Part shown: piece by piece, positions 1 to 64,000 of the stretch
Position numbering within the stretch: position 1 is the first letter of the stretch
How the letters are laid out: every line of letters starts with the position of its first letter
Assembly (NCBI GenBank): GCA_963744505.1
Contig: CAVUTL010000001.1
Coordinates: forward strand, 18,664-82,663
Reading direction: 5' to 3'
Length of the DNA stretch: 64,000 nucleotides
Origin: an uncultured Gaiellaceae bacterium
GTDB lineage: Bacteria > Actinomycetota > Thermoleophilia > Gaiellales > Gaiellaceae
Program-made: the position numbers and the translations under genes
The notes under the pieces: model-generated
Database searches by the model: none
The model's input: only the letters and a program-made list of their open reading frames with translations
What the model was told of the DNA's origin: nothing

Positions 1-1338
1 TTCCTCGATCGACAGGGGAGACAGAGAGATAGTCGTCGCGTTGCGCTGCCCACCGCCCCAGTTCGGACTCCGGTCGAAGAGCTCCGGTCGAGCAGTGCAG
101 AGAAGGAGCATTGGTACGGGTGGGCTCCACTCGAGCACGTGTTCGACGAACTCGAGGAGCGCGTCGTCTGCCCAGTGGAGGTCCTCGAAGATGAACACGC
201 ACGGCCGCCGAGCGGCCATAGCCTCGAGAAGTCTCCGCCACGCCGTGAACGCCTCCTCGCGCGCTACTACGGCTCCTTCGCTTCCTGCGCCGACGAGCGG
301 ACCCAGCCTGGAGCCGAGCCACGCGCCGTCCGACTCGTCCGAGACGAGCGCCGTCAGCGTCGCCCCCAACTTGGCTGCGGCAGCTTGCTGATCGTCCGAG
401 TCGAGGATGCCCGCCTCGGCTTTTACGATTTCCCCGAGCGCCCAGAACGTGATCCCCTCGCCGTACGGCAGGCACCGGCCGTGGCGCCAAGTAGTCAGGT
501 CGGGCCTCTCGTCGAGCGTCGTGCGCAGCTCGGTGACGAGCCTGCTCTTTCCGATCCCGGGCTCGCCGACCACAGTGACGAGCTGGACCGAAGACTCGCG
601 CTCGGAGCGCAGGAACGTCTCGAGGAGGAGCGTCTGTTCGTGCTCGCGTCCGACGAACGGGCTGTGGGTCGCCGCCTCCGGCTGGCCGATCCGGCTCCGC
701 GTGCCAACGGCCTGCCAGACCGAGATCGGCTCGGCCTTTCCCTTCGCTTCGACGGACTCACTCGGTTCGAACGCGATGGCGGCACCCGCGGAGCGCATCG
801 TCGTCTCGTCCACGAGCACGGCGCCGACTGGAGCGGCCGACTGGAGGCGAGCGGCCGTGTTCACCACATCACCGGCAACCATGCCCTCGCCTCGCTCGGG
901 TCGCGCTCCGAGGGCGACGACCGTCTCGCCAGTGGTGACCGCCGCGCGCACCGCGACGTCGAGGCCTTCCTCGCGGAGACCTTCGATCGTCTCGAGGATC
1001 CGCAGCGCAGCACGAACCGCGCGCTCCGCGTCGTCCTCGTGGGCGACCGGCGCACCGAAGACGGCCATGACCGCGTCTCCTATGAACTTCTCGACCGTGC
1101 CGCCGAAGCGCTCGATGTCCGCCTTGACGCTCTCGTGGTACGGGCGCAGGGTCGCGCGCACGTCCTCGGGATCGGCGCGATCCGAGCGATCGGTGAAGCC
1201 GACGAGATCGACGAAGAGAACCGAGACGACCTTCCGCTCCTCGCCGGCCGCCGACTCGGCGACGAGCGCCTCGCCACAGGCGAGGCAGAACCGAGCCCGC
1301 TCGGGGTTCTCCTCGCCGCACGACGCGCAGACGATCAC
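1..1338 (-). CDS. Adenylate/guanylate cyclase domain fused to a P-loop STAND/AAA ATPase regulator. These are the N-terminal 446 codons; the 3' end runs off the left edge.
   Basis: My own minus-strand translation starts at GTG 1338, with an in-frame TAG just upstream. It gives VIVCASCGEENPERARFCLACGE (zinc ribbon), class III cyclase motifs VSVLFVDLVGFT, KFIGDAVMAVFGAP and GDVVNTAARL, then Walker A VGEPGIGKSR. The ORF is absent from the track because no stop lies inside the window. Confidence 0.8.
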   Translation of the reverse strand, partial: MIVCASCGEENPERARFCLACGEALVAESAAGEERKVVSVLFVDLVGFTDRSDRADPEDVRATLRPYHESVKADIERFGGTVEKFIGDAVMAVFGAPVAHEDDAERAVRAALRILETIEGLREEGLDVAVRAAVTTGETVVALGARPERGEGMVAGDVVNTAARLQSAAPVGAVLVDETTMRSAGAAIAFEPSESVEAKGKAEPISVWQAVGTRSRIGQPEAATHSPFVGREHEQTLLLETFLRSERESSVQLVTVVGEPGIGKSRLVTELRTTLDERPDLTTWRHGRCLPYGEGITFWALGEIVKAEAGILDSDDQQAAAAKLGATLTALVSDESDGAWLGSRLGPLVGAGSEGAVVAREEAFTAWRRLLEAMAARRPCVFIFEDLHWADDALLEFVEHVLEWSPPVPMLLLCTARPELFDRSPNWGGGQRNATTISLSPLSIEE

Positions 1339-1371
1339 CCGCCGGATCTTCGCAGCGAGTCGGACGGGCGT

Positions 1372-1782
1372 CTACGCGGCAGGCGGGAGCGGCTCGTCCT
1401 CCTCGTCCTCGGCAAGCCGCCGCTGGAGGACGCTCCGCGAAAGAACCCCGACCAGACGATGGTGCTCATCGACGACCGGAACGCGCTCGGCGTCCTCGGT
1501 CTCGAGGAAGCGGAACGCCTCGTCGAGCGAGACGTCCGGCCCGATCGTGAAATGCGGTGCCTCGGCGATCGAGCGGAGCTCGGTCTCCCGCGGATCGAGG
1601 CCGAGCGCGATCACCTCGCGCACGAGCGTCTTCCGCGTGACCACGCCGACGAGGCGCTCGTCCTCCGTCACGTACACCGCCCGAACCTCGGGCCGCTGCA
1701 GCAGCTCGCCGGCAGCCTGCGCGGACGAGCTCGCGGGAAGCTGCCCGGGGTTCGAGACCATCGCATCGCGGACGGTGTTCAC
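1372..1782 (-). CDS. CBS-domain pair protein (136 aa)
   Basis: This is the tail of track ORF 1372..3066(-): VNTVRDAMVSNPG...ERLVGVVTRKTLV...HHRLVGVLSRSVL, which gives two CBS motifs. The GTG at 1782 overlaps the gdh stop (GTGA). Confidence 0.8.
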   Translation of the reverse strand: MNTVRDAMVSNPGQLPASSSAQAAGELLQRPEVRAVYVTEDERLVGVVTRKTLVREVIALGLDPRETELRSIAEAPHFTIGPDVSLDEAFRFLETEDAERVPVVDEHHRLVGVLSRSVLQRRLAEDEEDEPLPPAA

Positions 1783-3066
1783 GGGAAGATCCCTCTGGCC
1801 TGCAGCGCATCCGACACTTCGCGGATCCCGGCGACGAGCGCTCCTGTGCGGAGCGTCACGTTCCGGTCGTCGGCGAGGTCCCACACGCGATCGAACGCGT
1901 TCGACAGCTTCTCGGCGAGCTTCGCGCGGATCTCGTCGCGCGTCCAGAAGAGGCGGCCGAGGTCCTGGACCCACTCGAAGTACGACACAGTGACGCCGCC
2001 GGCGTTCGTCAGAACGTCCGGGAGTACGGGGATGCCGCGCTCCCACAGGACCGCGTCCGCCTCGAGCGAGGTCGGCCCGTTCGCGCCCTCGGCGATCATG
2101 CGCGCACGGATGCGCGGCGCGTTGTCGGCCGTGACCTGGTCCTCGCGGGCGGCGAGCACGAGGATGTCGCACTCGAGCTCGAGGAGCTCCTCGTTCGTCA
2201 GTCGATCGCCCGCATCGCAGCCCTCGAGCGAGCCGTGCTCGCCCACGTAGGCATGGAGCGCCGCGATGTCGAGGCCGGCAGCGGAATGGAGACCGCCCGA
2301 GACGTCGGAGACGGCGACGACCGTCGCTCCGAGCGTGTCGAGCTCGGTCGCGGCGACGCCGCCGACGTTCCCGAAGCCCTGGACGACGCACCGCTGGTCG
2401 GACAGCGTCCATCCCAGTCGATCGCACGCGCTCGCGATCACCATCACGACACCGGCGCCCGTCGCCTCCTGGCGGAACACGGAGCCGCCGATCGAGATCG
2501 GCTTCCCGGTGACGATCTCCGGCACGGCGTAGCCGCTCTGCATCGAGTACGTGTCCATCATCCAGGCCATCGTCTGCTCGTTCGTGGCCATGTCCGGCGC
2601 CGGGATGTCCTCCTTGGGGCCGATGATCGGGAGGAGTTCGGAGGTGAAGCGGCGCGTGAGGCGCTCGAGCTCGCCGAGCGAGAGAGAGCGCGGGTCGCAG
2701 CGAACACCACCTTTCGCGCCGCCGTACGGCAGGCGTAGGAGCGAGCACTTCCACGTCATCCACATCGCGAGTGCAGCGCATTCGCCGAGGGTCACCCCCG
2801 GGTCGTAGCGGATGCCCCCCTTGGTCGGCCCGGTGATACTCGAGTGCTGGACCCGGTACCCGGGGAAGACGACACGGCGGCCGCTGTCCATGCGCACCGG
2901 AATCGACACGATCGTCGAGCGCTCCGGGATAGCGGAGGCGCTCCGCGACGTCGTCGGGAATGCCCGCGACCGGGACCGCCTGGTCGAACTGCGCGACCGC
3001 CATGCGGTAGAGCGGCGTATCCCACTCGAGCTGGGCATGGGCAAGCTCGTCGGACAGGCTCGCCAC
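1779..3066 (-). CDS. gdhA: Glutamate dehydrogenase, interrupted by a 1-nt frame break near 2924-2928
   Basis: The N-terminus MASLSDELAHAQLEWDTPLYRMAVAQFDQAV...AERLRYP is in the frame starting at 3066. The rest (ERSTIVSIPVRMDSG...KGGIRYDP...PYGGAKGGV...QGFGNVG...) is in the frame of ORF 1779..3629. The switch is at CCCGGAGCG where CCCGAGCGC is expected. Confidence 0.9.
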
Positions 3067-3116
3067 GGCCGGCCGAGTCTAGCTGGCCATCTCAGCGCCC
3101 AGACCACGGGCGGCGG

Positions 3117-3203
3117 TGCCGGGGGCGGGACTCGAACCCGCACGCCCCCTGAGGGACACCCGCTTTTAAGGCGGGCGCGTCTCACCCGTTCCGCCACCCC
3201 GGC
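3117..3203 (-). tRNA. tRNA-Leu, anticodon UAA, type II (long variable arm); CCA tail not encoded
   Basis: The reverse complement folds by hand. Acceptor GCCGGGG/CCCCGGC, anticodon stem CCCGC/GCGGG with loop CUUAAAA, variable arm UGUCCCUCAGGGGGCGU, T-arm GCGGG-UUCGAGU-CCCGC, discriminator A. Confidence 0.9.
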
Positions 3204-3222
3204 GCCACGAGTGTACGCGGGG

Positions 3223-3891
3223 CTAGTGGCCCGGCCGGAGATCGCCGGGGTCGTAGCGCTCCGGCCCACGGAACTGGAGGGCGCTGAAGAACGACGACGT
3301 CGCGTCGTCGTCGAAGTCGGAGCACTTCGCGAGAAAGCCGTTGTCCGTGTCGCCGTCGACGACCCAGGCGCCGAGGGCGAACTCGTCACCGAGTCGGTCG
3401 AGCGGGGCCATGATGGTGCCTGTCTGATGGTCGTCGTAGAACCCCCGCAGCTCGTCGACCGTCGCGTCCGGCACCTCGTCGCCGTAGAGGATGACGATGC
3501 CGCCGTGCTCGAGGTTGTGCACGACGCGCGCGAGCTCGAGCTCGTCCTCGTAGATCCCGAAGATCGCGGCGATGCCGTAGTGCGGGCCGTTCGTCGGCGG
3601 GTCGGTGTTCCATTGGTCCGACGTCCCACCCGGCTGTTCGATCGAGTGCGTGGCTTCGAGCGCCTTCACGGACTGGAACGTGCACCCGGCCGACTCCAGC
3701 TTCGTCCGCAGCGCCTCTTCGTCGATGCCGCCGCCACCGCCGACGAGCCCGAGGAGGACCGCGACGACGACGAAGCCCAGCGCGACGCCTGCGACCGCGG
3801 CGCCGATCGTCGCGGTTCGGCGCCGCGAAGAGTCGGTGCTCGAGGAGGATGCGCGCTGCTTCGGCGCCTTGACGCGGGGCTTGTCGGCCAT
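3223..3891 (-). CDS. Membrane-anchored DUF3105-like protein
   Basis: Track ORF of 222 aa. It has a basic N-terminus, one TM helix (IGAAVAGVALGFVVVAVLLGLV), then a soluble domain with NLEHGGIVILYG, as I recall for DUF3105. Confidence 0.6.
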   Translation of the reverse strand: MADKPRVKAPKQRASSSSTDSSRRRTATIGAAVAGVALGFVVVAVLLGLVGGGGGIDEEALRTKLESAGCTFQSVKALEATHSIEQPGGTSDQWNTDPPTNGPHYGIAAIFGIYEDELELARVVHNLEHGGIVILYGDEVPDATVDELRGFYDDHQTGTIMAPLDRLGDEFALGAWVVDGDTDNGFLAKCSDFDDDATSSFFSALQFRGPERYDPGDLRPGH

Positions 3892-3980
3892 GTCCGCGGG
3901 CGAGGGTAGCAGCGTCCCCTGTTCAGCCCCGGTTGCGTAAGACGTGCCGTCCGGAGACGGGATTACCGTGCATCGGCTCG

Positions 3981-5204
3981 ATGGTCATCGCAGCTCTCCT
4001 CATCGGTCTCGCTGTCGGCGCGCTCGCCGTCTCTATCGCCGTGCGCCCTGCTCTCGTGGAGCGCAGGCGTCGGATTCAGGAGGTGATCGCGCTCGAGCGC
4101 GCACTCGCCGGGGTCGAGGCGCGCCTCGAATCGGCGGAGGAGACGTCGGATGCACGGCTGCACGCCGCGGTGAAGTCGGCCTCCCTCGAGGTGTACGCGC
4201 AGACGAACACGGCACTCGTGGAGCTCGCCTCGACGAAGCTCGAAGGCACGGTCAAGCCTCTCGAGGAGTCGCTTCGAGCGGTCGGCGAGCGCGTCCAGGA
4301 GCTCGACCGGGCGCGCGCGAAGGGATACGGCGAGCTCAGCCGCCATCTCACCGATCTCGGCGAGCAGACCACGTCCCTCAGGAATGCGCTGCGGACTCCG
4401 CACACGCGCGGTCGGTGGGGCGAGATCCAGCTCAAGCGCGTTGTCGAGATCGCCGGAATGCTCCCGTACTGCGACTTCGCCGAGCAGGTCACCGCGTCGA
4501 GTGAGGACGGCCGTCTCCGCCCCGACCTCGTCGTGCGACTGCCGGGAGGCAAGCAGGTCGTCGTCGATGCGAAGGTCCCGCTCGCCGCGTACCTCGAAGC
4601 GCAGGAGACGACGGACGACGACGTTCGCAGGAGGAGCCTGGAAGATCATTCGCGACAAGTCCGAGACCACCTGCAGAAGCTGGCTGCGAAGTCGTACTGG
4701 CAGCAGTTCGCCGACAGCCCCGAGTGGGTGGTCATGTTCCTCCCCGACGAGGGCTTCTTCCGCTCGGCGTGGGAGCAGGATCCGAGCCTGGTCGAGACCG
4801 GAGTTCGGTCGCGAGTGCACATCGCCTCGCCGACGACGCTGATCGTGCTCCTGCAGGCGATTGCGCACGGCTGGCAACAGGAGAAGGTGGCAGAGGACGC
4901 GAGGGTCGTGCACGCGCTCGGGAAGGAGCTCTACGAGCGTATGACCGTCGCAGTCGGAACACATCTCGCGAAGCTCGGATCGACGCTCGACAAGGCCGTC
5001 GGTGCGTACAACGACACGGTGGGGTCGCTCGAGCGCCGCGTCCTTCCCACTGCGCGAAAGCTCGGTCAGACGACGCTGTCGGATCGGGAGCTCCCCGATC
5101 TCGAGCCTCGCTCCGCCCACACGGTGCCCGTTCAGGCGCCGGAGCTGGCCCCGGACGACAGGCTCATGGTTGCGATCCTCGCCGGCGACGCCGACGCGGC
5201 CTAG
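3981..5204 (+). CDS. rmuC: DNA recombination protein RmuC
   Basis: Track ORF 3933..5204. It has an N-terminal TM helix MVIAALLIGLAVGALAV, a coiled coil, then GRWGEIQLKRVVEIAGM...VVVDAKVPL typical of RmuC. I prefer ATG 3981 as the start to 3933. Confidence 0.8.
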   Translation: MVIAALLIGLAVGALAVSIAVRPALVERRRRIQEVIALERALAGVEARLESAEETSDARLHAAVKSASLEVYAQTNTALVELASTKLEGTVKPLEESLRAVGERVQELDRARAKGYGELSRHLTDLGEQTTSLRNALRTPHTRGRWGEIQLKRVVEIAGMLPYCDFAEQVTASSEDGRLRPDLVVRLPGGKQVVVDAKVPLAAYLEAQETTDDDVRRRSLEDHSRQVRDHLQKLAAKSYWQQFADSPEWVVMFLPDEGFFRSAWEQDPSLVETGVRSRVHIASPTTLIVLLQAIAHGWQQEKVAEDARVVHALGKELYERMTVAVGTHLAKLGSTLDKAVGAYNDTVGSLERRVLPTARKLGQTTLSDRELPDLEPRSAHTVPVQAPELAPDDRLMVAILAGDADAA

Positions 5205-5292
5205 GCGTGTGTCGGGAACATCGACCGACGTCGATGCGTTTCCATCCCTGATGCGCCCTGTGGTGGGGCTACGCTCTGCGTGAGGAGACTGT

Positions 5293-6255
5293 GTGAGCGA
5301 CGTCCGTGACGTGATCATCATCGGTGGCGGCCCTGCGGGGTACACCGCCGCCCTCTACACGGCCCGCGCCAACCTGCGGCCGCTCGTCATCGAGGGCTTC
5401 AACTGGGGCGGCCAGCTCATGATCACCAGTGACGTCGAGAACTACCCCGGATATGCGGACGGCGTCATGGGGCCGGCGATGATGGCCGACTTCCGTCGCC
5501 AGGCCGAGCGCTTCGGCGCCGAGTTCGTCACCGACGACGTAACGCGCGTGGACTTCTCCGAGCGGCCCTTCCGCGTGTACGTCGGCAACGAGGAGCATCG
5601 CGCGGACTCCGTGATCGTGGCAACCGGTGCCAGTGCGCGGCAACTCGGCCTCCCCTCCGAGCAGACGCTCCAGGGCCGCGGCGTCTCGTACTGCGCGACA
5701 TGCGACGGAGCGTTCTTCCGCGACAAGGTCGTCGTGGTAGTCGGCGGCGGTGACTCGGCGATGGAGGAGGCCACGTTCCTGACCCGCTTCGCCAGCAAGG
5801 TCGTGATCATCCACCGCCGCGAGGAGTTCCGGGCGTCCCCGATCATGGTCGATCGCGCACGCGAGAACGAGAAGGTCGAGTTCGTGCTGAACGCGGTCGT
5901 CGAGGAGGTGCTCGGCGAAGGGAACGGCCACGTGACGGGTCTCAGGCTGAAGGACACGCGCACGGGCGAGGCGCGCGAGATCGACGCGGACGGCCTGTTC
6001 GTGGCCGTCGGTCACGACCCGACCACGGCGCTCTTCCTCGACTGGCTGGACCACGACGACCAGGGGTACCTCGTCACCGATCCGCGCTCGACGCGGACGA
6101 ACATCCCCGGCGTCTTCGCAGCAGGGGACGTTCAGGATCACACGTACCGGCAGGCCGTCACGGCAGCGGGATCGGGCACGATGGCCGCGCTCGACGCGCA
6201 ACGCTGGCTCGAGGAGCAGCACCACCTGCCAGAAGTCGCCACGGCGACCGCCTAG
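5293..6255 (+). CDS. trxB: Thioredoxin-disulfide reductase
   Basis: IIIGGGPAGYTAA FAD motif, redox-active CATCDG, second dinucleotide motif VVGGGDSAMEEA. SD GAGGAG lies upstream of GTG 5293. Confidence 0.95.
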   Translation: MSDVRDVIIIGGGPAGYTAALYTARANLRPLVIEGFNWGGQLMITSDVENYPGYADGVMGPAMMADFRRQAERFGAEFVTDDVTRVDFSERPFRVYVGNEEHRADSVIVATGASARQLGLPSEQTLQGRGVSYCATCDGAFFRDKVVVVVGGGDSAMEEATFLTRFASKVVIIHRREEFRASPIMVDRARENEKVEFVLNAVVEEVLGEGNGHVTGLRLKDTRTGEAREIDADGLFVAVGHDPTTALFLDWLDHDDQGYLVTDPRSTRTNIPGVFAAGDVQDHTYRQAVTAAGSGTMAALDAQRWLEEQHHLPEVATATA

Positions 6256-6300
6256 GCACCGCTCCGGCTCCGACCGCACCGCTCGTTAGCCTCGCGCGGT

Positions 6301-7203
6301 GTGAGCGCCCGCTGGCTCGACCTCGTCGACCCGACCCGCGAAGAGCTCCTCGCGACGCTGCCGATCCACGTCGATCCGGAGGTCGTCGAGGCCCTGGTCG
6401 CGCGTACGGACGAGGGCCGCGAGCCACGCCCGCTTATCGAAGGACACGGCGCGTATGTGTTCGGCGTGCTGATCGCATCGCGTCCGCTCCCGCACGAGGA
6501 TCGCGTCGGCTACCAGGAGATCGATCTTGTCGCCACACCGGGCGTCGTCGTCACGGTGCGCAAGACACTGGGAGGAGGCGAGCCGTTCGACATCTCCGCG
6601 CTCCATCCGGCAGTCGAACGCAGTGCCGAGGCGGGCGAGCTCGTGCACCGGGTCGTCGACGACGTCGCGGACTCCTTTCTCGACTCGATCGACGCCGTGT
6701 ACGCGGAGATCGAGGAGCTCGAGGACGCGCTCGACAGGTGGCCGCCGAGCCGCGTGCGGGCACGACTCTCGGACCTGCGCCACGAGCTGCTCGACGGAAG
6801 GAGAACCGTCGCCGCGACACGCGCCGCAGTCCGACGCGTCCTCGACGGCCGCATCGAGATCGGCGACCATCTGCTCTTCCCACCGGAGATCGAGCGACTG
6901 TTCTCCGACACGTACGAGACGCTCGTGCGCGTGACCGAGGAGCTCGACATCGCGCGGGACCTCCTCGCCGGCGTGCGCGACCACCACCAGTCGAAGGTCG
7001 TCGAAGGTCAGGGCGACGTCAACAAGAAACTCACCGTGATCGCATCGCTCGTCCTCGTGCCGAGCCTGATCGTCGGCTACTACGGCCAGAACTTCGAGTC
7101 CGCCTTCGACGACACCTACTGGTCTATCGGCGCGTCCACCGGCCTGATCGTCCTCTCGACGCTCATCCAGCTCGCGATCTTCCGCTGGCGCCGCTGGATC
7201 TAG
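6301..7203 (+). CDS. corA: CorA-family Mg2+/Co2+ transporter
   Basis: 300 aa with a C-terminal YGQNF (GMN-type motif variant) between two TM helices. Confidence 0.8.
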   Translation: MSARWLDLVDPTREELLATLPIHVDPEVVEALVARTDEGREPRPLIEGHGAYVFGVLIASRPLPHEDRVGYQEIDLVATPGVVVTVRKTLGGGEPFDISALHPAVERSAEAGELVHRVVDDVADSFLDSIDAVYAEIEELEDALDRWPPSRVRARLSDLRHELLDGRRTVAATRAAVRRVLDGRIEIGDHLLFPPEIERLFSDTYETLVRVTEELDIARDLLAGVRDHHQSKVVEGQGDVNKKLTVIASLVLVPSLIVGYYGQNFESAFDDTYWSIGASTGLIVLSTLIQLAIFRWRRWI

Positions 7204-7242
7204 ATGTGCGCGCGAACGTCCCTAAACGCGGCCGCCTCGCGT

Positions 7243-7923
7243 CTACTGCCGCCTGGCCAGGCGGGACGAGGGGCAGAGATCCTCGATCGCACACTCCTCG
7301 CAGAGCGGGCGCCGAGCATCGCAGACGCGGCGACCGTGCCAGATCAGGAGGTGGGGAAAGCGCGCCCAGTCGGCGCGCGGCACGACGCGTTGGAGATCGC
7401 GCTCGATCTTCACCGGATCGTCGTTCCGCGTGAGCCCGAGACGCTGCGAGAGCCGGCGCACGTGCGTGTCGACGACGATGCCCTGGGCGTGGCCGAGCTC
7501 CGCGGACACCACGTTGGCGGTCTTGCGCGCGACTCCGGGGAGCGTCACGAGGTCCTCGAGCCGGCGAGGAACCTCTCCGTCGAACTCCTCGATGAGCAGA
7601 CGCATCGTCCCGCGGATCGCCTTCGCCTTCTGCCGGAAGAATCCGGTGGCGTAGATGTCGCGCTGGAGCTCCTCGACCGGAACCGCGAGGTAGTCCTCGG
7701 GCCTGCGGTACTTGGCGAAGAGCGCCGGCGTGACCTTGTTCACGTTCACGTCCGTGGTCTGTGCGGAGAGCATCACGGAGACGAGCAGCTCGAGGTCGCT
7801 CCGGAAGCGAAGCGCGATCTCGGCGTCGGAGTGCTCGGCGGCGAGCCGCTCGACGATCGGCGCGATCCGCTCGCGTCGACGACCCAGGCCCCGCCGCGCC
7901 TCGCCGACGTAGCTACGTGGCAC
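7243..7923 (-). CDS. nth: Endonuclease III
   Basis: This is the tail of ORF 7243..8424. It has HhH LPGVARKTANVV, catalytic region VDTHV, and a 4Fe-4S cluster CDARRPLCEECAIEDLC. The GTG at 7923 overlaps the upstream gene end by 11 nt. Confidence 0.9.
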   Translation of the reverse strand: MPRSYVGEARRGLGRRRERIAPIVERLAAEHSDAEIALRFRSDLELLVSVMLSAQTTDVNVNKVTPALFAKYRRPEDYLAVPVEELQRDIYATGFFRQKAKAIRGTMRLLIEEFDGEVPRRLEDLVTLPGVARKTANVVSAELGHAQGIVVDTHVRRLSQRLGLTRNDDPVKIERDLQRVVPRADWARFPHLLIWHGRRVCDARRPLCEECAIEDLCPSSRLARRQ

Positions 7924-8629
7924 GGAGCGACTCGAAGTACTCGGCGGTCGCGCTGGGATCCGGTGGCTCCAAGAGGTAGCCGAGGAGATTGGGTTCGACG
8001 GGCGCCCCCGACACCTCGATCGCGCCGACGGCGGCCTCGACGTCGTACGCGGTGCGACGGAACTCGATGCCCGGGCCGAGCAGGGCCCAGAACGCACCAC
8101 GCTCACCCTCGTACGGCATCCCGACGCTCCCGGGATTGACCACCCGCAGACCGCTCGCCAGCGTCCGGTCGACCTGCATGTGCGTATGCCCGCACACGAG
8201 CACATCGGCCTCGACGGGACCGAGCAGTGCAACCAGTTCGTCATCCGGAGTGAGGCGCGTGTAGATCGGGTCGTCGGAGACGGGCGTCGAATGGCAAACG
8301 AGGACCCGCCCCAGCCCGTCGAGGGCGAGCTCCTGCGTGAGCGGCCAGCCGGACGCAGCCTCGAGACGGCCGGCGCCGAGGCGATCGGCGCACCAGATCG
8401 CGAGCGGGCCGTACTGGTCGTCACGCTCGATCACTATGCGATCGGCGTTCCCGCGCACGATCGTTGGTTCGTGCCTAACGACGAGATCGAACACTTCGAC
8501 GGGCCACGGGCCCGAGATCGTGTCGCCGGCGACGACGATCGCGTCGACCTCCTCGCGCTCGATCTCCGCGAGCACCGCCTCGAGCGCGGGCAGGTTCCCG
8601 TGGATGTCGCTGATCGCGGCGACGCGCAT
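7913..8629 (-). CDS. Calcineurin-like metallophosphoesterase (238 aa)
   Basis: Motifs AISDIHGN, VVAGDTISG, GNADR, CGHTH. The start is 9 nt after the adnB-like stop. Confidence 0.8.
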   Translation of the reverse strand: MRVAAISDIHGNLPALEAVLAEIEREEVDAIVVAGDTISGPWPVEVFDLVVRHEPTIVRGNADRIVIERDDQYGPLAIWCADRLGAGRLEAASGWPLTQELALDGLGRVLVCHSTPVSDDPIYTRLTPDDELVALLGPVEADVLVCGHTHMQVDRTLASGLRVVNPGSVGMPYEGERGAFWALLGPGIEFRRTAYDVEAAVGAIEVSGAPVEPNLLGYLLEPPDPSATAEYFESLRAT

Positions 8630-8638
8630 GGCGCGAGG

Positions 8639-11600
8639 CTACCGCGCGAATGCGAGGCGCGGCCCGGCGCAGACGAGATCGAGCGCCGGGCAGTCCGAGC
8701 ATGCGAACTCGCTCGGCGTGGGCCGGAAGTCGCCTGCCTGGATCCGCGCGATCGCCGCCGAGAGCTCGGATTCGAGCTGAGCGGTGTCGTCGCGAGTAAA
8801 CGACGTCGACACGACTTCTTCCGGCCGCTCGAGGAACTGGTACGCGATCTCGACCTCGCTCGACCCGCCGCGCAGGCACACGAGTGCGTAGACGAGCCGC
8901 TGCAGCCCGTACTCGGACTCGACGATCTCGGCGGGCGTACGCTCTTCGAGCGCATTGGACTTGTAGTCGACGACGAGCGCGCGGTCGCCGTCCAGCCAGA
9001 GCACGTCTAGGCGACCCCGAATCAGGACGCCGTCGTGCTCGAACGTGAACGGGCGCTCCGGCGCAGCGCCTTCGAGCTCCGCGAGCCGCGCCGCCAGCGG
9101 AGAGGCGCAGTACGCCTCCACGAGGGCGGCGATGCGCTCGAGCTCGCCGTCGCTGGCTTCCGGATACCACGCGCGAACGCTCTCCGCGAGATCCTCGACC
9201 GAGGGCGGGACGGGGGCGTCCAGCGGGACGAGCTCGAGCAAGCGGTGCACGGCATCCCCGGTCTCGGTGGCCGCGAGGCCGGAGCCCATGCCCGAACCGT
9301 TCACCGCCTCGCGCGGCGGAAGACCGAGTACGCGCTCGGCATAGAAGCGATACGAGCAGCGCTCGAAGAGGGCGAGCGCGCTGTAGGAGAGCCGTCGTAC
9401 GTCGTGCACCGGCGGAGCGGGGATCGCGGCGAGCGCCGGAAGCTCGATTCCGAGCCGCGGCCGGCCTGTCGGGAGCTCGTCGAAGAGAAGGAGCTGGAGC
9501 TCGCTCGTGTCCTCCTCCTCGACCGACTCGGGCAGGTCGTCGCCGTCGTGCCGCGCCACGGTGAGCACGAACCGCGCGTCGCCCCGGTCGAGCTCGATCG
9601 AGGTCTCATCAGCGATGGCCACCGCCTCGTGCGCAGCGAGTCGGTCGAGCACCCAGCCGATAGGCGTCGTCCGATCGGCGCTTCGGGCGGGTTCGATCGC
9701 GCCCGAGACGATCAGCCGATCGATCGCACGTGTCATCGCGACGTAGTAGAGGCGCAGCCGCTCGGCGCGCTCCTGGTCACCCGCGGCTTCCTTCACGTCG
9801 TCCCAGTCGAACACGGGCTCGCGCCGGCCGCGGACCGGATGCAGCATCCGGAACCCGAACCTCCCGTCGGAGAGCGCCACGATCTCGTCGGGGCCGCGCG
9901 GACCGCCGACGTCCCGGCCGGCGTCGGCGACGATCACGACCTTGAACTCGAGGCCCTTCGCAGCATGAATCGTGAGAAGTCGGATGGCACCCCCGCCCTC
10001 TTCCTCCGCAACGGCCTCGAGCTCCTTCGCGCCGAGTGCATCCTGCTCGCGGACGAACCGGACGAAGCCGGCGATGTCGGCTCCACGAACTGCCTCGTAC
10101 TCGCGCGCCAGCCGACCGAGCTTGCGGATGTTCGCGAACCGACGCGCGCCATCCCAGCGGGCGAGAACCGCGAGATCGTAGTCGTGCTCGCTCACGACCC
10201 GCTCGCAGAGCGGCTCCAGGCCGATTCGCGTCGACGCGCGCACGAGACGCTCGTAGCGCTGGAGAAACGCGCGGAGCAACCGCTCGTCGCTCGGATCGAG
10301 CTGCTCGGGGAGGGTGCGCTCGAGCGCCGTGAACAGCGGTCGGCGCGGCGCGTTCCTCCGGAGGAGCACGAGCGCGTCGTTCGAGACGCCGACGAACGGG
10401 GACGCGAGCACTGTCGTCAGCGCGACGTCGTCGTAGCGGTTGTGGAGCAGCCGTAGGTACGCGAGCAGGTCGACGACCTGCTGTTGCCCGAAGTAGCCGC
10501 GCCCGGTTGCCCTGTACGTCGGGAGGCCTTCGCGCCGTAGCGCCTCCTCGTAGCGCTCGGCGTCGGTTCCAGCGGCGAACAGCACGACGATGTCGCCGGG
10601 CTCGGCCTCTCCCGAGTCGACGAGCTCGCGTACGCGACTCGCGATCCGCCGCGCCTCTCCCGTCCGCCAGTGCTCCGACGTCTCCGCAAAGCTCGCCTTG
10701 TCCGTGACGAGCAGCTCGACCGGATGGCCGAAGACCGGATCCGGGAACTCTGCCGAGGCCGCGAGCGGCTGGTAGTCGTCGCCGAACTCGTCGATGAAGA
10801 GGTGGTTCACAGCGGCGAGCACCTGCGGACGAGACCTGTAGTTCCGGGCGAGCGCGAGGAGGGTCGGCGCCTGCGCGCGTCGCTCGCGGAAGACCTCGAG
10901 GTCGGCATGGCGGAACCCGTAGATCGACTGGAACTCGTCGCCGACCGTGAACACCTCGGTGAGATCCGGATGCGCGACGAGGTCGATGAGCTCGCACTGC
11001 AGCCGGTTCGTGTCCTGGAACTCGTCCACCATGACCATGCGGAACCGGAGCTGCGTCGCCTCGCGCACCGAGGCATCGTCGCGGAGCAGGTCGCGTGCCG
11101 CGAGCTGCAAGTCCTCGAAGTCGACGACGGACTCCCGGCGCTTCGCCGCCGCGTACTCGGCTCCGAATCCATCGAGGAGCTCCTGGAGGAGATCGCGGTC
11201 GAGGGCGGCCAGCTCCTCGAGTGCGGAGCGCTCGGCACCCTTGCGAGCCGCTTCGTACGACGCTGCACGCACACCGCGGCAGGCGAACGCCGACAGATCG
11301 ACGATTCGCTCCGGCGCGGCTCCTCCGCCGAGGAACCGGAGTGCTTCGGTCGCGTTCCGGCGCTGCACCTCGGTCGCAGCGGCGTCCGCCGACAGTACTT
11401 CGGCCTCCGTGCGGAACGCCTCGGCCGCGCTCTCGACGCTCGGCCGTTCTCCGAGCTCGAGAACGAGCTCGCGGCCGGCAGAGCGCAACGTCGCGTAGAC
11501 GCCGGTCAGCATCCGGCGCAGGCCGTCGGCCCGGTAGGTGGCCAGCAGCCTCAGCCTCTCGGCGTCGCCGTCTGCGCAGAACGCATCCAGCGCGCGCACG

Positions 11601-12001
11601 AAGGCCTCCCCACGGAGAACGGCCGCACCGGAGTCCTCGAGCTCGCGGAAGCGAGGATCGAGACCGGCCGCGAACGGATGCGCGCGTAGCAGCCTGTTGC
11701 AGAAGCCATGGACCGTGGAGATCCACGCGCCGTCGAGCTCACGCGCGAGGTCGGGTCGTCCGCGCTCCCGCAGCGCGGCGCGGATGCGGGTCCGCAGCTC
11801 CCCGGCTGCCTTGCGCGTGTACGTGATGACGAGGATCGAATCGACGTCGATGCCGCGATCGCAGACGGCCCGGACGTAGCGCTCGACGAGAACCGAGGTC
11901 TTCCCGGTCCCTGCGCCGGCCGAGACGAAGACGGATCCTTCCGCCTCGACGGCCGCGAGCTGCTCTTCGTTCAGCGCCGATTCCATCTCGACGACGGTCA
12001 C
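8639..12001 (-). CDS. UvrD-type helicase with a C-terminal RecB-like nuclease (AdnB/AddA-like subunit)
   Basis: ORF 8639..12580, with the real start at GTG 12001 (or ATG 11986): MESALNEEQLAAV...SAGAGTGKTSVL. UvrD motifs run throughout. The C-terminus has YKSN...Y nuclease motifs and the Cys cluster CSDCPALDLVC. Confidence 0.9.
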   Translation of the reverse strand: MTVVEMESALNEEQLAAVEAEGSVFVSAGAGTGKTSVLVERYVRAVCDRGIDVDSILVITYTRKAAGELRTRIRAALRERGRPDLARELDGAWISTVHGFCNRLLRAHPFAAGLDPRFRELEDSGAAVLRGEAFVRALDAFCADGDAERLRLLATYRADGLRRMLTGVYATLRSAGRELVLELGERPSVESAAEAFRTEAEVLSADAAATEVQRRNATEALRFLGGGAAPERIVDLSAFACRGVRAASYEAARKGAERSALEELAALDRDLLQELLDGFGAEYAAAKRRESVVDFEDLQLAARDLLRDDASVREATQLRFRMVMVDEFQDTNRLQCELIDLVAHPDLTEVFTVGDEFQSIYGFRHADLEVFRERRAQAPTLLALARNYRSRPQVLAAVNHLFIDEFGDDYQPLAASAEFPDPVFGHPVELLVTDKASFAETSEHWRTGEARRIASRVRELVDSGEAEPGDIVVLFAAGTDAERYEEALRREGLPTYRATGRGYFGQQQVVDLLAYLRLLHNRYDDVALTTVLASPFVGVSNDALVLLRRNAPRRPLFTALERTLPEQLDPSDERLLRAFLQRYERLVRASTRIGLEPLCERVVSEHDYDLAVLARWDGARRFANIRKLGRLAREYEAVRGADIAGFVRFVREQDALGAKELEAVAEEEGGGAIRLLTIHAAKGLEFKVVIVADAGRDVGGPRGPDEIVALSDGRFGFRMLHPVRGRREPVFDWDDVKEAAGDQERAERLRLYYVAMTRAIDRLIVSGAIEPARSADRTTPIGWVLDRLAAHEAVAIADETSIELDRGDARFVLTVARHDGDDLPESVEEEDTSELQLLLFDELPTGRPRLGIELPALAAIPAPPVHDVRRLSYSALALFERCSYRFYAERVLGLPPREAVNGSGMGSGLAATETGDAVHRLLELVPLDAPVPPSVEDLAESVRAWYPEASDGELERIAALVEAYCASPLAARLAELEGAAPERPFTFEHDGVLIRGRLDVLWLDGDRALVVDYKSNALEERTPAEIVESEYGLQRLVYALVCLRGGSSEVEIAYQFLERPEEVVSTSFTRDDTAQLESELSAAIARIQAGDFRPTPSEFACSDCPALDLVCAGPRLAFAR

Positions 12002-12042
12002 GCTCTCGCCACCCGGCACATCGGCCACAGGTCGCACCAGGC
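11998..12042 (-). repeat. Relic second copy of the last 15 codons of the adnA-like gene (AWCDLWPMCRVARA-stop), abutting the adnB start
   Basis: 39 of 45 nt are identical to 12129..12173. All 6 differences fall on third codon positions. Its TGA overlaps GTG 12001 (GTGA). Confidence 0.85.
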
Positions 12043-12104
12043 GCGAAGCGCCTTGTCCGCGAAGCGGACCAGTGGAGGGGGCGTGGGGGAACCGGGAGGT
12101 TCCC
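12037..12104 (+). repeat. Intercistronic multi-hairpin repeat, copy 1 (adnA/adnB spacer)
   Basis: CCAGGCGCGAAGCGCCTTGTCCGCGAAGCGGACCAGTGGAGGGGGCGTGGGGGAACCGGGAGGTTCCC. It aligns with 35524..35598 and 55821..55887. Confidence 0.85.
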
Positions 12105-12128
12105 AGACTCGCGAAGCAGCCCTCATTC

Positions 12129-15044
12129 TCACGCTCTTGCCACCCGACACATTGGCCAGAGATCGCACCACGCCGGGCAGCCGTCGCCCTTGGGGTCGTG
12201 TTGCACGTCGCCGGCACGGATGCGGCCGGCGTTCTCTGCCGCACGCTCGCGCGCGGATTCGATCTGCGCCCAGAACGTCTCCTCGTCGAGGTAGTCGTCG
12301 CGGGCGAACCCGGGCAGGTCGTCGCGCGCGCTCTCGCGGAGCATCCCGCGCGTGAGCCGCCGGCCGGCGAGCGCCCGATAGACGCCGCCCAGCGGCTCCA
12401 CTCCGACGAGATCGCGAAGCGCGAGGATGTACAGAGGGATCTGCAGCCGGAGCTCGCGGTCGATCTCCCGCGCTGAGTGCGCGCCCTTGCCCGACTTGTA
12501 GTCCTGGACGATGCCGCGGGCGCTGAACGGGTCGATGTCGATCCGGTCGATCTTCCCGGAGAGCCAGATGCCGTCCGCAAGAGGCAGCCCGCGCTGCAGC
12601 TCTGGCGCGGCGCGCTCCGAGCCGAACGACACCTCGAGCCTGCGCGGGACGAATCCGACCCCGGACGCGGCTTCGTCGCGCAAGAAGCCTTCGAGGTCCG
12701 AGCGGAGCGTGTGGCGCAGCTCGGCAGCCTGCAGCTTCGTGAGATCGAGACGCACGCCGGACTCGAGGGCGTCGTCGAGGCAGCGGTGGGCGAGCACGAT
12801 TGCGCGCTCGAGGTTCTCGGGAGTGACGCGCTCGGAGTCGAGCTCGCGCGGGATCATCGCGTAGAACCGATGCAGCGTCGTGTGCAAGACCTGCCCGCGC
12901 AGGATCGGGTCCGGCTCCGCATCGATCTTCTTCGGGTCGATGATGCGCTCGACCAGCCACGCCGAGGAGCAGTCGGCGAAGCGCTCGAGCTCGGTCGCGG
13001 AGAAGACCGTCTTCGCCGCGAACGGCTCGACAGCGGCCGGGCTTCGGAGTGTGGTCGTGCGCTCGAAGGCGCGCCGCGCGCGGTCGAGCCGGCGCGACCA
13101 GTCGTTCGCCGCCGCGAGCGCGTTCGCACCTTCCGTGTCGTCGGCGGCGAGGCGGACGAGCGCCCGGAGCCGCTCGCGCTCGCTGGGCGCCGTCTCGAGA
13201 GGCCATGTCAGGGCCGAAAGCGGCCTCCGCCGCGTCGCGCGCTGGACTTCCGCTTGGTCGAACAGCGACCTCACGTCCTCCCAGAAGGGGCTGGGCTCCC
13301 GCGGCGTGCCCTCGTCGCCGGCCGCCTCGCGCACGAGAACGAGCCGCTGGGCTGCTCGCGTGCACGTCGTATAGAAGAGGTAACGATCGCGAGCGACGGC
13401 GTCGGGCTGCTCGAGACGACCTCCGAGCTCACGACGCGCATCGTCGCTCAGGAGCGGTGAGGGCCGAGCTCGGCGCGGGAACACGCCTTCCTCGAGCCCG
13501 AGAACGAAGACGACGTCGAACGCGCGCGTGCGCGCACGCTCGTGGTCGAGGACGGCCACGCGGCCGGCCTCGGGGCCGCCCGGGGGGAGCCGCGTGCGCT
13601 CGAGGGCGACGACCACGTCTTCCCCTCCCACGTCGAAGCCACCCTCGGCAAGAGCACGGAGCTCGTCGAGAGCGCGTGCTGCGGCTCGATGCGCGCGGGC
13701 GTCAGCTCGTGCGTCGCCGCCGGTCGGAGGCGCTTCGAGGCCCCAGGCGTTGCGAAGCATCGCATCGAGCAGCCGCCTCGCCGCTGCGATCGGATCGGGC
13801 TCGGCGCGTAGTGCAACGAGTGCGGGCACAGGTGCGCCACGGAGCCGCTCGCTCTCCTCGTCGACACGCGCGGGATCGGCGATCGCGCGTCCGCGCAGCC
13901 TGCCTTCCACGAAGTCGACCGATCGCCGCTCGAGCCCGGAGAACGGAGAGCGCAGGAACGCGAAGAGATCGCCGCGCGAGCCGCCGGTCCACTCGTATCG
14001 GAGGAGCGCAATCAGGGCCCGGCCGAGCGGAGCCTCGCCGAGACGACGGCCGTGCTCGACCGTGAACGGGACCTCGAGCTGCGTCAGGGCTGCCTCGAGG
14101 GGCGCGCGCCACCGATCCGGCGACTCGCATACGACAGCGACCCGCTCGGGCGCGGTCCCGCCGCGGAGAAGTGACGCGAGCTCGCTCGCGAGCAGCTCCA
14201 CCGTCCCGTGCGTTCCCGCTCCCTCGAGAAAGCGGATTGCGCCGTCGAGCGTCGGGGCGGCGCATGCGTCATCCGAGAACAGCTCGCGCTCGACGTGAGC
14301 GAGTGCGGCGGGCGTCATACCCGCCTCCGCACGCGGAAGCTCCTCGATCTTCCCCCCGGCGAGCCCGGCCAGATCGGCGACCGTCCGCTCGAGCGCCTGG
14401 AACACCGCTCGGCCCGGCTCGTACGGGATCGACACCGTCACGTCGGCGCGTGCGGCGAGCGCCTCGAGCAGCGCCCACTCCGCCCCGGTGAGATCCTCGA
14501 ACCCGTACGCGAAGACGGGCGAACCGTGCCAGGAGCCGAGGTCTCCGCGGAGACGCTCGACTGCGAGCCGGCGGAGCCCGTCGCGATCCAAGAGGCCGAG
14601 GGCAGCGAGCTCCTCGCGATACGAGGCGACGAGCAGTGCGAGATCGCCCGCGAGGGCGCTCGGGTGGACGAGTCCCGACTCGAGCTCGCCGATCGTCTGG
14701 AGCAGCGTGTCGGCGAATCCGGCGGTCGTCGCCGACGTGCTCAGCTCGTCGAGCTCGACGCGCGCCACGGCGCGTCGAACGGCCAGGGTGCGTTGGATCT
14801 CGGAGGCGATGGGCAGTGCGTCGCTGCCTCCGTCCGCGACATGCCGGAAGAGATCGTCGAACGTCCCGACGGTGCCCGCGAGCAGCGCCGGGCGTCGACG
14901 AACGAGGTCGCGCTCGACGCGATCGACGTCGACCCGATTCGGCACGAGAAGCCACGGATCGCGGTCGAGAACGTCGACATAGCGCTCCAGAAGCAGCGCG
15001 ACCTTGCCGACGTGAGCCGGCCCCAGGACGAGCGAGAGACCCAT
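12129..15044 (-). CDS. PD-(D/E)XK nuclease / inactivated-helicase subunit (AdnA/AddB-like), 971 aa
   Basis: The track ORF is intact. N-terminal degenerate P-loop LGPAHVGKV. The C-terminal nuclease region has DYKSGK and the Fe-S type Cys cluster CPAWCDLWPMC. Confidence 0.85.
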   Translation of the reverse strand: MGLSLVLGPAHVGKVALLLERYVDVLDRDPWLLVPNRVDVDRVERDLVRRRPALLAGTVGTFDDLFRHVADGGSDALPIASEIQRTLAVRRAVARVELDELSTSATTAGFADTLLQTIGELESGLVHPSALAGDLALLVASYREELAALGLLDRDGLRRLAVERLRGDLGSWHGSPVFAYGFEDLTGAEWALLEALAARADVTVSIPYEPGRAVFQALERTVADLAGLAGGKIEELPRAEAGMTPAALAHVERELFSDDACAAPTLDGAIRFLEGAGTHGTVELLASELASLLRGGTAPERVAVVCESPDRWRAPLEAALTQLEVPFTVEHGRRLGEAPLGRALIALLRYEWTGGSRGDLFAFLRSPFSGLERRSVDFVEGRLRGRAIADPARVDEESERLRGAPVPALVALRAEPDPIAAARRLLDAMLRNAWGLEAPPTGGDARADARAHRAAARALDELRALAEGGFDVGGEDVVVALERTRLPPGGPEAGRVAVLDHERARTRAFDVVFVLGLEEGVFPRRARPSPLLSDDARRELGGRLEQPDAVARDRYLFYTTCTRAAQRLVLVREAAGDEGTPREPSPFWEDVRSLFDQAEVQRATRRRPLSALTWPLETAPSERERLRALVRLAADDTEGANALAAANDWSRRLDRARRAFERTTTLRSPAAVEPFAAKTVFSATELERFADCSSAWLVERIIDPKKIDAEPDPILRGQVLHTTLHRFYAMIPRELDSERVTPENLERAIVLAHRCLDDALESGVRLDLTKLQAAELRHTLRSDLEGFLRDEAASGVGFVPRRLEVSFGSERAAPELQRGLPLADGIWLSGKIDRIDIDPFSARGIVQDYKSGKGAHSAREIDRELRLQIPLYILALRDLVGVEPLGGVYRALAGRRLTRGMLRESARDDLPGFARDDYLDEETFWAQIESARERAAENAGRIRAGDVQHDPKGDGCPAWCDLWPMCRVARA

Positions 15045-15112
15045 CGGTCCATCGTAGTCCTGGGCTCGGGCCTGCTTTCGTACGCACAGGCACGACTCTG
15101 TGCAAAGAGCGT

Positions 15113-15146
15113 GGAAAGGGTCAGCCCTTCGAAGCCTGACCCTTTC
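15113..15146 (-). terminator. Stem-loop directly after the small zinc-ribbon gene
   Basis: 11-bp stem GAAAGGGTCAG / CTGACCCTTTC, starting 4 nt after the TAG at 15150-15152, followed by CACGCTCTTTGC on the minus strand. Confidence 0.6.
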
Positions 15147-15149
15147 GGG

Positions 15150-15344
15150 CTACGCGACCGACTTCGGGCGCCGGCCGCGCCTGGCGACCGCCTGGCCCGG
15201 CATCCCGGCTGCGCAGTCGTCGCAGAGATCGGCCTGCTTCGAGCCGCGTCGCGCATCGGTGTAATTGAGGCGCATGACCGCGCCGCGACTCTCCGGGACT
15301 TCCTTGCTGCACTTGTCGCATACGAGGATCGTCTTTCGTGCCAT
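15150..15344 (-). CDS. Small (64 aa) CxxC...CxxC zinc-ribbon protein with a basic RRGRRPK tail
   Basis: MARKTILVCDKCSKEV...ADLCDDCAAGMPGQAVARRGRRPKSVA. It has a very strong SD (AGGAGGAAAAGAG-ATG) and a relatively AT-rich upstream region. Confidence 0.75.
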   Translation of the reverse strand: MARKTILVCDKCSKEVPESRGAVMRLNYTDARRGSKQADLCDDCAAGMPGQAVARRGRRPKSVA

Positions 15345-15463
15345 CTCTTTTCCTCCTGACTCGTACTGTTTCGCGAGCGGATACTAGAGTAAAAGAGATA
15401 GGAAATGCAACGTAAAAGCACGGTCTGTTTTTTGGCGCCAATCGTACGCAGTACGATCGGCGC

Positions 15464-16531
15464 ATGCAGACGATCGCAGTCCTCGAAGGCGACCAGACCG
15501 GCCAGGAGCTCCTGGAGGAGGCGCTGCGAACGCTTGCTGCGGACGTGGTCGGCGTCGAGCTCGGCTTCGTCCGCTTCGACCTCTCCCTCGAGGGCCGCCG
15601 AGCGACGAGGAACGCAGTCGTGTACGAGGCTGCGAAGGCTGTCCGCGAGCACGGGTTCGGGCTGAAAGCCGCCACGGTCACGCCGGAGGGTGCGGACGAC
15701 GTCGGCTCGCCCAACCGGATCCTCCGCGAGGAGATCGGCGGGAAGGTGATCGTGCGCACTGGACGCCGCATCCCCGGCGTCGTCCCGCTCGGAGGCGTCC
15801 ACGCCCCCATCTCCGTCGTACGCATGGCAGTAGGAGACGCATACGGAGCGAAGGAGTGGCGCGAGGGCGAGGGCGACGACGAGATCGCGCTCCGCACCGA
15901 GCGCATCGAGCGGCGCATCTGCCACGCGGTCGCGGAGTTCTCGTTCCGTCAGGCCGAGCGAACCGGCGCCAAGGTCTTCGGCGGACCGAAGTACACGGTC
16001 AGCCCGATCTACGAGGGGATGCTCAAGGAGGAGATGGACGAGGCGGCCACGCGCCATCCCGACGTGCCGTACGAGCCGCAGCTCATCGACGCGACGTTCG
16101 CGCTGCTGATCTCGTCGAGCGGCGCACCGATGGTGATTCCCGCCCTGAATCGCGACGGCGACATCCTGTCCGACCTCGTGCTGCCTCTGTTCGGCTCGAT
16201 TGCCGGCTCGGAGTCGCTGCTCGTCGCATTCGGCGACGACTACGTGCCGAATGCGCTCATGGCCGAGGCCGCCCACGGAACCGCGCCGTCGCTCGAGGGG
16301 AAGGACGTCGCGAACCCGATGGCGATGATCCTCGCGGGTGCGGCGCTGCTCTCCCACTCCGATGACGAGCAGACGCAGACCGCCGGACGCGCGATCCGCG
16401 AGGCGTGCCTCGAGGCCGTCGCGGACGGGATCAGAACGGCCGATCTCGGCGGCCATTCGGGGACGAGCGCATTCACCGACGAGGTGATCCGACGGACACG
16501 CACGAAGATCGAGGTGTGGTCGTCGCTGTGA
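15464..16531 (+). CDS. Isocitrate/isopropylmalate dehydrogenase family protein
   Basis: 355 aa with GLKAATVTPEG...SPNRILREEIGG, ALNRDGDILSDL and AEAAHGTAP, as in beta-decarboxylating dehydrogenases. TACGAT lies 6 nt before the ATG. Confidence 0.75.
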   Translation: MQTIAVLEGDQTGQELLEEALRTLAADVVGVELGFVRFDLSLEGRRATRNAVVYEAAKAVREHGFGLKAATVTPEGADDVGSPNRILREEIGGKVIVRTGRRIPGVVPLGGVHAPISVVRMAVGDAYGAKEWREGEGDDEIALRTERIERRICHAVAEFSFRQAERTGAKVFGGPKYTVSPIYEGMLKEEMDEAATRHPDVPYEPQLIDATFALLISSSGAPMVIPALNRDGDILSDLVLPLFGSIAGSESLLVAFGDDYVPNALMAEAAHGTAPSLEGKDVANPMAMILAGAALLSHSDDEQTQTAGRAIREACLEAVADGIRTADLGGHSGTSAFTDEVIRRTRTKIEVWSSL

Positions 16532-16579
16532 CGGTTCCGGGCACCGCCGGCGTGGCCCCGACATAGAGTTCGCCACCGC

Positions 16580-17674
16580 ATGCGAGTCGCGGTTCCGAAG
16601 GAGACGGCTCCCGGCGAGCGTCGCGTCGCGCTCGTCCCCGAGACGATCTCGAAGCTCCGCGAGGTCGGGTTCGAAGTACGTGTCGAGCGCGGTGCCGGAG
16701 AGCACGCGGGGTTCTCGGACGCGGAATACGAGAGCGCCGGAGCCGAGCTCGCCGACGCGGGAACGCTGCTCGCCTCGGTCGACGCGATCGCATGTGTGGC
16801 ACGTCCCGCAGCGGGCGTCGTGACCTCGATCGCGTCGGGCACGGTCGTCATCGGCTTTCTGGAGCCACTCACCGACCCCGAGGGCATCGCTCGGCTACGC
16901 GAACAGGGAGTCGTCGCGTTCGCAATGGAGTCGATTCCACGGATCACCCGTGCACAGTCGATGGACGCGCTTTCATCACAGGCGACCGTCGCCGGGTACA
17001 AGGCGGTCGTGCTCGCCGCCGATCGCGTGCCACGCCTCTTCCCCATGCTGATGACCGCCGCAGGGACGATCGCACCGGTGCGGGCTCTCGTCATCGGGGC
17101 GGGCGTCGCCGGGCTGCAGGCGATCGCGACGGCGCGGCGGCTCGGTGCCGTCGTCTCCGCGTTCGACGTGCGCTCCGCGGTCGCGGAGCAGGTGGAAAGC
17201 CTCGGCGCGGCGTTTCTCGACCTCGGCGTCCGTGCGGAAGAGACGACCGGCGGATATGCGAGCGAGCTCACGTCAGAGCAGCAGGCGCAGCAGCAGGCAG
17301 CGCTCGAGGAGCGGATCCCCGACTTCGACGTCGTGATCACGACGGCCGCAGTACCGGGGCGCCCGGCGCCGAAGCTCATTCCCACAAGCGCCGTCGAGCG
17401 CATGCGGCGCGGCTCGGTCATCGTCGATCTCGCCGCCGAAACGGGCGGGAACTGCGAGGTCACAAGGCCCGGGGAGGTCACTCAACACGGCGGCGTGACG
17501 GTGATCGGCACGACGAACCTCCCGTCCACGATGGCGTACCACGCGAGCCAGCTCTACTCCCGGAACGTCGGAGCGCTGCTCTTCCACCTCGCGCCCGAGG
17601 GCGAGCTCGCGCTCGACTGGGACGACGAGATCACCAGCGGGGCGTGCGTTACCCGACCAGAAGGCGCGGCGTGA
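16580..17674 (+). CDS. pntAA: NAD(P) transhydrogenase subunit alpha, part 1
   Basis: MRVAVPKETAPGERRVALVPE, Rossmann motif VIGAGVAGLQAIATARRLGA. Confidence 0.9.
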   Translation: MRVAVPKETAPGERRVALVPETISKLREVGFEVRVERGAGEHAGFSDAEYESAGAELADAGTLLASVDAIACVARPAAGVVTSIASGTVVIGFLEPLTDPEGIARLREQGVVAFAMESIPRITRAQSMDALSSQATVAGYKAVVLAADRVPRLFPMLMTAAGTIAPVRALVIGAGVAGLQAIATARRLGAVVSAFDVRSAVAEQVESLGAAFLDLGVRAEETTGGYASELTSEQQAQQQAALEERIPDFDVVITTAAVPGRPAPKLIPTSAVERMRRGSVIVDLAAETGGNCEVTRPGEVTQHGGVTVIGTTNLPSTMAYHASQLYSRNVGALLFHLAPEGELALDWDDEITSGACVTRPEGAA

Positions 17675-17979
17675 GCCAACTTACGTTTGTCGTCGAGCTG
17701 ACGATCCTGGTGCTGGCCGCGTTCCTCGGCTTCGAGGTGATCTCGAAGGTGCCGACGATGCTGCACACGCCGTTGATGTCCGGAACGAACTTCATCCACG
17801 GCATCGTCATCGTCGGCGCGATCATCGTCCTCGGGTTCGCGGACGACACCTTCACGAAGACCGTTGGCTTCGTCGCGATGGTGCTCGCGACCGCGAATGT
17901 CGTCGGCGGCTGGTTCGTGACCGACCGGATGCTCGAGATGTTCAAGCGACGCCCGGAGCCGAAGAGAGACGACCGGTGA
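17671..17979 (+). CDS. pntAB: NAD(P) transhydrogenase subunit alpha, part 2 (membrane)
   Basis: The GTG at 17671 overlaps the pntAA stop. Sequence VSQLTFVVELTILVLAAFLGFEVISKVP...TPLMSGTNFIHGIV gives three TM helices. Confidence 0.85.
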   Translation: MSQLTFVVELTILVLAAFLGFEVISKVPTMLHTPLMSGTNFIHGIVIVGAIIVLGFADDTFTKTVGFVAMVLATANVVGGWFVTDRMLEMFKRRPEPKRDDR

Positions 17980-19364
17980 TCTCTGATCCGGACGTCGTCG
18001 GCCTCCTCTACCTCGTCGCGATCGTCTGCTTCGTCCTCGCGCTCCGCTTCCTCTCCTCGCCGAAGCACGCACGGCGTGGGAACTGGCTCGGAGGCGTCGG
18101 GATGCTGGTCGCGATCGCGACGACGCTGCTCATCGAGGGGATCTCCAACTGGGCGCTGATCGTCGTGGCGGCGGCCATCGGGAGCGTCGTGGGCCTGATC
18201 GGCGCGCGCAAGGTGAAGATGACGGCGATGCCGCAGATGGTGGCCCTGTTCAACGGGGTCGGCGGCGGTGCGGCGGCGCTCGTCGCGCTCGCCGAGTTTC
18301 ACGAGCTCGACGGCGTTCTCGTCTGGGACGAGGCGCTCTCCGTCGCACTGTCGGCTCTCATCGGCTCGATCTCGTTCTCGGGGTCGCTCGTCGCCTTCGC
18401 GAAGCTCCAGGAGCTCGTCAGCGGGCGGCCGATCGTGTTCCCCGGTCAGAACGTCGTGAACGTCCTGATCCTCGGCGGGGCCGCGGTACTCGGCGTCGCG
18501 ATCGTCGCCGGGCTCGAGGCCGAGTGGGCGATCCTCGCGCTGATCCTCCTCGCGCTCGTCTTCGGCGTGATGTTCGTGCTTCCGATCGGCGGCGCGGACA
18601 TGCCCGTCGTCATCTCCCTCCTGAACGCGTTCACGGGGCTCGCCGCCTCGGCGACGGGTTTCGTCCTCGACTCGACCGTCCTGATCGTCGCCGGAATGCT
18701 CGTCGGCGCGTCGGGCACGTTGCTCACGCTGCTCATGGCCAAGGCGATGAACCGCTCGGTCGCGAACGTCCTCTTCGGCGCGTTCGGGCAGGTGCAGGCG
18801 GGCACCGGCCAGGCTCGTGCCGACGACGGGCGCACGGTACGCGCGACGACGGCGGACGACGTCGCCGTGCAGCTCTCGTTCGCGCGCAAGGTCGTCGTCG
18901 TCCCGGGCTACGGGATGGCCGTCGCGCAGGCACAGCACGACGTGCGCCAGCTCGCCGATCTCCTCGAGGAGCGCGGTGTCGACGTGAAGTACGCCATCCA
19001 CCCGGTCGCCGGCCGGATGCCGGGGCACATGAACGTGCTCCTCGCCGAAGCCAACGTGCCGTACACGCAGCTCTCCGAGATGGACGACATCAACCCGGAG
19101 TTCCCACAGACGGACGTCGCGCTGGTGATCGGCGCGAACGACGTCACGAACCCGGCCGCGCGGAGCGACACCGGCAGCCCGATCTACGGCATGCCCATCC
19201 TGGACGTCGACAAGGCCGCCAGCATCGTCGTCATGAAGCGCTCCATGAACCCCGGGTTCGCCGGCATCGACAACGAGCTCTACCTCGATCCGAAGACCAC
19301 GATGCTCTTCGGTGACGCGAAGGAGTCGGTGCTGAAGCTGATCTCCTCCGTGAAGTCGTCCTAG
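17976..19364 (+). CDS. pntB: NAD(P) transhydrogenase subunit beta
   Basis: 462 aa with a polytopic N-terminus and a C-terminal NADP(H) domain (VPGYGMAVAQAQH...GANDVTNPAA). The start is a GTGA overlap. Confidence 0.9.
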   Translation: MISDPDVVGLLYLVAIVCFVLALRFLSSPKHARRGNWLGGVGMLVAIATTLLIEGISNWALIVVAAAIGSVVGLIGARKVKMTAMPQMVALFNGVGGGAAALVALAEFHELDGVLVWDEALSVALSALIGSISFSGSLVAFAKLQELVSGRPIVFPGQNVVNVLILGGAAVLGVAIVAGLEAEWAILALILLALVFGVMFVLPIGGADMPVVISLLNAFTGLAASATGFVLDSTVLIVAGMLVGASGTLLTLLMAKAMNRSVANVLFGAFGQVQAGTGQARADDGRTVRATTADDVAVQLSFARKVVVVPGYGMAVAQAQHDVRQLADLLEERGVDVKYAIHPVAGRMPGHMNVLLAEANVPYTQLSEMDDINPEFPQTDVALVIGANDVTNPAARSDTGSPIYGMPILDVDKAASIVVMKRSMNPGFAGIDNELYLDPKTTMLFGDAKESVLKLISSVKSS

Positions 19365-19365
19365 C

Positions 19366-20301
19366 GTGATCCCGGTCTTCCGCACCGCCGACGTCGAGCG
19401 AGCCGTCTCGCCGAACGAGGCGTACGACGCCGTTCGCGCCGCGTTCGAAGCGCATGCTCGACGGACGTGGTCGATGCCGTCGAAGGTCTACGTCTCCAAC
19501 TACCCCGCGGGCGACTTCCGCGCCATGCCGGCGATCGGTGACGGCCACGCGCTGCTGAAGTGGGTGACGTCGTTTCCGGGGAACCCGGCCCGCGGCCTGC
19601 CGACGGTGACGGGGCTCGTGCTCCTCTCAGACGCGGAGGACGGACGGCTCCTCGCGATACTCGACGCCGCGGCGGTCACCGCGCTGAGAACGGCCGCGGC
19701 GGGTGTCCTCGCGGCGGACACGCTCTGCCGCGCCGAGGCCTCCTCGTACGCGGTCATCGGGTGCGGACCGAACGGCGCGGAGACCGCCCGCATGCTCGTG
19801 GCGCGCGGCGTCACTCCACTCGTCTGGGATCTGGACGAGGCTCGGCGCGAGTTGGTCGCGCAGCGACTCGGTGCCAGAGTTGCGGCGAGCGCGGAGGAGG
19901 CTCTCGCCTGCGAGGTGGTGGTCACCGTGACGCCCGGCGCGGAGGTTCTCTATCCGGCAGGCTCGCTCGAGGCGGGCCAGCACGTCTCGCTCATGGGCGC
20001 CGACGGGCCCGGGAAGGCGGAGGTCGCCATCGAGGAGCTCGGTCGCGCACACCTGTTCTGCGACGACTGGGAGCAGGCGAGCCATGGGGGTGAGCTTGCC
20101 GCGGCCGTCGCAACCGGGGCAGTCAGGCAGGAGGACGTCACGGAGCTCGGAGCCGCGCTCCTCGGCGAGGCGGAGGGTCGACGAAGTGCGGGCGACGTCA
20201 CGCTGTTCGACTCGACGGGCCTCGCGATCCAGGATCTCGCGATAGCGAAGGCGGCCTACGCGAAGGCCGCCGAGCTCGAGCTGCAGTGGATCGAGCTGTA
20301 G
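19366..20301 (+). CDS. Ornithine cyclodeaminase / mu-crystallin family protein
   Basis: 311 aa with AVTALRTAAA and a Rossmann motif IGCGPNGA. It starts 1 nt after the pntB stop. Confidence 0.75.
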   Translation: MIPVFRTADVERAVSPNEAYDAVRAAFEAHARRTWSMPSKVYVSNYPAGDFRAMPAIGDGHALLKWVTSFPGNPARGLPTVTGLVLLSDAEDGRLLAILDAAAVTALRTAAAGVLAADTLCRAEASSYAVIGCGPNGAETARMLVARGVTPLVWDLDEARRELVAQRLGARVAASAEEALACEVVVTVTPGAEVLYPAGSLEAGQHVSLMGADGPGKAEVAIEELGRAHLFCDDWEQASHGGELAAAVATGAVRQEDVTELGAALLGEAEGRRSAGDVTLFDSTGLAIQDLAIAKAAYAKAAELELQWIEL

Positions 20302-20321
20302 GGGCGAGGCTTGCCTCGCCC
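20302..20321. terminator. Bidirectional hairpin wedged between two convergent stop codons
   Basis: GGGCGAGGC-TT-GCCTCGCCC. The 24-nt string TAGGGGCGAGGCTTGCCTCGCCCT recurs exactly at 53691..53714. Confidence 0.65.
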
Positions 20322-21454
20322 TAATGGACAAGCAGCCGGGCGGGCTCGAAGAGGTCGAGGAGCGGGTCGCGGTCGCCGAGGATCGCCCGCGCCACGAGCC
20401 TGCCCGAAGCGAACCCCAGCACATTGCCGTGCCCTGAGTAGCCGCCGGCGACCCAGAGCTGCTCGTCGCCGGGAACGCGCCCGATCACGGGAAGGAAGTC
20501 GAAGACCATCCCGAAGATCCCGGCCCAGCGGAAGTCGATCCGCAACGGCCGGCCGACATGCTCCTCGACGAAACGCTCGAGCGCACCTTGAACGACCGGG
20601 GTCGTGATCTCCTCCGCCGTGAATTCGGTGTCGAGCGAGACGTCTCGGAAACCGCCCGCGACGATCCTGCCGTCCAGCCGCTGGTGCCAGTAGTCGAAAC
20701 CGTGACGCCCGTAGTGCGGGACTTCGAAGAGCATCTCGTCGATCGGCTCTGTTGCAATCACCTGACCACGGGTCGGAACGATGAGCCCTTCCAGCTCGCC
20801 GAGAAGGCCGCTCGGGTAGCCGTCGGTGGCGACGACCACCGTCGGCGCTCCCGTCTCGTGGGCTGAGCCGATGCGCGTGTGCTCGTGGATCTCGACACCG
20901 GCTTCCGCGGCCCGCTGTGCGAGCCTGCGGACGAGCCGGGCGGGTTGGAGAACGGCGTCGGGAGGGTGGAACACCGCAGCCGGGTAGCGACCTGCGAGCG
21001 GCTGCGGGAGATCCTCGCGCCACTCTGCGGCGAATCCTGCGTCGATCAGCGCGTCGTACTCCTCGCGTAGCTCCTCGCGCTCCTCGTCGTCGACGGCGAG
21101 GCGAAGGCTCCCCGTCCAGCGGAGAGCATCGCCGGCGTGGGCACCGAGCTCGCGGAGCTCCGCCTCGGTCCAGCGCCAGAGCGCCGTCGTGGCCTCCTCG
21201 CCGATCGAGTCCGCGAGCACGGGGAACGGCGCAGCACCGCCGCGCAGGGCGAAGCCGCCATTGCGGCCGCTCGCACCACCCGCAATCTCGCGCCCTTCGA
21301 ATAGGCGAACCCTTCGGCCGGCCTCGGCGAGCGCCAGCGCGCAGGCGCAACCGGTGATTCCACCGCCGACGACCGCGACGTCCGCCTCGCCGCGGAGCTC
21401 GACTGCGGGCAGCGGATCGGCCGGCTCGGCGAGCCAGTACGAGGTCGTCGACAT
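20321..21454 (-). CDS. FAD-dependent oxidoreductase (DAO family)
   Basis: 377 aa with an N-terminal DVAVVGGGITGCACALALAEAG dinucleotide fold. Confidence 0.8.
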   Translation of the reverse strand: MSTTSYWLAEPADPLPAVELRGEADVAVVGGGITGCACALALAEAGRRVRLFEGREIAGGASGRNGGFALRGGAAPFPVLADSIGEEATTALWRWTEAELRELGAHAGDALRWTGSLRLAVDDEEREELREEYDALIDAGFAAEWREDLPQPLAGRYPAAVFHPPDAVLQPARLVRRLAQRAAEAGVEIHEHTRIGSAHETGAPTVVVATDGYPSGLLGELEGLIVPTRGQVIATEPIDEMLFEVPHYGRHGFDYWHQRLDGRIVAGGFRDVSLDTEFTAEEITTPVVQGALERFVEEHVGRPLRIDFRWAGIFGMVFDFLPVIGRVPGDEQLWVAGGYSGHGNVLGFASGRLVARAILGDRDPLLDLFEPARLLVH

Positions 21455-21466
21455 GAAGCGGGCATC

Positions 21467-22324
21467 CTAGAGCGCGGCCCGATAGACACCGTCCTCGAGC
21501 GTGACGCGGCCGGCGAGCTCGAGCTCGATCAGCGCCGCCGCGCCCTCACCCGTCTCGACGGCGGCGGCTCGAACGAGCTCGTCCGCGGTGAAGGCACCTT
21601 CGCCCAGCCGCGTCAAGAGGGCCGCAGCGACGGTGCCCACTGTGACAGCCGCTCGCGCAGCCGGTTCGAGGCCGTACGCCTCGAGCACGTCCGCGGCGCC
21701 CGTCACGGGAGTGGCGCCCAGTCGGAGCAGCGCATTCGTGCCCGCGGACAGCGTCGAGGTGATCTCACCCGGGACGGCGAGCACCTCGCGCCCTTCCTCG
21801 AGCGCGAAGTCGGCGGTGATCAGCGCGCCGCTACGCTCGCGCGCCTCGATCACGACGGTGGCCCCACACAGACCCGCGATGATCCGGTTCCGGGCTGGGA
21901 ACCGCCACGGCGCCGGCTCGACTCCGGGCTCGTACTCGGAGATCACGACGCCGCCGGTCTCGCAGATGCGACGCGCGAGCTCCGCGTGAGCCGCCGGGTA
22001 GTCGCGATCGATCCCGCAGCCCAGGACGGCGACAGTCGCACCTCCTGCATCGAGCGCTCCGCGATGCGCCTCGCCGTCGATCCCGCGCGCCATGCCGCTG
22101 ACCACGACGAGACCCGCGGCGGCCAGATCGCGCGCCAGCGAGCGTGCGACCGAGCGACCGTAGGACGAGCACGACCGCGCGCCGACTACCGCCACCGCAT
22201 GCCCAGCAAGAGCCTCGGCGCCCGCACTCCCTCGGAGATAGAGCTGCGGCGGCGGGTCGTGAATCGCCGCGAGGAGCGGCGGAAACGCGGCATCCCGTAG
22301 CCGGATGCACCCAGTCGGAGTCAC
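21467..22324 (-). CDS. dprA: DNA-processing protein DprA (short form)
   Basis: This is the tail of ORF 21467..23827: VAVVGARSCSSYG...VVSGMARGIDGEAHRGAL...VVIEARERSGALITA. The GTG at 22324 overlaps the comM stop (GTGA). Confidence 0.85.
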   Translation of the reverse strand: MTPTGCIRLRDAAFPPLLAAIHDPPPQLYLRGSAGAEALAGHAVAVVGARSCSSYGRSVARSLARDLAAAGLVVVSGMARGIDGEAHRGALDAGGATVAVLGCGIDRDYPAAHAELARRICETGGVVISEYEPGVEPAPWRFPARNRIIAGLCGATVVIEARERSGALITADFALEEGREVLAVPGEITSTLSAGTNALLRLGATPVTGAADVLEAYGLEPAARAAVTVGTVAAALLTRLGEGAFTADELVRAAAVETGEGAAALIELELAGRVTLEDGVYRAAL

Positions 22325-23806
22325 GCCGCTGGCAGCTCTCCGGGCATGCGGTACGAGAGCGCTTCGGCGACATGCGACGGCTCGACCGCAGCCGCCCCGG
22401 CCAGCGCCGCGATCGTGCGGGCGACCCGCGCGACCCGCGTCCGCCCGCGACCGGACAGCGGGAGACGGTCGACGGCACTGGAGAGAAGCTCGGAGGCCGC
22501 GTCCACACGGCGGGGCGGCGAGCGCCCGAGTTGCTTCCGGGCTCCGAGAACACGAGCCCGAACACGCTCCGATGGCTCGGCTCTCGGAGCGGCGAGCTCT
22601 GCCGCCCGAGGCCGAGGCATCGCAACCGCAAGGTCGAAGCGATCGAGCAGCGCGCGCGACAGCTTCTCTCGGTAGGCGGAGAGCCTCTGCGTCGAACACG
22701 CACATTCGAGCGCGGGATCCCCACGTCCGCCACACGGGCACATGTTCATCGTCCCCACGAGCTGGAAGCGCGCCGGGAAGATCGCGTGCCCGCCCACGCG
22801 TGCGACGGCGACGAACCCGTCTTCGAGCGGCTGCCGCAGCGACTCGAGCACGGAGCGCGGGAACTCCGGAAGCTCGTCCATGAACAGGACCCCTCGATGC
22901 GCGAGGGACACCTCGCCCGGACGCGGGCTCGGGCCGCCTCCGACGATCGCCGGTGCGGACGCCCCGTGGTGGGGCGCGCGGAACGGCGGCACCGCGACGA
23001 GCGCGCGCCCCGGCGGCAGGAGCCCGGCAACCGAGTGGATGCGCGTGACCTCCAGCGATTCCTCCCGCGACAGCGTCGGCAGGATCCCCGGGAGCCTGCG
23101 TGCGAGCATCGTCTTGCCCGTTCCGGGCGGGCCCATCAGCAGGAGGTTGTGCCCTCCGGCCGCGGCGATCTCGAGCGCGCGGCGCGCACGCTCCTGCCCT
23201 CGCAGATCGGCCAGATCCAGGACCGCAGCACCGACGACCTCGTTCTCGTCGATCGGCTCGAACGACGGGGCGTCGATCTGCCCGCGGAAGTACTCGACCG
23301 CCTCGTGAAGATGACGCACCGGGACGGGCTCGATCCCCGCGAGCGCAGCCTCCGGAGCCGACTCGGCTGCGCAGACGAGCCGTGTCAGACCGGCACGCGC
23401 CGCTCCTTCGGCGACGGCAAGCGTGCCCGAGACCGAGCGGATGGTGCCGTCGAGAGCGAGCTCCCCGACGGCGGCGTGCTCGGCAAGCCGCTCGGGCGGG
23501 AGCTGCCTCGTCGCTCCGAGCACCGCAAGCGCGATGGGGAGATCGAAGCCGGAGCCTTCCTTCCGAAGGGCGGCGGGAGCCAGGTTGACCGTGATGCGCC
23601 GGTTGAGCGGCCACTCGAGCGCGGCGGAGACCACACCGCTCCGGACGCGATGCTTCGCCTCCTGGCACGCGCGGTCTGCGAGCCCCACGATCGCGAACGC
23701 CGGGAATGCCCGGCTGAAGGTGGGCCTCGACCTCGACCTTGCGCGGCTCGAGGCCCACGAGAGCGTGGGTGACCGCCTTCGCGAGCACCCACGCCACGGT
23801 AGGCAC
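22321..23806 (-). CDS. comM: Mg-chelatase-like AAA+ protein ComM/YifB, with a frame break near 23700
   Basis: ORF 22321..23688 carries RITVNLAPAALRKEGSGFDLPIA and Walker A LLMGPPGTGKTMLA. The N-terminus (VPTVAWVLAKAVTHALVGLE...VEVEAHLQPGIP) is in another frame, and the join is at CCCGGCG where CCCGCG is expected. The start is uncertain (23806 or 23797). Confidence 0.85.
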
Positions 23807-23856
23807 TGCGGCGCGATCGGTGATCACACCGCAGTGCCGAGTTCGCTACGAAAGCG

Positions 23857-24472
23857 CTACGTCGTCGGCGTGTAGCAGAGGACGTGCACGGTGAAGGTGC
23901 TCGTGTTGCCGCTGTCGTTGAGGCCGACGCCGAGGAACCCGACGACCTGGCTCTGTCCGTTCAGCTGCGGCTCGAGCTCGCCGGTCATCAGCTCGCGGCC
24001 CCCAGCGTCATCGCTCCAGGACGTGCCCGCGGAGATGGCCCGCTCGGTCCCCTGGCAGAGCGCAGTGACACGGCGCGAGTTGTATTCGCCATTCTCAGCC
24101 GTGCCGCCGTCGACGCTCCCCGAGGCGGTCCGGACGGTGATCGGGCCGATCACACCAGGAGCTCCCCTTGCTCCGGCTGCGCCTGCAGCGCCCGGCGGAC
24201 CCGCAGGCCCCTGCGGACCAGTCGGGCCCGCGGGAAGCTGGCCGGGTGCGAAGTCGACTCGCAGGAGCGACCGGTTCGCGACCTTCGCCGAGTTCACAGC
24301 GTTGTTCCGAATCTTCGGATTCGTGACAGCGCCGAACTGAAGCTGACGCGGCCCCACGCTGTTGGGGGCCGAGCTGCCCGACCGCTGCGATGCTCGTCCC
24401 ACCGAGCGCTACCAGCAGCGCGAGGCAGGCAACAACCATCGCCGGCGAGGGCCGGCGCAAGAGCTTTCTCAT
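23857..24472 (-). CDS. Secreted collagen-like (Gly-X-Y) repeat protein, with a frame break in the G5 run at 24364-24368
   Basis: The signal/TM segment MRKLLRRPSPAMVVACLALLVALGGTSIAAV is in the frame of ORF 24095..24652. It joins ...NSVGPRQLQFGAVTNPKIRNNAVNSAKVANRSLL...GPTGPQGPAGPPGAAGAAGARGAPG plus a 2-Cys globular tail (ORF 23857..24402). SD AAGGGG lies before ATG 24472. Confidence 0.8.
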
Positions 24473-24552
24473 GTCGTATACCCCTTTCTCGGTGGCCTGC
24501 CCGGGCCAGGCTACCCCCGGTGTCGGCCGACTTCGGGGCCCCGACCGATCTC

Positions 24553-25672
24553 TTACGTTTCTCGTACACAGACCAGAATCGACTCGAAGTACTCCCCTGC
24601 GCGGCGACCGGTACGTCGGTTCACATGTCGCTCGAGTCGATCGACGAGGCACAGACCGCTTCGACGAAGGATCTCCGGGTAGAGGTCGCGACGATCGTTG
24701 ACGACGACGAGAACCGGCGCGTCCGGCTCGAGCGACTCGGAGCCCCGACGGAGCACGCCCGAGACACCGTCCACGTAGTCCTCGATCGCGCGGCGACTCG
24801 TGCCGCGAGCCGCCGCGCCGAGCTCACGCTCGCGGCGGTCGTCGAGACCGAGGAGCTCGTAGGCATAGCGATGCTGCTCGTGGTAGTCGATCAGGCCCGG
24901 GTACGGCGGCGAGGTGACGATCCCGTCGAACACGCCGTCGAATCGCCACATCGTTCGCGTCGCCGTGGCGGACCTCGGCCACGCGCCCACTCGCACGCAC
25001 CTTCTCGAAGTCCTTCAGGCGCTCGAGCGTGTCGACGAGGTAGCGCGAGAGGAACTTGTCGGCCTCCTGCACCGGCGTGCAGGTGCGCCGATGCTTGTGG
25101 CACCAATACGGCTCGTGCTGGGCTGCGACGGGGAACTCGAGGTCGAAGTGCGTCGTGAGCCGGGCAGAGCGCGCGGCCCGCGCGAGCACGACGCGCAGGA
25201 CGTCCGCGTGCTCGTAGTCGTCGAGCAGCGACCGGAAGTGGAGGAGCTCTGCCGCTGCAGTCGGCGAGTACCACTCGCGGACGTATCCGCGCGGCCGCGC
25301 GCGGGATCGGCCGCGGCGTGCGAGCGCCGATCGTACGTCGATCTCGAGCGCGAACAGGTCGTACTCGGCCGTCTTCACGCGCATGAGCAGGCAGTTGAAG
25401 GAAGCGATGTCGACCCCGACCGCGTCGTAGCCCGACTCGAGACACTGGACGAGCGTCGTCCCCGAGCCGGCGAACGGGTCGAGCACGCGGCCGCCCGGCT
25501 TCACGTACCGGTCGAGCAGCGCCTCGACGAGCTGAGGCACGAACTTCCCCAGGTACGGATGGAGACGGTGCACGTGCTTCGTGCGCTCGCGTTCGGGCAG
25601 CTCGGCCTCCGACCACGAGAGCCGGAGGTCCCCGACGAGCTCGTCGTAGAGGGCGGCCTGCGTGGGAGCCAT
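24553..25672 (-). CDS. Orphan DNA methyltransferase (N4-C or N6-A) with FxGxG motif I N-terminal and an SPPY catalytic motif C-terminal; frame break near 24945
   Basis: MAPTQAALYDEL...HPYLGKFVPQLVEALL...VLDPFAGSGTT (the middle of ORF 24824..26665) continues after the break as ...FDGVFDGIVTSPPYPGLIDY (ORF 24553..24996). SD GAAGGAG lies 5 nt before ATG 25672. The stop is TAA. Confidence 0.8.
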
Positions 25673-26033
25673 GGAGGCTCCTTCGACAGGCCCGAGCGCG
25701 GTCCTCGTCAGCGGCACCCGCTCGACGCGGCGGCCGCGAACCCCAGCCGCCTCGTACGAGACCTCGAGCCCGCCCAGCTCGGGATGCGATGCGAGCCAGC
25801 CGGCGGCGGCTGTGTGGACGTGGCGTACCTTCTCCTCGTCGAGCATCTCGAGCGGGTGCCCGTATCCGTCGCCACCCTTCTCCTTCACCTCGACGACCAG
25901 CAGCCGGCGACCGCGGCGCAGGATCAGGTCGAGCTCGTACCTGCCGACCCATGCGTTCGCGGCCACGAGCCGGTATCCGCGGAGCCTGTAGTGAAGGAGG
26001 GCGCGGCGTTCGCCGCGGTTCACGCGGCCTCGA
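25673..26033 (-). CDS. yraN: YraN/UPF0102 family endonuclease-like protein; 3' end undefined because no in-frame stop precedes the MTase ATG
   Basis: VNRGERRALLHYRLRGYRLVAANAWVGRYELDLILRRGRRLLVVEVKEK...LEVSYEAAGV. The GTG at 26033 overlaps the corrected rnhB stop (GTGA). Confidence 0.7.
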
Positions 26034-26665
26034 CGGCCTCGTAACAGGCTGCCTGGAAGGAGCGGCGATGCAGCTCCGAAGGCCCGAACGAGCGCACGGC
26101 CTCGTTGTGGGCTGGCGTGATGTAGCCCGACGTGCGAGACGAAGCCGTAGTTCGGATAGAGCGCGTCGAGACGGCGCATCACCCGATCGCGCACGACCTT
26201 CGCGACGATCGACGCAGCGGCGATTGCTGCGCTGCGCGCGTCTCCGTCGACGATCGCGCGATGCGGTGGCGCCGACGGCCCGAGGCGGAAGCCGTCGACG
26301 AGACAGGCATCGGCCTGCGGGTGCAGGTCAGCGAGAACGGCCCGCAGGCCGGCCAGATTCGAGCGGTGCAGGCCGTTCCGGTCGATTGCGCCGACGGGGA
26401 CGATCCGCACGCTGATCGCCGATGCGCACGCGCCGACGGCCTCGAAGAGAAGCTCGCGCTCCTCGACCGGTACCTGCTTCGAGTCGTTCAGCGCCGCAAG
26501 CGGTCGCACCCGTGAGCCTCGCAGCGCCGCGTAGTCGAGGAGGACGCCGGCGACGACGAGCGGCCCCGCAAGCGATCCGCGACCCGCCTCGTCAGCACCA
26601 GCGACGAAGCGCACGCCGAGCTTCCGATCGAATCCGAGGAGGCGCTGGCCGCTGGATCGAGCCAC
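26030..26665 (-). CDS. rnhB: Ribonuclease HII, with a frame break at CCC 26126-26128
   Basis: VAGADEAGRGSLAGPLV...DSKQ...IVAKVVRD...YPNYGFVSHVG, then after removing one G: YITPAHNEAVRSFGPSELHRRSFQAACYEAVEAA-stop at 26030. Confidence 0.9.
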
Positions 26666-26682
26666 GCGGCCGAGAGTACTAG

Positions 26683-27033
26683 CTAGCTCTGCCGGAGCTC
26701 GCGGACGCGCGCCTTCTTCCCCACTCTCTTGCGCAAGTAGTAGAGCTTTGCGCGGCGCACGTCACCGATCGCGACGACTTCGAGCTTCTCGATCTTCGGG
26801 GAGTGGAGCGGGAACGTGCGCTCGACGCCTACGCCGAACGACTGCTTGCGGACGGTGAACGTCTCACGAAACCCGGAGCCCTGGCGCTTGATGCAGATTC
26901 CCTCGAACACCTGGATCCGCTGGCGGCTGCCCTCGATGACCTTGAAGTGCACGCGCAGCGTGTCCCCCGCCTTGAACTGCGGCAGGTCCGTGCGCATGTG
27001 GCGCTGCTCGAGGCTCTCGATCGTCGTGTTCAT
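26683..27033 (-). CDS. rplS: 50S ribosomal protein L19
   Basis: [45 protein letters not shown]...[10 protein letters not shown]. The ATG at 27033 lies inside track ORF 26683..27126. Confidence 0.95.
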
Positions 27034-27141
27034 AGGAGAGGACGGCCTGAATGGCCGGCCGGCATCGTACCAGCCTTGCGCGCGAGCGGAATCTGCCAGC
27101 GCGGTTTCCGCTCGCGTGAGAAGCAAGGCCGCTCGTCGAAC

Positions 27142-27903
27142 TCAGCGGAAGGAAATTCGTAGAGGTGGCCAATAGGTCATGAAGACCTTGCCGATGAGGT
27201 TCTGCTCGGGCACGGAGCCCCATACGCGAGAGTCGCACGACTGCGAGCGGTTGTCGCCCATGACGAAGTAGTGGCCATTCGGCACACGGTACGACTCCGC
27301 AGGCCCGATGTCGCGGCGGTCGTTCTCGATGTACGGCTCCTCGAGACGCTTGCCGTCGATGTAGACGAACGCCGCGCCGCGCCTGAGCCTGATCGCGACT
27401 CGCTCGCCCGGCAGCCCGACGATGCGCTTCACGAACGTGCCTCCCGCTCCGCACTTCGCCTTCGCCGACGGCGGCGTCTCGAAGACGATGACGTCGCCGC
27501 GCTGCGGGTCACGGAAGTGGTAGACGAAGCGATTCGCGAGCACGCGATCGGAGAAGCGCGACTCGCAGCCGGGTGCAGGACGCGCACAGTGCAGCGTCGA
27601 CTCCATCGACGACGACGGGATCCGGTACGGGTTCACGACCCACGCCTTGATCGCGAGGACGATGGCGATCGCGCCGACGATCGTGACGACCCAGTCGACG
27701 GCGATCCGCAGCCGGCGTGGAAGCCGGCCGGTGACGCGATCGAGCGGGTGGTGGAACTCGTGCGGGTGAGCAGAAGGCTCGTCCGACGATGGAGGCGGCA
27801 TCGGCCACGAGAACGGCGGCGCCGGAGGCGGCGGCTGGTCGTAGTCGGTCGGCATCCGCCACTCGTCGCGCGTCTCGGCGAGGCGCTCTTCGGTATCGGT
27901 CAC
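27142..27903 (-). CDS. lepB: Signal peptidase I
   Basis: RIPSSSMESTL (Ser box), GDVIVFETP, GDNRSQSCDSRVWG. I prefer GTG 27903 (GTGA overlap with the trmD stop) to the track start 27933. Confidence 0.9.
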   Translation of the reverse strand: MTDTEERLAETRDEWRMPTDYDQPPPPAPPFSWPMPPPSSDEPSAHPHEFHHPLDRVTGRLPRRLRIAVDWVVTIVGAIAIVLAIKAWVVNPYRIPSSSMESTLHCARPAPGCESRFSDRVLANRFVYHFRDPQRGDVIVFETPPSAKAKCGAGGTFVKRIVGLPGERVAIRLRRGAAFVYIDGKRLEEPYIENDRRDIGPAESYRVPNGHYFVMGDNRSQSCDSRVWGSVPEQNLIGKVFMTYWPPLRISFR

Positions 27904-28550
27904 GTCACACTTCTCACGTGCTCGCGCCGCCACGCGTCGATGCGCCCGTGATCGCCCGAGAGCAGGATCTCCGGCACGGCCCAGCCGCGAAACTCCGCCG
28001 GTCGCGTGTAGTGCGGGTACTCGAGGCCGCCGTCGAGCGCGGCGGAGAAGCTCTCGACCTCACCCGATCCTACGGTCAGCGCGCCCGGAAGCCGGCGGGC
28101 GACGGCATCGACGACGGCGAGTGCGGGTATCTCCCCGCCGGACAGGACGTAGGGGCCGATCGAGACGACATCGGTGCACAGGTGTTCGAGGATCCGCTGG
28201 TCGAAGCCCTCGAAGCGGGCCGACAGCAGCGTGAGCGCGGGCTCCGCCGCGAGCTCCTCGACGAGCTTCTGGTCGAGCTGTGTGCCCTGCGGCGAGAGCG
28301 CGACGACGCGGTGTTCGGGAGCTCCCCCGTAGACCGCATCGAGGGCGGCCGCGACGACGTCCACCCGCAGCACCATGCCCGGCCCGCCGCCATACGGGTC
28401 GTCGTCGACCTGACCGGCGGTCAGCGGCGTCGAGTCCCGGTAGTTGAAGACCCGCAGCTCGAGCTCCTTGCCGAGAACAGCCGCGAGCGGACGTCGCTCG
28501 CGGATCCAGTCGAACGCGGCCGGAACGAGCGTGAAGACGTCGAGGCGCAC
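27900..28550 (-). CDS. trmD: tRNA (guanine37-N1)-methyltransferase
   Basis: 216 aa with DDPYGGGPGMVL, LSARFEGFDQR and SIGPYVLSGGE. Confidence 0.95.
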   Translation of the reverse strand: MRLDVFTLVPAAFDWIRERRPLAAVLGKELELRVFNYRDSTPLTAGQVDDDPYGGGPGMVLRVDVVAAALDAVYGGAPEHRVVALSPQGTQLDQKLVEELAAEPALTLLSARFEGFDQRILEHLCTDVVSIGPYVLSGGEIPALAVVDAVARRLPGALTVGSGEVESFSAALDGGLEYPHYTRPAEFRGWAVPEILLSGDHGRIDAWRREHVRSVT

Positions 28551-28568
28551 GACGCCGAACCGTAGCCG

Positions 28569-29042
28569 TCAGTCGGTGAAGCCGGGATTGAGAAGGATGC
28601 GGCGCCGCTTCAGGTCGACCTCGCTGATGCAGTCCTCAACGAGCGGGAGCAGCAACCCCGAGTCGAGCTCGAGCGCATCGTTCGCCGGTCCCGGGACCAC
28701 GTCGCGGACGACTCCCACCGACTTGCCGCGCTCGTCGAGGACCTCGAGACCCACGAGGTCTGCGACGTAGTAGGAGTCGACCGGCAAGCGGAGACGAGTC
28801 GCGCGAGGTACGGTCAGCTCTGCTCCGCGCGATGCCGGCACATCGAGCTTGATCGCTCGTCGTCGCCCACCGACCTGGCGCGAGACCATGACCTGCGCGG
28901 GCCTCCCGTCCACGAGGAGCTCGGCGCCGACGTCGAAGCGGCGCGCATCCTCGCTCGCCTGCTCGACGACGAACGCGCCGTCGACGCCGTGCGGTCGACC
29001 GACCCTGCCGATGACGACCTGCGGATCTGGCTCAGTCCGCAA
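28569..29042 (-). CDS. rimM: 16S rRNA processing protein RimM
   Basis: VVIGRVGRPHGVDGAFVV...YYVADLVGLEV. The start is tentatively TTG 29042; the track start 29084 would overlap the KH gene by 52 nt. Confidence 0.8.
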   Translation of the reverse strand: MRTEPDPQVVIGRVGRPHGVDGAFVVEQASEDARRFDVGAELLVDGRPAQVMVSRQVGGRRRAIKLDVPASRGAELTVPRATRLRLPVDSYYVADLVGLEVLDERGKSVGVVRDVVPGPANDALELDSGLLLPLVEDCISEVDLKRRRILLNPGFTD

Positions 29043-29271
29043 TCTCGAGCACGTAGCGCTCGTCCGCGCGAGCGCCGCCCGCACGGACCACGCTCCGGAG
29101 AGCGCGCGCGATCCGCCCCTGCTTTCCGATCACCTTCCCGACGTCGTCGGGCGCGACGAAGAGGTGGAAGACGATCGCATCCTCTCGCTCCTCGGTCTCG
29201 ACACGCACGGCATCGGGCTCGTCGACGAGCCGCCGCGCCAGCCACTCGAGAAGCTCGGCCACGGCGATCAA
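29032..29271 (-). CDS. KH-domain RNA-binding protein (YlqC-like)
   Basis: 79 aa with [23 protein letters not shown] (the GxxG KH motif). The TTG start overlaps the rpsP stop (TTGA). Confidence 0.85.
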
Positions 29272-29513
29272 CCTTCGATGCCGGCGGCCTTGATGAGGCG
29301 CGAGACCGGAGCCGTGGGCTGGGCGCCCTTCGCCATCCAGTCCTTGATCTTTCCTTCGTCGAGATCGATCGTCGACGGGTCCGTCTGCGGGTTGTACCGC
29401 CCGACGATCTCGATGAAACGGCCGTCGCGGGGAGAGCGCGAGTCGGCCACGACGACACGGTAGATCGGGTTCTTCTTCGACCCGACGCGCGTCAATCTGA
29501 TCTTCACTGCCAT
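29268..29513 (-). CDS. rpsP: 30S ribosomal protein S16
   Basis: [42 protein letters not shown]. Confidence 0.95.
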
Positions 29514-29559
29514 GTGCTGTATGTGCCTTTCTCGTTGGTGAGCAGGGAAGGGTAGATGA

Positions 29560-30885
29560 TCAGCGTCTGGCGCCCGGCAGGCCCGGTGGGAGCGTGGGCA
29601 TCTTGCCCTTCCCCATCTGCTTCATCATCTTCGCCATCTGCTTGCGGGCAGCCATGAGCTTGTTGACCTCGTCGAGCGAGGTGCCGCTGCCGGCCGCGAT
29701 CCGCCGACGCCGCTGCGTCGAGATCACGTGCGGCATGCGCCGCTCCTGCGGGGTCATCGACAGGACGATCGCCTCGACACGCGCGAGCTGGCGCTCGTCG
29801 AGATCGAGCCCCTGGAGCTGCTTGCCCATGCCGGGAATCATCTTGAGGACGCCCTGCAGCGGGCCCATCCGCCGGATCATCCGGTAGCTCGCGAGGAAGT
29901 CGTCGAACGTGAACTCGCCGGCTCGGATGCGCTTCTCCATCTCGGCCTGCTCGTCGAGCTCGACCGCGGCCTCGGCTTTCTCGATGAGCGTGAGGACGTC
30001 GCCCATGCCGAGGATCCGCGACGCCATGCGGTCGGGATGGAAGTACTCGAGCTGGTCGAGCTTCTCGCCGACCGAGACGAGCTTGACGGGACGACCGGTG
30101 ACCGCGCGCACGGAGAGCGCGGCGCCGCCGCGCGCGTCTCCGTCGAGCTTGGTGAGGACGACGCCGTCGAACGCGACCCGCTCCTGGAACGCGAGCGCGA
30201 CGTTCACCGCCTCCTGGCCCGTCATCGCGTCGAGCACCAGCAGCACGTTCGTCGGCTTCGTCTCGGCGGCGACGCGCTCGAGCTCCTCCATCAGGTCCTC
30301 GTCGACATGGAGCCGCCCGGCCGTGTCCAGGATGACGACGTCGAGAGCGTCCTTCCGAGCGGCCTCGACACCGAGCCGCGCCGCCGCGACCGGGTCACTC
30401 CGGTCGAGCGCGTAGACGGGGATCTGGATCTGCTTGCCGAGCTGCTCGAGCTGGTCGACGGCAGCGGGGCGCTGGAGGTCGCATGCGACGAGGCCCGGCC
30501 GCTTGCCGTCCTTTCGCAGAAGCAGCGCCAGCTTCGCAGCCGCCGTGGTCTTGCCCGAGCCCTGGAGGCCGGCGAGAAGGATCACCGTCGGCGGGCGCCC
30601 GAAGGCGAGGCGCGAGTCGCCGGACCCCATGAGCGCGGTCAGCTCCTCGTGGACGATCTTCACCACCTGCTGGCCGGGAGTCAGACTCTTGAGGACGTCC
30701 TGGCCGAGCGCGCGCTCCTTCACCGCCGCGGTGAAGTCCCGCGCCACCTCGAGGTTGACGTCGGCTTCGAGCAGCGCGAGACGGATCTCCCGCATCGCCT
30801 TCGAGATGGCCTCCTCGTCGAGGCGCCCGCCGCGGCCAAGCCCGCCCAGCGTCGCCTGAAGCTTGTCGGAAAGCGTGTCGAACAC
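29560..30885 (-). CDS. ffh: Signal recognition particle protein Ffh
   Basis: GTG 30885, then [13 protein letters not shown]..., [25 protein letters not shown], and a Met-rich M domain. This is the tail of ORF 29560..31341. Confidence 0.95.
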
Positions 30886-30922
30886 GGCCCGACAGTGTAC
30901 GGAGGCTCTTACACTCGTCCGC

Positions 30923-33626
30923 GTGGCAGACGAGCCCAGTCGCCGGCACGACCTCCCGGGAGGGACGGTGACCCTCCTCTTCGCCGACGTCGAGGGCTCG
31001 ACGCGGCTGCTCAGCCTCCTCGGCGAGCGGTTCGCACCTGCGCGGGCCCGCATGCGTGAGCTCGTCCGCGCAGCCGCAGCCCGACACGACGGCGCGGAGG
31101 TCGACTGGGCCGGCGACGGCGTCTTCCTGGCGTTCTCGCGCGCGCGTGACGGAATCGCAGCCGCCGCCGAGATCCACCGCTCGTTGGCCACCGAGCCGTC
31201 GCCGGACGAGGAGGCGCACCGCCTGCGGATCGGTGTCCATACGGGCGAGCCAGAGCTGGGCGACGAGGGGTACGTCGGGATGGACGTCGTGATCGCGGCG
31301 CGCGTCTGCGCGTCGGCACACGGCGAGCAGGTCGTCGTCACGCGCGCGACGCGGGACGTGGCCGGCGACGAGCCACTCCCGGGAGGGTCGTTCCGACCGC
31401 TGGGACGTCATCGACTCAAAGACGTCCCGTCCGCTGCAGAGCTCTTCCAGCTCCTCGCGCCCGATCTCCGCGAAGACTTCCCGCCGCTCAAGACGCTCTC
31501 GGCTACGAGTCTCCCTGCCCTGCACCATCGGCTCGTGGGTCGCGCCGACGCACTCGCCCGGGTCGAGAGCCTCCTCCAGACGCAGAGCACCAGGCTGGTC
31601 ACGATCACGGGGCCTGGAGGGGCGGGCAAGAGCCGTCTCGCGCTCGAAGTCGCGGCACGGGCCGCACTCGAGCGGCCCGTGCACCTGGTCGGGCTCGCGC
31701 CCGTAGCGGATCCCGAGCTCGTTCCCAGCGCGATCGCGCGAGCACTCGGGGTGCGCGAGACGAGCCAGCGCCCGCTGCTCGAAGCGATCGCGGACAGCCT
31801 GAACGGGTCCGGCGCGCTGCTCTTCCTCGACAACCTCGAGCACCTCGCGCCGAGCACAGCCCATGTCGCCGAGCTGCTCGATCGTGCGCCGGATCTCCAG
31901 GTCCTCGCCACGAGCCGAACGCCGCTTCGCCTATCCATCGAGCACGTCCTCCCGCTGGACCCGCTCACGATCGACGACGCGACGACGCTGTTCCTGGAGC
32001 TCGCCGCGGCACGAGGCGTGCTTCTCCAGGACGACGCGCTCGCCTCCGTCCACGAGATCTGTCGCCGGCTCGACGGCCTGCCGCTCGCGATCGAGCTCGT
32101 CGCGGCGCGGCTTGCCGTCCTCCCACCGGCGGAGATCCTGCGCGCCCTCGGCGAGGGCCTCGCGCTGGAGATGGAAGGTCCGGTCGATCTCCCCGAACGC
32201 CAGCGCACGCTGCGCGCAGCCATCGACTGGAGCTATCGGCGCCTGAGCTCGAGCCAGCGGGAGCTCCACGGCGCTCTCGCGATCTTCGCCGACAGCGGCG
32301 CACTCGACGACGCGCGAGCGATCTCGGGCGCCGGACGGGAGTTCCTCCACGACCTCGAAGCGCTCGTCGGGTGGAGCCTCGTCCGCAGTGAGTCCTCCGA
32401 CGGCGAGCTCCGCCTCTCGATGCTCGAGACCGTCCGCGAGCACGCCCTCGAGCACGTCACGCGGCGGGTACGCTCGACGAGCTTCGCCGGCGACATGCCG
32501 ATCGCTTCCTCGAGCTCGCGCTGGAGGCCGAGGGTGAGCTGACGGGCGGAGAGCTGGCGCGCTGGCTGGCTCGGCTCGGGCGCGAGTCCGACAACCTCAC
32601 AGCCGCGCTCGATTGGCTTCTCGCGAACGGACGCGCGGAGGACGCGCTCCGCGCGACCAACGCGCTCGAGCGCTACTGGCGGGCGGAGGCGCGTCTCACC
32701 GAGGCGAAGCGCTGGCTTTCCCTGGGCCTCGATCTCGCCGGTGACCTCCCTGTCGACCTGCGAGCGCACTCGCTGCGGAGCTCGGCCCACATGGCCATGG
32801 GTCAGAGCGACTGGGACGCCGCAGCGCCGCTGCTCCAGGAGGCCGTCACGCTCTTTCGCGAGAGCGGCCGGCAATCCGACGAGGTCGTCTCGCTGGGCTA
32901 CCTCAGCTTCGTCGCACTGAGACGCGACGATCCCGCGACGGCCGAGTCGCTCGCGCAGGAGGCACTGCAGATCGCGAAGCAGCTCGGCGACGACAGGACG
33001 ACCGTCTCTGCGCTGATGGCAGTCGCCGATGTCGACTGGGTTCGGGGCGACTACGACCAGGCGCTGGCGAGATACGACGAAGCCGTTGCGCTCAGCCGCG
33101 CTGCCGGCGACCAGCTGCTGGTGGCCGACGCCGTCTACCACTCGGGCATGGCGGCGTTTCAGGCCAACCGGGATCGACCGCGGGCAGCACGCCTTCGAGG
33201 AGGCGCTCCGACTCGCCGACGAGCTCCACGAGGTGCCGCACATGGCCGCGGCGCGATTCATGCTCGCCGAGCTCGCCGCCCTCGACGGCGATTCCGCACG
33301 AGCGCGCGAGCACGCACGAGCGGGCCTCGGTCACTACACGGAGCTCGAGGACGACCGCTCGCGGGCGCGTTGCCTCGTCGTACTCGCCGGCGCTGCGGCA
33401 GGCGAAGCGCAGCATGACCGAGCCGTCCGACTCATCGGGGCGGCCGAGGCGCTTCGGGGAGGCGAGCCTCCCGACTCGTTCGAGACAGCCGTCCTCGATC
33501 TGCACCGGACCGATCTCGAATCCGAACTCGGCCGGGCAACGCTTCTCCGAGCTCGAGTCAGAAGGCGCAGCACTCGCACGCGGGCCACTCCTCTCCGAGG
33601 TTGTCTCAGCGGGAACCGAGGAGTAG
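30923..33626 (+). CDS. Adenylate/guanylate cyclase - STAND (NB-ARC-like) ATPase - TPR regulator, with three frame breaks (about 32455, 33168 and 33540)
   Basis: TLLFADVEGSTRL...GDGVFLAF...IGVHTGE (cyclase), ITGPGGAGKSRLA (P-loop), and GLPLAIEL in ORF 30863..32542. TPR-like helices continue in ORFs 32791..33417, 33029..34102 and 33414..33626, ending at TAG 33624. The start GTG 30923 is tentative. Confidence 0.8.
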
Positions 33627-33659
33627 TGTCGCGCTGCCAACGGCTCGAGGAGGCTAGAG

Positions 33660-33873
33660 ATGGCGGAAGGCGAGGGCAGAACGCTCGAAGAGGCGTTCGA
33701 CGACTGTGCGGCCAAGAAGTCGGGCGAGGTGCTCAAGGGCTCTGCGCGAGGACATCTCGTTCCGGGACGGCCTGGAGCGCTTCGAGGCGTACCACGCCGT
33801 GGACATCGCGGTCAAGATTCGGCCGGCGAACCAGTGGGTCAAGGCCTACAAGGTCAAGGACCGCGATCGCTGA
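33660..33873 (+). CDS. Small hypothetical protein (about 70 aa), with a frame break near 33740
   Basis: MAEGEGRTLEEAFDDCAAKKSGEVLK, then in the next frame LREDISFRDGLERFEAYHAVDIAVKIRPANQWVKAYKVKDRDR-stop. SD GAGGAGG is upstream. The family is not recognised. Confidence 0.5.
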
Positions 33874-33879
33874 GGACGT

Positions 33880-34089
33880 TCAGTCGACCCTGCCGGGGGC
33901 GCGGCGGTCGCGACTCTCGTTCATCGCCTTGAACCCACCGAGCTCGGCGACGGTGACGTCGGCGACGACCGCGCCGAGCCCGAGTAGCGCCAGCAGGCGC
34001 CGCCGGAGCAGGATGCCGACCACGAGCAGGCCCCAACCGGCGAGGCCGACCGGGCCGAACGCGATCGCCGTCCTATTGTGCTCGGGCAC
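33880..34089 (-). CDS. Small hypothetical membrane protein (69 aa, two hydrophobic helices)
   Basis: Track ORF with IAFGPVGLAGWGLLVVGILL and LLALLGLGAVVADVTVA. There is no homology call. Confidence 0.4.
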   Translation of the reverse strand: MPEHNRTAIAFGPVGLAGWGLLVVGILLRRRLLALLGLGAVVADVTVAELGGFKAMNESRDRRAPGRVD

Positions 34090-34102
34090 GGCGCGACTCT
34101 AG

Positions 34103-34142
34103 TTCGTTCGCGGGCGCGACCAGGGTCGCGCCCGCGAACGAC
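34103..34142 (-). terminator. Long perfect GC hairpin after the ABM-like gene
   Basis: CGTTCGCGGGCGCGACC / GGTCGCGCCCGCGAACG, arms of about 17 bp, ending 3 nt before the stop at 34145. Confidence 0.6.
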
Positions 34143-34144
34143 GA

Positions 34145-34489
34145 TCAGTTCGCCCAGCTCGCGACCGCAGCCGGAAGGGAGACGGCGCCGATCCGATCGA
34201 TCATGTCTGCATCGGCGGCGTAGAGGTTGTGCAGCGGAACGATCCTGATCTCGGGCTCACCCGTGATCCCGAGCTCGCTCACGACAGGCAGCAGACGCTG
34301 CTCGAGGAAGCCGTTGAAGGCTTGCTCGGTCTGCCAGATCTCGCATACCTCGACACCCTCGTCGGTGACAGTCGCCATGTGCAGCACCGCGCCGGCAGGC
34401 GGGTTCGCGTCGAGGCCGAGCCTCGCCATGACGGCGTCGTACTGGTCGGATGTCAGGCCCGGCCAGTGCATGGTCATCGCGACAGCCAT
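34145..34489 (-). CDS. Small hypothetical protein (114 aa); ABM/dimeric alpha-beta-barrel fold is my tentative guess
   Basis: MAVAMTMHWPGLTSDQYDAVMARLGLD...VCEIWQTEQAFNGFLEQRL. SD AAGGAGGA lies before ATG 34489. Confidence 0.55.
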   Translation of the reverse strand: MAVAMTMHWPGLTSDQYDAVMARLGLDANPPAGAVLHMATVTDEGVEVCEIWQTEQAFNGFLEQRLLPVVSELGITGEPEIRIVPLHNLYAADADMIDRIGAVSLPAAVASWAN

Positions 34490-34587
34490 TCCCAGTCCTC
34501 CTTGCCGGTGTCGCTTCGGGTTCGGACTAAGCGTACGCGGGCGTGCGGTCGCATGCAACGAGGTGAAGCCCTCGATCGAGGGATTCG

Positions 34588-35455
34588 TCATCCGGCGATC
34601 AGCGCGCGAGCGTAGTCGCCGGCGTCGAACGGGCGCAGGTCGTCGACGCCCTCCCCCACACCGACGAGCTTCACCGGCAGTGCCAGCTCGACCGCGATCG
34701 CGATCGCCACGCCGCCGCGCGCGCTGCCGTCCAGCTTGGTGAGCGCGACGCCCGTGACACCCGCGCTGGCGCCGAAGAGCTTCGCCTGCTGCAGGCCGTT
34801 CTGACCCGTCGTCGCGTCGACGACGAGGAGCGTCTCGTGCGGGGCGCCTTCGATCCGCCCCTCGATGACGCGCCGCACCTTCTCGAGCTCGGCCATGAGA
34901 TTCGACTGCGTGTGCAGCCGGCCCGGCCGTGTCGACGATCGCCACGTCGCGTCCGCGGGCCCGCGCGGCCTCGACGGCGTCGAAGGCGACCGCGGCCGGG
35001 TCCGCCCCGCGCGGCGCGCCGACGAAGTCGGCGCCCGCGCGCTCCGCCCAGATCTCGAGCTGCTCCTCGGCGGCCGCGCGAAACGTGTCGGCGGCCCCGA
35101 CGAGCACCGAGCGCCCGTGCTCGTGCAGCTTGCGCGCGAGCTTGCCGATCGTCGTCGTCTTCCCCGTGCCGTTGACGCCGACGACGAGGATCACGCTGGG
35201 CTTGGCGGTCAGCTCGAGCGTCGGCGGCTCGCCGAAGAGCGCCTCGACCTCGCCGACGAGCGCGTCTTCGAGGTCCCCGGTGACTCCGCGCGCTTCGAGC
35301 CGCCGCACGAGCTCGGCTGTCGCGGGGACGCCGACGTCGCTCCGGATGAGCGCCTCCTCGAGTCGCTCCCACGCCTCGTCGTCGGACGAGTCGAACGCGG
35401 CCGACGCGAGCTCGGCGGTCAGTGCCTGGCGGCTCTTCGCGAGCGACTCGCGCAT
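34588..35455 (-). CDS. ftsY: SRP receptor FtsY (NG domain), with a frame break near 34929-34937; the N-terminal limit is uncertain
   Basis: VVGVNGTGKTTTIGKLA...GAADTFRAAA...VAIVDTAG, then after the break RLHTQSNLMAELEKV...GVALTKLDGSARGG (ORF 34588..34896). Upstream, ...TGFF in another frame followed by SRMRESLAKSR suggests a second indel and a longer N-terminus. Confidence 0.85.
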
Positions 35456-35523
35456 GCGCGACGAAGAAGCCCGTGCGCTCGGGCTCGTCCTCTCGGTGCA
35501 GCCTCGTCCCCGAGGAGCTCCGA

Positions 35524-35598
35524 CCAGGTCGCGGCTCACGGGGACAACCTCGGTTGTCCCGTGAGCGTGGAGGGGTGTGGGGAACCGGGAGGTTCCCC
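35524..35598 (+). repeat. Intercistronic multi-hairpin repeat, copy 2 (smc/ftsY spacer)
   Basis: CCAGGTCGCG-GCTCACGGGGACAACCTCGGTTGTCCCGTGAGC-GTGGAGGGGTGTGGGGAACCGGGAGGTTCCCC. It has the same 3' core as copies 1 and 3 and a different middle hairpin. Confidence 0.8.
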
Positions 35599-35672
35599 AC
35601 GTCTTCAAGAGGAAGGGGGCACGCGGGGAAACGTGGCTTCCCTCGCGACCGTTCGCCGAAGGCGAACGGTGC

Positions 35673-38330
35673 TCACGCTGTGGCTGCGAGGGCGTGCTGG
35701 TGCTGCGGGAGGCGCCTCGACACGACCTGCGAGACGCCGTCGGGGCCCATCGTCACGCCGTAGAGGATATCCGCGGCCTCCATCGTCCTCTTCTGGTGCG
35801 TGACGACGACGAACTGCGCGCGATCGGAGTAACGGCGGAGGAGCTCGACGAAGCGGGCGATGTTCGTGTCGTCGAGGGCAGCTTCGACCTCGTCGAGCAG
35901 ATAGAAGGCGCACGGCCGGGCGAGGAACAGCGCGAAGAGGAACGAGATCGCGCCGAGCGCCTTCTCGCCGCCCGACAGGAGCGACAGCCGCGTGATCCGC
36001 TTGCCCGCGGGTCGGAGCTCCACCTCGACGCCCGGCTCACCCCCTTCGTCGTCCGCCTCGACGAGTCTGAGGCGGCCCTCACCGCCGGGGAAGAGCGTGG
36101 AGGCGACCTCTTCGAAGTGCTCGGCAACCGCCGTCGAAGGTCGCGGCGAAGCGCCGCTCGACCGTCGCCGTGAGCTCCGCGCGGAGCGCGTCGAGCTCTT
36201 CGAGGCTCCGCTCGAGATCCTCGCGCTGCGTCTTCAGGTCGTCGAGACGCTCCTTCTCGGCCTCGTACTCCTCACGTGCCAGCGGATTGACCTGACCGAG
36301 CGTCGCGCGGCGCACCTCGAGCCGGTCGACGCGGGTCGACGAGCTCGTCGCGGTCCTCGCCCTCGGCCGGCTCGACCTCGCCCGCCGACTCGAGCCGCCG
36401 GCTCGCCTCCGCGACATCCGCGTCGATGTGCGCGATCTCGACCTCTGCGGCCGTGACCGCCGCGCTGGCCTCCTCGAGCTCGCGTCGGAGGTTCACCTCG
36501 GTCGCGCCGAGAGTGCGTAGCTCCTCGCCGAGCTCGCCCGCTCTCGTCGAGCCGGCGTCGACGCGCGCGCGGAGCGGTGCCTCGAAGCGGCCGGCCGCGT
36601 GTTGCGCCGCCTCGATCCCGTCGCGCAGCGCGGACGCGAGGTCGACGAGTCGCGTCGAGCATCGCCGCGTCGATCGACGTGGCGCGCAAGCCGGGGCGCC
36701 TTCCCGAACGCCGCCTCCGCGACACGCGCCTGCTCTGCCGCAACTTCCGCGGCCCGACTTGCGGTAGCGACCTCGTCCTCGAGAGTCGGCGGCTTCGGCG
36801 GCGAGCGCCGTGCGCCGTCCCTGGAGCTCGAGCAGAACCGCCTCCGCGGTCTCGCCGACGAACCAGAGCTCGCCGCGAGCCGGGTCGTAGCCGAAGCCCT
36901 CGGGCGTGACGGAGGGCGCCGTGACGTCGAGCAGCGCGTCGAGCGGGACGACCGGGTACTCGCCGACGAGATCCTGCGGAGAGCGTCCGGCGAGCACCGT
37001 GAGGCTTCCGAGCCCTGCCGAGCGAGCGCGCTGGAGAAGCGCAAGCCCGACCGCAGGATCGTCGGCGATGACCGCGGCCGCGCGCGTGCGAAGTGCGGCC
37101 GCGACGGCTCGCTCGGCGCCCGGCTCGACATCGAGCGCGGCGAGCGCGAGACGCGCGCCGTCCTCTGCGAGGGCACGCGCCGCGGGAGGCAGGCCCTCCT
37201 GCTCGGCGAGAGCCTGGTCGAGGGCACGCACGCGCTCGCGGACGAGCGACGCGCGCTCGGCCAGAGCGGTGCGCTCCCGTTCCGTGCGCCGTGCGGCCTC
37301 CGCGGCGCGCACGGCGTCGAGCTCGAGACGAGCAAGCTCGCTCTGGCCATCGGCAGCTTCCGGTTCCGCAGGCGTTTCCGCCCGGAACCGCTCCAGCAGC
37401 TGCAGAGGCCGACTCGGATCTCAGCTCGAGCCGCTCGATCCCGCCCTGCAACCGATAGCGGGCGGCAACCGCCGCCTCACGCCGCCCGGCGGCGTCGGAG
37501 AGCTCCTCCTCGGCTCGGGCGCGATCGGCGAGCAGCCCCTCGAGTCTTCCCTGCGCCCCTCGCTTCGCGAACGCTGCGGTGTCGCGGCGCTCCTCGGCCT
37601 CCGCCCGGCGTGAGCCCGAGTCGGCGAGATCGAGCTGAGCGATCCGCGCCCGCAGGCCGGCGACCTCGACCGCGAGCTTCTCCGCGCGCTCGGCCGCCGT
37701 CGCCTGCAGCGCGAGCGGCCGCAAACGCTTCCGCACTTCGTCTTCGACGTCACGAGCCCGCTCGACCTGGAGCGCGACGCGCGCGAGCTTCATCTCGGCG
37801 CGATGACGACGGCGCTTGAACTTCCCGAGGCCTGCGGCCTCCTCGACGAACGCGCGCCGATCCTCCGCCTTGGACGCGAGAATCTGCTCGACCTTCCCCT
37901 GCCCCACGATCGAGTGCATCGCCGCCCCGAGGCCGACGTCGGCGAGGATCTCGACGAGATCCGTGCGCCGCACGGCTGCGCGGTTGACGAGGTACTGGCC
38001 TTCGGCCCCACGGACGAGCCGTCGCGCGATCGAGACCTCGGAGAAGTCGAGGTCGGGCCAGGCGCCGTCCTCGTTGTCGAAGACGAGCTCGACCTCGCAG
38101 TGCTCCGCCGCCTTGCGATCGCCCCCGCCCGCGAAGAGGACGTCGTCGGGCTTCTCGGCTCGCAGCTCGGACGGCGCCAGCGAGCCGGCCGCCCAGACGA
38201 TCGCGTCGGCGATGTTGGACTTCCCGGAGCCGTTCGGCCCGACGATGACGGCGACGCCCGGCTCGAGCGAGATCTCGAGCGAGTCCGGAAACGACTTGAA
38301 ACCGCGGATGCGGAGCGAGCGCAGGTGCAC
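35673..38330 (-). CDS. smc: Chromosome partition protein Smc, split over at least 5-6 frame breaks as assembled
   Basis: N-terminus VHLRSLRIRGFKSFPD...GPNGSGKSN (ORF 36234..38399). The coiled coil and hinge are pieces in ORFs 36272..37312, 36493..37350 and 36079..36417. The C-terminus is LSGGEKALGAISFLFALF...YLLDEVEAALD...VVTHQKRTM (35673..36023). Confidence 0.85.
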
Positions 38331-38433
38331 CGAGGCCGGATTCTCGCGGCTGCTCCGGACAGCGAAACGCGCCGAGCCGAAAGCGTCGAGCTGACGCACA
38401 GTTGTTACACATAGGTGCTACATTCGTGCCACG

Positions 38434-38718
38434 ATGGAGCACGTCAGCGTCCGTGACCTGCGCCAGCACCTGAGCCGATACTTGCGCCGAGTGGAGGAGG
38501 GAGAGCGCCTCGTCGTGACCGAGCGGCGCCGGCCTGTGGCCATGCTCGGCCCCCTACCCGAAGAGCGACGACGTCCTCGAGCTGATCTCACGCGACGGGG
38601 AGGCGGAACACGGCCCGGTCGGTGACCTCCTCGAGCTGGCCGACCCGCGGCCGGCACCCGTCGGACGGCCCCGTCGTCGGCGGAGATCCTCGAGGAGCTC
38701 CGTGCGGACCGGTTCTGA
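38434..38718 (+). CDS. Phd/YefM-type (VapB-like) antitoxin, with a frame break near 38565
   Basis: MEHVSVRDLRQHLSRYLRRVEEGERLVVTERRRPVAMLGPLPEE, then in the next frame DDVLELISR...LLELADPRP...ILEELRADRF-stop at 38716. Confidence 0.7.
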
Positions 38719-39100
38719 CGTCGCGTACCTCGACGCGTCGGCGCTCTGAAGCTCGTGGTAACCGAAGCCGGGACGAAGCACTGAAGAGGCAATCGAAGAT
38801 GGCCACGGCGAGCAACGAGCAAGTCGCGCGTCGAGGTGCTGCGGGCTCATCCAAGCGTGCGCAGAGGCGACTACGTCGAGCCTCGGCGCGACGGCTTGCT
38901 GGTGGAGTCACGCTCCTCGTTGTCGCTGATCGCGTGCTGGCCGCCGCACGCAGCTCCAGCCGCAGGCGCTTCGTGCGCTCGATGCGATCCACGTGGCGAG
39001 CGCCTCCGCCTCGGCGGCTCCTCGCGCCTTCGTCAGCTATGACGACGACAGCTCGAGGCTGCCGAAGCGCTCGGCCTGCCCGGTCGCGTCGCCCCGCTGA
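38715..39100 (+). pseudogene. Degraded PIN-domain VapC toxin
   Basis: PIN signatures are scattered over three frames with in-frame stops: DVAYLDASAL-stop, LKLVVTEAGT, SRVEVLRA, LRALDAIHVASA, FVSYDD, RQLEAAEALGLP. At least 5 breaks fall in about 390 nt. Confidence 0.7.
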
Positions 39101-39102
39101 GC

Positions 39103-39729
39103 TCAGATCCGGTCGGGCACGACGCCGAGCGCCTCGAGCGCCTGGCGCGCGGCCTCCTGCTCGGCGGCCTTCTTCGTCGAGCCCTTGCCGACGCCGAGCT
39201 GCTCTCCCGCAACGTGTGCCGCGCAGACGAACTGGCGGTCGTGCGGCGGGCCCTCGACCTCGAGCACCGTGTAGTGGACGTGCTTGCCCGAGCGGGCGAG
39301 CGCTTCCTGAAGCTCGGTCTTGTAGTCGACATGGCTCGAGCGCGCGTACTCGATGCGCTCCGAGAACGCGTCGACGATCGCCGGCTCGATGGCCTCGAAC
39401 CCGTGCTCGAGGTAGACGGCGGCGATCGCCGCCTCGAGGATCGCAGCGAGCACGTTCCGGCTGCGAGAGATGCGCTGGAGCTCGTCGGCCGGGGCATCGC
39501 CCGCGTACTCGAGCAGACGATCGCCGAGACCGAGCTCCTTCGCCACCGCCGCGCAGCTCTGCCGTGAAACGACATGCGCGCGAACCTTTGCGAGCCGACC
39601 CTCCGAGGCGGCGCTGAAGCGGTCGAAGACCGCGCGAGCGATCGCGAGCTCGAGAACACTGTCGCCGAGGAACTCGAGCCGTTCGTACGAGTCCGAGCGG
39701 TCGTCGACCCACGACGTATGGGTGAACAC
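39103..39729 (-). CDS. rnc: Ribonuclease III
   Basis: FTHTSWV...SYERLEFLGDSVLELAI (the signature motif) plus a C-terminal dsRBD. The frame stays open upstream (ELGRLIAELPADKLEQ) without a canonical start, so the true N-terminus may be longer. Confidence 0.9.
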   Translation of the reverse strand: MFTHTSWVDDRSDSYERLEFLGDSVLELAIARAVFDRFSAASEGRLAKVRAHVVSRQSCAAVAKELGLGDRLLEYAGDAPADELQRISRSRNVLAAILEAAIAAVYLEHGFEAIEPAIVDAFSERIEYARSSHVDYKTELQEALARSGKHVHYTVLEVEGPPHDRQFVCAAHVAGEQLGVGKGSTKKAAEQEAARQALEALGVVPDRI

Positions 39730-39802
39730 CTGCTCGAGCTTGTCGGCGGGCAGCTCGGCGATCAGCCGGCCTAGCTCGTACGGCCCGGCGGTTGGGTCGA
39801 GC

Positions 39803-40051
39803 TCAGCCCTGATGCGCGATGACGTAGTCGATCGCCTTGCCGACGGTTGTGAGCTCGCGGGCGTCCTCGTCCGGGATCTTCAGCCCGAACTGGTCCTCGA
39901 GGTCCATGACGACCTCCACGAGATCGAGCGAGTCGGCTCCGAGGTCCTCTTCGAACGACGCCTCTTCCGTGATCTCGCTCTCGTCGATGCCGAGCTTCTC
40001 GCTCAGTGCGCCTTTGACCTGCTCGAGGATCTCCTCACGCGATGTCGCCAT
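39803..40051 (-). CDS. acpP: Acyl carrier protein
   Basis: 82 aa with LGADSLDLVEVVMDLE (the phosphopantetheine Ser motif). Confidence 0.95.
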   Translation of the reverse strand: MATSREEILEQVKGALSEKLGIDESEITEEASFEEDLGADSLDLVEVVMDLEDQFGLKIPDEDARELTTVGKAIDYVIAHQG

Positions 40052-40061
40052 CCTTGAAACC

Positions 40062-41063
40062 TCACCTCTCTACCGTCGGGGTCGTGGAGCGCGCCGATGC
40101 TAACACGCCGCGCGACAGACGCTCCTGTAGGCGCTCGACCACGCGGTGCTCGACTCCGCGGGCCGCGTGGCGGATGGCATTCGCGATGGCAATGCGAGAG
40201 CTCGAGCCGTGCGCGATCACCACGAGCCCGTTGAGCCCGAGCAGGTAGCCGCCGCCGTAGGTCTCGGGATCGAGGCGCGCGCGAAGCTTCCGCGCGGCCG
40301 GCCGGATCAGGGCGCCGCCGAGCTTCCCGCGCGAGGACGCCTCGAGCTCCTCGCGCAGCGCGTCGAGCAGGCTCTTGACCGTACCCTCGAGCGTCTTGAG
40401 CGCGACGTTGCCCGTGAAGCCGTCCGCAACGACGACATCCGCCTCGCCCTCGAGCAGCGTCCGCCCTTCGGTGTTCCCGGCGAACCGCAGGCCCGCCGTT
40501 CGAAGGAGCTCGTGCGCCTCGAGCGTGAGCTGGCTGCCCTTCTCGGGCTCCTCGCCGATCGAGAGGAGCCGCACCTCGGGATCCGGCACCTCGAGGATCT
40601 CCTCCGCGAAGACCGAGCCCATGTGGGCGAATTGGACGAGGTGCTCTGGCCGCGCGTCGGCGTTCGCACCCGCGTCGATGAGCACGCTGCGCCCACGCTT
40701 CGTGGGGATGACGATCGCGATTCCGGGCCGATGGACGCCGGGGAGCCGGCGGATGTGCAGCAGCGACGCCGCGAGCATTGCGCCCGTGTTCCCGGCCGAG
40801 ACGACCGCGTCCGCATCGCCGTCCGCCACCGCCCGCGCGGCGCGGACGAGAGACGAGTCCGGCTTCGAGCGGACTGCGTCGACCGCGTGATCGTCCATGT
40901 CGATCGACTCCGACGCCTCGATGAGCTGGAGCCCGTGCGTCTCGAGACCCGCGGGACCGACGAGCACCGGCTGGATGTCCGCGGTTGCGGCGTCGACAGC
41001 ACCGAGCACGATCTCGTCGGGTGCATGGTCGCCACCGAGAGCATCCACGGCGACTCGGGTCAT
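40062..41063 (-). CDS. plsX: Phosphate acyltransferase PlsX
   Basis: 333 aa with VAVDALGGDHAP, SAGNTGA and DGFTGNVALK. Confidence 0.95.
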   Translation of the reverse strand: MTRVAVDALGGDHAPDEIVLGAVDAATADIQPVLVGPAGLETHGLQLIEASESIDMDDHAVDAVRSKPDSSLVRAARAVADGDADAVVSAGNTGAMLAASLLHIRRLPGVHRPGIAIVIPTKRGRSVLIDAGANADARPEHLVQFAHMGSVFAEEILEVPDPEVRLLSIGEEPEKGSQLTLEAHELLRTAGLRFAGNTEGRTLLEGEADVVVADGFTGNVALKTLEGTVKSLLDALREELEASSRGKLGGALIRPAARKLRARLDPETYGGGYLLGLNGLVVIAHGSSSRIAIANAIRHAARGVEHRVVERLQERLSRGVLASARSTTPTVER

Positions 41064-41074
41064 CCGTGGAGTAT

Positions 41075-41260
41075 CTACGCGTCGAGGCGGAGCGGCTCGA
41101 CGTCCCGGCCCTTGTACGTCTTGCAGCTCGGGCAGACGCGATGCGGCCGCTTGGGCTGCTTGCAGGTCGGGCAGACCTGGAGGCGCGGGACGGAGATCCC
41201 GTGCTGGGCGCGGCGCTTGTCGCGCCTCGATCTCGATGTCTTTCGCTTCGGGACGGCCAT
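41075..41260 (-). CDS. rpmF: 50S ribosomal protein L32
   Basis: [20 protein letters not shown]...[22 protein letters not shown]. Confidence 0.95.
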
Positions 41261-41273
41261 GAGCGGCTGGTGA

Positions 41274-42860
41274 CTATAGCGGGAGCCGGATCTCCCTCGT
41301 CGGTGCGATCCGCTCGAGGAAGCGCCGATCGTGCGAGACGACGACGAGTGTTCCCTCGTAGTCGACGAGGGCCTTCTCGAGCTGCTCGACCGCCTCGAGG
41401 TCGAGGTGATTCGTCGGCTCGTCGAGGATCAGCAGGTTGACCCCACGCGCCTGCAGCTCAGCGAGATGGGCGCGCGTGCGCTCGCCCGGCGAGAGCGACG
41501 AGCAGGGTCGGCTGATGTGGTCGGGACCGAGGCCGAACTTCGCAAGGAGTGTGCGCGCATCCACCCGGACGATGCCGGTGCGGCTCACGAGCTCGTCGAC
41601 GAGAGCGACCTCACCAGCGTAGGCATCGCGCTCCTGTCCGATGGCACCGATGACCGTCCGCCGGCCGACGCGCCGCTCGCCCTGAGCCAATGGCACCTCG
41701 CCGAGCAGCATCCCGAGGAGCGTGGACTTCCCGGAGCCGTTCCGCCCTGCGATCGACAGTCGCTCTCCAGGAGCGAGGTCGACCACGATCGGTCCAAGAC
41801 TGAAGAAACCGCGCAGCGCGACCGCATCGGCCAGCTCGAGCACGAGCTCCGACAGGCGTGGTCCAGCCTGGAGTGTGAGGTTCAGCTCCCACGGCTGGAA
41901 TGGCTTCTCGGGGAGCTCGTTGCGCTCGAGGAGACGTTCAGCCTGGCGTACCTTCGTCTCGAGCGCATGGGTCGCCCGTCGATCCTGCCCACCCGTCTTG
42001 TCTCCGAGATAGGCGCCCTTCGTGCGGGCCTCGGACCGCCGCGTGCTCAGGAGCTCGGTGAGCCGCCGACGCCGGAGCTGCGCTTGCGCGAACTCCGCGA
42101 GCGCGGCCGCACGTTCCGTGTCGCGTGCCACCTCGTAGTCGCTCCAGCCGCCCGCCCACTCTCGCACCCGGTGCGTGTCGGGCTCGATCGACGCGATGCT
42201 GCGCACGGTTCGATCGAGGAAGTCGCGATCGTGCGAGACGACGACGAGCGCGCCGCGGTAGGCCCCGAGAAACCGCTCGAGCCGCTCGAGCCCCTCGAAG
42301 TCGAGGTCGTTCGTCGGCTCGTCGAGGAGCAGGAGGTCGAAGCGCGACAGGAGGATGGCCGCGAGATCGACGCGCGCCGCCTCGCCGCCGGAGAGACCGT
42401 CGACTGCTCGGTCGAGGTCGACGCCAAGACCCAGCTCCGCACACGTGGCTCGCGCGCGCACATCGAAGTCACCTCCCCCGAGCGCGACGAGGCGGTCGAG
42501 CGCCGCTGCAAATCGCTCGTCTGCCGATTCCCCGCGAGCGAGCGCCCGAGCGGCTCCCTCGAGCTCGCGCTCGGCGGCGGAGACGCCGGTGCGGCGAGTG
42601 AGTGTCCCGAGCACCGACGCGCCAGGCTCCGCCGAGCGCTGCTGCTCGAGGTACCCGATCGTCAGCCGCTCGGGTGCGCGCGTCACCGACCCGTCGTCCG
42701 GCTGCTCGAGCCCGGCGGCGATCCGGAGCATCGTGGTCTTGCCCACGCCGTTCGGCCCGACCAGACCGATACGCGCCAGCGGGCCGATCGTCAGCGTGAC
42801 CTGATCGAGAATGACGTGGGCGCCGTAGTGCTTGCCGACGCCGGCGAGCTGAACTCGCAT
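41274..42860 (-). CDS. ABC-F family ATPase (two ABC domains, no TM domain)
   Basis: ATG 42860 with SD GGAGG. It has two Walker A sites ([18 protein letters not shown]), two LSGGE signatures, and a basic interdomain linker. Confidence 0.9.
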
Positions 42861-43074
42861 CGACGGACCTCCGAGACCGTGGTGATAGTGCGCAACCAGC
42901 GTGCGCACGGGTACGGGAATGGGGCGCGTCAGTCCGTCATAGGTCGGCGCCGAGGCGCCGCCGGCCATCGTAGACGACGTGGTTAGGGCGATGTAAGGCC
43001 GTGTAAGAGGTCCGCAAGGGTTCGCGACTCTCAGCCGGTCGAGCGGTCATAACCATGACGACCAAGGAGGAGCA

Positions 43075-44163
43075 ATGTCCTTTGGAAGAGCAGTCGTAGC
43101 CGCCGTGGCAGCTTCCATCGTCGTGCTGCCGTCCGGCGAGGGTATAGCGGCGCCTGCCGCTCCGCCGACGAACACCGGTGAGCCGTCGATCAGCGGACGC
43201 GCCGCGCAGGGCGTGAGGCTGACGGCGTCGCCGGGTACATGGAACGGAACAGCGCCGATCTCGTTCACGTATCAGTGGGTGCGCTGCGGCGTCGACGGCG
43301 GGCAACCCGACGGCGGCAACTGCGCGATCATCTCCGGGGCAACCGACCGTAGGTACCGGCTGACGAACGCTGACGTCGGGTCGAGGATGAGGGTCCGTGT
43401 GACGGCGACGAACGCCGAGGGCTCTCGAATCGTGGCCTCCAACGCCACGAACGTCGTCACCGGAGCGCCGGTGAACACAGCGGGGCCGTCCGTTCGCGGA
43501 AGTCTGGTGGTCGGCTCCGTCGTGACCGCCGATCCGGGCTCCTGGACTGGCACGCAGCCGATCACGTTCTCGTACCGGTGGCTTCGCTGCAACTCCCAGG
43601 GCGGCGCATGCGTCGCCATCGGCGGTGCCACGCGATCGACGTACCGGCTCGTCTCCGCGGACGCGGGTCACAAGATCCGCTTCAACGTCACGGCGCGGAA
43701 CTCGACAGGGTCGACGACCGTCCTCTCGGGCGAGTCGCCGATCGTCACCGAGCCGCTTCCGTCGGGCGCGATCCGACTCCCGAGCGGCGAGATCTCGATT
43801 CCCGCGTCGAGCGTCCCGTCGACTGCGCGATTGATCGTGTCGCAGGTCGCCTTCTCACCGAATCCCGTGAGGAGCCGGAGTGAGGTGATCACCGTCCGCG
43901 TCAGAACCAAGGACACGCGAGGCTTCGTCATCCGTGACGCACTCGTGTTCATCCGTTCGACACCTCGCGTGACGACCGGCGGCGATCGCCAGGTGACGAC
44001 GACGGACGGCTGGGTGACGTACCAGCTCGCGCCGAACGAGAACTTTCCGAAGCCGCGGAACGGCTACAACGTGCAGTTCTTCGTGAAGGCGTACCGCTCC
44101 GGCGATCCGGGCCTTGCAGGGATCGCGGGCTACCGGCTCGTCCAGGTTCGCCTGGCAGGGTGA
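43075..44163 (+). CDS. Secreted protein with two tandem Ig-like repeats of about 85 aa plus a C-terminal beta-rich domain
   Basis: Signal peptide MSFGRAVVAAVAASIVVLPSGEGIAAPA. The repeats are P.I.G..V.G..LTASPGTWNGTAPISFTYQWVRC...C..I.GAT...Y.L...D.G and ...PGSWTGTQPITFSYRWLRC.... Strong SD AAGGAGGAG. Confidence 0.8.
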   Translation: MSFGRAVVAAVAASIVVLPSGEGIAAPAAPPTNTGEPSISGRAAQGVRLTASPGTWNGTAPISFTYQWVRCGVDGGQPDGGNCAIISGATDRRYRLTNADVGSRMRVRVTATNAEGSRIVASNATNVVTGAPVNTAGPSVRGSLVVGSVVTADPGSWTGTQPITFSYRWLRCNSQGGACVAIGGATRSTYRLVSADAGHKIRFNVTARNSTGSTTVLSGESPIVTEPLPSGAIRLPSGEISIPASSVPSTARLIVSQVAFSPNPVRSRSEVITVRVRTKDTRGFVIRDALVFIRSTPRVTTGGDRQVTTTDGWVTYQLAPNENFPKPRNGYNVQFFVKAYRSGDPGLAGIAGYRLVQVRLAG

Positions 44164-44171
44164 GCTTCCGA

Positions 44172-44196
44172 GGGGCCGGGTATGCCGCCCGGCCCC
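44172..44196. terminator. Hairpin between convergent genes
   Basis: GGGGCCGGG-TATGCCG-CCCGGCCCC. The right arm runs into the yceD stop codon. Confidence 0.55.
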
Positions 44197-44705
44197 TACA
44201 GCTCGTCGCGGAGCTCGGCGAGCGCCGCCCAGCGAGGATCCGGCTCGCGCTCGGTGTGTTCGTGAGGTTCGACGTTGAGGTCCTTGCCGCAGACGGGGCA
44301 GAGCCCGGCACAGTCCTCGCGGCAGAGGATCTGCTCGGGAAGTTCGAGCGCGAACGCGTCGCGCGCCCACGCGCCGAGCTGTAGATGGTCGTTCACGACG
44401 TAATCGGAATGCAGCTCGTCGGAGGCGGGCGCGTCGAAGTCGTGGAACTCGCGCGCCCGCACCGCCCGCTCGATCTCGGCGAATCCGAGGCACCGCATAC
44501 ACGCGCCGGTAAGGCTCGCTTGCAGCCGCATATCGAACACCGTGGCTCCCGAAGCCTGCGAGATCTCGAGCTCGACCGGGACCGTCGACGGTGTCGCTTC
44601 GTAGCGCTGCCCGCCGAGTGCGAACGGCTCGAGCTCGACGTCGAACGTCTCCTTCCGAATCTCGCCCGGACGAAGACGGAGAGTCCTGAGATCGACGGCA
44701 ACCAT
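44196..44705 (-). CDS. yceD: DUF177/YceD family protein (the usual upstream partner of rpmF)
   Basis: 169 aa with C..C...C..C (ACMRCLG ... CAGLCPVCGKDLN). Confidence 0.8.
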   Translation of the reverse strand: MVAVDLRTLRLRPGEIRKETFDVELEPFALGGQRYEATPSTVPVELEISQASGATVFDMRLQASLTGACMRCLGFAEIERAVRAREFHDFDAPASDELHSDYVVNDHLQLGAWARDAFALELPEQILCREDCAGLCPVCGKDLNVEPHEHTEREPDPRWAALAELRDEL

Positions 44706-44876
44706 CGGACGAGCGTAGTAGACACCGGCATGCGACCGCGAAGCGGGCGCTCTCAGGGATCCGGCGCGACCGACATGCGCGCGAGCGAATGTCGGTCTTG
44801 CGCAGACGAGAGCGTAGCGCCGTCCGGCGGCGCAAGAGGTCGATTAGCTCTCCTGCTTGCCTGCTACATTACGATC

Positions 44877-45815
44877 ATGGAAGCTGATCGGTGGCTCGGA
44901 CTCGACCTCCGGCATCTCATCGCGCTCAAGGCAATCGCCGACGAGGGGTCGTTCGGGAAGGCAGCAGAGAAGCTCGGCTACACGCAGTCCGCGATCTCGC
45001 AGCAGATCGCGACACTCGAGCGGATCGTCGGTCTTCGACTCATCGAGCGGCCTGGCGGCCCCCGCCCCATCTCGCTGACCGAGGCAGGACAGATCCTGCT
45101 GCGGCACGCCGAGGCCATTCAGGCACGTCTGCTCGCGGCGAAAGCAGACATGAGCGCGCTCGAGGCAGGCGACGTCGGCCGCTTGCGGGTCGGGACATTC
45201 CAGAGCGTCGGCGCGAAGGTCATCCCGCGTCTCCTGCGGAGCTTCTCCGAGAGCCACGCACAGGTGGAGGTCGTGCTGCGCGAATCGCAGGACGAGGGCG
45301 ACCTCCTCGAGATGGTCGAGCGCGGCGACCTCGATCTCACATTCTGGACAATGCCGGTCCTCGGGGGCCCGTACGAGACGGTCGAGCTCCTCCGCGACCC
45401 ATACGTCCTCGTCGTACCCGTGGGGTCACCACTCACGACGTTGAAGCGGACGCCGACCCTGAAGGAGATCGCCCTCCAGCCGCTCATCGGCTTCAACCAA
45501 TGCAGCGCGATGTCACACGTCGACCTTCATTTCACTGCTGCAGGACGGTCTCCGAACTACGTGTTCCGCTCCGACAACAACGGCACCGTGCAAGGGCTCG
45601 TCGGCGCAGGCGTGGGTATCAGCGTCTCGCCGCGACTCACCGTCGACGAGGACGACCCGAGCGTCGACGTCATCGACCTCCACGGACGCATCGAGCCGCG
45701 CGTCATCGGGCTCGTCTGGCACAAGGATCGCCATCGCAGCCCTGCCGCCGAAGCGTTCGTCGACTCCGCGATGGCAGTCTGCCGGGAGCTCTCGGTCGAA
45801 CCTGTCGCCGCGTAG
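44877..45815 (+). CDS. LysR-family transcriptional regulator
   Basis: MEADRWLGLDLRHLIALKAIADEGSFGKAAEKLGYTQSAISQQIATLE (wHTH) plus a substrate-binding domain. ATG 44877 lies inside ORF 44385..45815. TACATT lies 6 nt upstream. Confidence 0.9.
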   Translation: MEADRWLGLDLRHLIALKAIADEGSFGKAAEKLGYTQSAISQQIATLERIVGLRLIERPGGPRPISLTEAGQILLRHAEAIQARLLAAKADMSALEAGDVGRLRVGTFQSVGAKVIPRLLRSFSESHAQVEVVLRESQDEGDLLEMVERGDLDLTFWTMPVLGGPYETVELLRDPYVLVVPVGSPLTTLKRTPTLKEIALQPLIGFNQCSAMSHVDLHFTAAGRSPNYVFRSDNNGTVQGLVGAGVGISVSPRLTVDEDDPSVDVIDLHGRIEPRVIGLVWHKDRHRSPAAEAFVDSAMAVCRELSVEPVAA

Positions 45816-45829
45816 CGGCGACACACTGT

Positions 45830-46345
45830 CTACGAGAACCGCTCGAACTCTTGCGGCTCGTCGAGCGGCTCGGGGCCGACTCCGGCGACGACCGTCTCCT
45901 GCGAGCGCTCGTGAAGCCGCTCGCGGCCGCGCTTCACCGCGTTGAGGAACTTGTCGAGGTTCAGCTCGAGCGTCGAGAGGATCGAGTCGGCCCAGTCCTC
46001 CATCTCGAGCCGCGTCTCACGCGCCTGCCGCTTCGCATCGTCGACGATGTCGTCGGCCTGCTTCTCGGCGAGCTTGACGATCTCGGTCTGCGAAGCCTCG
46101 CGCATCGCCTGCTCGCGGGCGTCCTGGATGATCCGGTCGCACTCCCGCTTCGCTTCCGCGAGCATCTCCTGACGCTCCTTGACGATCCAGCGGGCCTGCT
46201 TGATCTCTTCCGGGATGGTGGCCCGCATCTGGTCGAGGATCTCGTAGATCTCCTCGCGGTCGAGGCGAACCTGGTCGGTCAGCGGCACCGCCTTCGCGTT
46301 GTGCACGAGGTCGTCCAGCCTGTCGATGAGCACGAGTACATCCAT
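45830..46345 (-). CDS. Conserved coiled-coil protein (often annotated as ATPase/ATP-synthase-b-like); function unknown
   Basis: 171 aa: MDVLVLIDRLDDLVHNAKAVPLTDQVRLDREEIYEILDQMRATIPEEIKQARWIVKERQ... Confidence 0.7.
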   Translation of the reverse strand: MDVLVLIDRLDDLVHNAKAVPLTDQVRLDREEIYEILDQMRATIPEEIKQARWIVKERQEMLAEAKRECDRIIQDAREQAMREASQTEIVKLAEKQADDIVDDAKRQARETRLEMEDWADSILSTLELNLDKFLNAVKRGRERLHERSQETVVAGVGPEPLDEPQEFERFS

Positions 46346-46356
46346 GGGCGCGCAGT

Positions 46357-46383
46357 CTACTCCTGGGGTGAGACGGGGGCGCG
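46357..46383 (-). repeat. Relic second copy of the coaD 3' end (APVSPQE-stop), directly upstream of the coiled-coil gene
   Basis: CTACTCCTGGGGTGAGACGGGGGCGCG compared with CTACTCCTGGGGTGAAACCGGGGCGCC at 46498..46524. There are 3 mismatches; 2 are synonymous third positions and 1 is at the repeat border. Confidence 0.75.
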
Positions 46384-46497
46384 CTGCCCATGCGCTAAGC
46401 CCGGCATCCGCTCACGCGGATCCCGGGCGCGCGACGATCCCTAAAGCCGGCGGCTTCGCCGCCGGGCCATTGTGTCAACTCGACGTCGTCTCGTGCG

Positions 46498-47013
46498 CTA
46501 CTCCTGGGGTGAAACCGGGGCGCCTGGCCTCCCGTCCGGGTAGAGCGCGGCGAAGCGACGCGCGACCGCCGCAGGCACGAGCGTATCCACTTTGCCGCCG
46601 AACGACGCGATCTCTTTGACGCCGCTCGACGACACGAAGCTGTAGAGCGGGTTCGCCATGACGTACAGCGTCTCGATGTCCGGCGCGAGCTGGCGGTTGA
46701 GGTGGTTCATCTGGAACTCCCACTCGAAGTCCGAGGTGACCCGCAGCCCCTTCACCATCGTCGTGGCCTCGTGCTTGCGCGCGAACTCGACGACGAGCTC
46801 CGAGAAGACGTCGACGACGACGTTCTCGCATGTCGCGAGAGCGTCCTCGAGGAACGCGACGCGCTCCTCGACCGTGAACAGAGTCTGCTTGTGGGTCGGA
46901 TCGCGTACGACACCGACGACGACGCGGTCGAAGATCGCCGCAGCGCGACGGATGACGTCGACGTGCCCGTTCGTGACCGGGTCGTACGAACCGGGGCAGA
47001 TGGCTGTTATCAC
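46498..47013 (-). CDS. coaD: Phosphopantetheine adenylyltransferase
   Basis: VITAICPGSYDPVTNGHVDVIRRA...LVKGLRVTSDFEWE. The GTG at 47013 overlaps the rsmD stop (GTGA). Confidence 0.95.
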   Translation of the reverse strand: MITAICPGSYDPVTNGHVDVIRRAAAIFDRVVVGVVRDPTHKQTLFTVEERVAFLEDALATCENVVVDVFSELVVEFARKHEATTMVKGLRVTSDFEWEFQMNHLNRQLAPDIETLYVMANPLYSFVSSSGVKEIASFGGKVDTLVPAAVARRFAALYPDGRPGAPVSPQE

Positions 47014-47543
47014 CGCGCGAACACCGTAATCCGCGCGGAACCGTAGCGCCGCGTCGTGACGAGGTCGAGCGGAAGGTCGGGCTCGACGCGGTCGGCGGTC
47101 TCGACCACGACGAGGGCGTCGTCTGCAAGCACGCCGGGGATCAGCTCGGCGAGCAGGCTCGCCTGCTGCTGCCACTCGTCGTACGGCGGGTCGACGAGCA
47201 CGAGATCGAAAGTACGCCCTCGGGCGCGTTCGTCCCGCAGCGCTCCCGCGACGTCGCGAGTCGTGACGACCGCTCCGGTGAGTCGCAGCTTCTCCAGGTT
47301 GGTCTGGATCACACGCACCGCGTCGCGGTTGCTCTCGACGAAGACGCAGCTGTCGGCCCCACGCGACAGCGCCTCGAGCCCCATCGCCCCAGAGCCGGCG
47401 TAGAGATCCAGCACGGCAGCGCCCTCGACGCGACCGATCATCGAGAACGCCGCCTCCCGCACGCGGTCTCCTGTCGGTCGCGTGCGTGCGCCCTTCGGAG
47501 CCGCGATGCGATGACCCTTTCGCGATCCGGCAACGATCCTCAC
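47010..47543 (-). CDS. rsmD: 16S rRNA (guanine966-N2)-methyltransferase RsmD
   Basis: 177 aa with RPTGDRVREAAF, LDLYAGSGAMGLEALSRGA and LVDPPY. Confidence 0.9.
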   Translation of the reverse strand: MRIVAGSRKGHRIAAPKGARTRPTGDRVREAAFSMIGRVEGAAVLDLYAGSGAMGLEALSRGADSCVFVESNRDAVRVIQTNLEKLRLTGAVVTTRDVAGALRDERARGRTFDLVLVDPPYDEWQQQASLLAELIPGVLADDALVVVETADRVEPDLPLDLVTTRRYGSARITVFAR

Positions 47544-49639
47544 GACTCGCCGAGGTGCTCCGCCTCGCCGAGGAGGCGGTCGACGGCCTCGCCGAGGAGC
47601 CCGTCGGCCGGGATCGAGCGGGCGGCGTCGCGGGCGCGCTCCAGGAGGGCCCGGTCGCGCCGCAGGCGAACGAAGCGGAGATCGGAGTAGCCGGACTGGC
47701 GCGCCCCGAGCAGTTGCCCCTCACCACGGATCTCGAGGTCGCGCTCGGCGAGCTCGAAGCCATCGGTCGTCTCGACCATCGCCTCGAGCCGTTCGGTCGC
47801 GGTCTCGGAGAGCTCCTCCTTCGCACGTGACACGAGCAGGCAGTACGACTGCTCTGCTCCGCGCCCGACACGGCCGCGAAGCTGGTGGAGCTGCGCGAGA
47901 CCGAACCGGTCCGCTTCCTGGACGATCATGATCGTCGCGTTCGGGACGTCGACTCCGACCTCGATCACCGTCGTCGCGACCAGGACATCCAGCTCGCGGG
48001 CCTTGAACTGCGCCATCACGCTCCGCCGCTCCGCCGGGCGCAGCCGGCCATGGAGGCAACCGACGCGATAGCCGCGGAGCTCCGCAGCACGAAGCCGCTC
48101 GGCCTCCTCCTCGGCAGCACGGGCAACACGTGTCTCGGACGCCTCGATCAGAGGGCACACGACATAGGCCTGTCGGCCGTCGTCGAGGTGCCGACAGAGT
48201 CTCGAGTAGGCCTCCGAGCTCCGATCCTCGGTCACCCACGCGGTGACGATCGGCTTGCGGTCCGCAGGCGGCTGCGTGAGCTCGGAGACGTCGAGATCGC
48301 CGTACACGGTCAGCGCCAACGTTCGCGGAATCGGGGTCGCGGTGAGGTGCAGGACGTGCGGGCTGCGCCCCTCGACGAGCGCCGTGCGCTGCGCGACGCC
48401 GAAGCGATGCTGCTCGTCCACGACGGCAACGGCGAGGTCGGAGAAGTCGACCTCCTTCTCGATGAGCGCGTGCGTCCCGACGACCACCTGCGCGTCGCCC
48501 GAGGCGATGAGCTGACGCGCGGCGGCGTGCTCCTTGGCACGCAGCGAGCTCGTGAGGAGGGTGACGCGCACGCCGAGTGGCCCACAGAGCTCGTCGATCG
48601 TCAGGAAGTGCTGTTCGGCGAGGGTCTCGGTCGGCGCCATCAAGGCGCCCTGGCGTCCGACCTCGACCGCGCGCAGCAGGGCGTGCAGGGCGACCACGGT
48701 CTTGCCCGACCCCACGTCCCCTTGCAGGAGACGCTGCATCGGAACCTCGCGGTCGAGTTCCGCGTCGATCTCGGACGTCGCGCGCGCCTGATCGGCCGTG
48801 AGCGTGAACGGGAGCGACTCGCGATACCGAGTCAGGAGCTCGCCCGGAGCGCCGAGCTGTTGCGCGGAGGCGCTCGCACGCGCAGCCGCCGTCCGGAGGA
48901 GCGCCAGGCGCAGGACGAGCAGCTCGTCGAACGCGAGACGCACGCGCGCCGCCTCTGCTTCGGGCAGCGACCGTGGACGATGGATCGCAGCGAGAGCGTC
49001 GGCACGGAGCGGGAGGCGCTCGGACGCGAGGACGGCAGCCGGCACGTCGTCGCCGATGTCGCGCGCGAGCTCGAGTGCCTGGGCATGCACGTTGCGGAGC
49101 GTCTTCTGCGCCACGTCTTCCGTCGCCGGATAGACGGGAGCGAGATCACCGGGCTCCGCCTCGCCGTCCAGGTCGTACGAGGACACGGCAAAGCCGTGGC
49201 GGTTGGCGCGCCCGCGAATCCGCAGCGCGGTTCCGGGCACGAGCTTCGCCCCGAGCCACGGCTGGTTGAACCAGGTCGCCTTGATCTCTCCCGTCTCGTC
49301 GGCGACGCGTGCCGTGAGGATCTTGAGACGACCACGCCGACGGCTCGTCGCCGCCCGGACGACGACCTCGATGACCGCCTCCTCGTCGCCGAAGAGGTCG
49401 CAGATCCTCTTGGTCGGAGCAGGCTCCTCGTAGCGCCTCGGCGGTTGCCAGAGGACGTCCTCCACCGTCGCGAGGCCGAGCTTCGCGAGCCGGCGGGCGA
49501 TCGCCGGACCGACGCCCTGCAGCGACTCGACCGAGGCGACGAGACGATCCGACCTCGGCGCGGACCGCGGCCGCGGCCAGCGTTCAGGCGCGTCGCTGCC
49601 GGCGAAGCCGGCCTGCGCTCGGGCGATCGTCGTCCCCAT
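47540..49639 (-). CDS. recG: ATP-dependent DNA helicase RecG
   Basis: 699 aa, intact, with a wedge domain, GDVGSGKTVVA, DEQHRFGV and QLRGRVGRG. Confidence 0.95.
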   Translation of the reverse strand: MGTTIARAQAGFAGSDAPERWPRPRSAPRSDRLVASVESLQGVGPAIARRLAKLGLATVEDVLWQPPRRYEEPAPTKRICDLFGDEEAVIEVVVRAATSRRRGRLKILTARVADETGEIKATWFNQPWLGAKLVPGTALRIRGRANRHGFAVSSYDLDGEAEPGDLAPVYPATEDVAQKTLRNVHAQALELARDIGDDVPAAVLASERLPLRADALAAIHRPRSLPEAEAARVRLAFDELLVLRLALLRTAAARASASAQQLGAPGELLTRYRESLPFTLTADQARATSEIDAELDREVPMQRLLQGDVGSGKTVVALHALLRAVEVGRQGALMAPTETLAEQHFLTIDELCGPLGVRVTLLTSSLRAKEHAAARQLIASGDAQVVVGTHALIEKEVDFSDLAVAVVDEQHRFGVAQRTALVEGRSPHVLHLTATPIPRTLALTVYGDLDVSELTQPPADRKPIVTAWVTEDRSSEAYSRLCRHLDDGRQAYVVCPLIEASETRVARAAEEEAERLRAAELRGYRVGCLHGRLRPAERRSVMAQFKARELDVLVATTVIEVGVDVPNATIMIVQEADRFGLAQLHQLRGRVGRGAEQSYCLLVSRAKEELSETATERLEAMVETTDGFELAERDLEIRGEGQLLGARQSGYSDLRFVRLRRDRALLERARDAARSIPADGLLGEAVDRLLGEAEHLGES

Positions 49640-49674
49640 CGAACGCTTCCACTATAGGTCCCGCGTACGCGGGG

Positions 49675-50241
49675 CTAACCGTCTATTGCGAGCGTGTAGA
49701 GCCAGCCGGGCTGCCAGCGGAACGAGCCCTCGACCAGCTCTTCCAGCGGCGCCCCCTCGAGAACGTGGTCGAACGCCCACTTCGTCGCCGAGTGGCCGAT
49801 CACGATGATGCGGCGATCCGCATACCGGGGCGAGAGGTCCTGCAGGAAGCTCCGCACTCGCGCGACGACGTCGACGTAGCTCTCGCCGCCGGAGTACGGG
49901 TCGAGGACGTGCTTCGTCCGCTCGACTTCGAGCCGCGCCACCGCGGTACCGTTGAGCATCCCGTAGTTGCACTCGCGAAGGCGCCAGTCGTGGAAGATGG
50001 GCAGGCCGCGTCCGCCGAACGCGATCTCGGCCGTCTCGACGGCGCGACCGAGGTCCGAGCAGAACACGGCGACGAGCTCGTCCTCGGCGCGACGGTCGCC
50101 GAGCTCCCGCGCCTGCCGGCGCCCCAGCGGAGAGAGCTGCCCATCGAGCCAGCCCGAGGCGACCCAGCGCTCGTTGTCCGTCGTCGTCGAGTGTGTCTCG
50201 AAGACGATCTCAACCGATGACGCGCGCCTGCGCCGTGCCAT
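49675..50241 (-). CDS. Histidine phosphatase (phosphoglycerate-mutase-like) family protein
   Basis: 188 aa with an RHG-position variant (FETHSTT), LSPLGRRQA and VIGHSAT. Confidence 0.75.
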   Translation of the reverse strand: MARRRRASSVEIVFETHSTTTDNERWVASGWLDGQLSPLGRRQARELGDRRAEDELVAVFCSDLGRAVETAEIAFGGRGLPIFHDWRLRECNYGMLNGTAVARLEVERTKHVLDPYSGGESYVDVVARVRSFLQDLSPRYADRRIIVIGHSATKWAFDHVLEGAPLEELVEGSFRWQPGWLYTLAIDG

Positions 50242-50244
50242 GTC

Positions 50245-51108
50245 TCAATCCGTGTCTTGAAACCAGAAGAAGCCGACCGCACCCGGCCCCGCATGTGTGC
50301 CGACGACCGCTCCCAGCGTCGACGTGAACTCGATCTCCGCCTTCGGTCGCACGCGCCAGGCGAGCTCGGAGAGCGTGCCGACCCACTCCTCGGAGTCGGC
50401 ATGCGCGATCGCGACTCGAAGGCCGGGCTCGTCCGTGGTCTCCTCGGCGAAGCGGCGCTCGAACTCCGCCAGAGCCTTCTGCTTTCCCCGCACCCGCGCC
50501 GCGGCGATCACGACGCCGTCGTCGACGCTCAGCACCGGCCGCAGGTTCAGGAGCGAGCCGGCGATCGCCTGGGCCTTGCCGATCCGGCCACCACGCTGCA
50601 GGTACTCGAGCGTCTCGACCGTGAAGAGCACGTTCGAGTGAGCGTAGAAGCGGTCGACGAGCGCCGAGATCTCCTCGTCGGTCGTGCCACGCGCGAGCCG
50701 ACGCTGAATCGCGTGCGACAACATCGCGATCGCGAGCGACGCCGTCATCGAATCGACGACCCGTACCTTGTCGCCGCCGATCTCCTGCGCGGCGAGCTCA
50801 GCGCTCTGGAACGTCCCGGAGACCTTGGCCGAGACGTGGAGCGAGTAGATCCGCTCGTACGCGCCAAGCTCCTCGTAGGCCGTGACGAAGTCCTGCGGCG
50901 TCGGCTGCGCAGTAGCCGGCGTCACGGGTGATAGGCGGAGCTTGTCGTAGAACTCGGTCGGCCCGAGCTCGAGGTAGTCGCGGAAGGTCTCGTCGCCGAA
51001 GCGCACATACAGCGGCACGAACCGCATGTTCGGGAAGCGGGCCGGCGCGTCGGGATAGTCCGACGTCGAGTCGAGGACGATCGCCGTGTTCTCGCTCGTC
51101 AGGTTCAC
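50245..51108 (-). CDS. DegV family fatty-acid-binding protein (FakB-like)
   Basis: GTG 51108 with SD GGGAGG. Sequence VNLTSENTAIVLDSTSDYP...TAQPTPQDF...LHVSAKVSGTFQSA...GTHAGPGAVG. Confidence 0.9.
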   Translation of the reverse strand: MNLTSENTAIVLDSTSDYPDAPARFPNMRFVPLYVRFGDETFRDYLELGPTEFYDKLRLSPVTPATAQPTPQDFVTAYEELGAYERIYSLHVSAKVSGTFQSAELAAQEIGGDKVRVVDSMTASLAIAMLSHAIQRRLARGTTDEEISALVDRFYAHSNVLFTVETLEYLQRGGRIGKAQAIAGSLLNLRPVLSVDDGVVIAAARVRGKQKALAEFERRFAEETTDEPGLRVAIAHADSEEWVGTLSELAWRVRPKAEIEFTSTLGAVVGTHAGPGAVGFFWFQDTD

Positions 51109-51113
51109 GCACC

Positions 51114-51479
51114 TCACCTCCCTGCCGCTGCCTGGATGGCCCGAACGAGCGCGTCGATCCCCTCGTCCTTGCGCACGAGCGCAGCGCCTGCGCTCGACGC
51201 GGCATCGTACTCGTCTCGCCCTGCGGAGGCACTCAGGAAGACGACCGCGCCGTCGATGTCGGCCGCGACCTTCGAGCCGTCCACGTCGGGCAGCCGGTAG
51301 TCGAGCACGACCACATCCGGCAGGTGCTCGCGGTACGCCCGAACGGCCGAGGCACCGTCCGGCACGGCGCCGACGACGTCGAGCCCCGTCCGGGTGCCGA
51401 GGAGAAACACGAGCGAGTCGCGGTAGACCTCGTTGTCCTCGACCAGCAGGATGCGGATCGGCGACGCGGGCTCGGTCAC
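51114..51479 (-). CDS. Stand-alone response-regulator receiver domain (121 aa, no output domain)
   Basis: IRILLVEDNEVY (acidic pocket), VVVLDYRLPDVDG (phospho-acceptor Asp), VVFLSASAG (Ser/Thr position), LVRKDEG (Lys). The GTG overlaps the fakA stop (GTGA), and the gene ends 5 nt before the degV start. Confidence 0.85.
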   Translation of the reverse strand: MTEPASPIRILLVEDNEVYRDSLVFLLGTRTGLDVVGAVPDGASAVRAYREHLPDVVVLDYRLPDVDGSKVAADIDGAVVFLSASAGRDEYDAASSAGAALVRKDEGIDALVRAIQAAAGR

Positions 51480-53070
51480 TGAGCGACGAGCAGGAGCGGG
51501 TAGTGCGGCTGCCCGCCCTCGTGGATCTCCACTTCGAGGTCGGGATGGCGCTCCTCGAATGCCGCGACGAAGCCGTCGAGAGCCGGCGCATCCTCGCCGG
51601 TGAGGATGGTGAGGAAGCTCTGCCCGCCGGCGAGCACGCGATCGACGACCTCGTGCACCACGACGTCGAGATCCGGACCGGAGACAACGGCGACGTCGTC
51701 GACGAGCCCGAGGTATGCGCCCTCCTCGATGTCGATTCCGTCGAGCGTCGCGTTGCGCGACGCAACCGTGATCTCCCCCGTCGCTGCCCCGGCGAGCTCC
51801 TCGAGCATCGCGCGCTCGTTCTCGTCCGGCGGCACTGTGGGAAGGAAGCGCCCCATCGCGGCGAAGCCCGCCTGCACCGAGCGCGCCGGGACGACGCGCA
51901 CGTTCTTCTCGCTCATCGCCGCCGCCTGCTCGGCGGTGAGGATCACATTCGAGTTGTTCGGGAGGACGAGCACGTCGTCCGTGGGAACGGCCTCGATCGC
52001 CTCGAGGATGTCCTTGGCCGACGGATTCATCGACTGGCCGCCCTCGATCACGCGGGTCGCGCCGAGGCTCTCGAAGAGCCGCCGGTTACCCCGGCCGGGA
52101 CACACGGCAACGACGCCGGTCTCGAGCGTCGCGAGCGCACTGGACCCCCGCCGTCGAGGAGACGCTCCTCGCGCTGAACGGTCTGGTGGTGCATGTTCGC
52201 GATCTCCACGCCTTCGACCACGCCGACCGCCGTCCCGAGCATGAGCGCGTGCCCGGGGTCGTCGGTGTGGACGTGCACCTTGAGCGCCGTCTCGTCGCCG
52301 ACGACGAGGAGCGAGTCGCCGATCTTCTCGAGCTCGCCTTCGAGCGCGTCCTTGTCGAGCTCCTGGCCCTCCACCACGAACACCGTGCAGTAGCGGTACT
52401 CCGAGAGCTCCAGGTGGATGGCGTCGAAGCCGAGCGACTCCGCCTCGACCGGTGCCTCCGGGAGCTCCTCGCCGGTCGCGCCGTAGACCATGCCGCGTGC
52501 GATCTCGACGAGACCGGCCCCACCGGCATCGACGACGCCCGCGTTGCGCAGGACGTCGAGCATCTCGGGCGTGCGGGCAACCGCATCCTCGCCGGCCGCG
52601 AGGATCGCGCGAAGGAGGTCGTTCGGCGAAACGCGGCGGTGGTCCTTCCGCTCGCTCTCCTCGGCCATCTCGCGGATGACGGTGAGCATCGTCCCCTCGA
52701 CGGGACGCTTCACCGCGCGGTACGCCGCATCGCTCGCCCCGCGGAACGCTCGGCTGAGCAACGTCGCGCTCACACCCTCGTGCTCGCCGAGGACCTCGAC
52801 GAAGCCGCGCACGATCTGCGAGAAGATGACGCCCGAGTTGCCGCGCGCGCCCATGAGCGCAGCGCGCGTGACGTCCTTCGCGACCGCCTCGCTGTCGACA
52901 GCCGTGGACGCGTCGAGCGCCTCGACGATCGAGCGCAGCGTAAGCACGAGGTTCGTCCCGGTGTCGCCGTCGGGCACCGGATAGACATTCAGGTCGTCGA
53001 TCCGGCGTCTGTGCGCCTCGAGGTTCTGGAGCGCGCTGCGCGCCAGATGGCGGACGACCTCGAGCTCCAT
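51476..53070 (-). CDS. DAK2-domain protein YloV (FakA-like fatty acid kinase subunit), with a frame break in the C5 run at 52145-52149
   Basis: MELEVVRHLARSALQNLEAH...VYPVPDGDTGTNL...GARGNSGVI (DAK2) in ORF 52048..53424. The C-terminal half ...ALATLETGVVAVCPGRGNRRLFESLGATRVIEGGQSMNPS... is in ORF 51476..52105. Confidence 0.85.
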
Positions 53071-53424
53071 CAGTGCGCTCGCACGCCTTCGATGTGGACC
53101 TCGCAGGGACGCAATCGGGAGGCCGACCATGCGCTCGAGCTCGTACTGCACACGCGAGCGGACGGTCTCCGCCACCTCGGCGAGCTTCAGACCGTGCTCG
53201 ACCACCACGCGGAGCTCGACGACCAGTCCGTCAGGGCGGAGATCGACGTCGACGCCCTTCTTGATCCCCCACGGGATGAGGCGCGAGACGCGCCCCCGTC
53301 CCGCGAGCGCGACGACGCCGTAGCTCTCGGCCGCCGCCGCACCGACGATCTGCGTCACCGCGCTCGGCGAGACGGCGATGCGGCCGCGGTCGGTCGTGGC
53401 GATCACGAATGGCTCGCGCTCCAC
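53070..53424 (-). CDS. Asp23/DUF322 family protein (YloU-like), with a frame break near 53105
   Basis: MEREPFVIATTDRGRIAVSPSAVTQIVGAAAAESYGVVAL...VVELRVVVEHG...VQYELERMVGLPIA, then in the next frame EVHIEGVRAH-stop. That stop overlaps the fakA ATG (TGATG). Confidence 0.8.
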
Positions 53425-53455
53425 AGCGCGAGCCTACTACCCCGCGCGAGCGAGG

Positions 53456-53647
53456 CTAGACGGCCTTCTGGACCTTGCCGGCCTTGAGGCAGCGCGTGCA
53501 GACGTACGCCCGTGTCGCGTGGCCGTCGAGCACCACGCGGACGCGCTGGAGGTTCGGGTTGAAGCGTCGCTTCGTCGCGACCATGGAGTGGCTCCGGCTG
53601 TTGCCGAAGCCTGGCTTCTTCCCGCAGATGGCGCAGACCTTGGACAT
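53456..53647 (-). CDS. rpmB: 50S ribosomal protein L28
   Basis: [38 protein letters not shown]. Confidence 0.95.
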
Positions 53648-53693
53648 GCGGCCGAGGATGGTACCGATCCGGCCCAGCCCTCTGCCGCTCGTA

Positions 53694-53713
53694 GGGGCGA
53701 GGCTTGCCTCGCC
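53694..53713 (-). terminator. Hairpin after ribH; exact second copy of the 20302..20321 hairpin
   Basis: GGGCGAGGC-TT-GCCTCGCCC, 6 nt beyond the ribH stop at 53720-53722 and upstream of rpmB. Confidence 0.6.
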
Positions 53714-53719
53714 CTGGCG

Positions 53720-54526
53720 TCAGCGCGCCGCTGCGGCCCGGAGATGGGCGAAGAGATCCGCCATCTCGAGCGCACTGCGAACGGCTTCGGCACCCTTTCC
53801 GATCCGCGGCTCCGCCTGCTCGACGCGATCGAGTGTGAGGACGCCGAAGGAGACGGGGACCCCGGTCTCGAGGGCTGCCAGCTGGAGGCCGCTCGCCGCC
53901 TCGCTGGACACGTAGTCGAAGTGCGGCGTGTCGCCGCGGATGATGCAGCCGAGCGCGACGATGCATGCGAACCGCCGCGTCTTCGCGAGCGCGGTCGCCG
54001 CAAGTGGCAGCTCGAACGCACCGGGGACGACCATGATCGTGACCGCCTCCTGCCGCACTCCCGCAGCGGCGAGCTCGGCAAGGGCACCGTCGAGGAGCTG
54101 GGTCGTGACGCTTCCGTTGAAGCGCGACACGACGACGCCGACGGCTCGTCGCCCGCCCTCGGCGACACCCTCGAGCACGGCGTAGCCGTCCGGGATGTGC
54201 AGATCACCGGCGGCGTGCTCCTGTGAGAGCTCGACATGCATCGGCGCCTCGTCGACCTCGGCGGCGTCGGCTTCGGACGCCTCCTCCTCCTCAGCGGCCT
54301 CGGCGACCTCGACGACATCCGATTCGTCGTCCGTCTCGATCTCGACCGCCGTGGCGACGACGGGCTCGTCCAGCTCGGTCGTCGCGGTCGCCGTCCCCCA
54401 CGCCGGCGCCCCGTCGTCCTCGGCAACGTCGACCTCCAGCTCCTCTGGCTCATCGGCGCGCTCCTCCTCCCGCTCCCAGTCGTGGAGGACGTTCTCGCTC
54501 GTCGAGTCGATGTCGCGGCTGCTCAC
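53720..54526 (-). CDS. ribH: 6,7-dimethyl-8-ribityllumazine synthase with a 95-aa acidic N-terminal extension (alternative short start at ATG 54241)
   Basis: The core is VGVVVSRFNGSVTTQLL...VVPGAFELP...LGCIIRGDTPHFDYV...FGVLT. One open frame runs up to GTG 54526, which overlaps the ribBA stop (GTGA). Confidence 0.85.
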   Translation of the reverse strand: MSSRDIDSTSENVLHDWEREEERADEPEELEVDVAEDDGAPAWGTATATTELDEPVVATAVEIETDDESDVVEVAEAAEEEEASEADAAEVDEAPMHVELSQEHAAGDLHIPDGYAVLEGVAEGGRRAVGVVVSRFNGSVTTQLLDGALAELAAAGVRQEAVTIMVVPGAFELPLAATALAKTRRFACIVALGCIIRGDTPHFDYVSSEAASGLQLAALETGVPVSFGVLTLDRVEQAEPRIGKGAEAVRSALEMADLFAHLRAAAAR

Positions 54527-55806
54527 TCGGGATCCTCCGGCGCCGCGCTCTCGAGCCGTGCGCCCTGATGGTGGAGCTTCGTGATCGTGTGCCCGAGCTT
54601 CGCACGTTTCGCTTCGAGGTAACGCTCGTTCTCCGCGTTGGGCTCGACCTCGATGGGAACCTGCTCGAGGACCGTCAGCCCGTAGCCGTCGAGACCGGTC
54701 AGCTTCTGCGGGTTGTTCGTGAGGATGCGGATCGTGGTCAGCCCGAGGTCGGCGAGGATCTGGTTGCCGATACCCCACTCTCGCGAGTCGGCCGGGAACC
54801 CGAGGGCGAGGTTCGCCTCGACCGTGTCGAGCCCGTTCGCCTGCAGGTCGTACGCCTTGAGCTTGTTGAGGAGACCGATCCCGCGGCCCTCCTGGCTCAT
54901 GTAGAGCACGACACCGCGTCCTTCCTCCTCGATGCGCGCAAGCGACCGATCGAGCTGCTCGCCGCAGTCGCAGAGGAGCGAGTGGAAGACGTCGCCCGTG
55001 AGGCACTCGGAGTGCACGCGAACGAGGACGTTCTCCACGCCCTCGACGTCGCCCTTCACGAGCGCGACATGCTGCTTGTCCGTCAAGAGCTCGCGGTAGG
55101 CGACTGCCTTGAACTCGCCGAACTCGGTGGGAAGTCGGACGGTGACGGCGCGCTCGACGAGCTTCTCCCTGCGACGCCGATACTCGATGAGATCCGCGAC
55201 GGTGACCATCCTCAGCTCGTGCCGCTCGCAGAACGCGGTGAGATCCGGCACGCGAGCCATCGTCCCGTCGTCGTTCATGATCTCGCAGACGACGCCGGCG
55301 TGAATGAGACCCGCGAGTCGCGCAAGGTCGACCGCGGCCTCGGTCTGACCCGACCGCTGGAGAACGCCGCCCTGCTTCGCGCGAAGCGGGAAGACGTGCC
55401 CCGGTTGCACGAGGTCGTGGGTGACCGACCCGGGGTCGATCGCGACCTGGATCGTCCGGGCGCGGTCGTGTGCCGAGATGCCGGTCGACACGCCCTCGCG
55501 CGCCTCGATCGAGACGGTGAACGCCGTGCCGAGTGGCGTCTCGTTGTGGTCGGTCATCGGCCGGAGCTCGAGCTCGTCGCAGCGTTCGGGAGTGAGACAG
55601 AGGCAGATCAGCCCTCGGCCGTGGGTCGCCATGAAGGTGATCGCCTCGGGCGTGACGAACTGCGCGGCGATCGTGAGGTCGCCCTCGTTCTCGCGGTCGG
55701 CATCGTCCACGACCACGACGAAGCGGCCCGAGCGGATGTCGTCGATCGCCTCTTCGATCGTGGCGAAGGGCGAGGCCGTCTCCGGCGGACTCAGATCGGT
55801 TGCCAC
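54523..55806 (-). CDS. ribBA: Bifunctional DHBP synthase / GTP cyclohydrolase II
   Basis: 427 aa with [24 protein letters not shown] and CDCG. Confidence 0.95.
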
Positions 55807-55820
55807 GTGCGGATCGTAGC

Positions 55821-55887
55821 CCGGCGCGTAGTGCCTGTCCGCGGAGCGGACCAGTGGAGGGGGTCTGGGGGAACCGGGAGGTTCACC
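55821..55887 (+). repeat. Intercistronic multi-hairpin repeat, copy 3 (ribE/ribBA spacer)
   Basis: CCGGCGCGTAGTGCCTGTCCGCGGAGCGGACCAGTGGAGGGGGTCTGGGGGAACCGGGAGGTTCACC. Confidence 0.85.
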
Positions 55888-55893
55888 CGGCTT

Positions 55894-56481
55894 CTACCGC
55901 GACAGCAGTCGTTCCACGTACTTCGCGAGGACGTCAGCTTCGAGGTTCACGCGCCGCCCGGGCTCGAGGTCGGAGAGCGTCGTCGCGGCAAGCGTGTGTG
56001 GAACGAGAGCGACGGCGAACGCGTCCTCAGCGAGCTCCGCGATCGTGAGGGAGACGCCGTCGACCGTGATCGAGCCCTTCTCGACGCAGAACCGCAGGAC
56101 GTCCGCGGGCGCCTCGACGAAGACGCGGAGGCCCTCGCCTTCGGCCTCGACGGACTGGACTCGCCCGACGGCGTCGACGTGGCCCTGCACGTAGTGCCCG
56201 CCGAGCTCGTCGCCAACGCGGATCGCCGGCTCGACGTTCACGCGCGCGTTGGGCGCAAGGGCGCCGAGCGTCGACCGCGCGATCGTCTCCGGCACTGCGT
56301 GGAACGAGATCGTCCCGTCGTCGATCTCCGTCGCGGTCAGGCAGCAGCCGGCGATCGCCACCGAGTCTCCGACGCTCGTGCCCGCCGCCGTCTCGGGCGC
56401 CCGCACGACGAGCGCGAGGCCGCCGCCCGCCTCCTCGGCCGAGACGACCGTGCCGAGCTCCCGAACGATCCCGGTGAACAC
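55894..56481 (-). CDS. ribE: Riboflavin synthase (alpha chain)
   Basis: MFTGIVRELGTV...GDSVAIAGCCLT...VDGVSLT (the duplicated barrel). Confidence 0.95.
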   Translation of the reverse strand: MFTGIVRELGTVVSAEEAGGGLALVVRAPETAAGTSVGDSVAIAGCCLTATEIDDGTISFHAVPETIARSTLGALAPNARVNVEPAIRVGDELGGHYVQGHVDAVGRVQSVEAEGEGLRVFVEAPADVLRFCVEKGSITVDGVSLTIAELAEDAFAVALVPHTLAATTLSDLEPGRRVNLEADVLAKYVERLLSR

Positions 56482-56498
56482 GGCGAAACCGTAGCCCT

Positions 56499-57455
56499 CT
56501 AGGGCTCGTTGAGGTACGCCTGGAGGAGCACGTCCTCGCCGACCGGTCGAGCCTCCATGCGCGTGAGCCCGAGCGGTCGCGGCAGCCCCTCGACGATCCC
56601 GGGCCCGTCGCCGGAGAGCCGGGGCGCGACGAACACGAGGAGCTTGTCGACGAAACCGGCCTCGAGGAACGCCGCGGCGAGCGTCGGGCCGCCCTCGAGC
56701 AGGAGCGACTGGATGTCCTCTTTCGCGAGGGCCTCGAGCTCCTCGTGGAGAGGGCCGGATCGCAGCTCGAGCTCGGAGTCGTCCGGGAGCGGGCCGCGCC
56801 CGAACGCGATGCGCCGTGGCTGCCTCACCACCGGAACGTCGCGAGCGTCGAGACGCGGATTGTCCCAGCGGACGGTGCCCATGCCGACCGCGACGGCATC
56901 CGACTGTGCGCGAAGCACGTGTACGAGCTTCCGCGAGACCTCACCGGTCACCCAGCGCTCGCCGGGAACGCGCACGCGTCCGTCGAGCGTGATCGCGACC
57001 TTGTACGTGACGAACGGTCGTCCGGCGGTCACCCAGGTCCTCCACTCCTCGATCTGCTGGCGGCAGCGGAAGGAGACCTCGGGCTCGGCGATCTCGGTCT
57101 CTACGCCCGCGGCCCGAAGCCGCTCGAGTCCTCCGCCGTGCTTCGGACTGGGATCGAGCTGCCCGGCCACGACGCGGCTCACACCGGCTTCGATGAGCGC
57201 GTCGACGCACGGCGGCGTCGTGCCGTGGTGGGCGCACGGCTCGAGCGTCACGTAGACCGTCGCGCCACGCGCGCGGTCCCCAGCAGCTTCGAGCGCGACG
57301 ACCTCGGCGTGCGACCCGCCCTTCCGCTCGTGCCAGCCCTCGCCGAGGATCTCGTCGCCGGAGACCACCACTGCCCCCACGATCGGGTTGGGATGCGTTG
57401 TGCCTCGACCCCGCTCGGCAAGCTCGAGCGCACGCTCCAGGAAGCGGGCTTCCAC
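56499..57455 (-). CDS. ribD: Bifunctional riboflavin biosynthesis deaminase/reductase RibD
   Basis: GTG 57455 inside ORF 56499..57569. Sequence NPIVGAVVV..., HAEVVAL, TLEPCAHHGTTPPC (deaminase Zn site), then the reductase domain. Confidence 0.9.
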   Translation of the reverse strand: MEARFLERALELAERGRGTTHPNPIVGAVVVSGDEILGEGWHERKGGSHAEVVALEAAGDRARGATVYVTLEPCAHHGTTPPCVDALIEAGVSRVVAGQLDPSPKHGGGLERLRAAGVETEIAEPEVSFRCRQQIEEWRTWVTAGRPFVTYKVAITLDGRVRVPGERWVTGEVSRKLVHVLRAQSDAVAVGMGTVRWDNPRLDARDVPVVRQPRRIAFGRGPLPDDSELELRSGPLHEELEALAKEDIQSLLLEGGPTLAAAFLEAGFVDKLLVFVAPRLSGDGPGIVEGLPRPLGLTRMEARPVGEDVLLQAYLNEP

Positions 57456-57492
57456 GAACCTGATCCTACGGCGCAGCCGTACGCTCTCCGCG

Positions 57493-58317
57493 ATGCGTGT
57501 TCCCCACGCCCTCGCCGAGACCTGGAGCCACGAACCGGACTGGCTCGATGCCCTTCCTCGGCTCGTCACGGAGTGCGCGGAGCAGTGGTCGCTCGAGCTC
57601 GAGGACCCGATCGACGCTCCTCACTCGCTCGTCGTGCCGGCGCGCGAGTTGGTGCTCAAGCTGAACGCGCCGTCACACGACGAAGCCGACCACGAGGCCG
57701 ACGCCCTGGCGCGCTGGCATGGCGACGGAGCCGTGCGACTGGTCGCTCGTGACGACGATCGGCGAGCGCTCCTCCTCGAGCGCTGCGTACCCGGTACGCA
57801 GCTCTGGGACGCCGGCGTCGACGAGGCGGCGGTCGTAGCCGGACTGCTGCCGCGTCTCCAGGTCGAGATCGAGGGCACGCACTCCTTCTCACTCCTCGCC
57901 GACGAAGCCGACCGCTGGGCAGAGGCCGTTCCCCGCTGGTACGCAGAGGCCGGCGAACCCTTCGAGCACGCGCTGCTCGATGCAGCGGTCGACGTCTTCC
58001 GGACGGTCGACCGGTCGTCGTCGCAGCTCGTGAACCAGGACCTCCACGGCGGGAATGTCCTCCGCGCGGCACGCGAGCCGTGGCTCGTCATCGATCCGAA
58101 GCCGCTCGTCGGCGAGCGGGAGCTCGAGGCGAGCGGGCTCCTCCGGAACGCCGATTCCGTGACACGGTGGCTCGACGCGCTCGCCGAGATCGGCTTCGAC
58201 CGGGAGCGCGCCCGCGGCTGGGGCGTCGCGCACAACCTCGCCTGGGCGTGGGACGAGCGCCGCGGGTGGCTCGACGAGCACGTCGCAGAGGCCAGGCGGG
58301 TCCTCAGCGCGCGATGA
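57493..58317 (+). CDS. Aminoglycoside/streptomycin-kinase-like phosphotransferase (APH family)
   Basis: ATG 57493 inside ORF 57388..58317. Sequence LVLKLNAPSHDEADHEADAL... and NQDLHGGNVL (catalytic loop). Confidence 0.75.
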   Translation: MRVPHALAETWSHEPDWLDALPRLVTECAEQWSLELEDPIDAPHSLVVPARELVLKLNAPSHDEADHEADALARWHGDGAVRLVARDDDRRALLLERCVPGTQLWDAGVDEAAVVAGLLPRLQVEIEGTHSFSLLADEADRWAEAVPRWYAEAGEPFEHALLDAAVDVFRTVDRSSSQLVNQDLHGGNVLRAAREPWLVIDPKPLVGERELEASGLLRNADSVTRWLDALAEIGFDRERARGWGVAHNLAWAWDERRGWLDEHVAEARRVLSAR

Positions 58318-59551
58318 TGCGCGCGACGAAGAAGCCCGCCGTGCCGTGGACGTGCGGCAGTGTCTGCAGGAACTCGGGTCGCCTCGGGTGCCGGAACTGC
58401 GGCCACTCCTCGGCGAGCGTCGCATCCACCTCGAGCCCGCTGGCGTCCACGACCGCCTCCGACTCGTCCGCGTTGATCGTGCAGACCGAGTAGACGATCG
58501 TGCCCCCGGCGCGGACCCGGTCGGCGGCCGCCCGGAGCAGCTCGAGCTGGAGCTCGGGCAGTGGCTCCGCGCGCCAGCGCAGATCCGGCCGTCGATTCAG
58601 GACGCCGAGGCCCGAGCACGGAGCATCGACGACAGCGCGGTCGTAGCCGGCGAGCTCGGCCGGAAGCGCACGGCCGTCGGCGACGACGACGCGGACGTTC
58701 GCCGCGCCGAGACGGTGGCACGTCTCCTCGAGCTCGCGCGCCCTGGCCTCGTTCACCTCGACGGCGGTCACTTCCCCTGCGAGCATCGTCGCCTTCCCCC
58801 CGGGTGCGGCACAGAGATCGAGCGTCCGCTCACCCTCCTGCGCGCCAACGACGAGGCCGACGAGCTGAGAGGCGGCACTCTGCGGCCAGACTCGCCCGTC
58901 GGCGAGGGCGGCCTCGTCGACGCGATCGACCTGCCACGCGCCGGCCACGTCAGCGATCGGCGTCCCCTCGATCTCGCCTCGCAACAGGCGCACCACAGGC
59001 TTGCCCGGCTCGTTCAACGCCCGCATCAACTCACGCGCCTCCTCGGGACCGAGGTCGCGCCACCAGGCTTCGGCGATCCAGTCCGGGTACGAGTGCTTCA
59101 GCGCGGCCTCGGCCGGCGTTGCGTCGGGGAGCGCCGCCAGCAACGGCCCGATGCCGTCTGCCACCCGACGTAGCACTGCGTTCGTGAACGCAACCGCTCG
59201 GTGCAGGCCGACGCGGCGGACGAGCTCGACCGACTCGTTGACAGCGGCATATCGCGCGACCCCGTCGACGAAGCCGAGCTGGTATGCGCCCAGCCGGAGC
59301 GCCGCCCGCACCGGGGGATCGAGGCGCGGTACCCGACGCCGGCCAAGCGTCTCGATCGAGTGATCGAGAGTACGCATGCGCTGGACGGCACCGAACGCGA
59401 GGCGTTGCGCGAGCGCACGATCTCGCCCGTCGAGGCCCGCGGCTGCGGTGCGGAACGCACGATCCGCGTAGGCACCGTCCTCGAAGACACGCTGGAGGAC
59501 GTCGAACGCCGCGACCCGCGCGGGGCTTATGGTCGCAGGCCGCGAAGCCAT
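58304..59551 (-). CDS. rsmB: 16S rRNA (cytosine967-C5)-methyltransferase RsmB
   Basis: 415 aa with an N-terminal NusB-like domain, DLCAAPGGK, DAPCSGLG and YSVCT. Confidence 0.9.
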   Translation of the reverse strand: MASRPATISPARVAAFDVLQRVFEDGAYADRAFRTAAAGLDGRDRALAQRLAFGAVQRMRTLDHSIETLGRRRVPRLDPPVRAALRLGAYQLGFVDGVARYAAVNESVELVRRVGLHRAVAFTNAVLRRVADGIGPLLAALPDATPAEAALKHSYPDWIAEAWWRDLGPEEARELMRALNEPGKPVVRLLRGEIEGTPIADVAGAWQVDRVDEAALADGRVWPQSAASQLVGLVVGAQEGERTLDLCAAPGGKATMLAGEVTAVEVNEARARELEETCHRLGAANVRVVVADGRALPAELAGYDRAVVDAPCSGLGVLNRRPDLRWRAEPLPELQLELLRAAADRVRAGGTIVYSVCTINADESEAVVDASGLEVDATLAEEWPQFRHPRRPEFLQTLPHVHGTAGFFVARIIAR

Positions 59552-60333
59552 GCCTCGTACGCCATCCGGCGACCTCCGTCGGGTTGAATCTCGACCGGCT
59601 CGAACGAGCCGTCTTCGGCGACGAGGGCGCGCCAGATCGTGACGCGGCGGCCATTGAGCTCCGCGCGAGCGCCGATGTGCGGGGAGAGCGCCCGCACGCG
59701 ATCGACGAGCTTCCTCGCGGGCTGCGTGAGGTCGAGCTCCCGATCCTCGGCCGTGATCTTCGCCGCGTAGGTCGGCTCGCCCTCCTGCTCGCGGAATAGC
59801 GTCTCCGGGTCGTCGAGCACGTGGTCGAGAAGCGAGGTGGCAACTTCGGCGGCTCGCGCAAAGACGGCTCCCGCGTCGTCGTCCGGGCGGAGCGGGAACG
59901 ACTCCTGCGCCGCGATCGGCCCCGCGTCGAGCTCCTTCACGAGCTTGATGATCGTGACACCGGTCTCGGTCTCCCCGGCCATGAGCGCGCGTTCGACCGG
60001 CGCTGCACCACGCCAGCGTGGGAGGAGCGAGGGATGGACGTTGAGCCAGAGCCGCTCGGCGAGGAGTTCGTCCGGGACGATCAGGCCATAGGCGACCGCG
60101 ACGACGACAGGCGCTTCGAGCGCGAGCCCCGGCTCGAGGCGTTCGAGCTCGAGCACCGGCAGCCCGAGCCGCTCTGCGACCTGCTTCGCGGGCGAGGGAG
60201 CGAGCTTGCGGCCCCTCCCGGCCGGAGCGTCGGGGCGTGTGAGGACGGACGAGACCTCGTGCCTCGATGCGAGCCGTTCCAGGACGTCGGCGCCGAACGC
60301 GGCGGTCGCAGCGACCGCGATCCGCCGGCTCAA
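59527..60333 (-). CDS. fmt: Methionyl-tRNA formyltransferase (short form)
   Basis: This is the tail of ORF 59527..60951: LNVHPSLLPRWRGAAPVERA...GVTIIKLVKELDAGPI. The TTG at 60333 overlaps the def stop (TTGA). Confidence 0.85.
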   Translation of the reverse strand: MSRRIAVAATAAFGADVLERLASRHEVSSVLTRPDAPAGRGRKLAPSPAKQVAERLGLPVLELERLEPGLALEAPVVVAVAYGLIVPDELLAERLWLNVHPSLLPRWRGAAPVERALMAGETETGVTIIKLVKELDAGPIAAQESFPLRPDDDAGAVFARAAEVATSLLDHVLDDPETLFREQEGEPTYAAKITAEDRELDLTQPARKLVDRVRALSPHIGARAELNGRRVTIWRALVAEDGSFEPVEIQPDGGRRMAYEAWLRGLRP

Positions 60334-60926
60334 CGTGCGCCGAGGACAGGCTGCGGCCTGAGCCTCGCGAGAGCCGCCCGCCGCGACTCGTCGTCCGTGC
60401 GGTCGAGGATGAGCACCCCGTCGAGATGGTCGAGCTCGTGCTGGACGACTCGGGACGTCGGAAGCTCGAACTCGAACCTCACGGGCTCGCCCTTCGGGTC
60501 GACGCCCTCGATAGTGACGGACTTCGAACGTTCGACCGGGACGAGAACCTCGCGAAGGGAGAGACAGCCTTCGTCGTCGACCTCGGTGTCGCTCGAGCGG
60601 TCGGTGATCGTCGGATTGACGAGCACCCGATCCTCGCCCTCGTCCACGAACACGAACAGTCGGCGCAGCACACCAACCTGCGTGCCCGCGAGCCCGACGC
60701 CGTTCGCCTCGCGCATCAGCGCGGTCATACGCTCGGCGAGCCGCGCGAGATCGTCGTCGAAGGTGACGACCTCGCGCGCCTGCATGCGCAGGACCGTGTC
60801 GCCGTACTGGCGGATTCGCGAGAGCGCGAGGAGGCGACGCGCCTCGCGCTCGAGCTCCTGCTCGTCCTCGAGGTGATCGTGTTCGCCCGCATCGTGGTCG
60901 TGATGGTGATGCTCCTGGTCGGCCAT
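60330..60926 (-). CDS. def: Peptide deformylase with a His/acid-rich N-terminal extension
   Basis: GVGLAGTQVG, EGCLS and QHELDHL metal-site motifs, preceded by MADQEHHHHDHDAGEHDHLEDEQ. Confidence 0.9.
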   Translation of the reverse strand: MADQEHHHHDHDAGEHDHLEDEQELEREARRLLALSRIRQYGDTVLRMQAREVVTFDDDLARLAERMTALMREANGVGLAGTQVGVLRRLFVFVDEGEDRVLVNPTITDRSSDTEVDDEGCLSLREVLVPVERSKSVTIEGVDPKGEPVRFEFELPTSRVVQHELDHLDGVLILDRTDDESRRAALARLRPQPVLGAR

Positions 60927-60965
60927 CGCGCGGCGAGTCTAGCCGCCGCACGACGGCCCTACTGG

Positions 60966-61550
60966 TCAGCCGATCCCGGTCGGCTGCCTCGCCAACTCCT
61001 CGCCATCGGCGTCCCGCGCAATGACCGCGACCGGCCCGACGCCGCTGCGCAGATCGGCCTTCTTGAACCGATACCCGAAGGCGAGGAAGTCACCTCCATC
61101 GAGCTTCGCCTTCCTCATTCGGACAGCACGCACGCTGCCGTCGGTCATGAGGACGGCGACGCTTGCGACAGCGTCCTCCGCAAGCCCGATGAGCCGCGCA
61201 TCACGCACGTCTTCGAGTGCGGGGCCACCCTCGTACGCGAGGCTTGCCGACAGGACGCTTCCTCCGAGCGGTTGGTCGAGGGCGTTGCATCCACCACCCC
61301 TCTGGAGCGAATCAGCCGAGGGCGCATCCCAGACGCAGAGCTGACCGCCCGTCGTCTGCGCGAACACACCACGGCCCGACAGACCGTCTGCCGCAGCGAT
61401 GTCGGCGACCCGGACGGCATCGCCCGCTGCCAGCGCATCGTGGAACGCGTCCGGATCGGCGCCTCGAAACTGAGCGGCGATCACGCCGCTCGTGAGCAGT
61501 GCCGCCGCAACCACGACGATCGAGGCCACGACGACTCTCTTTCCGAGCAT
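60966..61550 (-). CDS. Hypothetical exported/membrane-anchored protein (194 aa)
   Basis: N-terminal helix MLGKRVVVASIVVVAAALLTSGVIAA. The family is not recognised. Confidence 0.55.
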   Translation of the reverse strand: MLGKRVVVASIVVVAAALLTSGVIAAQFRGADPDAFHDALAAGDAVRVADIAAADGLSGRGVFAQTTGGQLCVWDAPSADSLQRGGGCNALDQPLGGSVLSASLAYEGGPALEDVRDARLIGLAEDAVASVAVLMTDGSVRAVRMRKAKLDGGDFLAFGYRFKKADLRSGVGPVAVIARDADGEELARQPTGIG

Positions 61551-61561
61551 GCCTCCTCCCC

Positions 61562-61906
61562 TCAGTTGACGACGGCGCAGCTACCCCAGAAGTAGCCGCT
61601 GTTGGCGCGGCAGTGCCCGCGCTTGACGTTGGACACGAACCAGTACGTGTAGGTCGTGTCGGAGGTGTTGCGAACGGTCGCATGCCACGAGTAGGTCACG
61701 TTGTCGATGAACGTGACCGTGGCGTCGTAGCCGGAGCCCTGCTTGAAGAAGTAGTTGTACTTCCAGCCCGAGCTGTACGAACTGCCGGCGCTCGCACCCG
61801 CCGACCACGCCCTTGGGCCTGCGTAGGTCGTCGCGCCCGCAAGCGCTGCTCCCGCGAGAGCAAGCGCGGCGATGACCACCGCGAGCCCGAAACCGAGCCT
61901 CTTCAC
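61562..61906 (-). CDS. Small secreted Tyr/Ser/Thr-rich protein with a C-terminal Cys pair (114 aa)
   Basis: GTG 61906 with SD AAGGAG. Signal peptide VKRLGFGLAVVIAALALAGAALAG, then ...WKYNYFFKQGSGYDATVTF...HCRANSGYFWGSCAVVN. Confidence 0.6.
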   Translation of the reverse strand: MKRLGFGLAVVIAALALAGAALAGATTYAGPRAWSAGASAGSSYSSGWKYNYFFKQGSGYDATVTFIDNVTYSWHATVRNTSDTTYTYWFVSNVKRGHCRANSGYFWGSCAVVN

Positions 61907-62006
61907 AGTCTTCTCCTTCTCACTCGCTGCTGATGCGCCTGTGGTACTCGCGATTCGGTCGCGCCGCAATTGGCCGAAACGGCCATGTCCGACTCGGACC
62001 GGGCCG

Positions 62007-63980
62007 CTAGGACGACTGCGGATCGACGTCGACGACGGCGGACAGGCTGTCACGCCGCATCGCCGGAGCGGCGCTCGCGAGAAGCGCAGCAGCGCGACTC
62101 GCGAAGGCCCGTGGAGCAGCCGTCTTCACCAGCAGCTGAGCGCGATGGCGGCCACGCAGGCGGAGGAGCGGCGCAGGCCCGAGCAGGCGAGCGTCGGCCG
62201 TCTCGAGAGCGCTGCGAAGCTCGCGGAGCGCGCGACCGACAGCACCCGGGTCAGGTCCCGAAACGACGAGTGAAACAAGATGTGAAAAAGGTGGGTAGCC
62301 GAGCTCCTCGCGTCGCGCGAGCTCGTGCGCGAGGTAACCCGCGACGTCGTGCCGCACCGCGTAGGCGAAGGGCGTCGCGTCGGGCTGGAACGTCTGCACG
62401 ACGACCCGCCCCGGGGCATCGCGCCCACTCCGGCCCGCAAGCTGGGTCACGAGCTGGAACGTCCGCTCCTCCGACCGGAAGTCGGGGAACGCGAGCCCCG
62501 CATCGGCGTCGACGACGGCGGCCACCTCGACACCCGGGAAGTGGTGGCCCTTTGCCACCATCTGCGTCCCGATCAACGCCGCAGACCGCGCACTCCCGAA
62601 CCGTTCCAGCGCCTCCCGGAGCGCGCCCGGCCGAGCGGCCGTATCGGCATCCAGCCGGATGCGCTCGAGCGCGGGGACCCGGCGTGCGAGCTCCGCATCG
62701 AGGCGCTGCGTGCCAGCACCGATGCGTGCGAGCTCGACCGAGCCGCACTCCGGGCACGACTCCGGCATTTCGTCCGAGTAGCCGCAGTGATGGCAGTGCA
62801 GCCTCGAGTCCAGGTGCAACGTCAGCGCGATGTCGCAACTGCGGCAGCGGCGAGTCACTCCGCACGAGCGGCAGTGCACAGCCCCCGACATCCCTCGGCG
62901 GTTGAGGAGGAGAATCGCGCGCCCGCCTCGCTCCGCGACAGCTGCGAGCTCCGCGAGAAGAGGAGCCGACAGCGGATAGCCCGCCTCACGCCGAAGGTCG
63001 ACCAGCTTCACCGTCGGCATCGGCGCGCCGATGCGCGCCGGCAGCTCCAGCCGCTCGAGCCGCGCCCAGCTCTCGGCTCTCGGTGTCGCGCTGCCGTAGA
63101 CCGCAACGGCTCCCTCGAGCGCGGCGCGCTTCGCCGCCACGGTGCGCGCGTCGTAGCGGGGATCGGACTCCTGCTTGAACGACGCATCGTGCTCCTCGTC
63201 GACGACGACGAGCCCGAGCCGATCGACGGGCGCGAAGATCGCGGAGCGCGCCCCGACCACGACGCGGGCCTCGCCGGAACCGATGCGCTCTCGCTCGTCG
63301 CGCCGCTCGGCATCGGTCAGCGCCGAGTGCAACACGGCCACGTCGTCGCCGAATCGAGCCCTGAACCGACCGACAGTCTGCGGCGTCAACGCGATCTCGG
63401 GGACGAGCACGATCACGCCGCGATCGCGCGCGAGTGCCGCCGCGGCGGCCTGGAGATAGACCTCCGTCTTCCCGCTTCCGGTCGGCCCGTGCAGCAGGAC
63501 GTGCCCACCTCCGCCGCGCTCGAGCGCCTGCGAGATCGTCGCCACGGCCGCGCGCTGCGCATCGGTCAGCTCGGCGGGCTCCGGCTCGCCGCCGAGGCCG
63601 TCTCGGGCGGCGGGATCGCGACGCGCGCCGCGCCGCTTGGCCACGTACGGCGCAACGAGTGCCAGCGCCCGCGCAGGTGTCGAGCCGTAGTAGTCCGCCA
63701 GCCAGAGCGACAATTCGACGAGCGCGGCGGGGACCCGATCGACGACGGCGCCTGCGTCCGCGACTTCGACCCCGTCCGGAGCGCAGCCACCGACCTCGAC
63801 GACGACTCCCCGAACGCGGCGCCCACCGAGGTGCACCGAGAGCACGTCCCCGCGGGCCACCTCGTCCGGAACGCGATACGTGAAGGGGCGCGCGAGCGCG
63901 CGGGCCGTCACGAGCGGGAAGATCTCGGCAAAGGGCACGGGTGGCGAGCGTAGCCGCGAGGTCGGCGCGGAGATCGTCAC
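62007..63980 (-). CDS. priA: Primosomal protein N' (PriA helicase)
   Basis: 657 aa, intact, with LHGPTGSGKTEVY, VVDEEHD and the Cys-rich zinc module CRSCG...CRSCD...CHHCG...CPECG. The start is 63980 or GTG 63938. Confidence 0.9.
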   Translation of the reverse strand: MTISAPTSRLRSPPVPFAEIFPLVTARALARPFTYRVPDEVARGDVLSVHLGGRRVRGVVVEVGGCAPDGVEVADAGAVVDRVPAALVELSLWLADYYGSTPARALALVAPYVAKRRGARRDPAARDGLGGEPEPAELTDAQRAAVATISQALERGGGGHVLLHGPTGSGKTEVYLQAAAAALARDRGVIVLVPEIALTPQTVGRFRARFGDDVAVLHSALTDAERRDERERIGSGEARVVVGARSAIFAPVDRLGLVVVDEEHDASFKQESDPRYDARTVAAKRAALEGAVAVYGSATPRAESWARLERLELPARIGAPMPTVKLVDLRREAGYPLSAPLLAELAAVAERGGRAILLLNRRGMSGAVHCRSCGVTRRCRSCDIALTLHLDSRLHCHHCGYSDEMPESCPECGSVELARIGAGTQRLDAELARRVPALERIRLDADTAARPGALREALERFGSARSAALIGTQMVAKGHHFPGVEVAAVVDADAGLAFPDFRSEERTFQLVTQLAGRSGRDAPGRVVVQTFQPDATPFAYAVRHDVAGYLAHELARREELGYPPFSHLVSLVVSGPDPGAVGRALRELRSALETADARLLGPAPLLRLRGRHRAQLLVKTAAPRAFASRAAALLASAAPAMRRDSLSAVVDVDPQSS

Positions 63981-64000
63981 GACTTGGCACCACCGCGGCC

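Follow-up and report, generated by a model that had tools for sequence, protein, structure and literature searches.

Short hairpin-rich repeats in Gaiellales operons: a family of small insertion elements that probably preserves translational coupling through a relay reading frame

MIRUs (mycobacterial interspersed repetitive units) are repeats that insert at start codons within mycobacterial operons (PMC12548453, citing Supply et al. 1997). The internal ORF of a MIRU overlaps the upstream stop codon and couples to the downstream gene at -4 (RTGA), with little effect on expression (PMC12548453). Here, we describe a family of short repeats in Gaiellales that occurs in two forms, class A of ~70 nt and class B of ~137 nt, three copies of which are located in the window, i.e., the whole 64-kb stretch of DNA that was analysed (class A, copies 1 and 3; class B, copy 2). 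MIRUs and the Gaiellales elements are both short actinobacterial operon repeats located at start codons and provided with a coupling ORF, class B and copy 1 being arranged exactly so, and neither has an associated transposase. The Gaiellales elements differ from the MIRUs described there in their hosts (Thermoleophilia, not Mycobacterium), in being rich in hairpins with compensatory stem changes and with the downstream start codon inside a hairpin, in duplicating an RTGA(NN) target, in sharing their core with an orientation-free 70-nt form, and in occurring mostly as single copies, not as VNTR-like tandem arrays. By the arrangement described in that source, the Gaiellales family would work like a MIRU; membership is not claimed.

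Class A is closest in likeness to the REP, BIME and REPIN sequences mobilised by RAYT (Y1/HUH) transposases, likewise short GC-rich extragenic palindromes that occur in many copies and often between cistrons. The Gaiellales elements resemble REP and BIME sequences in being modular and mosaic, with clusters of part units (locus L006), and as in REPs and REPINs, strand-specific hairpins suggest recognition of single-stranded DNA. Unlike in the REP/RAYT system, no conserved 5′ GTAG-type tetranucleotide was recognised in them; they are solitary or in direct tandem, without the inverted doublets of REPINs; no RAYT gene was noticed in an unsystematic look at the fetched Gaiellales loci, and some copies are flanked by long target duplications, none such being made by RAYT/IS200 chemistry. 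With Rickettsia palindromic elements (RPEs) and other intragenic MITEs (PMC10969869), they have in common that palindromic repeats can sit in frame within genes, as class A does in loci L116 and L166, in the gene after ribBA. However, most Gaiellales copies are intergenic, with an unrelated sequence and with hosts of another phylum, and while RPEs encode a conserved peptide, the reading frame over the core changes from one class B subfamily to another. MITEs (Correia/NEMIS, ERIC, RUP) are similarly small, non-coding, multi-copy and non-autonomous, with target duplications and an effect on the expression of neighbours (putative here), but the Gaiellales elements have neither terminal inverted repeats nor a parent IS, and their duplications vary in length (6–48 nt). 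By these comparisons, class A appears to behave like a palindromic invader of the REP/BIME or RPE type, and the family as a whole appears to combine a REP/RPE-like palindromic repeat with MIRU-like, coupling-preserving insertion.

The three repeats in the window are copies of small non-autonomous insertion elements that are absent from the junctions of close relatives. Copies 1 and 2 entered RTGA stop/start overlaps with duplication of the target, and copy 3 entered just upstream of the start codon of ribBA. The best explanation, to which we assign a probability of roughly three in four, is a lineage-specific family of small non-autonomous insertions, translation-neutral by means of a relay ORF, with hairpins that probably serve propagation. 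If true, this would be only the second clear case, after MIRUs, of repeats entering stop/start overlaps and re-establishing the coupling by a relay ORF, in hosts from an actinobacterial class other than that of the MIRU, known almost only from metagenomes. Since filled and empty sites are clean, duplications visible and modules structured, both the insertion rule and the relay are testable.

The exact 17-mer GGGGAACCGGGAGGTTC occurs three times in the window (G+C = 69.9%), always on the plus strand, with a mean chance expectation of 0.25; three occurrences were reached in none of 100 dinucleotide-preserving shuffles. Copies 1 and 3 have GTGGAGGGGNNNTGGGGNAACC in common, and the consensus of the core is GTGGAGGGG(G)-N3-[(G)GGGGAACC-GGGA-GGTTCCCC(C)]. 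No further, more diverged copies were found in the window with nhmmer profiles of class A and class B. All genes flanking the three copies are on the minus strand; Pfam identifies an AddB/AdnA-like nuclease and an AdnB-like helicase (UvrD + PD-(D/E)XK) around copy 1, SMC and FtsY around copy 2, and RibE and RibBA around copy 3. The features of the three loci are listed in Table 1.

The copies were located where the original prediction had put them, and the hairpins it had drawn were recovered both by folding and with a repeat finder; the alignment of copies 1 and 3 from end to end and the co-directional minus-strand neighbours (adnA/adnB, smc/ftsY and ribE/ribBA, by their Pfam identities) were likewise borne out. 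For copy 2, it had seen the 3′ half of what is a larger element, and the 15-bp hairpin it reported is present and encloses the start codon of ftsY. The left end assigned to that copy (13 nt, 35524–35536) is ftsY coding sequence, not repeat. The left motif CC(A/G)GGCGCG, taken to be shared by the three copies, does not hold as such either: copy 2 is not homologous there, and the “CCA” of copy 1 is a piece of the duplicated target, outside the element.

Table 1. Coordinates of the repeat copies, their modules and associated sites in the window.
Feature	Position	Strand	Basis
Copy 1 (adnA/adnB), class A element	12040..12106	- (strand of flanking genes)	folding, alignment, repeat finder
Copy 1 HA1, GGCGC-GAA-GCGCC	12040-12052	read on + strand	
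Copy 1 HA2, GTCCGC-GAA-GCGGAC	12055-12069	read on + strand	
Copy 1 linker CAGTGGAGGGGGCGT	between HA2 and H3	read on + strand	
Copy 1 H3, GGGAACC-GGGA-GGTTCCC	12087-12104	read on + strand	
Extra inserted DNA (22 nt) between addB-like stop and copy 1	12107..12128	-	
Duplicated target, upstream copy: last 13 AddB/AdnA-like codons + GTGA (stop TGA 12131-12129)	12129..12170	-	
Duplicated target, downstream copy, GTGA at end	11998..12039	-	
Relay ORF, 44 codons (VRMRAASRVWEPPGSPTPPPLVRFADKALRAWCDLWPMCRVARA, then stop)	11998..12132	-	
Copy 2 (smc/ftsY), entire class B element with its two GTGA(GC) copies	35536..35676	-	
Copy 2 5′ GTGA (smc stop)	35676-35673	+ strand coordinates	
Copy 2 H1	35648-35670	+ strand coordinates	
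Copy 2 H2	35622-35647	+ strand coordinates	
Copy 2 C/T-rich linker	35601-35621	+ strand coordinates	
Copy 2 H3	35577-35600	+ strand coordinates	
Copy 2 linker CCCCTCCAC	35567-35576	+ strand coordinates	
Copy 2 H4, enclosing ftsY start GTG 35539-35537	35534-35566	+ strand coordinates	
Copy 3 (ribE/ribBA), class A element + junction bases	55823..55893	-	
ribE stop TAG, upstream border of copy 3 insert	55896-55894	-	
Conserved GGGCTACGATCC box, downstream border of copy 3 insert	55822-55811	-	
ribBA start GTG	55806-55804	-	
Empty site, GTGA stop/start overlap; class B at orthologous junction in L007	1779..1782	-	
Empty site, GTGA overlap, transhydrogenase-like genes	17671..17674	+	

Class A consists of two C(GNA)G mini-hairpins and the core. 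Read on the plus strand of the window, its order is GGCGC-GNA-GCGCC, T, GTCCGC-GNA/GNRA-GCGGAC, CAGT, GGAGGGGG, N3 and GGGGGAACC-GGGA-GGTTCCCCC, where N3 pairs with three bases located 3′ of the hairpin. Class B has four hairpins, H1 to H4. In gene sense, its 5′ part reads RTGA(NN), H1 (AACGCTCGCC-TTCG-GCTCGCGTT), H2 (CGTGGGGGAAAC-CATG-TTTCCCCCACG) and then GCCCCCTTCTTCTTGAGAGC; the 3′ part reads H3 (GTGGGGAACC-TCCC-GGTTCCCCAC), ACCCCTCC(A/C)C and then H4, a locus-specific hairpin the 3′ arm of which holds the start codon and the second codon of the downstream gene. The element thus lies between two copies of an RTGA(NN) stop/start overlap, and every copy that could be resolved terminates at the RTG of the next gene.

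We have scanned one genome per species (GTDB) with the pattern GGAGGGGN{2,6}GGGGAACCGGGAGGTTC and found the family core at 119 loci or more; the family is ascertained by this exact pattern, and the invariance of the core is thus partly by construction. The 80 loci listed, from 73 assemblies, are all from Gaiellaceae, Gaiellales, Thermoleophilia or unclassified Actinomycetota/Actinomycetes MAGs. Viral contigs gave no match to the core pattern, and plasmids gave none in a BLAST search with the class B sequence. In Rfam, tRNA-Leu alone passes the gathering thresholds over the whole window, while a permissive search of the three spacers had a best E-value of 0.49, far below gathering scores; no Rfam family matches the repeat at either setting. 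A search of the literature yielded no publication on Gaiellales repeats. The family is not limited to three copies without conservation, which was an outcome that would have spoken against the original prediction: relatives carry it in numbers, and empty sites were found among them. Profile searches of 276 kb of relatives' DNA, fetched via ribE, identified four element loci; the density of elements is ~1 per 20–70 kb, with three per 64 kb in the window. In all, the family is spread across uncultured soil Gaiellales (class Thermoleophilia, Actinomycetota), to which lineage it appears to be specific, and is, as far as we can see, undescribed.

Among 127 core matches, 44 are class A, 69 class B and 14 other. 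Most copies are single; tandem units occur in a few loci (L169, L076, L207 and L006), and where a locus has several copies, these share one strand throughout the 127 matches. With the coding strand of the flanks inferred from GC3 phase, class B is in gene sense in 38 cases versus one. For class A, we counted nine co-directional sense, six co-directional antisense, two convergent and four divergent cases; this class also adjoins tRNA genes, and L006 carries arrays of its part units. Class A being found in both orientations, the three-for-three orientation in the window is no rule of the 70-nt type. The claim that the repeat always has the same orientation therefore holds for the three window copies and not for the family, and the equation of orientation with transcription as a family rule was ruled out for class A.

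At adnA/adnB, a target of 42 nt occurs twice in the window with five differences between the copies (the repeat finder gives a duplication of 45 nt, 87% identical), and 89 nt of DNA are inserted between them. The extra insert of 22 nt next to copy 1 holds a partial copy of the right half of HA2 (CGCGAAGCAGCCC). Four relatives (84–89% identity) are empty at this junction and have a single RTGA overlap (ATGA/GTGA), for example ...GGTGGCAAGACC-ATGA-CCGTCGTCGAG. As the target is duplicated around the insert, the true start codon of adnB is GTG 12001–11999. The relay ORF of copy 1 begins with a GTG overlapping the addB-like stop codon and crosses first the element and then the duplicated target before ending in a TGA that overlaps this adnB GTG.

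The smc/ftsY junction in the window reads GTGAGC-[element]-GTGAGC, i.e., the 6-nt GTGAGC is doubled. In L204–L206, where the C-termini of SMC are 95–97% identical, the junction is empty with one GTGAGC overlap, and in L207, a 93% relative, it is filled with a longer, two-unit class B element; L113 and L082 are filled as well. With filled and empty sites among very close relatives, the element is thus polymorphic for presence and absence at this junction. Class B copies also occupy orthologous sites across species, at smc/ftsY (window, L082, L113 and L207) and at nuoA/B (L038 and L042). The relay ORF of copy 2 meets a stop codon 69 nt early in this assembly. The window's smc and ftsY seem to contain frameshifts as well, and gene calls are fragmented in the closest relatives, which are MAGs from long reads; for these reasons, an assembly indel is as likely a cause of the premature stop as decay.

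Copy 3 was inserted directly upstream of the -10-like box that precedes ribBA, and no stop codon interrupts the frame that leads across the element into ribBA. Seventy-nine of the 80 ribE/ribBA loci fetched from relatives are without the element, the closest ones (79–82% amino-acid identity) included; in a few of the 80, another gene follows downstream or the locus breaks off early. The typical empty junction is TGA-GGGCTACGATCCGCGC-GTG. The sole filled relative, L169 (70% identity), carries two tandem class A units at the identical point. No convincing target duplication was found at copy 3, where the recurrence is limited to a 5-nt CTACG.

Seven filled/empty pairs of class B (smc/ftsY and six more) document insertion into an RTGA at the start codon; in one of the six, the target was the ATG of uvrA, a leaderless gene preceded by a TAGAAT box. 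Two of the empty sites in these six pairs are GTGA overlaps of the window itself (Table 1); at the junction orthologous to that of the transhydrogenase-like genes, L105 has a class B element and L057 a class A element in opposite orientation. Of 36 resolved class B copies, 24 have the same three bases after RTG at their two ends, versus 15.8 under permutation (p = 2e-4), and where the ends differ from the AGC consensus they match in 6 of 16 cases, with 0.8 expected. For example, the empty site GTGACCAC corresponds to ATGACCAC at both ends of class B, and the empty site GTGAAGGTC to ATGAACGTC at both ends. Besides copy 1, class A copies are flanked by long direct repeats that abut the element in L031 (27 nt), L013 (25 nt), L076 (24–48 nt, a tRNA 3′ end), L046 (22 nt, a tRNA 3′ end) and L079 (16 nt); the 95th percentile of the null for flanking repeats is 10 nt. 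The duplication thus measures 6–9 nt in class B and 16–48 nt in some class A copies, with none at copy 3, and this spread of 6–48 nt matches no single known insertion chemistry.

No terminal inverted repeats were detected with the repeat finder or by folding, the ends of class A and class B not being inverted copies; no inverted pairs occur among the 127 core matches listed, and an ORF located between the arrays of L006, inspected by eye, has no apparent transposase character. Precise excision from an ancestrally filled site could in principle also account for the empty sites. The candidate role of a miniature mobile element, the first of four in the original prediction, is nevertheless strongly supported by empty sites for all three copies, target duplications at copies 1 and 2, and the minimum of 119 loci.

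Beginning at the RTG in the upstream RTGA, the consensus of class B stays open down to a TGA that overlaps the downstream RTG. With start codons assigned from the hairpins, 29 of 36 copies have a start-to-start length of 2 mod 3, and the coupled relay ORF is complete in 28 of 36; with ORF-based assignment, it is complete in 36 of ~50. Of 36 class B copies, 34 are open in frame 0, 23 in frame 2 and none in frame 1. The arrangement is kept in length variants of 128–188 nt, copies with an extra hairpin module included; in the window, copy 1 has it and copy 2 fails by its premature stop. The core peptide of H3 is AWGTSRFPTP in one subfamily versus VGEPPGSPTPPP in another, i.e., the subfamilies read the H3 core in different frames, and the relay peptide is therefore not conserved. 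Judging by the sequences, what is conserved is the DNA or its structure, together with the openness and the phase of the frame, not the peptide. In class A, 28 of 45 copies are free of stop codons in all six frames, compared with 11% of shuffles, these copies not being independent of one another. A GGAG/GAGG/AGGA motif is present 6–8 nt before the start codon, in the loop of H4, in 21 of 52 class B copies and in 11.5% of shuffles.

The relay frame of most class B copies and of copy 1 probably keeps the downstream gene translated. The upstream RTGA copy would retain the upstream stop codon and start a relay ORF of 43–63 codons; a ribosome that finishes the upstream gene would re-initiate at the overlapping RTG, read across the element while melting H1–H4, and terminate on the TGA that overlaps the real downstream start codon. 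In this way, the termination-reinitiation coupling that insertion otherwise destroys would be restored, as has been proposed for MIRUs. H4, with the start codon in its stem and often a GGAG-type Shine-Dalgarno sequence in its loop, may block independent initiation if the relay is untranslated; with the start codon sequestered in the stem, downstream translation would depend on the relay. The elements may then be tolerated for being translation-neutral by design.

The hairpins vary in a manner that points to structural constraint. Class B shows compensatory changes in 16 of 31 predicted pairs, with double changes in up to 24 sequences for H2, in 18–22 for the base of H3, and many in H4. Covariation in class A is seen at the base of H3 (7 and 11 sequences) and in HA1, which occurs as GGCGC/GCGCC, GGCGG/CCGCC, GGCCG/CGGCC and GTCGC/GCGAC. 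Orthologous class B copies are 0.68–0.88 identical, a divergence about that of neighbouring coding DNA; at such sites H4 diverges fastest (0.46–0.86 identity) and keeps its pairing. The small loops are all C(GNA)G triloops or GNRA-type tetraloops on the plus strand of the window, and in class B these motifs are on the strand antisense to the mRNA. GNA loops of the d(GCGAAGC) type are unusually stable in single-stranded DNA, and we regard them as a lead towards a single-stranded DNA intermediate. Most likely, the hairpins would be needed for propagation of the element as folded single-stranded DNA, and they perhaps also serve mRNA stability.

The 5′ arm of H4 in class B is in every case complementary to the duplicated target hexamer. 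This complementarity may stem from a guide function, from the way the element inserts or from selection afterwards. A bolder version of the insertion model, which we hold to be speculative and rather unlikely, has folded single-stranded DNA hairpins with C(GNA)G loops copied into RTGA overlaps, the target being picked by base-pairing of the H4 arm (guide-like and, in principle, reprogrammable) with variable duplications (6–48 nt) and with neither terminal inverted repeats nor a linked transposase, a mode of spread not described for bacterial REPs or MITEs; the element would then be a self-contained cassette carrying its relay ORF, a start-codon hairpin and its own Shine-Dalgarno sequence.

The preservation of hairpins by compensatory changes would also be expected of a host cis-regulatory RNA (an attenuator, an RNase processing or stabilising site, or a riboswitch-like leader) selected at each locus for the ratio of the cistrons, with mobility incidental or ancient. 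That orthologous junctions keep their copies across species (smc/ftsY, nuoA/B) fits this reading, as does the mRNA-strand fold of copy 2, which is far more stable than those of shuffled sequences (z -4.66). For individual retained copies such a role is conceivable. As a general account we nonetheless find it doubtful: the neighbouring genes have unrelated functions, class A takes either orientation and is also found next to tRNA genes, within reading frames and in spacers between divergent or convergent genes, presence is polymorphic among relatives that are 93–98% identical, there is neither an Rfam match nor a U-tract terminator, and the GNA/GNRA loops of class B are antisense to the mRNA. 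The suggestion that the repeat has an operon-internal role does hold for its position in the operons of the window and for the link with translation; the mode is another one, the relay ORF and the start-codon hairpin being conserved, not CCUCC. That motif was the basis for a translational insulator in which CCUCC tracts of the operon mRNA would bind Shine-Dalgarno sequences or titrate them. ACCUCCC and CCCCUCCAC are indeed present in the mRNA strand of each window copy, and a GGAG-type motif is located just downstream in the H4 loop of ~40% of class B copies. However, the class A orientations (nine ++, six --, six mixed) imply that the mRNA of the other strand would carry GGAGG; one CCUCC is loop and arm of the stable H3 and therefore not free; both tracts lie within the relay ORF in class B and copy 1, and they do not covary with the H4 loop. 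With class A in both orientations and inside coding sequence, the CCUCC tracts cannot be its general function, and we consider the insulator very unlikely.

Two other readings have still less in their favour. The loop motifs, all C(GNA)G or GNRA on the plus strand, could mark that strand as the functional one, either of a cis-antisense small RNA gene or, given the G-runs it carries, of a G-quadruplex site. Hairpins of single-stranded DNA explain the loops equally well, the G-runs are the arms of H3, so that the hairpin competes with a quadruplex, and neither sigma-70 promoter-like sites nor terminator-like sites (GC-rich hairpin with U-tract) were found in the three spacers on either strand. 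Together with the lack of an Rfam match, this leaves both of these earlier ideas without support and makes them highly improbable. The ORF that overlaps both neighbours, intact in most class B copies, might instead be a multi-copy gene for a small protein of ~45 aa inserted in operons, a proposal to which we give next to no probability. The H3 core is read in different frames, for which reason the small-protein reading of the relay ORF was rejected; moreover, insertions of whole hairpin modules are tolerated and the variation in the stems is compensatory, not of the synonymous-site type.

The insertion elements also have consequences for annotation, as they yield spurious small ORFs and extended or misplaced start codons (adnB and ftsY here), and they lie in homopolymer-rich DNA, which is error-prone in long-read assemblies. 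Their presence/absence polymorphism among near-identical strains could serve to mark Gaiellales strains in soil metagenomes.

Copies of the ~70-nt class A element directly adjoin tRNA genes in four loci fetched from relatives, L076 (2543-2687), L046 (3175-3203), L016 and L074, and in the first two of these the tRNA 3′ end (GGTTCGA(A/T)TCC...CCA) is duplicated on the side of the element away from the tRNA. Such duplication of a tRNA 3′ end is also seen at the integration sites of tRNA-targeting elements.

Class A also occurs inside a coding sequence. The gene downstream of ribBA encodes a protein with an acidic N-terminal region of low complexity, and in two relatives (L116, ~7134-7217; L166, ~4543-4625) a copy lies in frame within this region and is translated as ...PVRESEPGEGASGEPGGSP...; the orthologous gene in the window begins at ~54526. 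In their position within genes, these in-frame copies are similar to the Rickettsia palindromic elements. At another relative's locus, L013 (~1790-1990), a class A element immediately precedes a gene's start codon (CCCCCG-ATGA-CC), and 25 nt from the 5′ coding sequence of that gene, CACATCTACGCGCACGAGCA(T/C)CCGG, are present a second time on the upstream side of the element. At the orthologous start codon, L084 bears the ~137-nt class B form, not class A. Part-units occur as well: mosaic arrays in L006 (3600-4200 and 5180-5330), made of repeated AACCGGGAGGTTCCCCCAGCGTC, truncated cores and extra hairpins with the GNA triloop, flank both sides of an ORF of ~320 amino acids with no obvious function, and recall BIME clusters.

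In class B, hairpins H2 and H3 are nearly identical (GTGGGGGAAAC/GTTTCCCCCAC versus GTGGGGAACC/GGTTCCCCAC; window 35577-35647), and a repeat search showed that cross-pairing between them is possible; therefore, judging from the sequence, alternative folds can be open to the element. The 5′ copy of its target hexamer could, in addition, pair with the 5′ arm of H4, the hairpin that holds the downstream start codon.

The insertion point of copy 3, the class A element between ribE and ribBA, is directly upstream of a short box preceding ribBA (see table), at the position of a would-be −35 region. In most of the 80 relatives compared, the DNA sequence of this box, GGGCTACGAT, is kept, and its conservation persists where their proteins share just 65-80% identity. 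Its TACGAT matches the actinobacterial −10 hexamer TANNNT, with the ribBA start codon ~7 nt downstream, and ribBA may therefore possess a promoter of its own and be transcribed as a leaderless mRNA.

Features of the window at the ribBA and smc/ftsY junctions
Feature	Position	Strand	Remarks
ribBA box GGGCTACGATCC	55811-55822	minus	TACGAT at 55818-55813; 6 nt ahead of ribBA GTG (55806-55804)
smc	35673-38417	minus	split into several reading-frame pieces, e.g., at ~36233
ftsY	34145-35539	minus	one extra base directly behind the start

The genes on either side of the class B copy both appear disrupted in the window. Only 82% of the last smc piece is covered by homologues; in ftsY, the extra base is seen in CGCGACC as compared to TACACC in relatives, and the SRP54 GTPase domain is only half matched. 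These breaks are either assembly indels or the mark of pseudogenes, the latter being unlikely for such essential genes; bearing on the former, gene calls are fragmented in the closest relatives, which are long-read MAGs. In one relative (L209, 2617-3232), this same smc/ftsY junction is occupied by a small gene and a PIN-domain gene, a toxin–antitoxin-like pair.

The window also includes a 135-nt direct repeat (41306-41440 and 42206-42340; 79% identical, 900 nt apart) within a single ORF of 564 amino acids (41274-42968, minus strand), probably corresponding to the two halves of an ATPase gene with an internal duplication.

What the first reader, a model, noticed from the sequence alone, without database searches (positions are those of the whole stretch)
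50245..53070. A stand-alone receiver domain translationally coupled between fakA (yloV) and fakB (degV)
The operon reads asp23, then the DAK2/YloV gene (the FakA-type kinase subunit), then a 121-aa CheY-like receiver, then the DegV gene (the FakB-type fatty-acid-binding subunit). The fakA/receiver junction is a GTGA overlap, and only 5 nt separate the receiver stop from the degV start. The receiver keeps the acidic pocket (LLVEDN), the phospho-acceptor Asp (VLDYRLPD), and the Ser and Lys switch positions. It has no output domain, and no histidine kinase is nearby. Fatty acid kinase makes acyl-phosphate. Small acyl-phosphates such as acetyl phosphate are established phosphodonors for receiver domains, and in Staphylococcus FakA activity influences SaeRS two-component output. 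An in-operon receiver could therefore be phosphorylated directly by acyl-phosphate or by the DAK2 subunit. That would couple exogenous fatty-acid flux to a signalling or allosteric output. I am not aware of this wiring being described.
Basis: inference. Interest (0 to 1): 0.65.

Follow-up and report, generated by a model that had tools for sequence, protein, structure and literature searches.

The report
Receiver protein inside fatty-acid-kinase operon
A small phosphorylation-switch protein with no output domain sits between the two subunits of fatty acid kinase in a whole order of soil actinobacteria (Gaiellales), an undescribed arrangement that makes the idea of acyl-phosphate charging a signalling protein testable again after it failed in Staphylococcus.

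Summary
On the minus strand the window reads rpmB, asp23, fakA, a 121-aa receiver (REC), fakB/degV, a histidine-phosphatase-family gene, then recG. The fakA/REC GTGA overlap and the 5-nt REC-degV spacer are as described. Identical short-read contigs lack both, so they are assembly errors.

REC is a canonical receiver of the NarL/DesR lineage without the DNA-binding domain. The linkage is not unique:
- All 50 species genomes with an orthologue have fakA-REC-degV.
- So do 62 of 64 metagenome loci found through DegV alone.
- The five phospho-chemistry residues are kept in 100 orthologues (four invariant, E14 98%), and Ka/Ks is 0.20.
- Metatranscriptome contigs cross both junctions.
- No histidine kinase lies in the 64-kb window.
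- REC divergence tracks FakB more than FakA.

Best reading: a phosphorylatable accessory switch dedicated to Fak. That idea was published in 2014 and failed for SaeR in 2017. I found no paper describing the operon. It is a new variant of a known kind.

The parts
53456..53647 (-). rpmB (ribosomal protein L28), first conserved gene of the block
   Evidence: ORF. PF00830 in the same position in relatives. A tblastn match was found upstream of asp23/fakA in nearly all loci that reach that far.
53070..53424 (-). asp23/yloU-family gene. The window carries a 1-nt insertion near 53103 that hides its true end (...ASLEVHIEGVRAH*). The corrected stop overlaps the fakA ATG (TGATG).
   Evidence: PF03780, E 2.5e-17. 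A zero-mismatch DNA contig lacks one base at 53103 (X1 record 7). Relatives have a separate Asp23 of 116-118 aa.
51476..53070 (-). fakA (Dak2 + FakA-like_M + FakA-like_C). In the window it is split by a 1-nt deletion; once corrected it is 531 aa.
   Evidence: Pfam hits on the two ORF halves. Three-frame translation shows the frame switch at ...LLDGGG|SSALATLETG.... The DGDTGTN motif, and the Cys and HVH residues of FakA_L, are visible. Domain roles are taken from PMC9136124.
52145..52149 (.). C5 homopolymer (G5 on the coding strand) where the window lacks one base; an assembly error
   Evidence: The DNA alignment with four intact orthologues shows a 1-nt gap. A 265-nt DNA contig with 0 mismatches has an extra C after 52144 (X1 record 4).
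51476..51479 (-). GTGA overlap of the fakA stop and the REC start (translational coupling)
   Evidence: Read from the sequence. The same 4-nt overlap occurs in 30 of 49 genome-derived loci and 22 of 53 scorable metagenome loci; most of the rest have gaps of 1-32 nt.
51114..51479 (-). Stand-alone receiver (single-domain response regulator), 121 aa. Key residues: E14, D15, D60 (acceptor), S83, K104.
   Evidence: PF00072 only. AF2 pLDDT 94.9 with a (beta-alpha)5 fold. Foldseek TM 0.85-0.89 to M. tuberculosis NarL REC and DesR. Catalytic residues kept in 100 orthologues, four invariant and E14 98%. Ka/Ks 0.20.
51109..51121 (-). REC stop, 5-nt spacer and a GGAGG Shine-Dalgarno-like site ahead of the degV GTG
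   Evidence: Read from the sequence. In orthologues the REC/degV junction is most often a 4-nt overlap, otherwise usually a gap of up to about 13 nt.
50245..51108 (-). fakB (DegV family fatty-acid-binding subunit), 287 aa
   Evidence: PF02645, E 3.4e-73. The T, S-G-T, GGRIG and H-x-G-P-G positions are invariant in 16 orthologues.
49675..50241 (-). Histidine-phosphatase-superfamily gene starting 3 nt after the degV stop; a clade-limited passenger of the operon
   Evidence: PF00300, E 2.9e-30. It is present only in the closer Gaiellaceae loci and absent in the deeper clades.
47540..49639 (-). recG, the conserved downstream neighbour
   Evidence: ORF. Pfam RecG domains in relatives.
40062..41273 (-). 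plsX (acyl-ACP:phosphate transacylase, a user of acyl-phosphate), about 10 kb downstream; acpP follows at 39803-40069
   Evidence: PF02504, E 1.5e-94, and PF00550. The position is the same in relatives.

Best explanation
The 121-aa protein is a working single-domain response regulator. It descends from a NarL/DesR-type regulator that lost its DNA-binding domain, and it became a fixed, translationally coupled component of the asp23-fakA-REC-fakB operon early in the Gaiellales lineage.

It most likely acts by protein-protein contact on the fatty acid kinase itself, with FakB the more likely partner. Phosphorylation of D60 would switch that contact. The switch would gate how much fatty acid is turned into acyl-phosphate, or how it is handed on to PlsX/PlsY.

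For the phosphoryl source I rank an unlinked histidine kinase of the HisKA_3 (DesK/NarX-like) type slightly above self-charging from the Fak product.

Shown:
- gene structure and receiver fold;
- retention of the phospho-chemistry residues;
- order-wide linkage and purifying selection;
- transcripts crossing both junctions;
- absence of a linked kinase.

Inferred:
- that it is phosphorylated;
- that its target is Fak or FakB;
- the identity of the donor.
For: - Fold and family: PF00072 only. AF2 pLDDT 94.9, pTM 0.89. The closest solved structures are M. tuberculosis NarL REC, DesR, VraR and LiaR.
- Among the near non-orthologous relatives whose domains were scanned are hybrid kinases with HisKA_3 and a full-length REC+GerE regulator at 45% identity.
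- Chemistry is kept: D15, D60, S/T83 and K104 are invariant and E14 is 98% in 100 orthologues that are down to about 40% identical overall.
- Selection: Ka/Ks is 0.20, the same as FakA_C.
- Linkage: 50 of 50 orthologue loci in GTDB species genomes and 62 of 64 loci found through DegV alone. The common junctions are 4-nt overlaps.
- Metatranscriptome contigs span fakA/REC (51318-51713) and REC/degV (51008-51204; 50850-51129).
- No kinase is conserved nearby.
- REC pairwise divergence tracks DegV best. The partial r controlling for RecG is 0.63, against 0.24 for FakA_C, 0.37 for FakA_N and 0.26 for L28. This holds in both subclades, and the bootstrap interval for the difference excludes 0.
Against: - There is no direct evidence of binding or phosphorylation.
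- The mirror-tree signal is indirect. It can arise from shared recombination history or from rate effects.
- No genuine FakA-REC or REC-FakB fusion was found. The one candidate, P0198, is an indel artefact.
- No candidate kinase was identified, because only short loci were available.
- Two related loci (L123, L126) run fakA straight into degV without REC, so Fak does not need it.
Confidence: 0.4

Rival explanations
1. One reading: kinase-independent charging. REC docks on FakB and takes the phosphoryl group from FakB-bound acyl-phosphate, an acyl phosphate of the same chemical class as acetyl phosphate. REC~P then reports or limits the acyl-phosphate pool, either by feeding back on Fak or by acting as a phosphate sink or safety valve through autodephosphorylation.
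For: - REC sits inside the operon of an enzyme whose product is a protein-bound acyl phosphate, and no kinase is linked to it in any lineage.
- REC co-diverges with FakB rather than FakA.
- Precedent: the orphan NarL-type regulator DegU of Listeria has no cognate kinase and is phosphorylated by acetyl phosphate (PMC9263151). It is co-transcribed with a DegV-family gene, yviA (PMC5491136).
- The idea was proposed for FakB(acyl-PO4) and SaeR by Parsons 2014 (PMC5083920).
Against: - In the only experimental test of Fak-to-regulator transfer, FakA + FakB2 + oleate + [32P]ATP did not label SaeR or SaeS (PMC5539427).
- Most receivers, including orphans, are charged by kinases.
- The transfer would waste ATP unless it is tightly controlled.
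- Nothing here measures phosphotransfer.
Confidence: 0.3
2. The output lies elsewhere. REC is only co-expressed with Fak and passes its signal to another target. Examples would be a phosphorelay or envelope-stress pathway linked to Asp23, or a sink for a kinase that also drives a full-length NarL-type regulator. In this reading REC does not touch FakA or FakB.
For: - Single-domain regulators such as Spo0F, DivK and CheY act on targets not encoded next to them (established knowledge).
- Full-length NarL-type relatives at about 45% identity exist.
- The block also contains asp23, and in Gaiellaceae a histidine-phosphatase-family gene.
Against: - REC is inserted exactly between fakA and fakB, with overlapping codons. 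This position is kept while other neighbours change: His_Phos_1 comes and goes, and a separate OmpR-type system is inserted in L153.
- REC divergence tracks DegV more than L28 or RecG.
Confidence: 0.12
3. Reverse flow, as with DhaM. REC~P, charged by a kinase, re-phosphorylates ADP held on the DhaL-like N-terminal domain of FakA. Alternatively, FakA phosphorylates the D60 carboxylate directly, treating it as a mimic of the fatty-acid carboxylate.
For: - FakA_N is a DhaL-type domain that holds ADP with two Mg2+ (PMC9136124).
- In PTS-dependent dihydroxyacetone kinases a phosphoprotein recharges DhaL-bound ADP (established knowledge).
- Aspartyl phosphate is itself an acyl phosphate.
Against: - There is no precedent for a receiver doing this.
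- REC co-diverges least with the FakA domains.
- FakA keeps an ordinary nucleotide-site motif.
Confidence: 0.04
4. REC is a decaying remnant of a regulator gene, or an annotation artefact, with no function.
For: It lacks an output domain, and automated pipelines label it a DNA-binding NarL/FixJ regulator.
Against: - Ka/Ks is 0.20.
- The catalytic residues are kept in 100 orthologues.
- The predicted fold is confident.
- The gene is retained in about 97% of related loci.
- It is transcribed.
Confidence: 0.02

Closest known systems
Fak and SaeRS in Staphylococcus aureus (Parsons 2014; Ericson 2017, PMC5539427)
   Same: The same enzyme pair (FakA/FakB) is functionally tied to a two-component regulator. 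The same hypothesis applies, that FakB-bound acyl-phosphate could charge a receiver.
   Different: In S. aureus the regulator (SaeR) has its own kinase, is unlinked to fak, and was not phosphorylated by Fak in vitro. The link is attributed there to fatty-acid accumulation inhibiting SaeRS signalling. Here the receiver has no output domain and no linked kinase, and it is encoded between fakA and fakB.
degU-yviA(degV) of Listeria monocytogenes and Bacillus
   Same: A NarL/LuxR-lineage receiver gene lies next to, and in Listeria is co-transcribed with, a DegV-family gene (degS-yviA flank degU). Listeria DegU is an orphan charged by acetyl phosphate.
   Different: DegU is a full transcription factor with an HTH, and no fakA is in that operon. 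Independent origin is likely: DegU is not among the closest solved relatives of this REC.
DesK-DesR membrane-fluidity system of Bacillus subtilis
   Same: The DesR receiver is among the best structural matches (TM 0.87-0.89). Both are tied to membrane lipid homeostasis.
   Different: DesR has a DNA-binding domain and an adjacent HisKA_3 kinase, and it acts on desaturase transcription. This protein has neither a DNA-binding domain nor an adjacent kinase.
Single-domain response regulators (CheY, Spo0F, DivK, CpdR)
   Same: They are receiver-only proteins that signal by protein-protein contact, with the same fold and catalytic residues.
   Different: None of these is known to be embedded in a lipid-activation operon. 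By sequence this one belongs to the NarL clade rather than the CheY clade. The beta5 switch position is Leu or Cys rather than an aromatic residue.
DhaK-DhaL-DhaM dihydroxyacetone kinase
   Same: FakA_N is DhaL-like, and in that system a small phosphoprotein encoded in the operon exchanges phosphate with the kinase (established knowledge; PMC9136124).
   Different: DhaM is built from PTS domains phosphorylated on histidine, not from a receiver phosphorylated on aspartate.

Membership tests
Response regulator receiver domain (CheY-like, PF00072) | Profile match above the curated cut-off | tested here: met
   51.9 bits against a cut-off of 30.2, covering profile positions 1-110 of 111.
Response regulator receiver domain (CheY-like, PF00072) | (beta-alpha)5 fold | tested here: met
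   AF2 model with pLDDT 94.9 and five strand-helix pairs. Foldseek TM 0.85-0.89 to solved receivers.
Response regulator receiver domain (CheY-like, PF00072) | Acidic pair, phospho-acceptor Asp, Ser/Thr and Lys | tested here: met
   E14/D15, D60, S83 and K104. D15, D60, S/T83 and K104 are 100% conserved and E14 98% in 100 orthologues.
Response regulator receiver domain (CheY-like, PF00072) | Actual phosphorylation on the Asp | not testable with these tools
   Needs Phos-tag or 32P assays.
NarL/FixJ (LuxR-type) DNA-binding response regulators (the label given by JGI) | Receiver of the NarL clade | tested here: met
   The best PDB sequence hits are M. tuberculosis NarL, a LuxR-family regulator, DevR and DesR.
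NarL/FixJ (LuxR-type) DNA-binding response regulators (the label given by JGI) | C-terminal GerE/LuxR helix-turn-helix | tested here: not met
   The protein ends after helix 5 at residue 121 and has only PF00072. All listed homologues are 116-145 aa with PF00072 only. The 'DNA-binding' annotation is wrong.
Classical operon-encoded two-component system | Cognate histidine kinase adjacent | tested here: not met
   No HisKA or HATPase_c within +-10 kb of REC in two close relatives. No HK-core match in the 64-kb window. The only kinase seen, in L153, is paired with its own OmpR-type regulator and is not conserved.
Fatty acid kinase system (FakA + FakB) | FakA with Dak2, middle and C-terminal domains; FakB of the DegV family | tested here: met
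   Pfam hits. Intact 530-532 aa FakA in relatives.
Fatty acid kinase system (FakA + FakB) | Catalytic and ligand residues (FakA DGDTGTN, Cys and HxH of FakA_L; FakB S-G-T, GGRIG, H-x-G-P-G) | tested here: met
   Seen in the translations and as invariant DegV columns. Residue roles are from PMC9136124 and from my own knowledge of FakB.
Fatty acid kinase system (FakA + FakB) | A third, receiver subunit | tested here: not met
   This is not part of the described system: the papers read describe a two-protein enzyme, and the literature searches found no such component. This is the new element.
Rosetta-stone fusion of REC with FakA or FakB | A genuine fused polypeptide somewhere | tested here: not met
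   P0198 (650 aa, FakA+REC) is a single-member cluster. The true FakA end (...AGGQPHYPLLLSAE*) lies in another frame of its contig. P0180 and P0201 are frameshift chimeras.

The most novel reading that the evidence does not exclude
Fak plus this receiver form a histidine-kinase-free signalling pair. The receiver's Asp60 is charged directly from FakB-bound acyl-phosphate, or by FakA treating the Asp carboxylate like a fatty-acid carboxylate. Exogenous fatty-acid flux would then be read out as receiver phosphorylation, which feeds back on acyl-phosphate production or release.
Probability: 0.3. Interest if true: 0.8.

Novelty: new variant of a known kind. Interest (0 to 1): 0.58.

Why it matters
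- Fak is described in the papers read here as a two-protein enzyme. A conserved third gene in the operon implies a layer of post-translational control that has not been studied.
- Gaiellales relatives of this operon turned up in most of the soil and rhizosphere metagenomes and metatranscriptomes searched, so the arrangement is common in nature.
- The locus also gives a natural test system for an old question: can long-chain acyl-phosphates, like acetyl phosphate, charge response regulators? That was raised for S. aureus SaeR and dropped after a negative in vitro test.
- A positive result here would show a route from lipid flux to two-component signalling without a histidine kinase.
- A negative result, with a cognate kinase identified, would still reveal a DesK-like pathway that controls fatty-acid uptake by protein contact instead of transcription.

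Tried and rejected
1. fakA as a pseudogene. Rejected: independent zero-mismatch contigs and intact orthologues restore both frames.
2. FakA-REC fusion P0198 as Rosetta-stone evidence. Rejected as a 1-nt indel artefact. The REC-half/DegV chimeras P0180 and P0201 are likewise rejected.
3. Looking up the window's own REC on its contig. It is not on record.
4. Finding the source reads. No run holds more than 14% of the words, so only related populations could be laid on the window.
5. A second protein search with a deep-clade REC, hoping for a cultured host such as Gaiella occulta. It returned 2457 stand-alone homologues but no organism names.
6. Promoter and terminator scan of 49400-54000. No promoter-like site, and only weak terminator-like hairpins inside coding sequence.
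7. The kinase-regulator pair 5 kb downstream in L153 as the cognate kinase. Rejected: it is a complete OmpR-type pair present in only that locus.
8. Context of the closest full-length NarL-type relative, P0241. Its contig is only 1.3 kb, so no kinase context could be seen.
9. Complex prediction. The structure tool returns no inter-chain metrics and accepts only window or search-hit sequences, so it was not attempted.
Full report
**1. What is in the sequence**

The region is about 70% G+C, and all the genes concerned lie on the minus strand. ORF listing, direct reading and Pfam give this order:

| Gene | Coordinates | Evidence |
|---|---|---|
| rpmB | 53456-53647 | ORF, PF00830 in relatives |
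| asp23 | 53070-53424 | PF03780 |
| fakA | 51476-53070 | Dak2, FakA-like_M, FakA-like_C |
| receiver (REC) | 51114-51479 | 121 aa, PF00072 only, 51.9 bits vs cut-off 30.2 |
| degV/fakB | 50245-51108 | PF02645, E 3e-73 |
| histidine-phosphatase-family gene | 49675-50241 | PF00300 |
| recG | 47540-49639 | ORF, RecG domains in relatives |

- The fakA stop and the REC start share GTGA (51476-51479).
- The REC stop TGA (51116-51114) is followed by GGTGC and then the degV GTG (51108).
- A GGAGG sits at 51121-51117.

The motifs are there: E14-D15 in LLVEDN, D60 in VLDYRLPD, S83 and K104.

**2.

In the window fakA is not one ORF.
- The N-terminal frame reads ...EERLLDGGG and then runs out of frame. 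The C-terminal part (SSALATLETGVVAVCPG...) continues in another frame.
- An alignment with four intact orthologues shows a 1-nt gap in the window at the C-run 52145-52149.
- asp23 likewise runs on into fakA, while its canonical ending VHIEGVRAH* lies in another frame.
- Laying public runs on the region settled both points. A 265-nt DNA contig with no mismatches has an extra C after 52144. A 213-nt contig with no mismatches lacks one base at 53103 (X1 records 4 and 7).
- Relatives have FakA of 530-532 aa and a separate Asp23 of 116-118 aa.

Both frameshifts are therefore assembly indel errors. smc at 35.7-37.4 kb is also split into adjacent ORFs, which fits the same problem. The corrected block is a chain of tightly abutting genes: asp23/fakA TGATG, fakA/REC GTGA, a 5-nt gap, then a 3-nt gap.

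**3. What the receiver is**

- The closest solved sequences are the receiver of M. tuberculosis NarL (3EUL, E 2e-14), Rv1626, a LuxR-family regulator, DevR, VraR and DesR.
- An AlphaFold2 model is confident (pLDDT 94.9, pTM 0.89) and shows five strand-helix pairs.
- Foldseek places it on NarL, DesR, Spo0A, VraR and LiaR receivers at TM 0.85-0.89.
- The protein ends after helix 5. There is no GerE/LuxR domain, so the pipeline label 'DNA-binding NarL/FixJ family response regulator' is wrong.
- The beta5 switch position, aromatic in NarL, is Leu here and Leu or Cys in the family.

**4. The linkage is not unique**

- Two look-ups of homologues gave the same synteny.
- A scan of one genome per GTDB species with REC as query returned 68 loci.
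- All 50 orthologue loci carry L28-(Asp23)-FakA-REC-DegV-...-RecG. REC identity in them is at least 40% over the full length (a few truncated matches score higher over shorter stretches). They are labelled Gaiellaceae, Gaiella sp., Gaiellales, Thermoleophilia or Actinomycetes MAGs.
- None of the 18 remaining loci has Fak neighbours. They show at most about 38% identity over the full length, and most are labelled as other phyla, with a few actinobacteria.
- To remove the bias of searching with REC, I searched metagenome contigs with a DegV alignment. Of 64 loci with more than 400 nt upstream of degV, 62 have REC between fakA and degV.
- Two loci (L123, L126; DegV 59% identical) have fakA abutting degV directly.
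- On a DegV neighbour-joining tree these two form a long branch nested inside one of three REC-bearing clades. This suggests secondary loss.
- Protein searches found 1189 clusters (E<=1e-5) and 2457 clusters (E<=1e-10) for the two main REC clades. All listed hits are 116-145 aa with PF00072 only.

**5. Signs of function**

- In 100 orthologues, D15, R20, V56, D60, R62, P64, G68, L82, S/T83, A84 and K104 are invariant and E14 is 98%. Overall identity falls to about 40%.
- Ka/Ks among close pairs is 0.20 for REC. It is 0.20 for FakA_C, 0.12 for DegV and 0.11 for FakA_N.
- The fakA/REC junction is a 4-nt overlap in 30 of 49 genome-derived loci and 22 of 53 scorable metagenome loci. The REC/degV junction is most often a 4-nt overlap too.
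- Rhizosphere metatranscriptome contigs cover the region. One spans 51318-51713 across fakA/REC. Others span 51008-51204 and 50850-51129 across REC/degV. DNA carry-over in those libraries cannot be excluded.

**6. Kinase search**

- No HisKA or HATPase_c gene lies within 10 kb of REC in two close relatives.
- An offline phmmer search of the six-frame window with five kinase cores found no kinase. An HMM of the REC family found no second receiver.
- One deep-clade genome has an OmpR-type regulator plus HisKA kinase pair inserted 5 kb downstream. It is a complete pair and is not conserved elsewhere.
- Among the near non-orthologous relatives whose domains were scanned are hybrid kinases with HisKA_3 and a full-length REC+GerE regulator at 45% identity. 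If a kinase exists, the DesK/NarX type is the likely class.

**7. Which Fak component does REC go with?**

- No genuine fusion was found. P0198 (650 aa, FakA+REC) is a single-member cluster. On its contig the true FakA end ...AGGQPHYPLLLSAE* is in another frame, so it is an indel artefact.
- A mirror-tree comparison on 45 loci gave a suggestive asymmetry. REC pairwise distances correlate best with DegV (r 0.92).
- Controlling for RecG, the partial r values with REC are:

| Partner | Partial r with REC |
|---|---|
| DegV | 0.63 |
| FakA_N | 0.37 |
| L28 | 0.26 |
| FakA_C | 0.24 |

- The order holds in both subclades, and the bootstrap interval of the difference excludes zero.
- The internal control, FakA_C against FakA_N on one polypeptide, gives 0.74.
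- This is weak, indirect evidence that REC evolves with FakB. Shared recombination history or rate effects could contribute.

**8. Literature**

- No paper in the searchable library describes a receiver in a fak operon.
- The mechanistic idea is not new. A review records that Parsons et al. 2014 suggested FakB(acyl-PO4) as a donor for SaeR (PMC5083920).
- Ericson et al. 2017 tested FakA, FakB2, oleate and [32P]ATP and saw no labelling of SaeR or SaeS. They attribute the phenotype to fatty-acid accumulation inhibiting SaeRS signalling (PMC5539427).
- FakA domain roles are established: an N-terminal ATP site, a middle dimerisation domain with Cys240/His282/His284, and a C-terminal FakB-binding domain (PMC9136124). 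The window proteins keep the corresponding motifs.
- A second precedent is the gene pair that gave DegV its name. In Listeria, degU is co-transcribed with yviA, a DegV-family gene (PMC5491136). Listeria DegU is an orphan NarL-type regulator that acetyl phosphate phosphorylates (PMC9263151).

**9. Interpretation**

- Firm: this is a real, expressed, selectively maintained, phosphorylation-competent single-domain response regulator of NarL/DesR descent. It has been part of the asp23-fakA-REC-fakB operon since early in the Gaiellales lineage.
- Likely but inferred: it works on the Fak enzyme by direct contact, more probably on FakB, with D60 phosphorylation as the switch.
- Open: the phosphoryl source.
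  - I rate an unlinked HisKA_3-type kinase at about 0.4 (the best explanation as stated).
  - I rate charging from FakB-bound acyl-phosphate at about 0.3.
  - The remainder goes to an output outside Fak, DhaM-like reverse transfer, and no function.

**10. Verdict**

The arrangement is a new variant of known kinds: a single-domain regulator attached to a known enzyme system. It is of moderate to good interest because it is widespread, undescribed, and offers a clean test of acyl-phosphate signalling.

Noticed in passing
window 52145-52149 and about 53103: Two single-base indel errors break fakA and fuse asp23 to fakA in the window. Zero-mismatch short-read contigs from another run carry the corrected versions.
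   Followed up: yes
window 35673-37420: smc appears split into adjacent ORFs: an SMC_N C-terminal piece at 35673-36233 and the hinge at 36272-37420. These are probably further assembly indels of the same kind.
   Followed up: partly
window 49675-50241: A histidine-phosphatase-superfamily gene starts 3 nt after the degV stop. Where the RHG motif is expected it reads FETHSTTTDN, so the usual Arg seems to be missing. The gene is present only in the closer Gaiellaceae loci and absent in deeper clades. A role as a phosphatase for the operon's phospho-species is possible but untested.
   Followed up: partly
L123 2395-4861; L126: Two related metagenome loci have fakA directly abutting degV with no receiver. 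On the DegV tree they sit on a long branch nested among receiver-bearing clades, which suggests secondary loss.
   Followed up: partly
L155 3001-4953 (protein P0198): This was called as a 650-aa FakA-receiver fusion. The canonical FakA C-terminus and stop are in another frame, so the fusion is a 1-nt indel artefact of the assembly.
   Followed up: yes
L153 15134-17154: One deep-clade genome has an OmpR-type regulator plus HisKA kinase pair and a redox gene block inserted between degV and recG. The insertion is not conserved in other loci.
   Followed up: partly
window 39103-41273: plsX, acpP and rnc lie about 10 kb downstream of the fak block. The acyl-phosphate-using PlsX is therefore in the same conserved chromosomal neighbourhood, as it is in relatives.
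   Followed up: partly
window 51114-51479 and homologues P0002-P0120: Automated annotation calls these 121-129 aa proteins 'DNA-binding NarL/FixJ family response regulator', 'NarL', 'DesR' or 'NreC', although none has a DNA-binding domain.
   Followed up: yes
window 42997-44163 (+ strand): An ORF with Ig-like AIR9/SCAB-Ig domains lies opposite the surrounding minus-strand genes. The relative L071 has a homologous gene in the same position.
   Followed up: no
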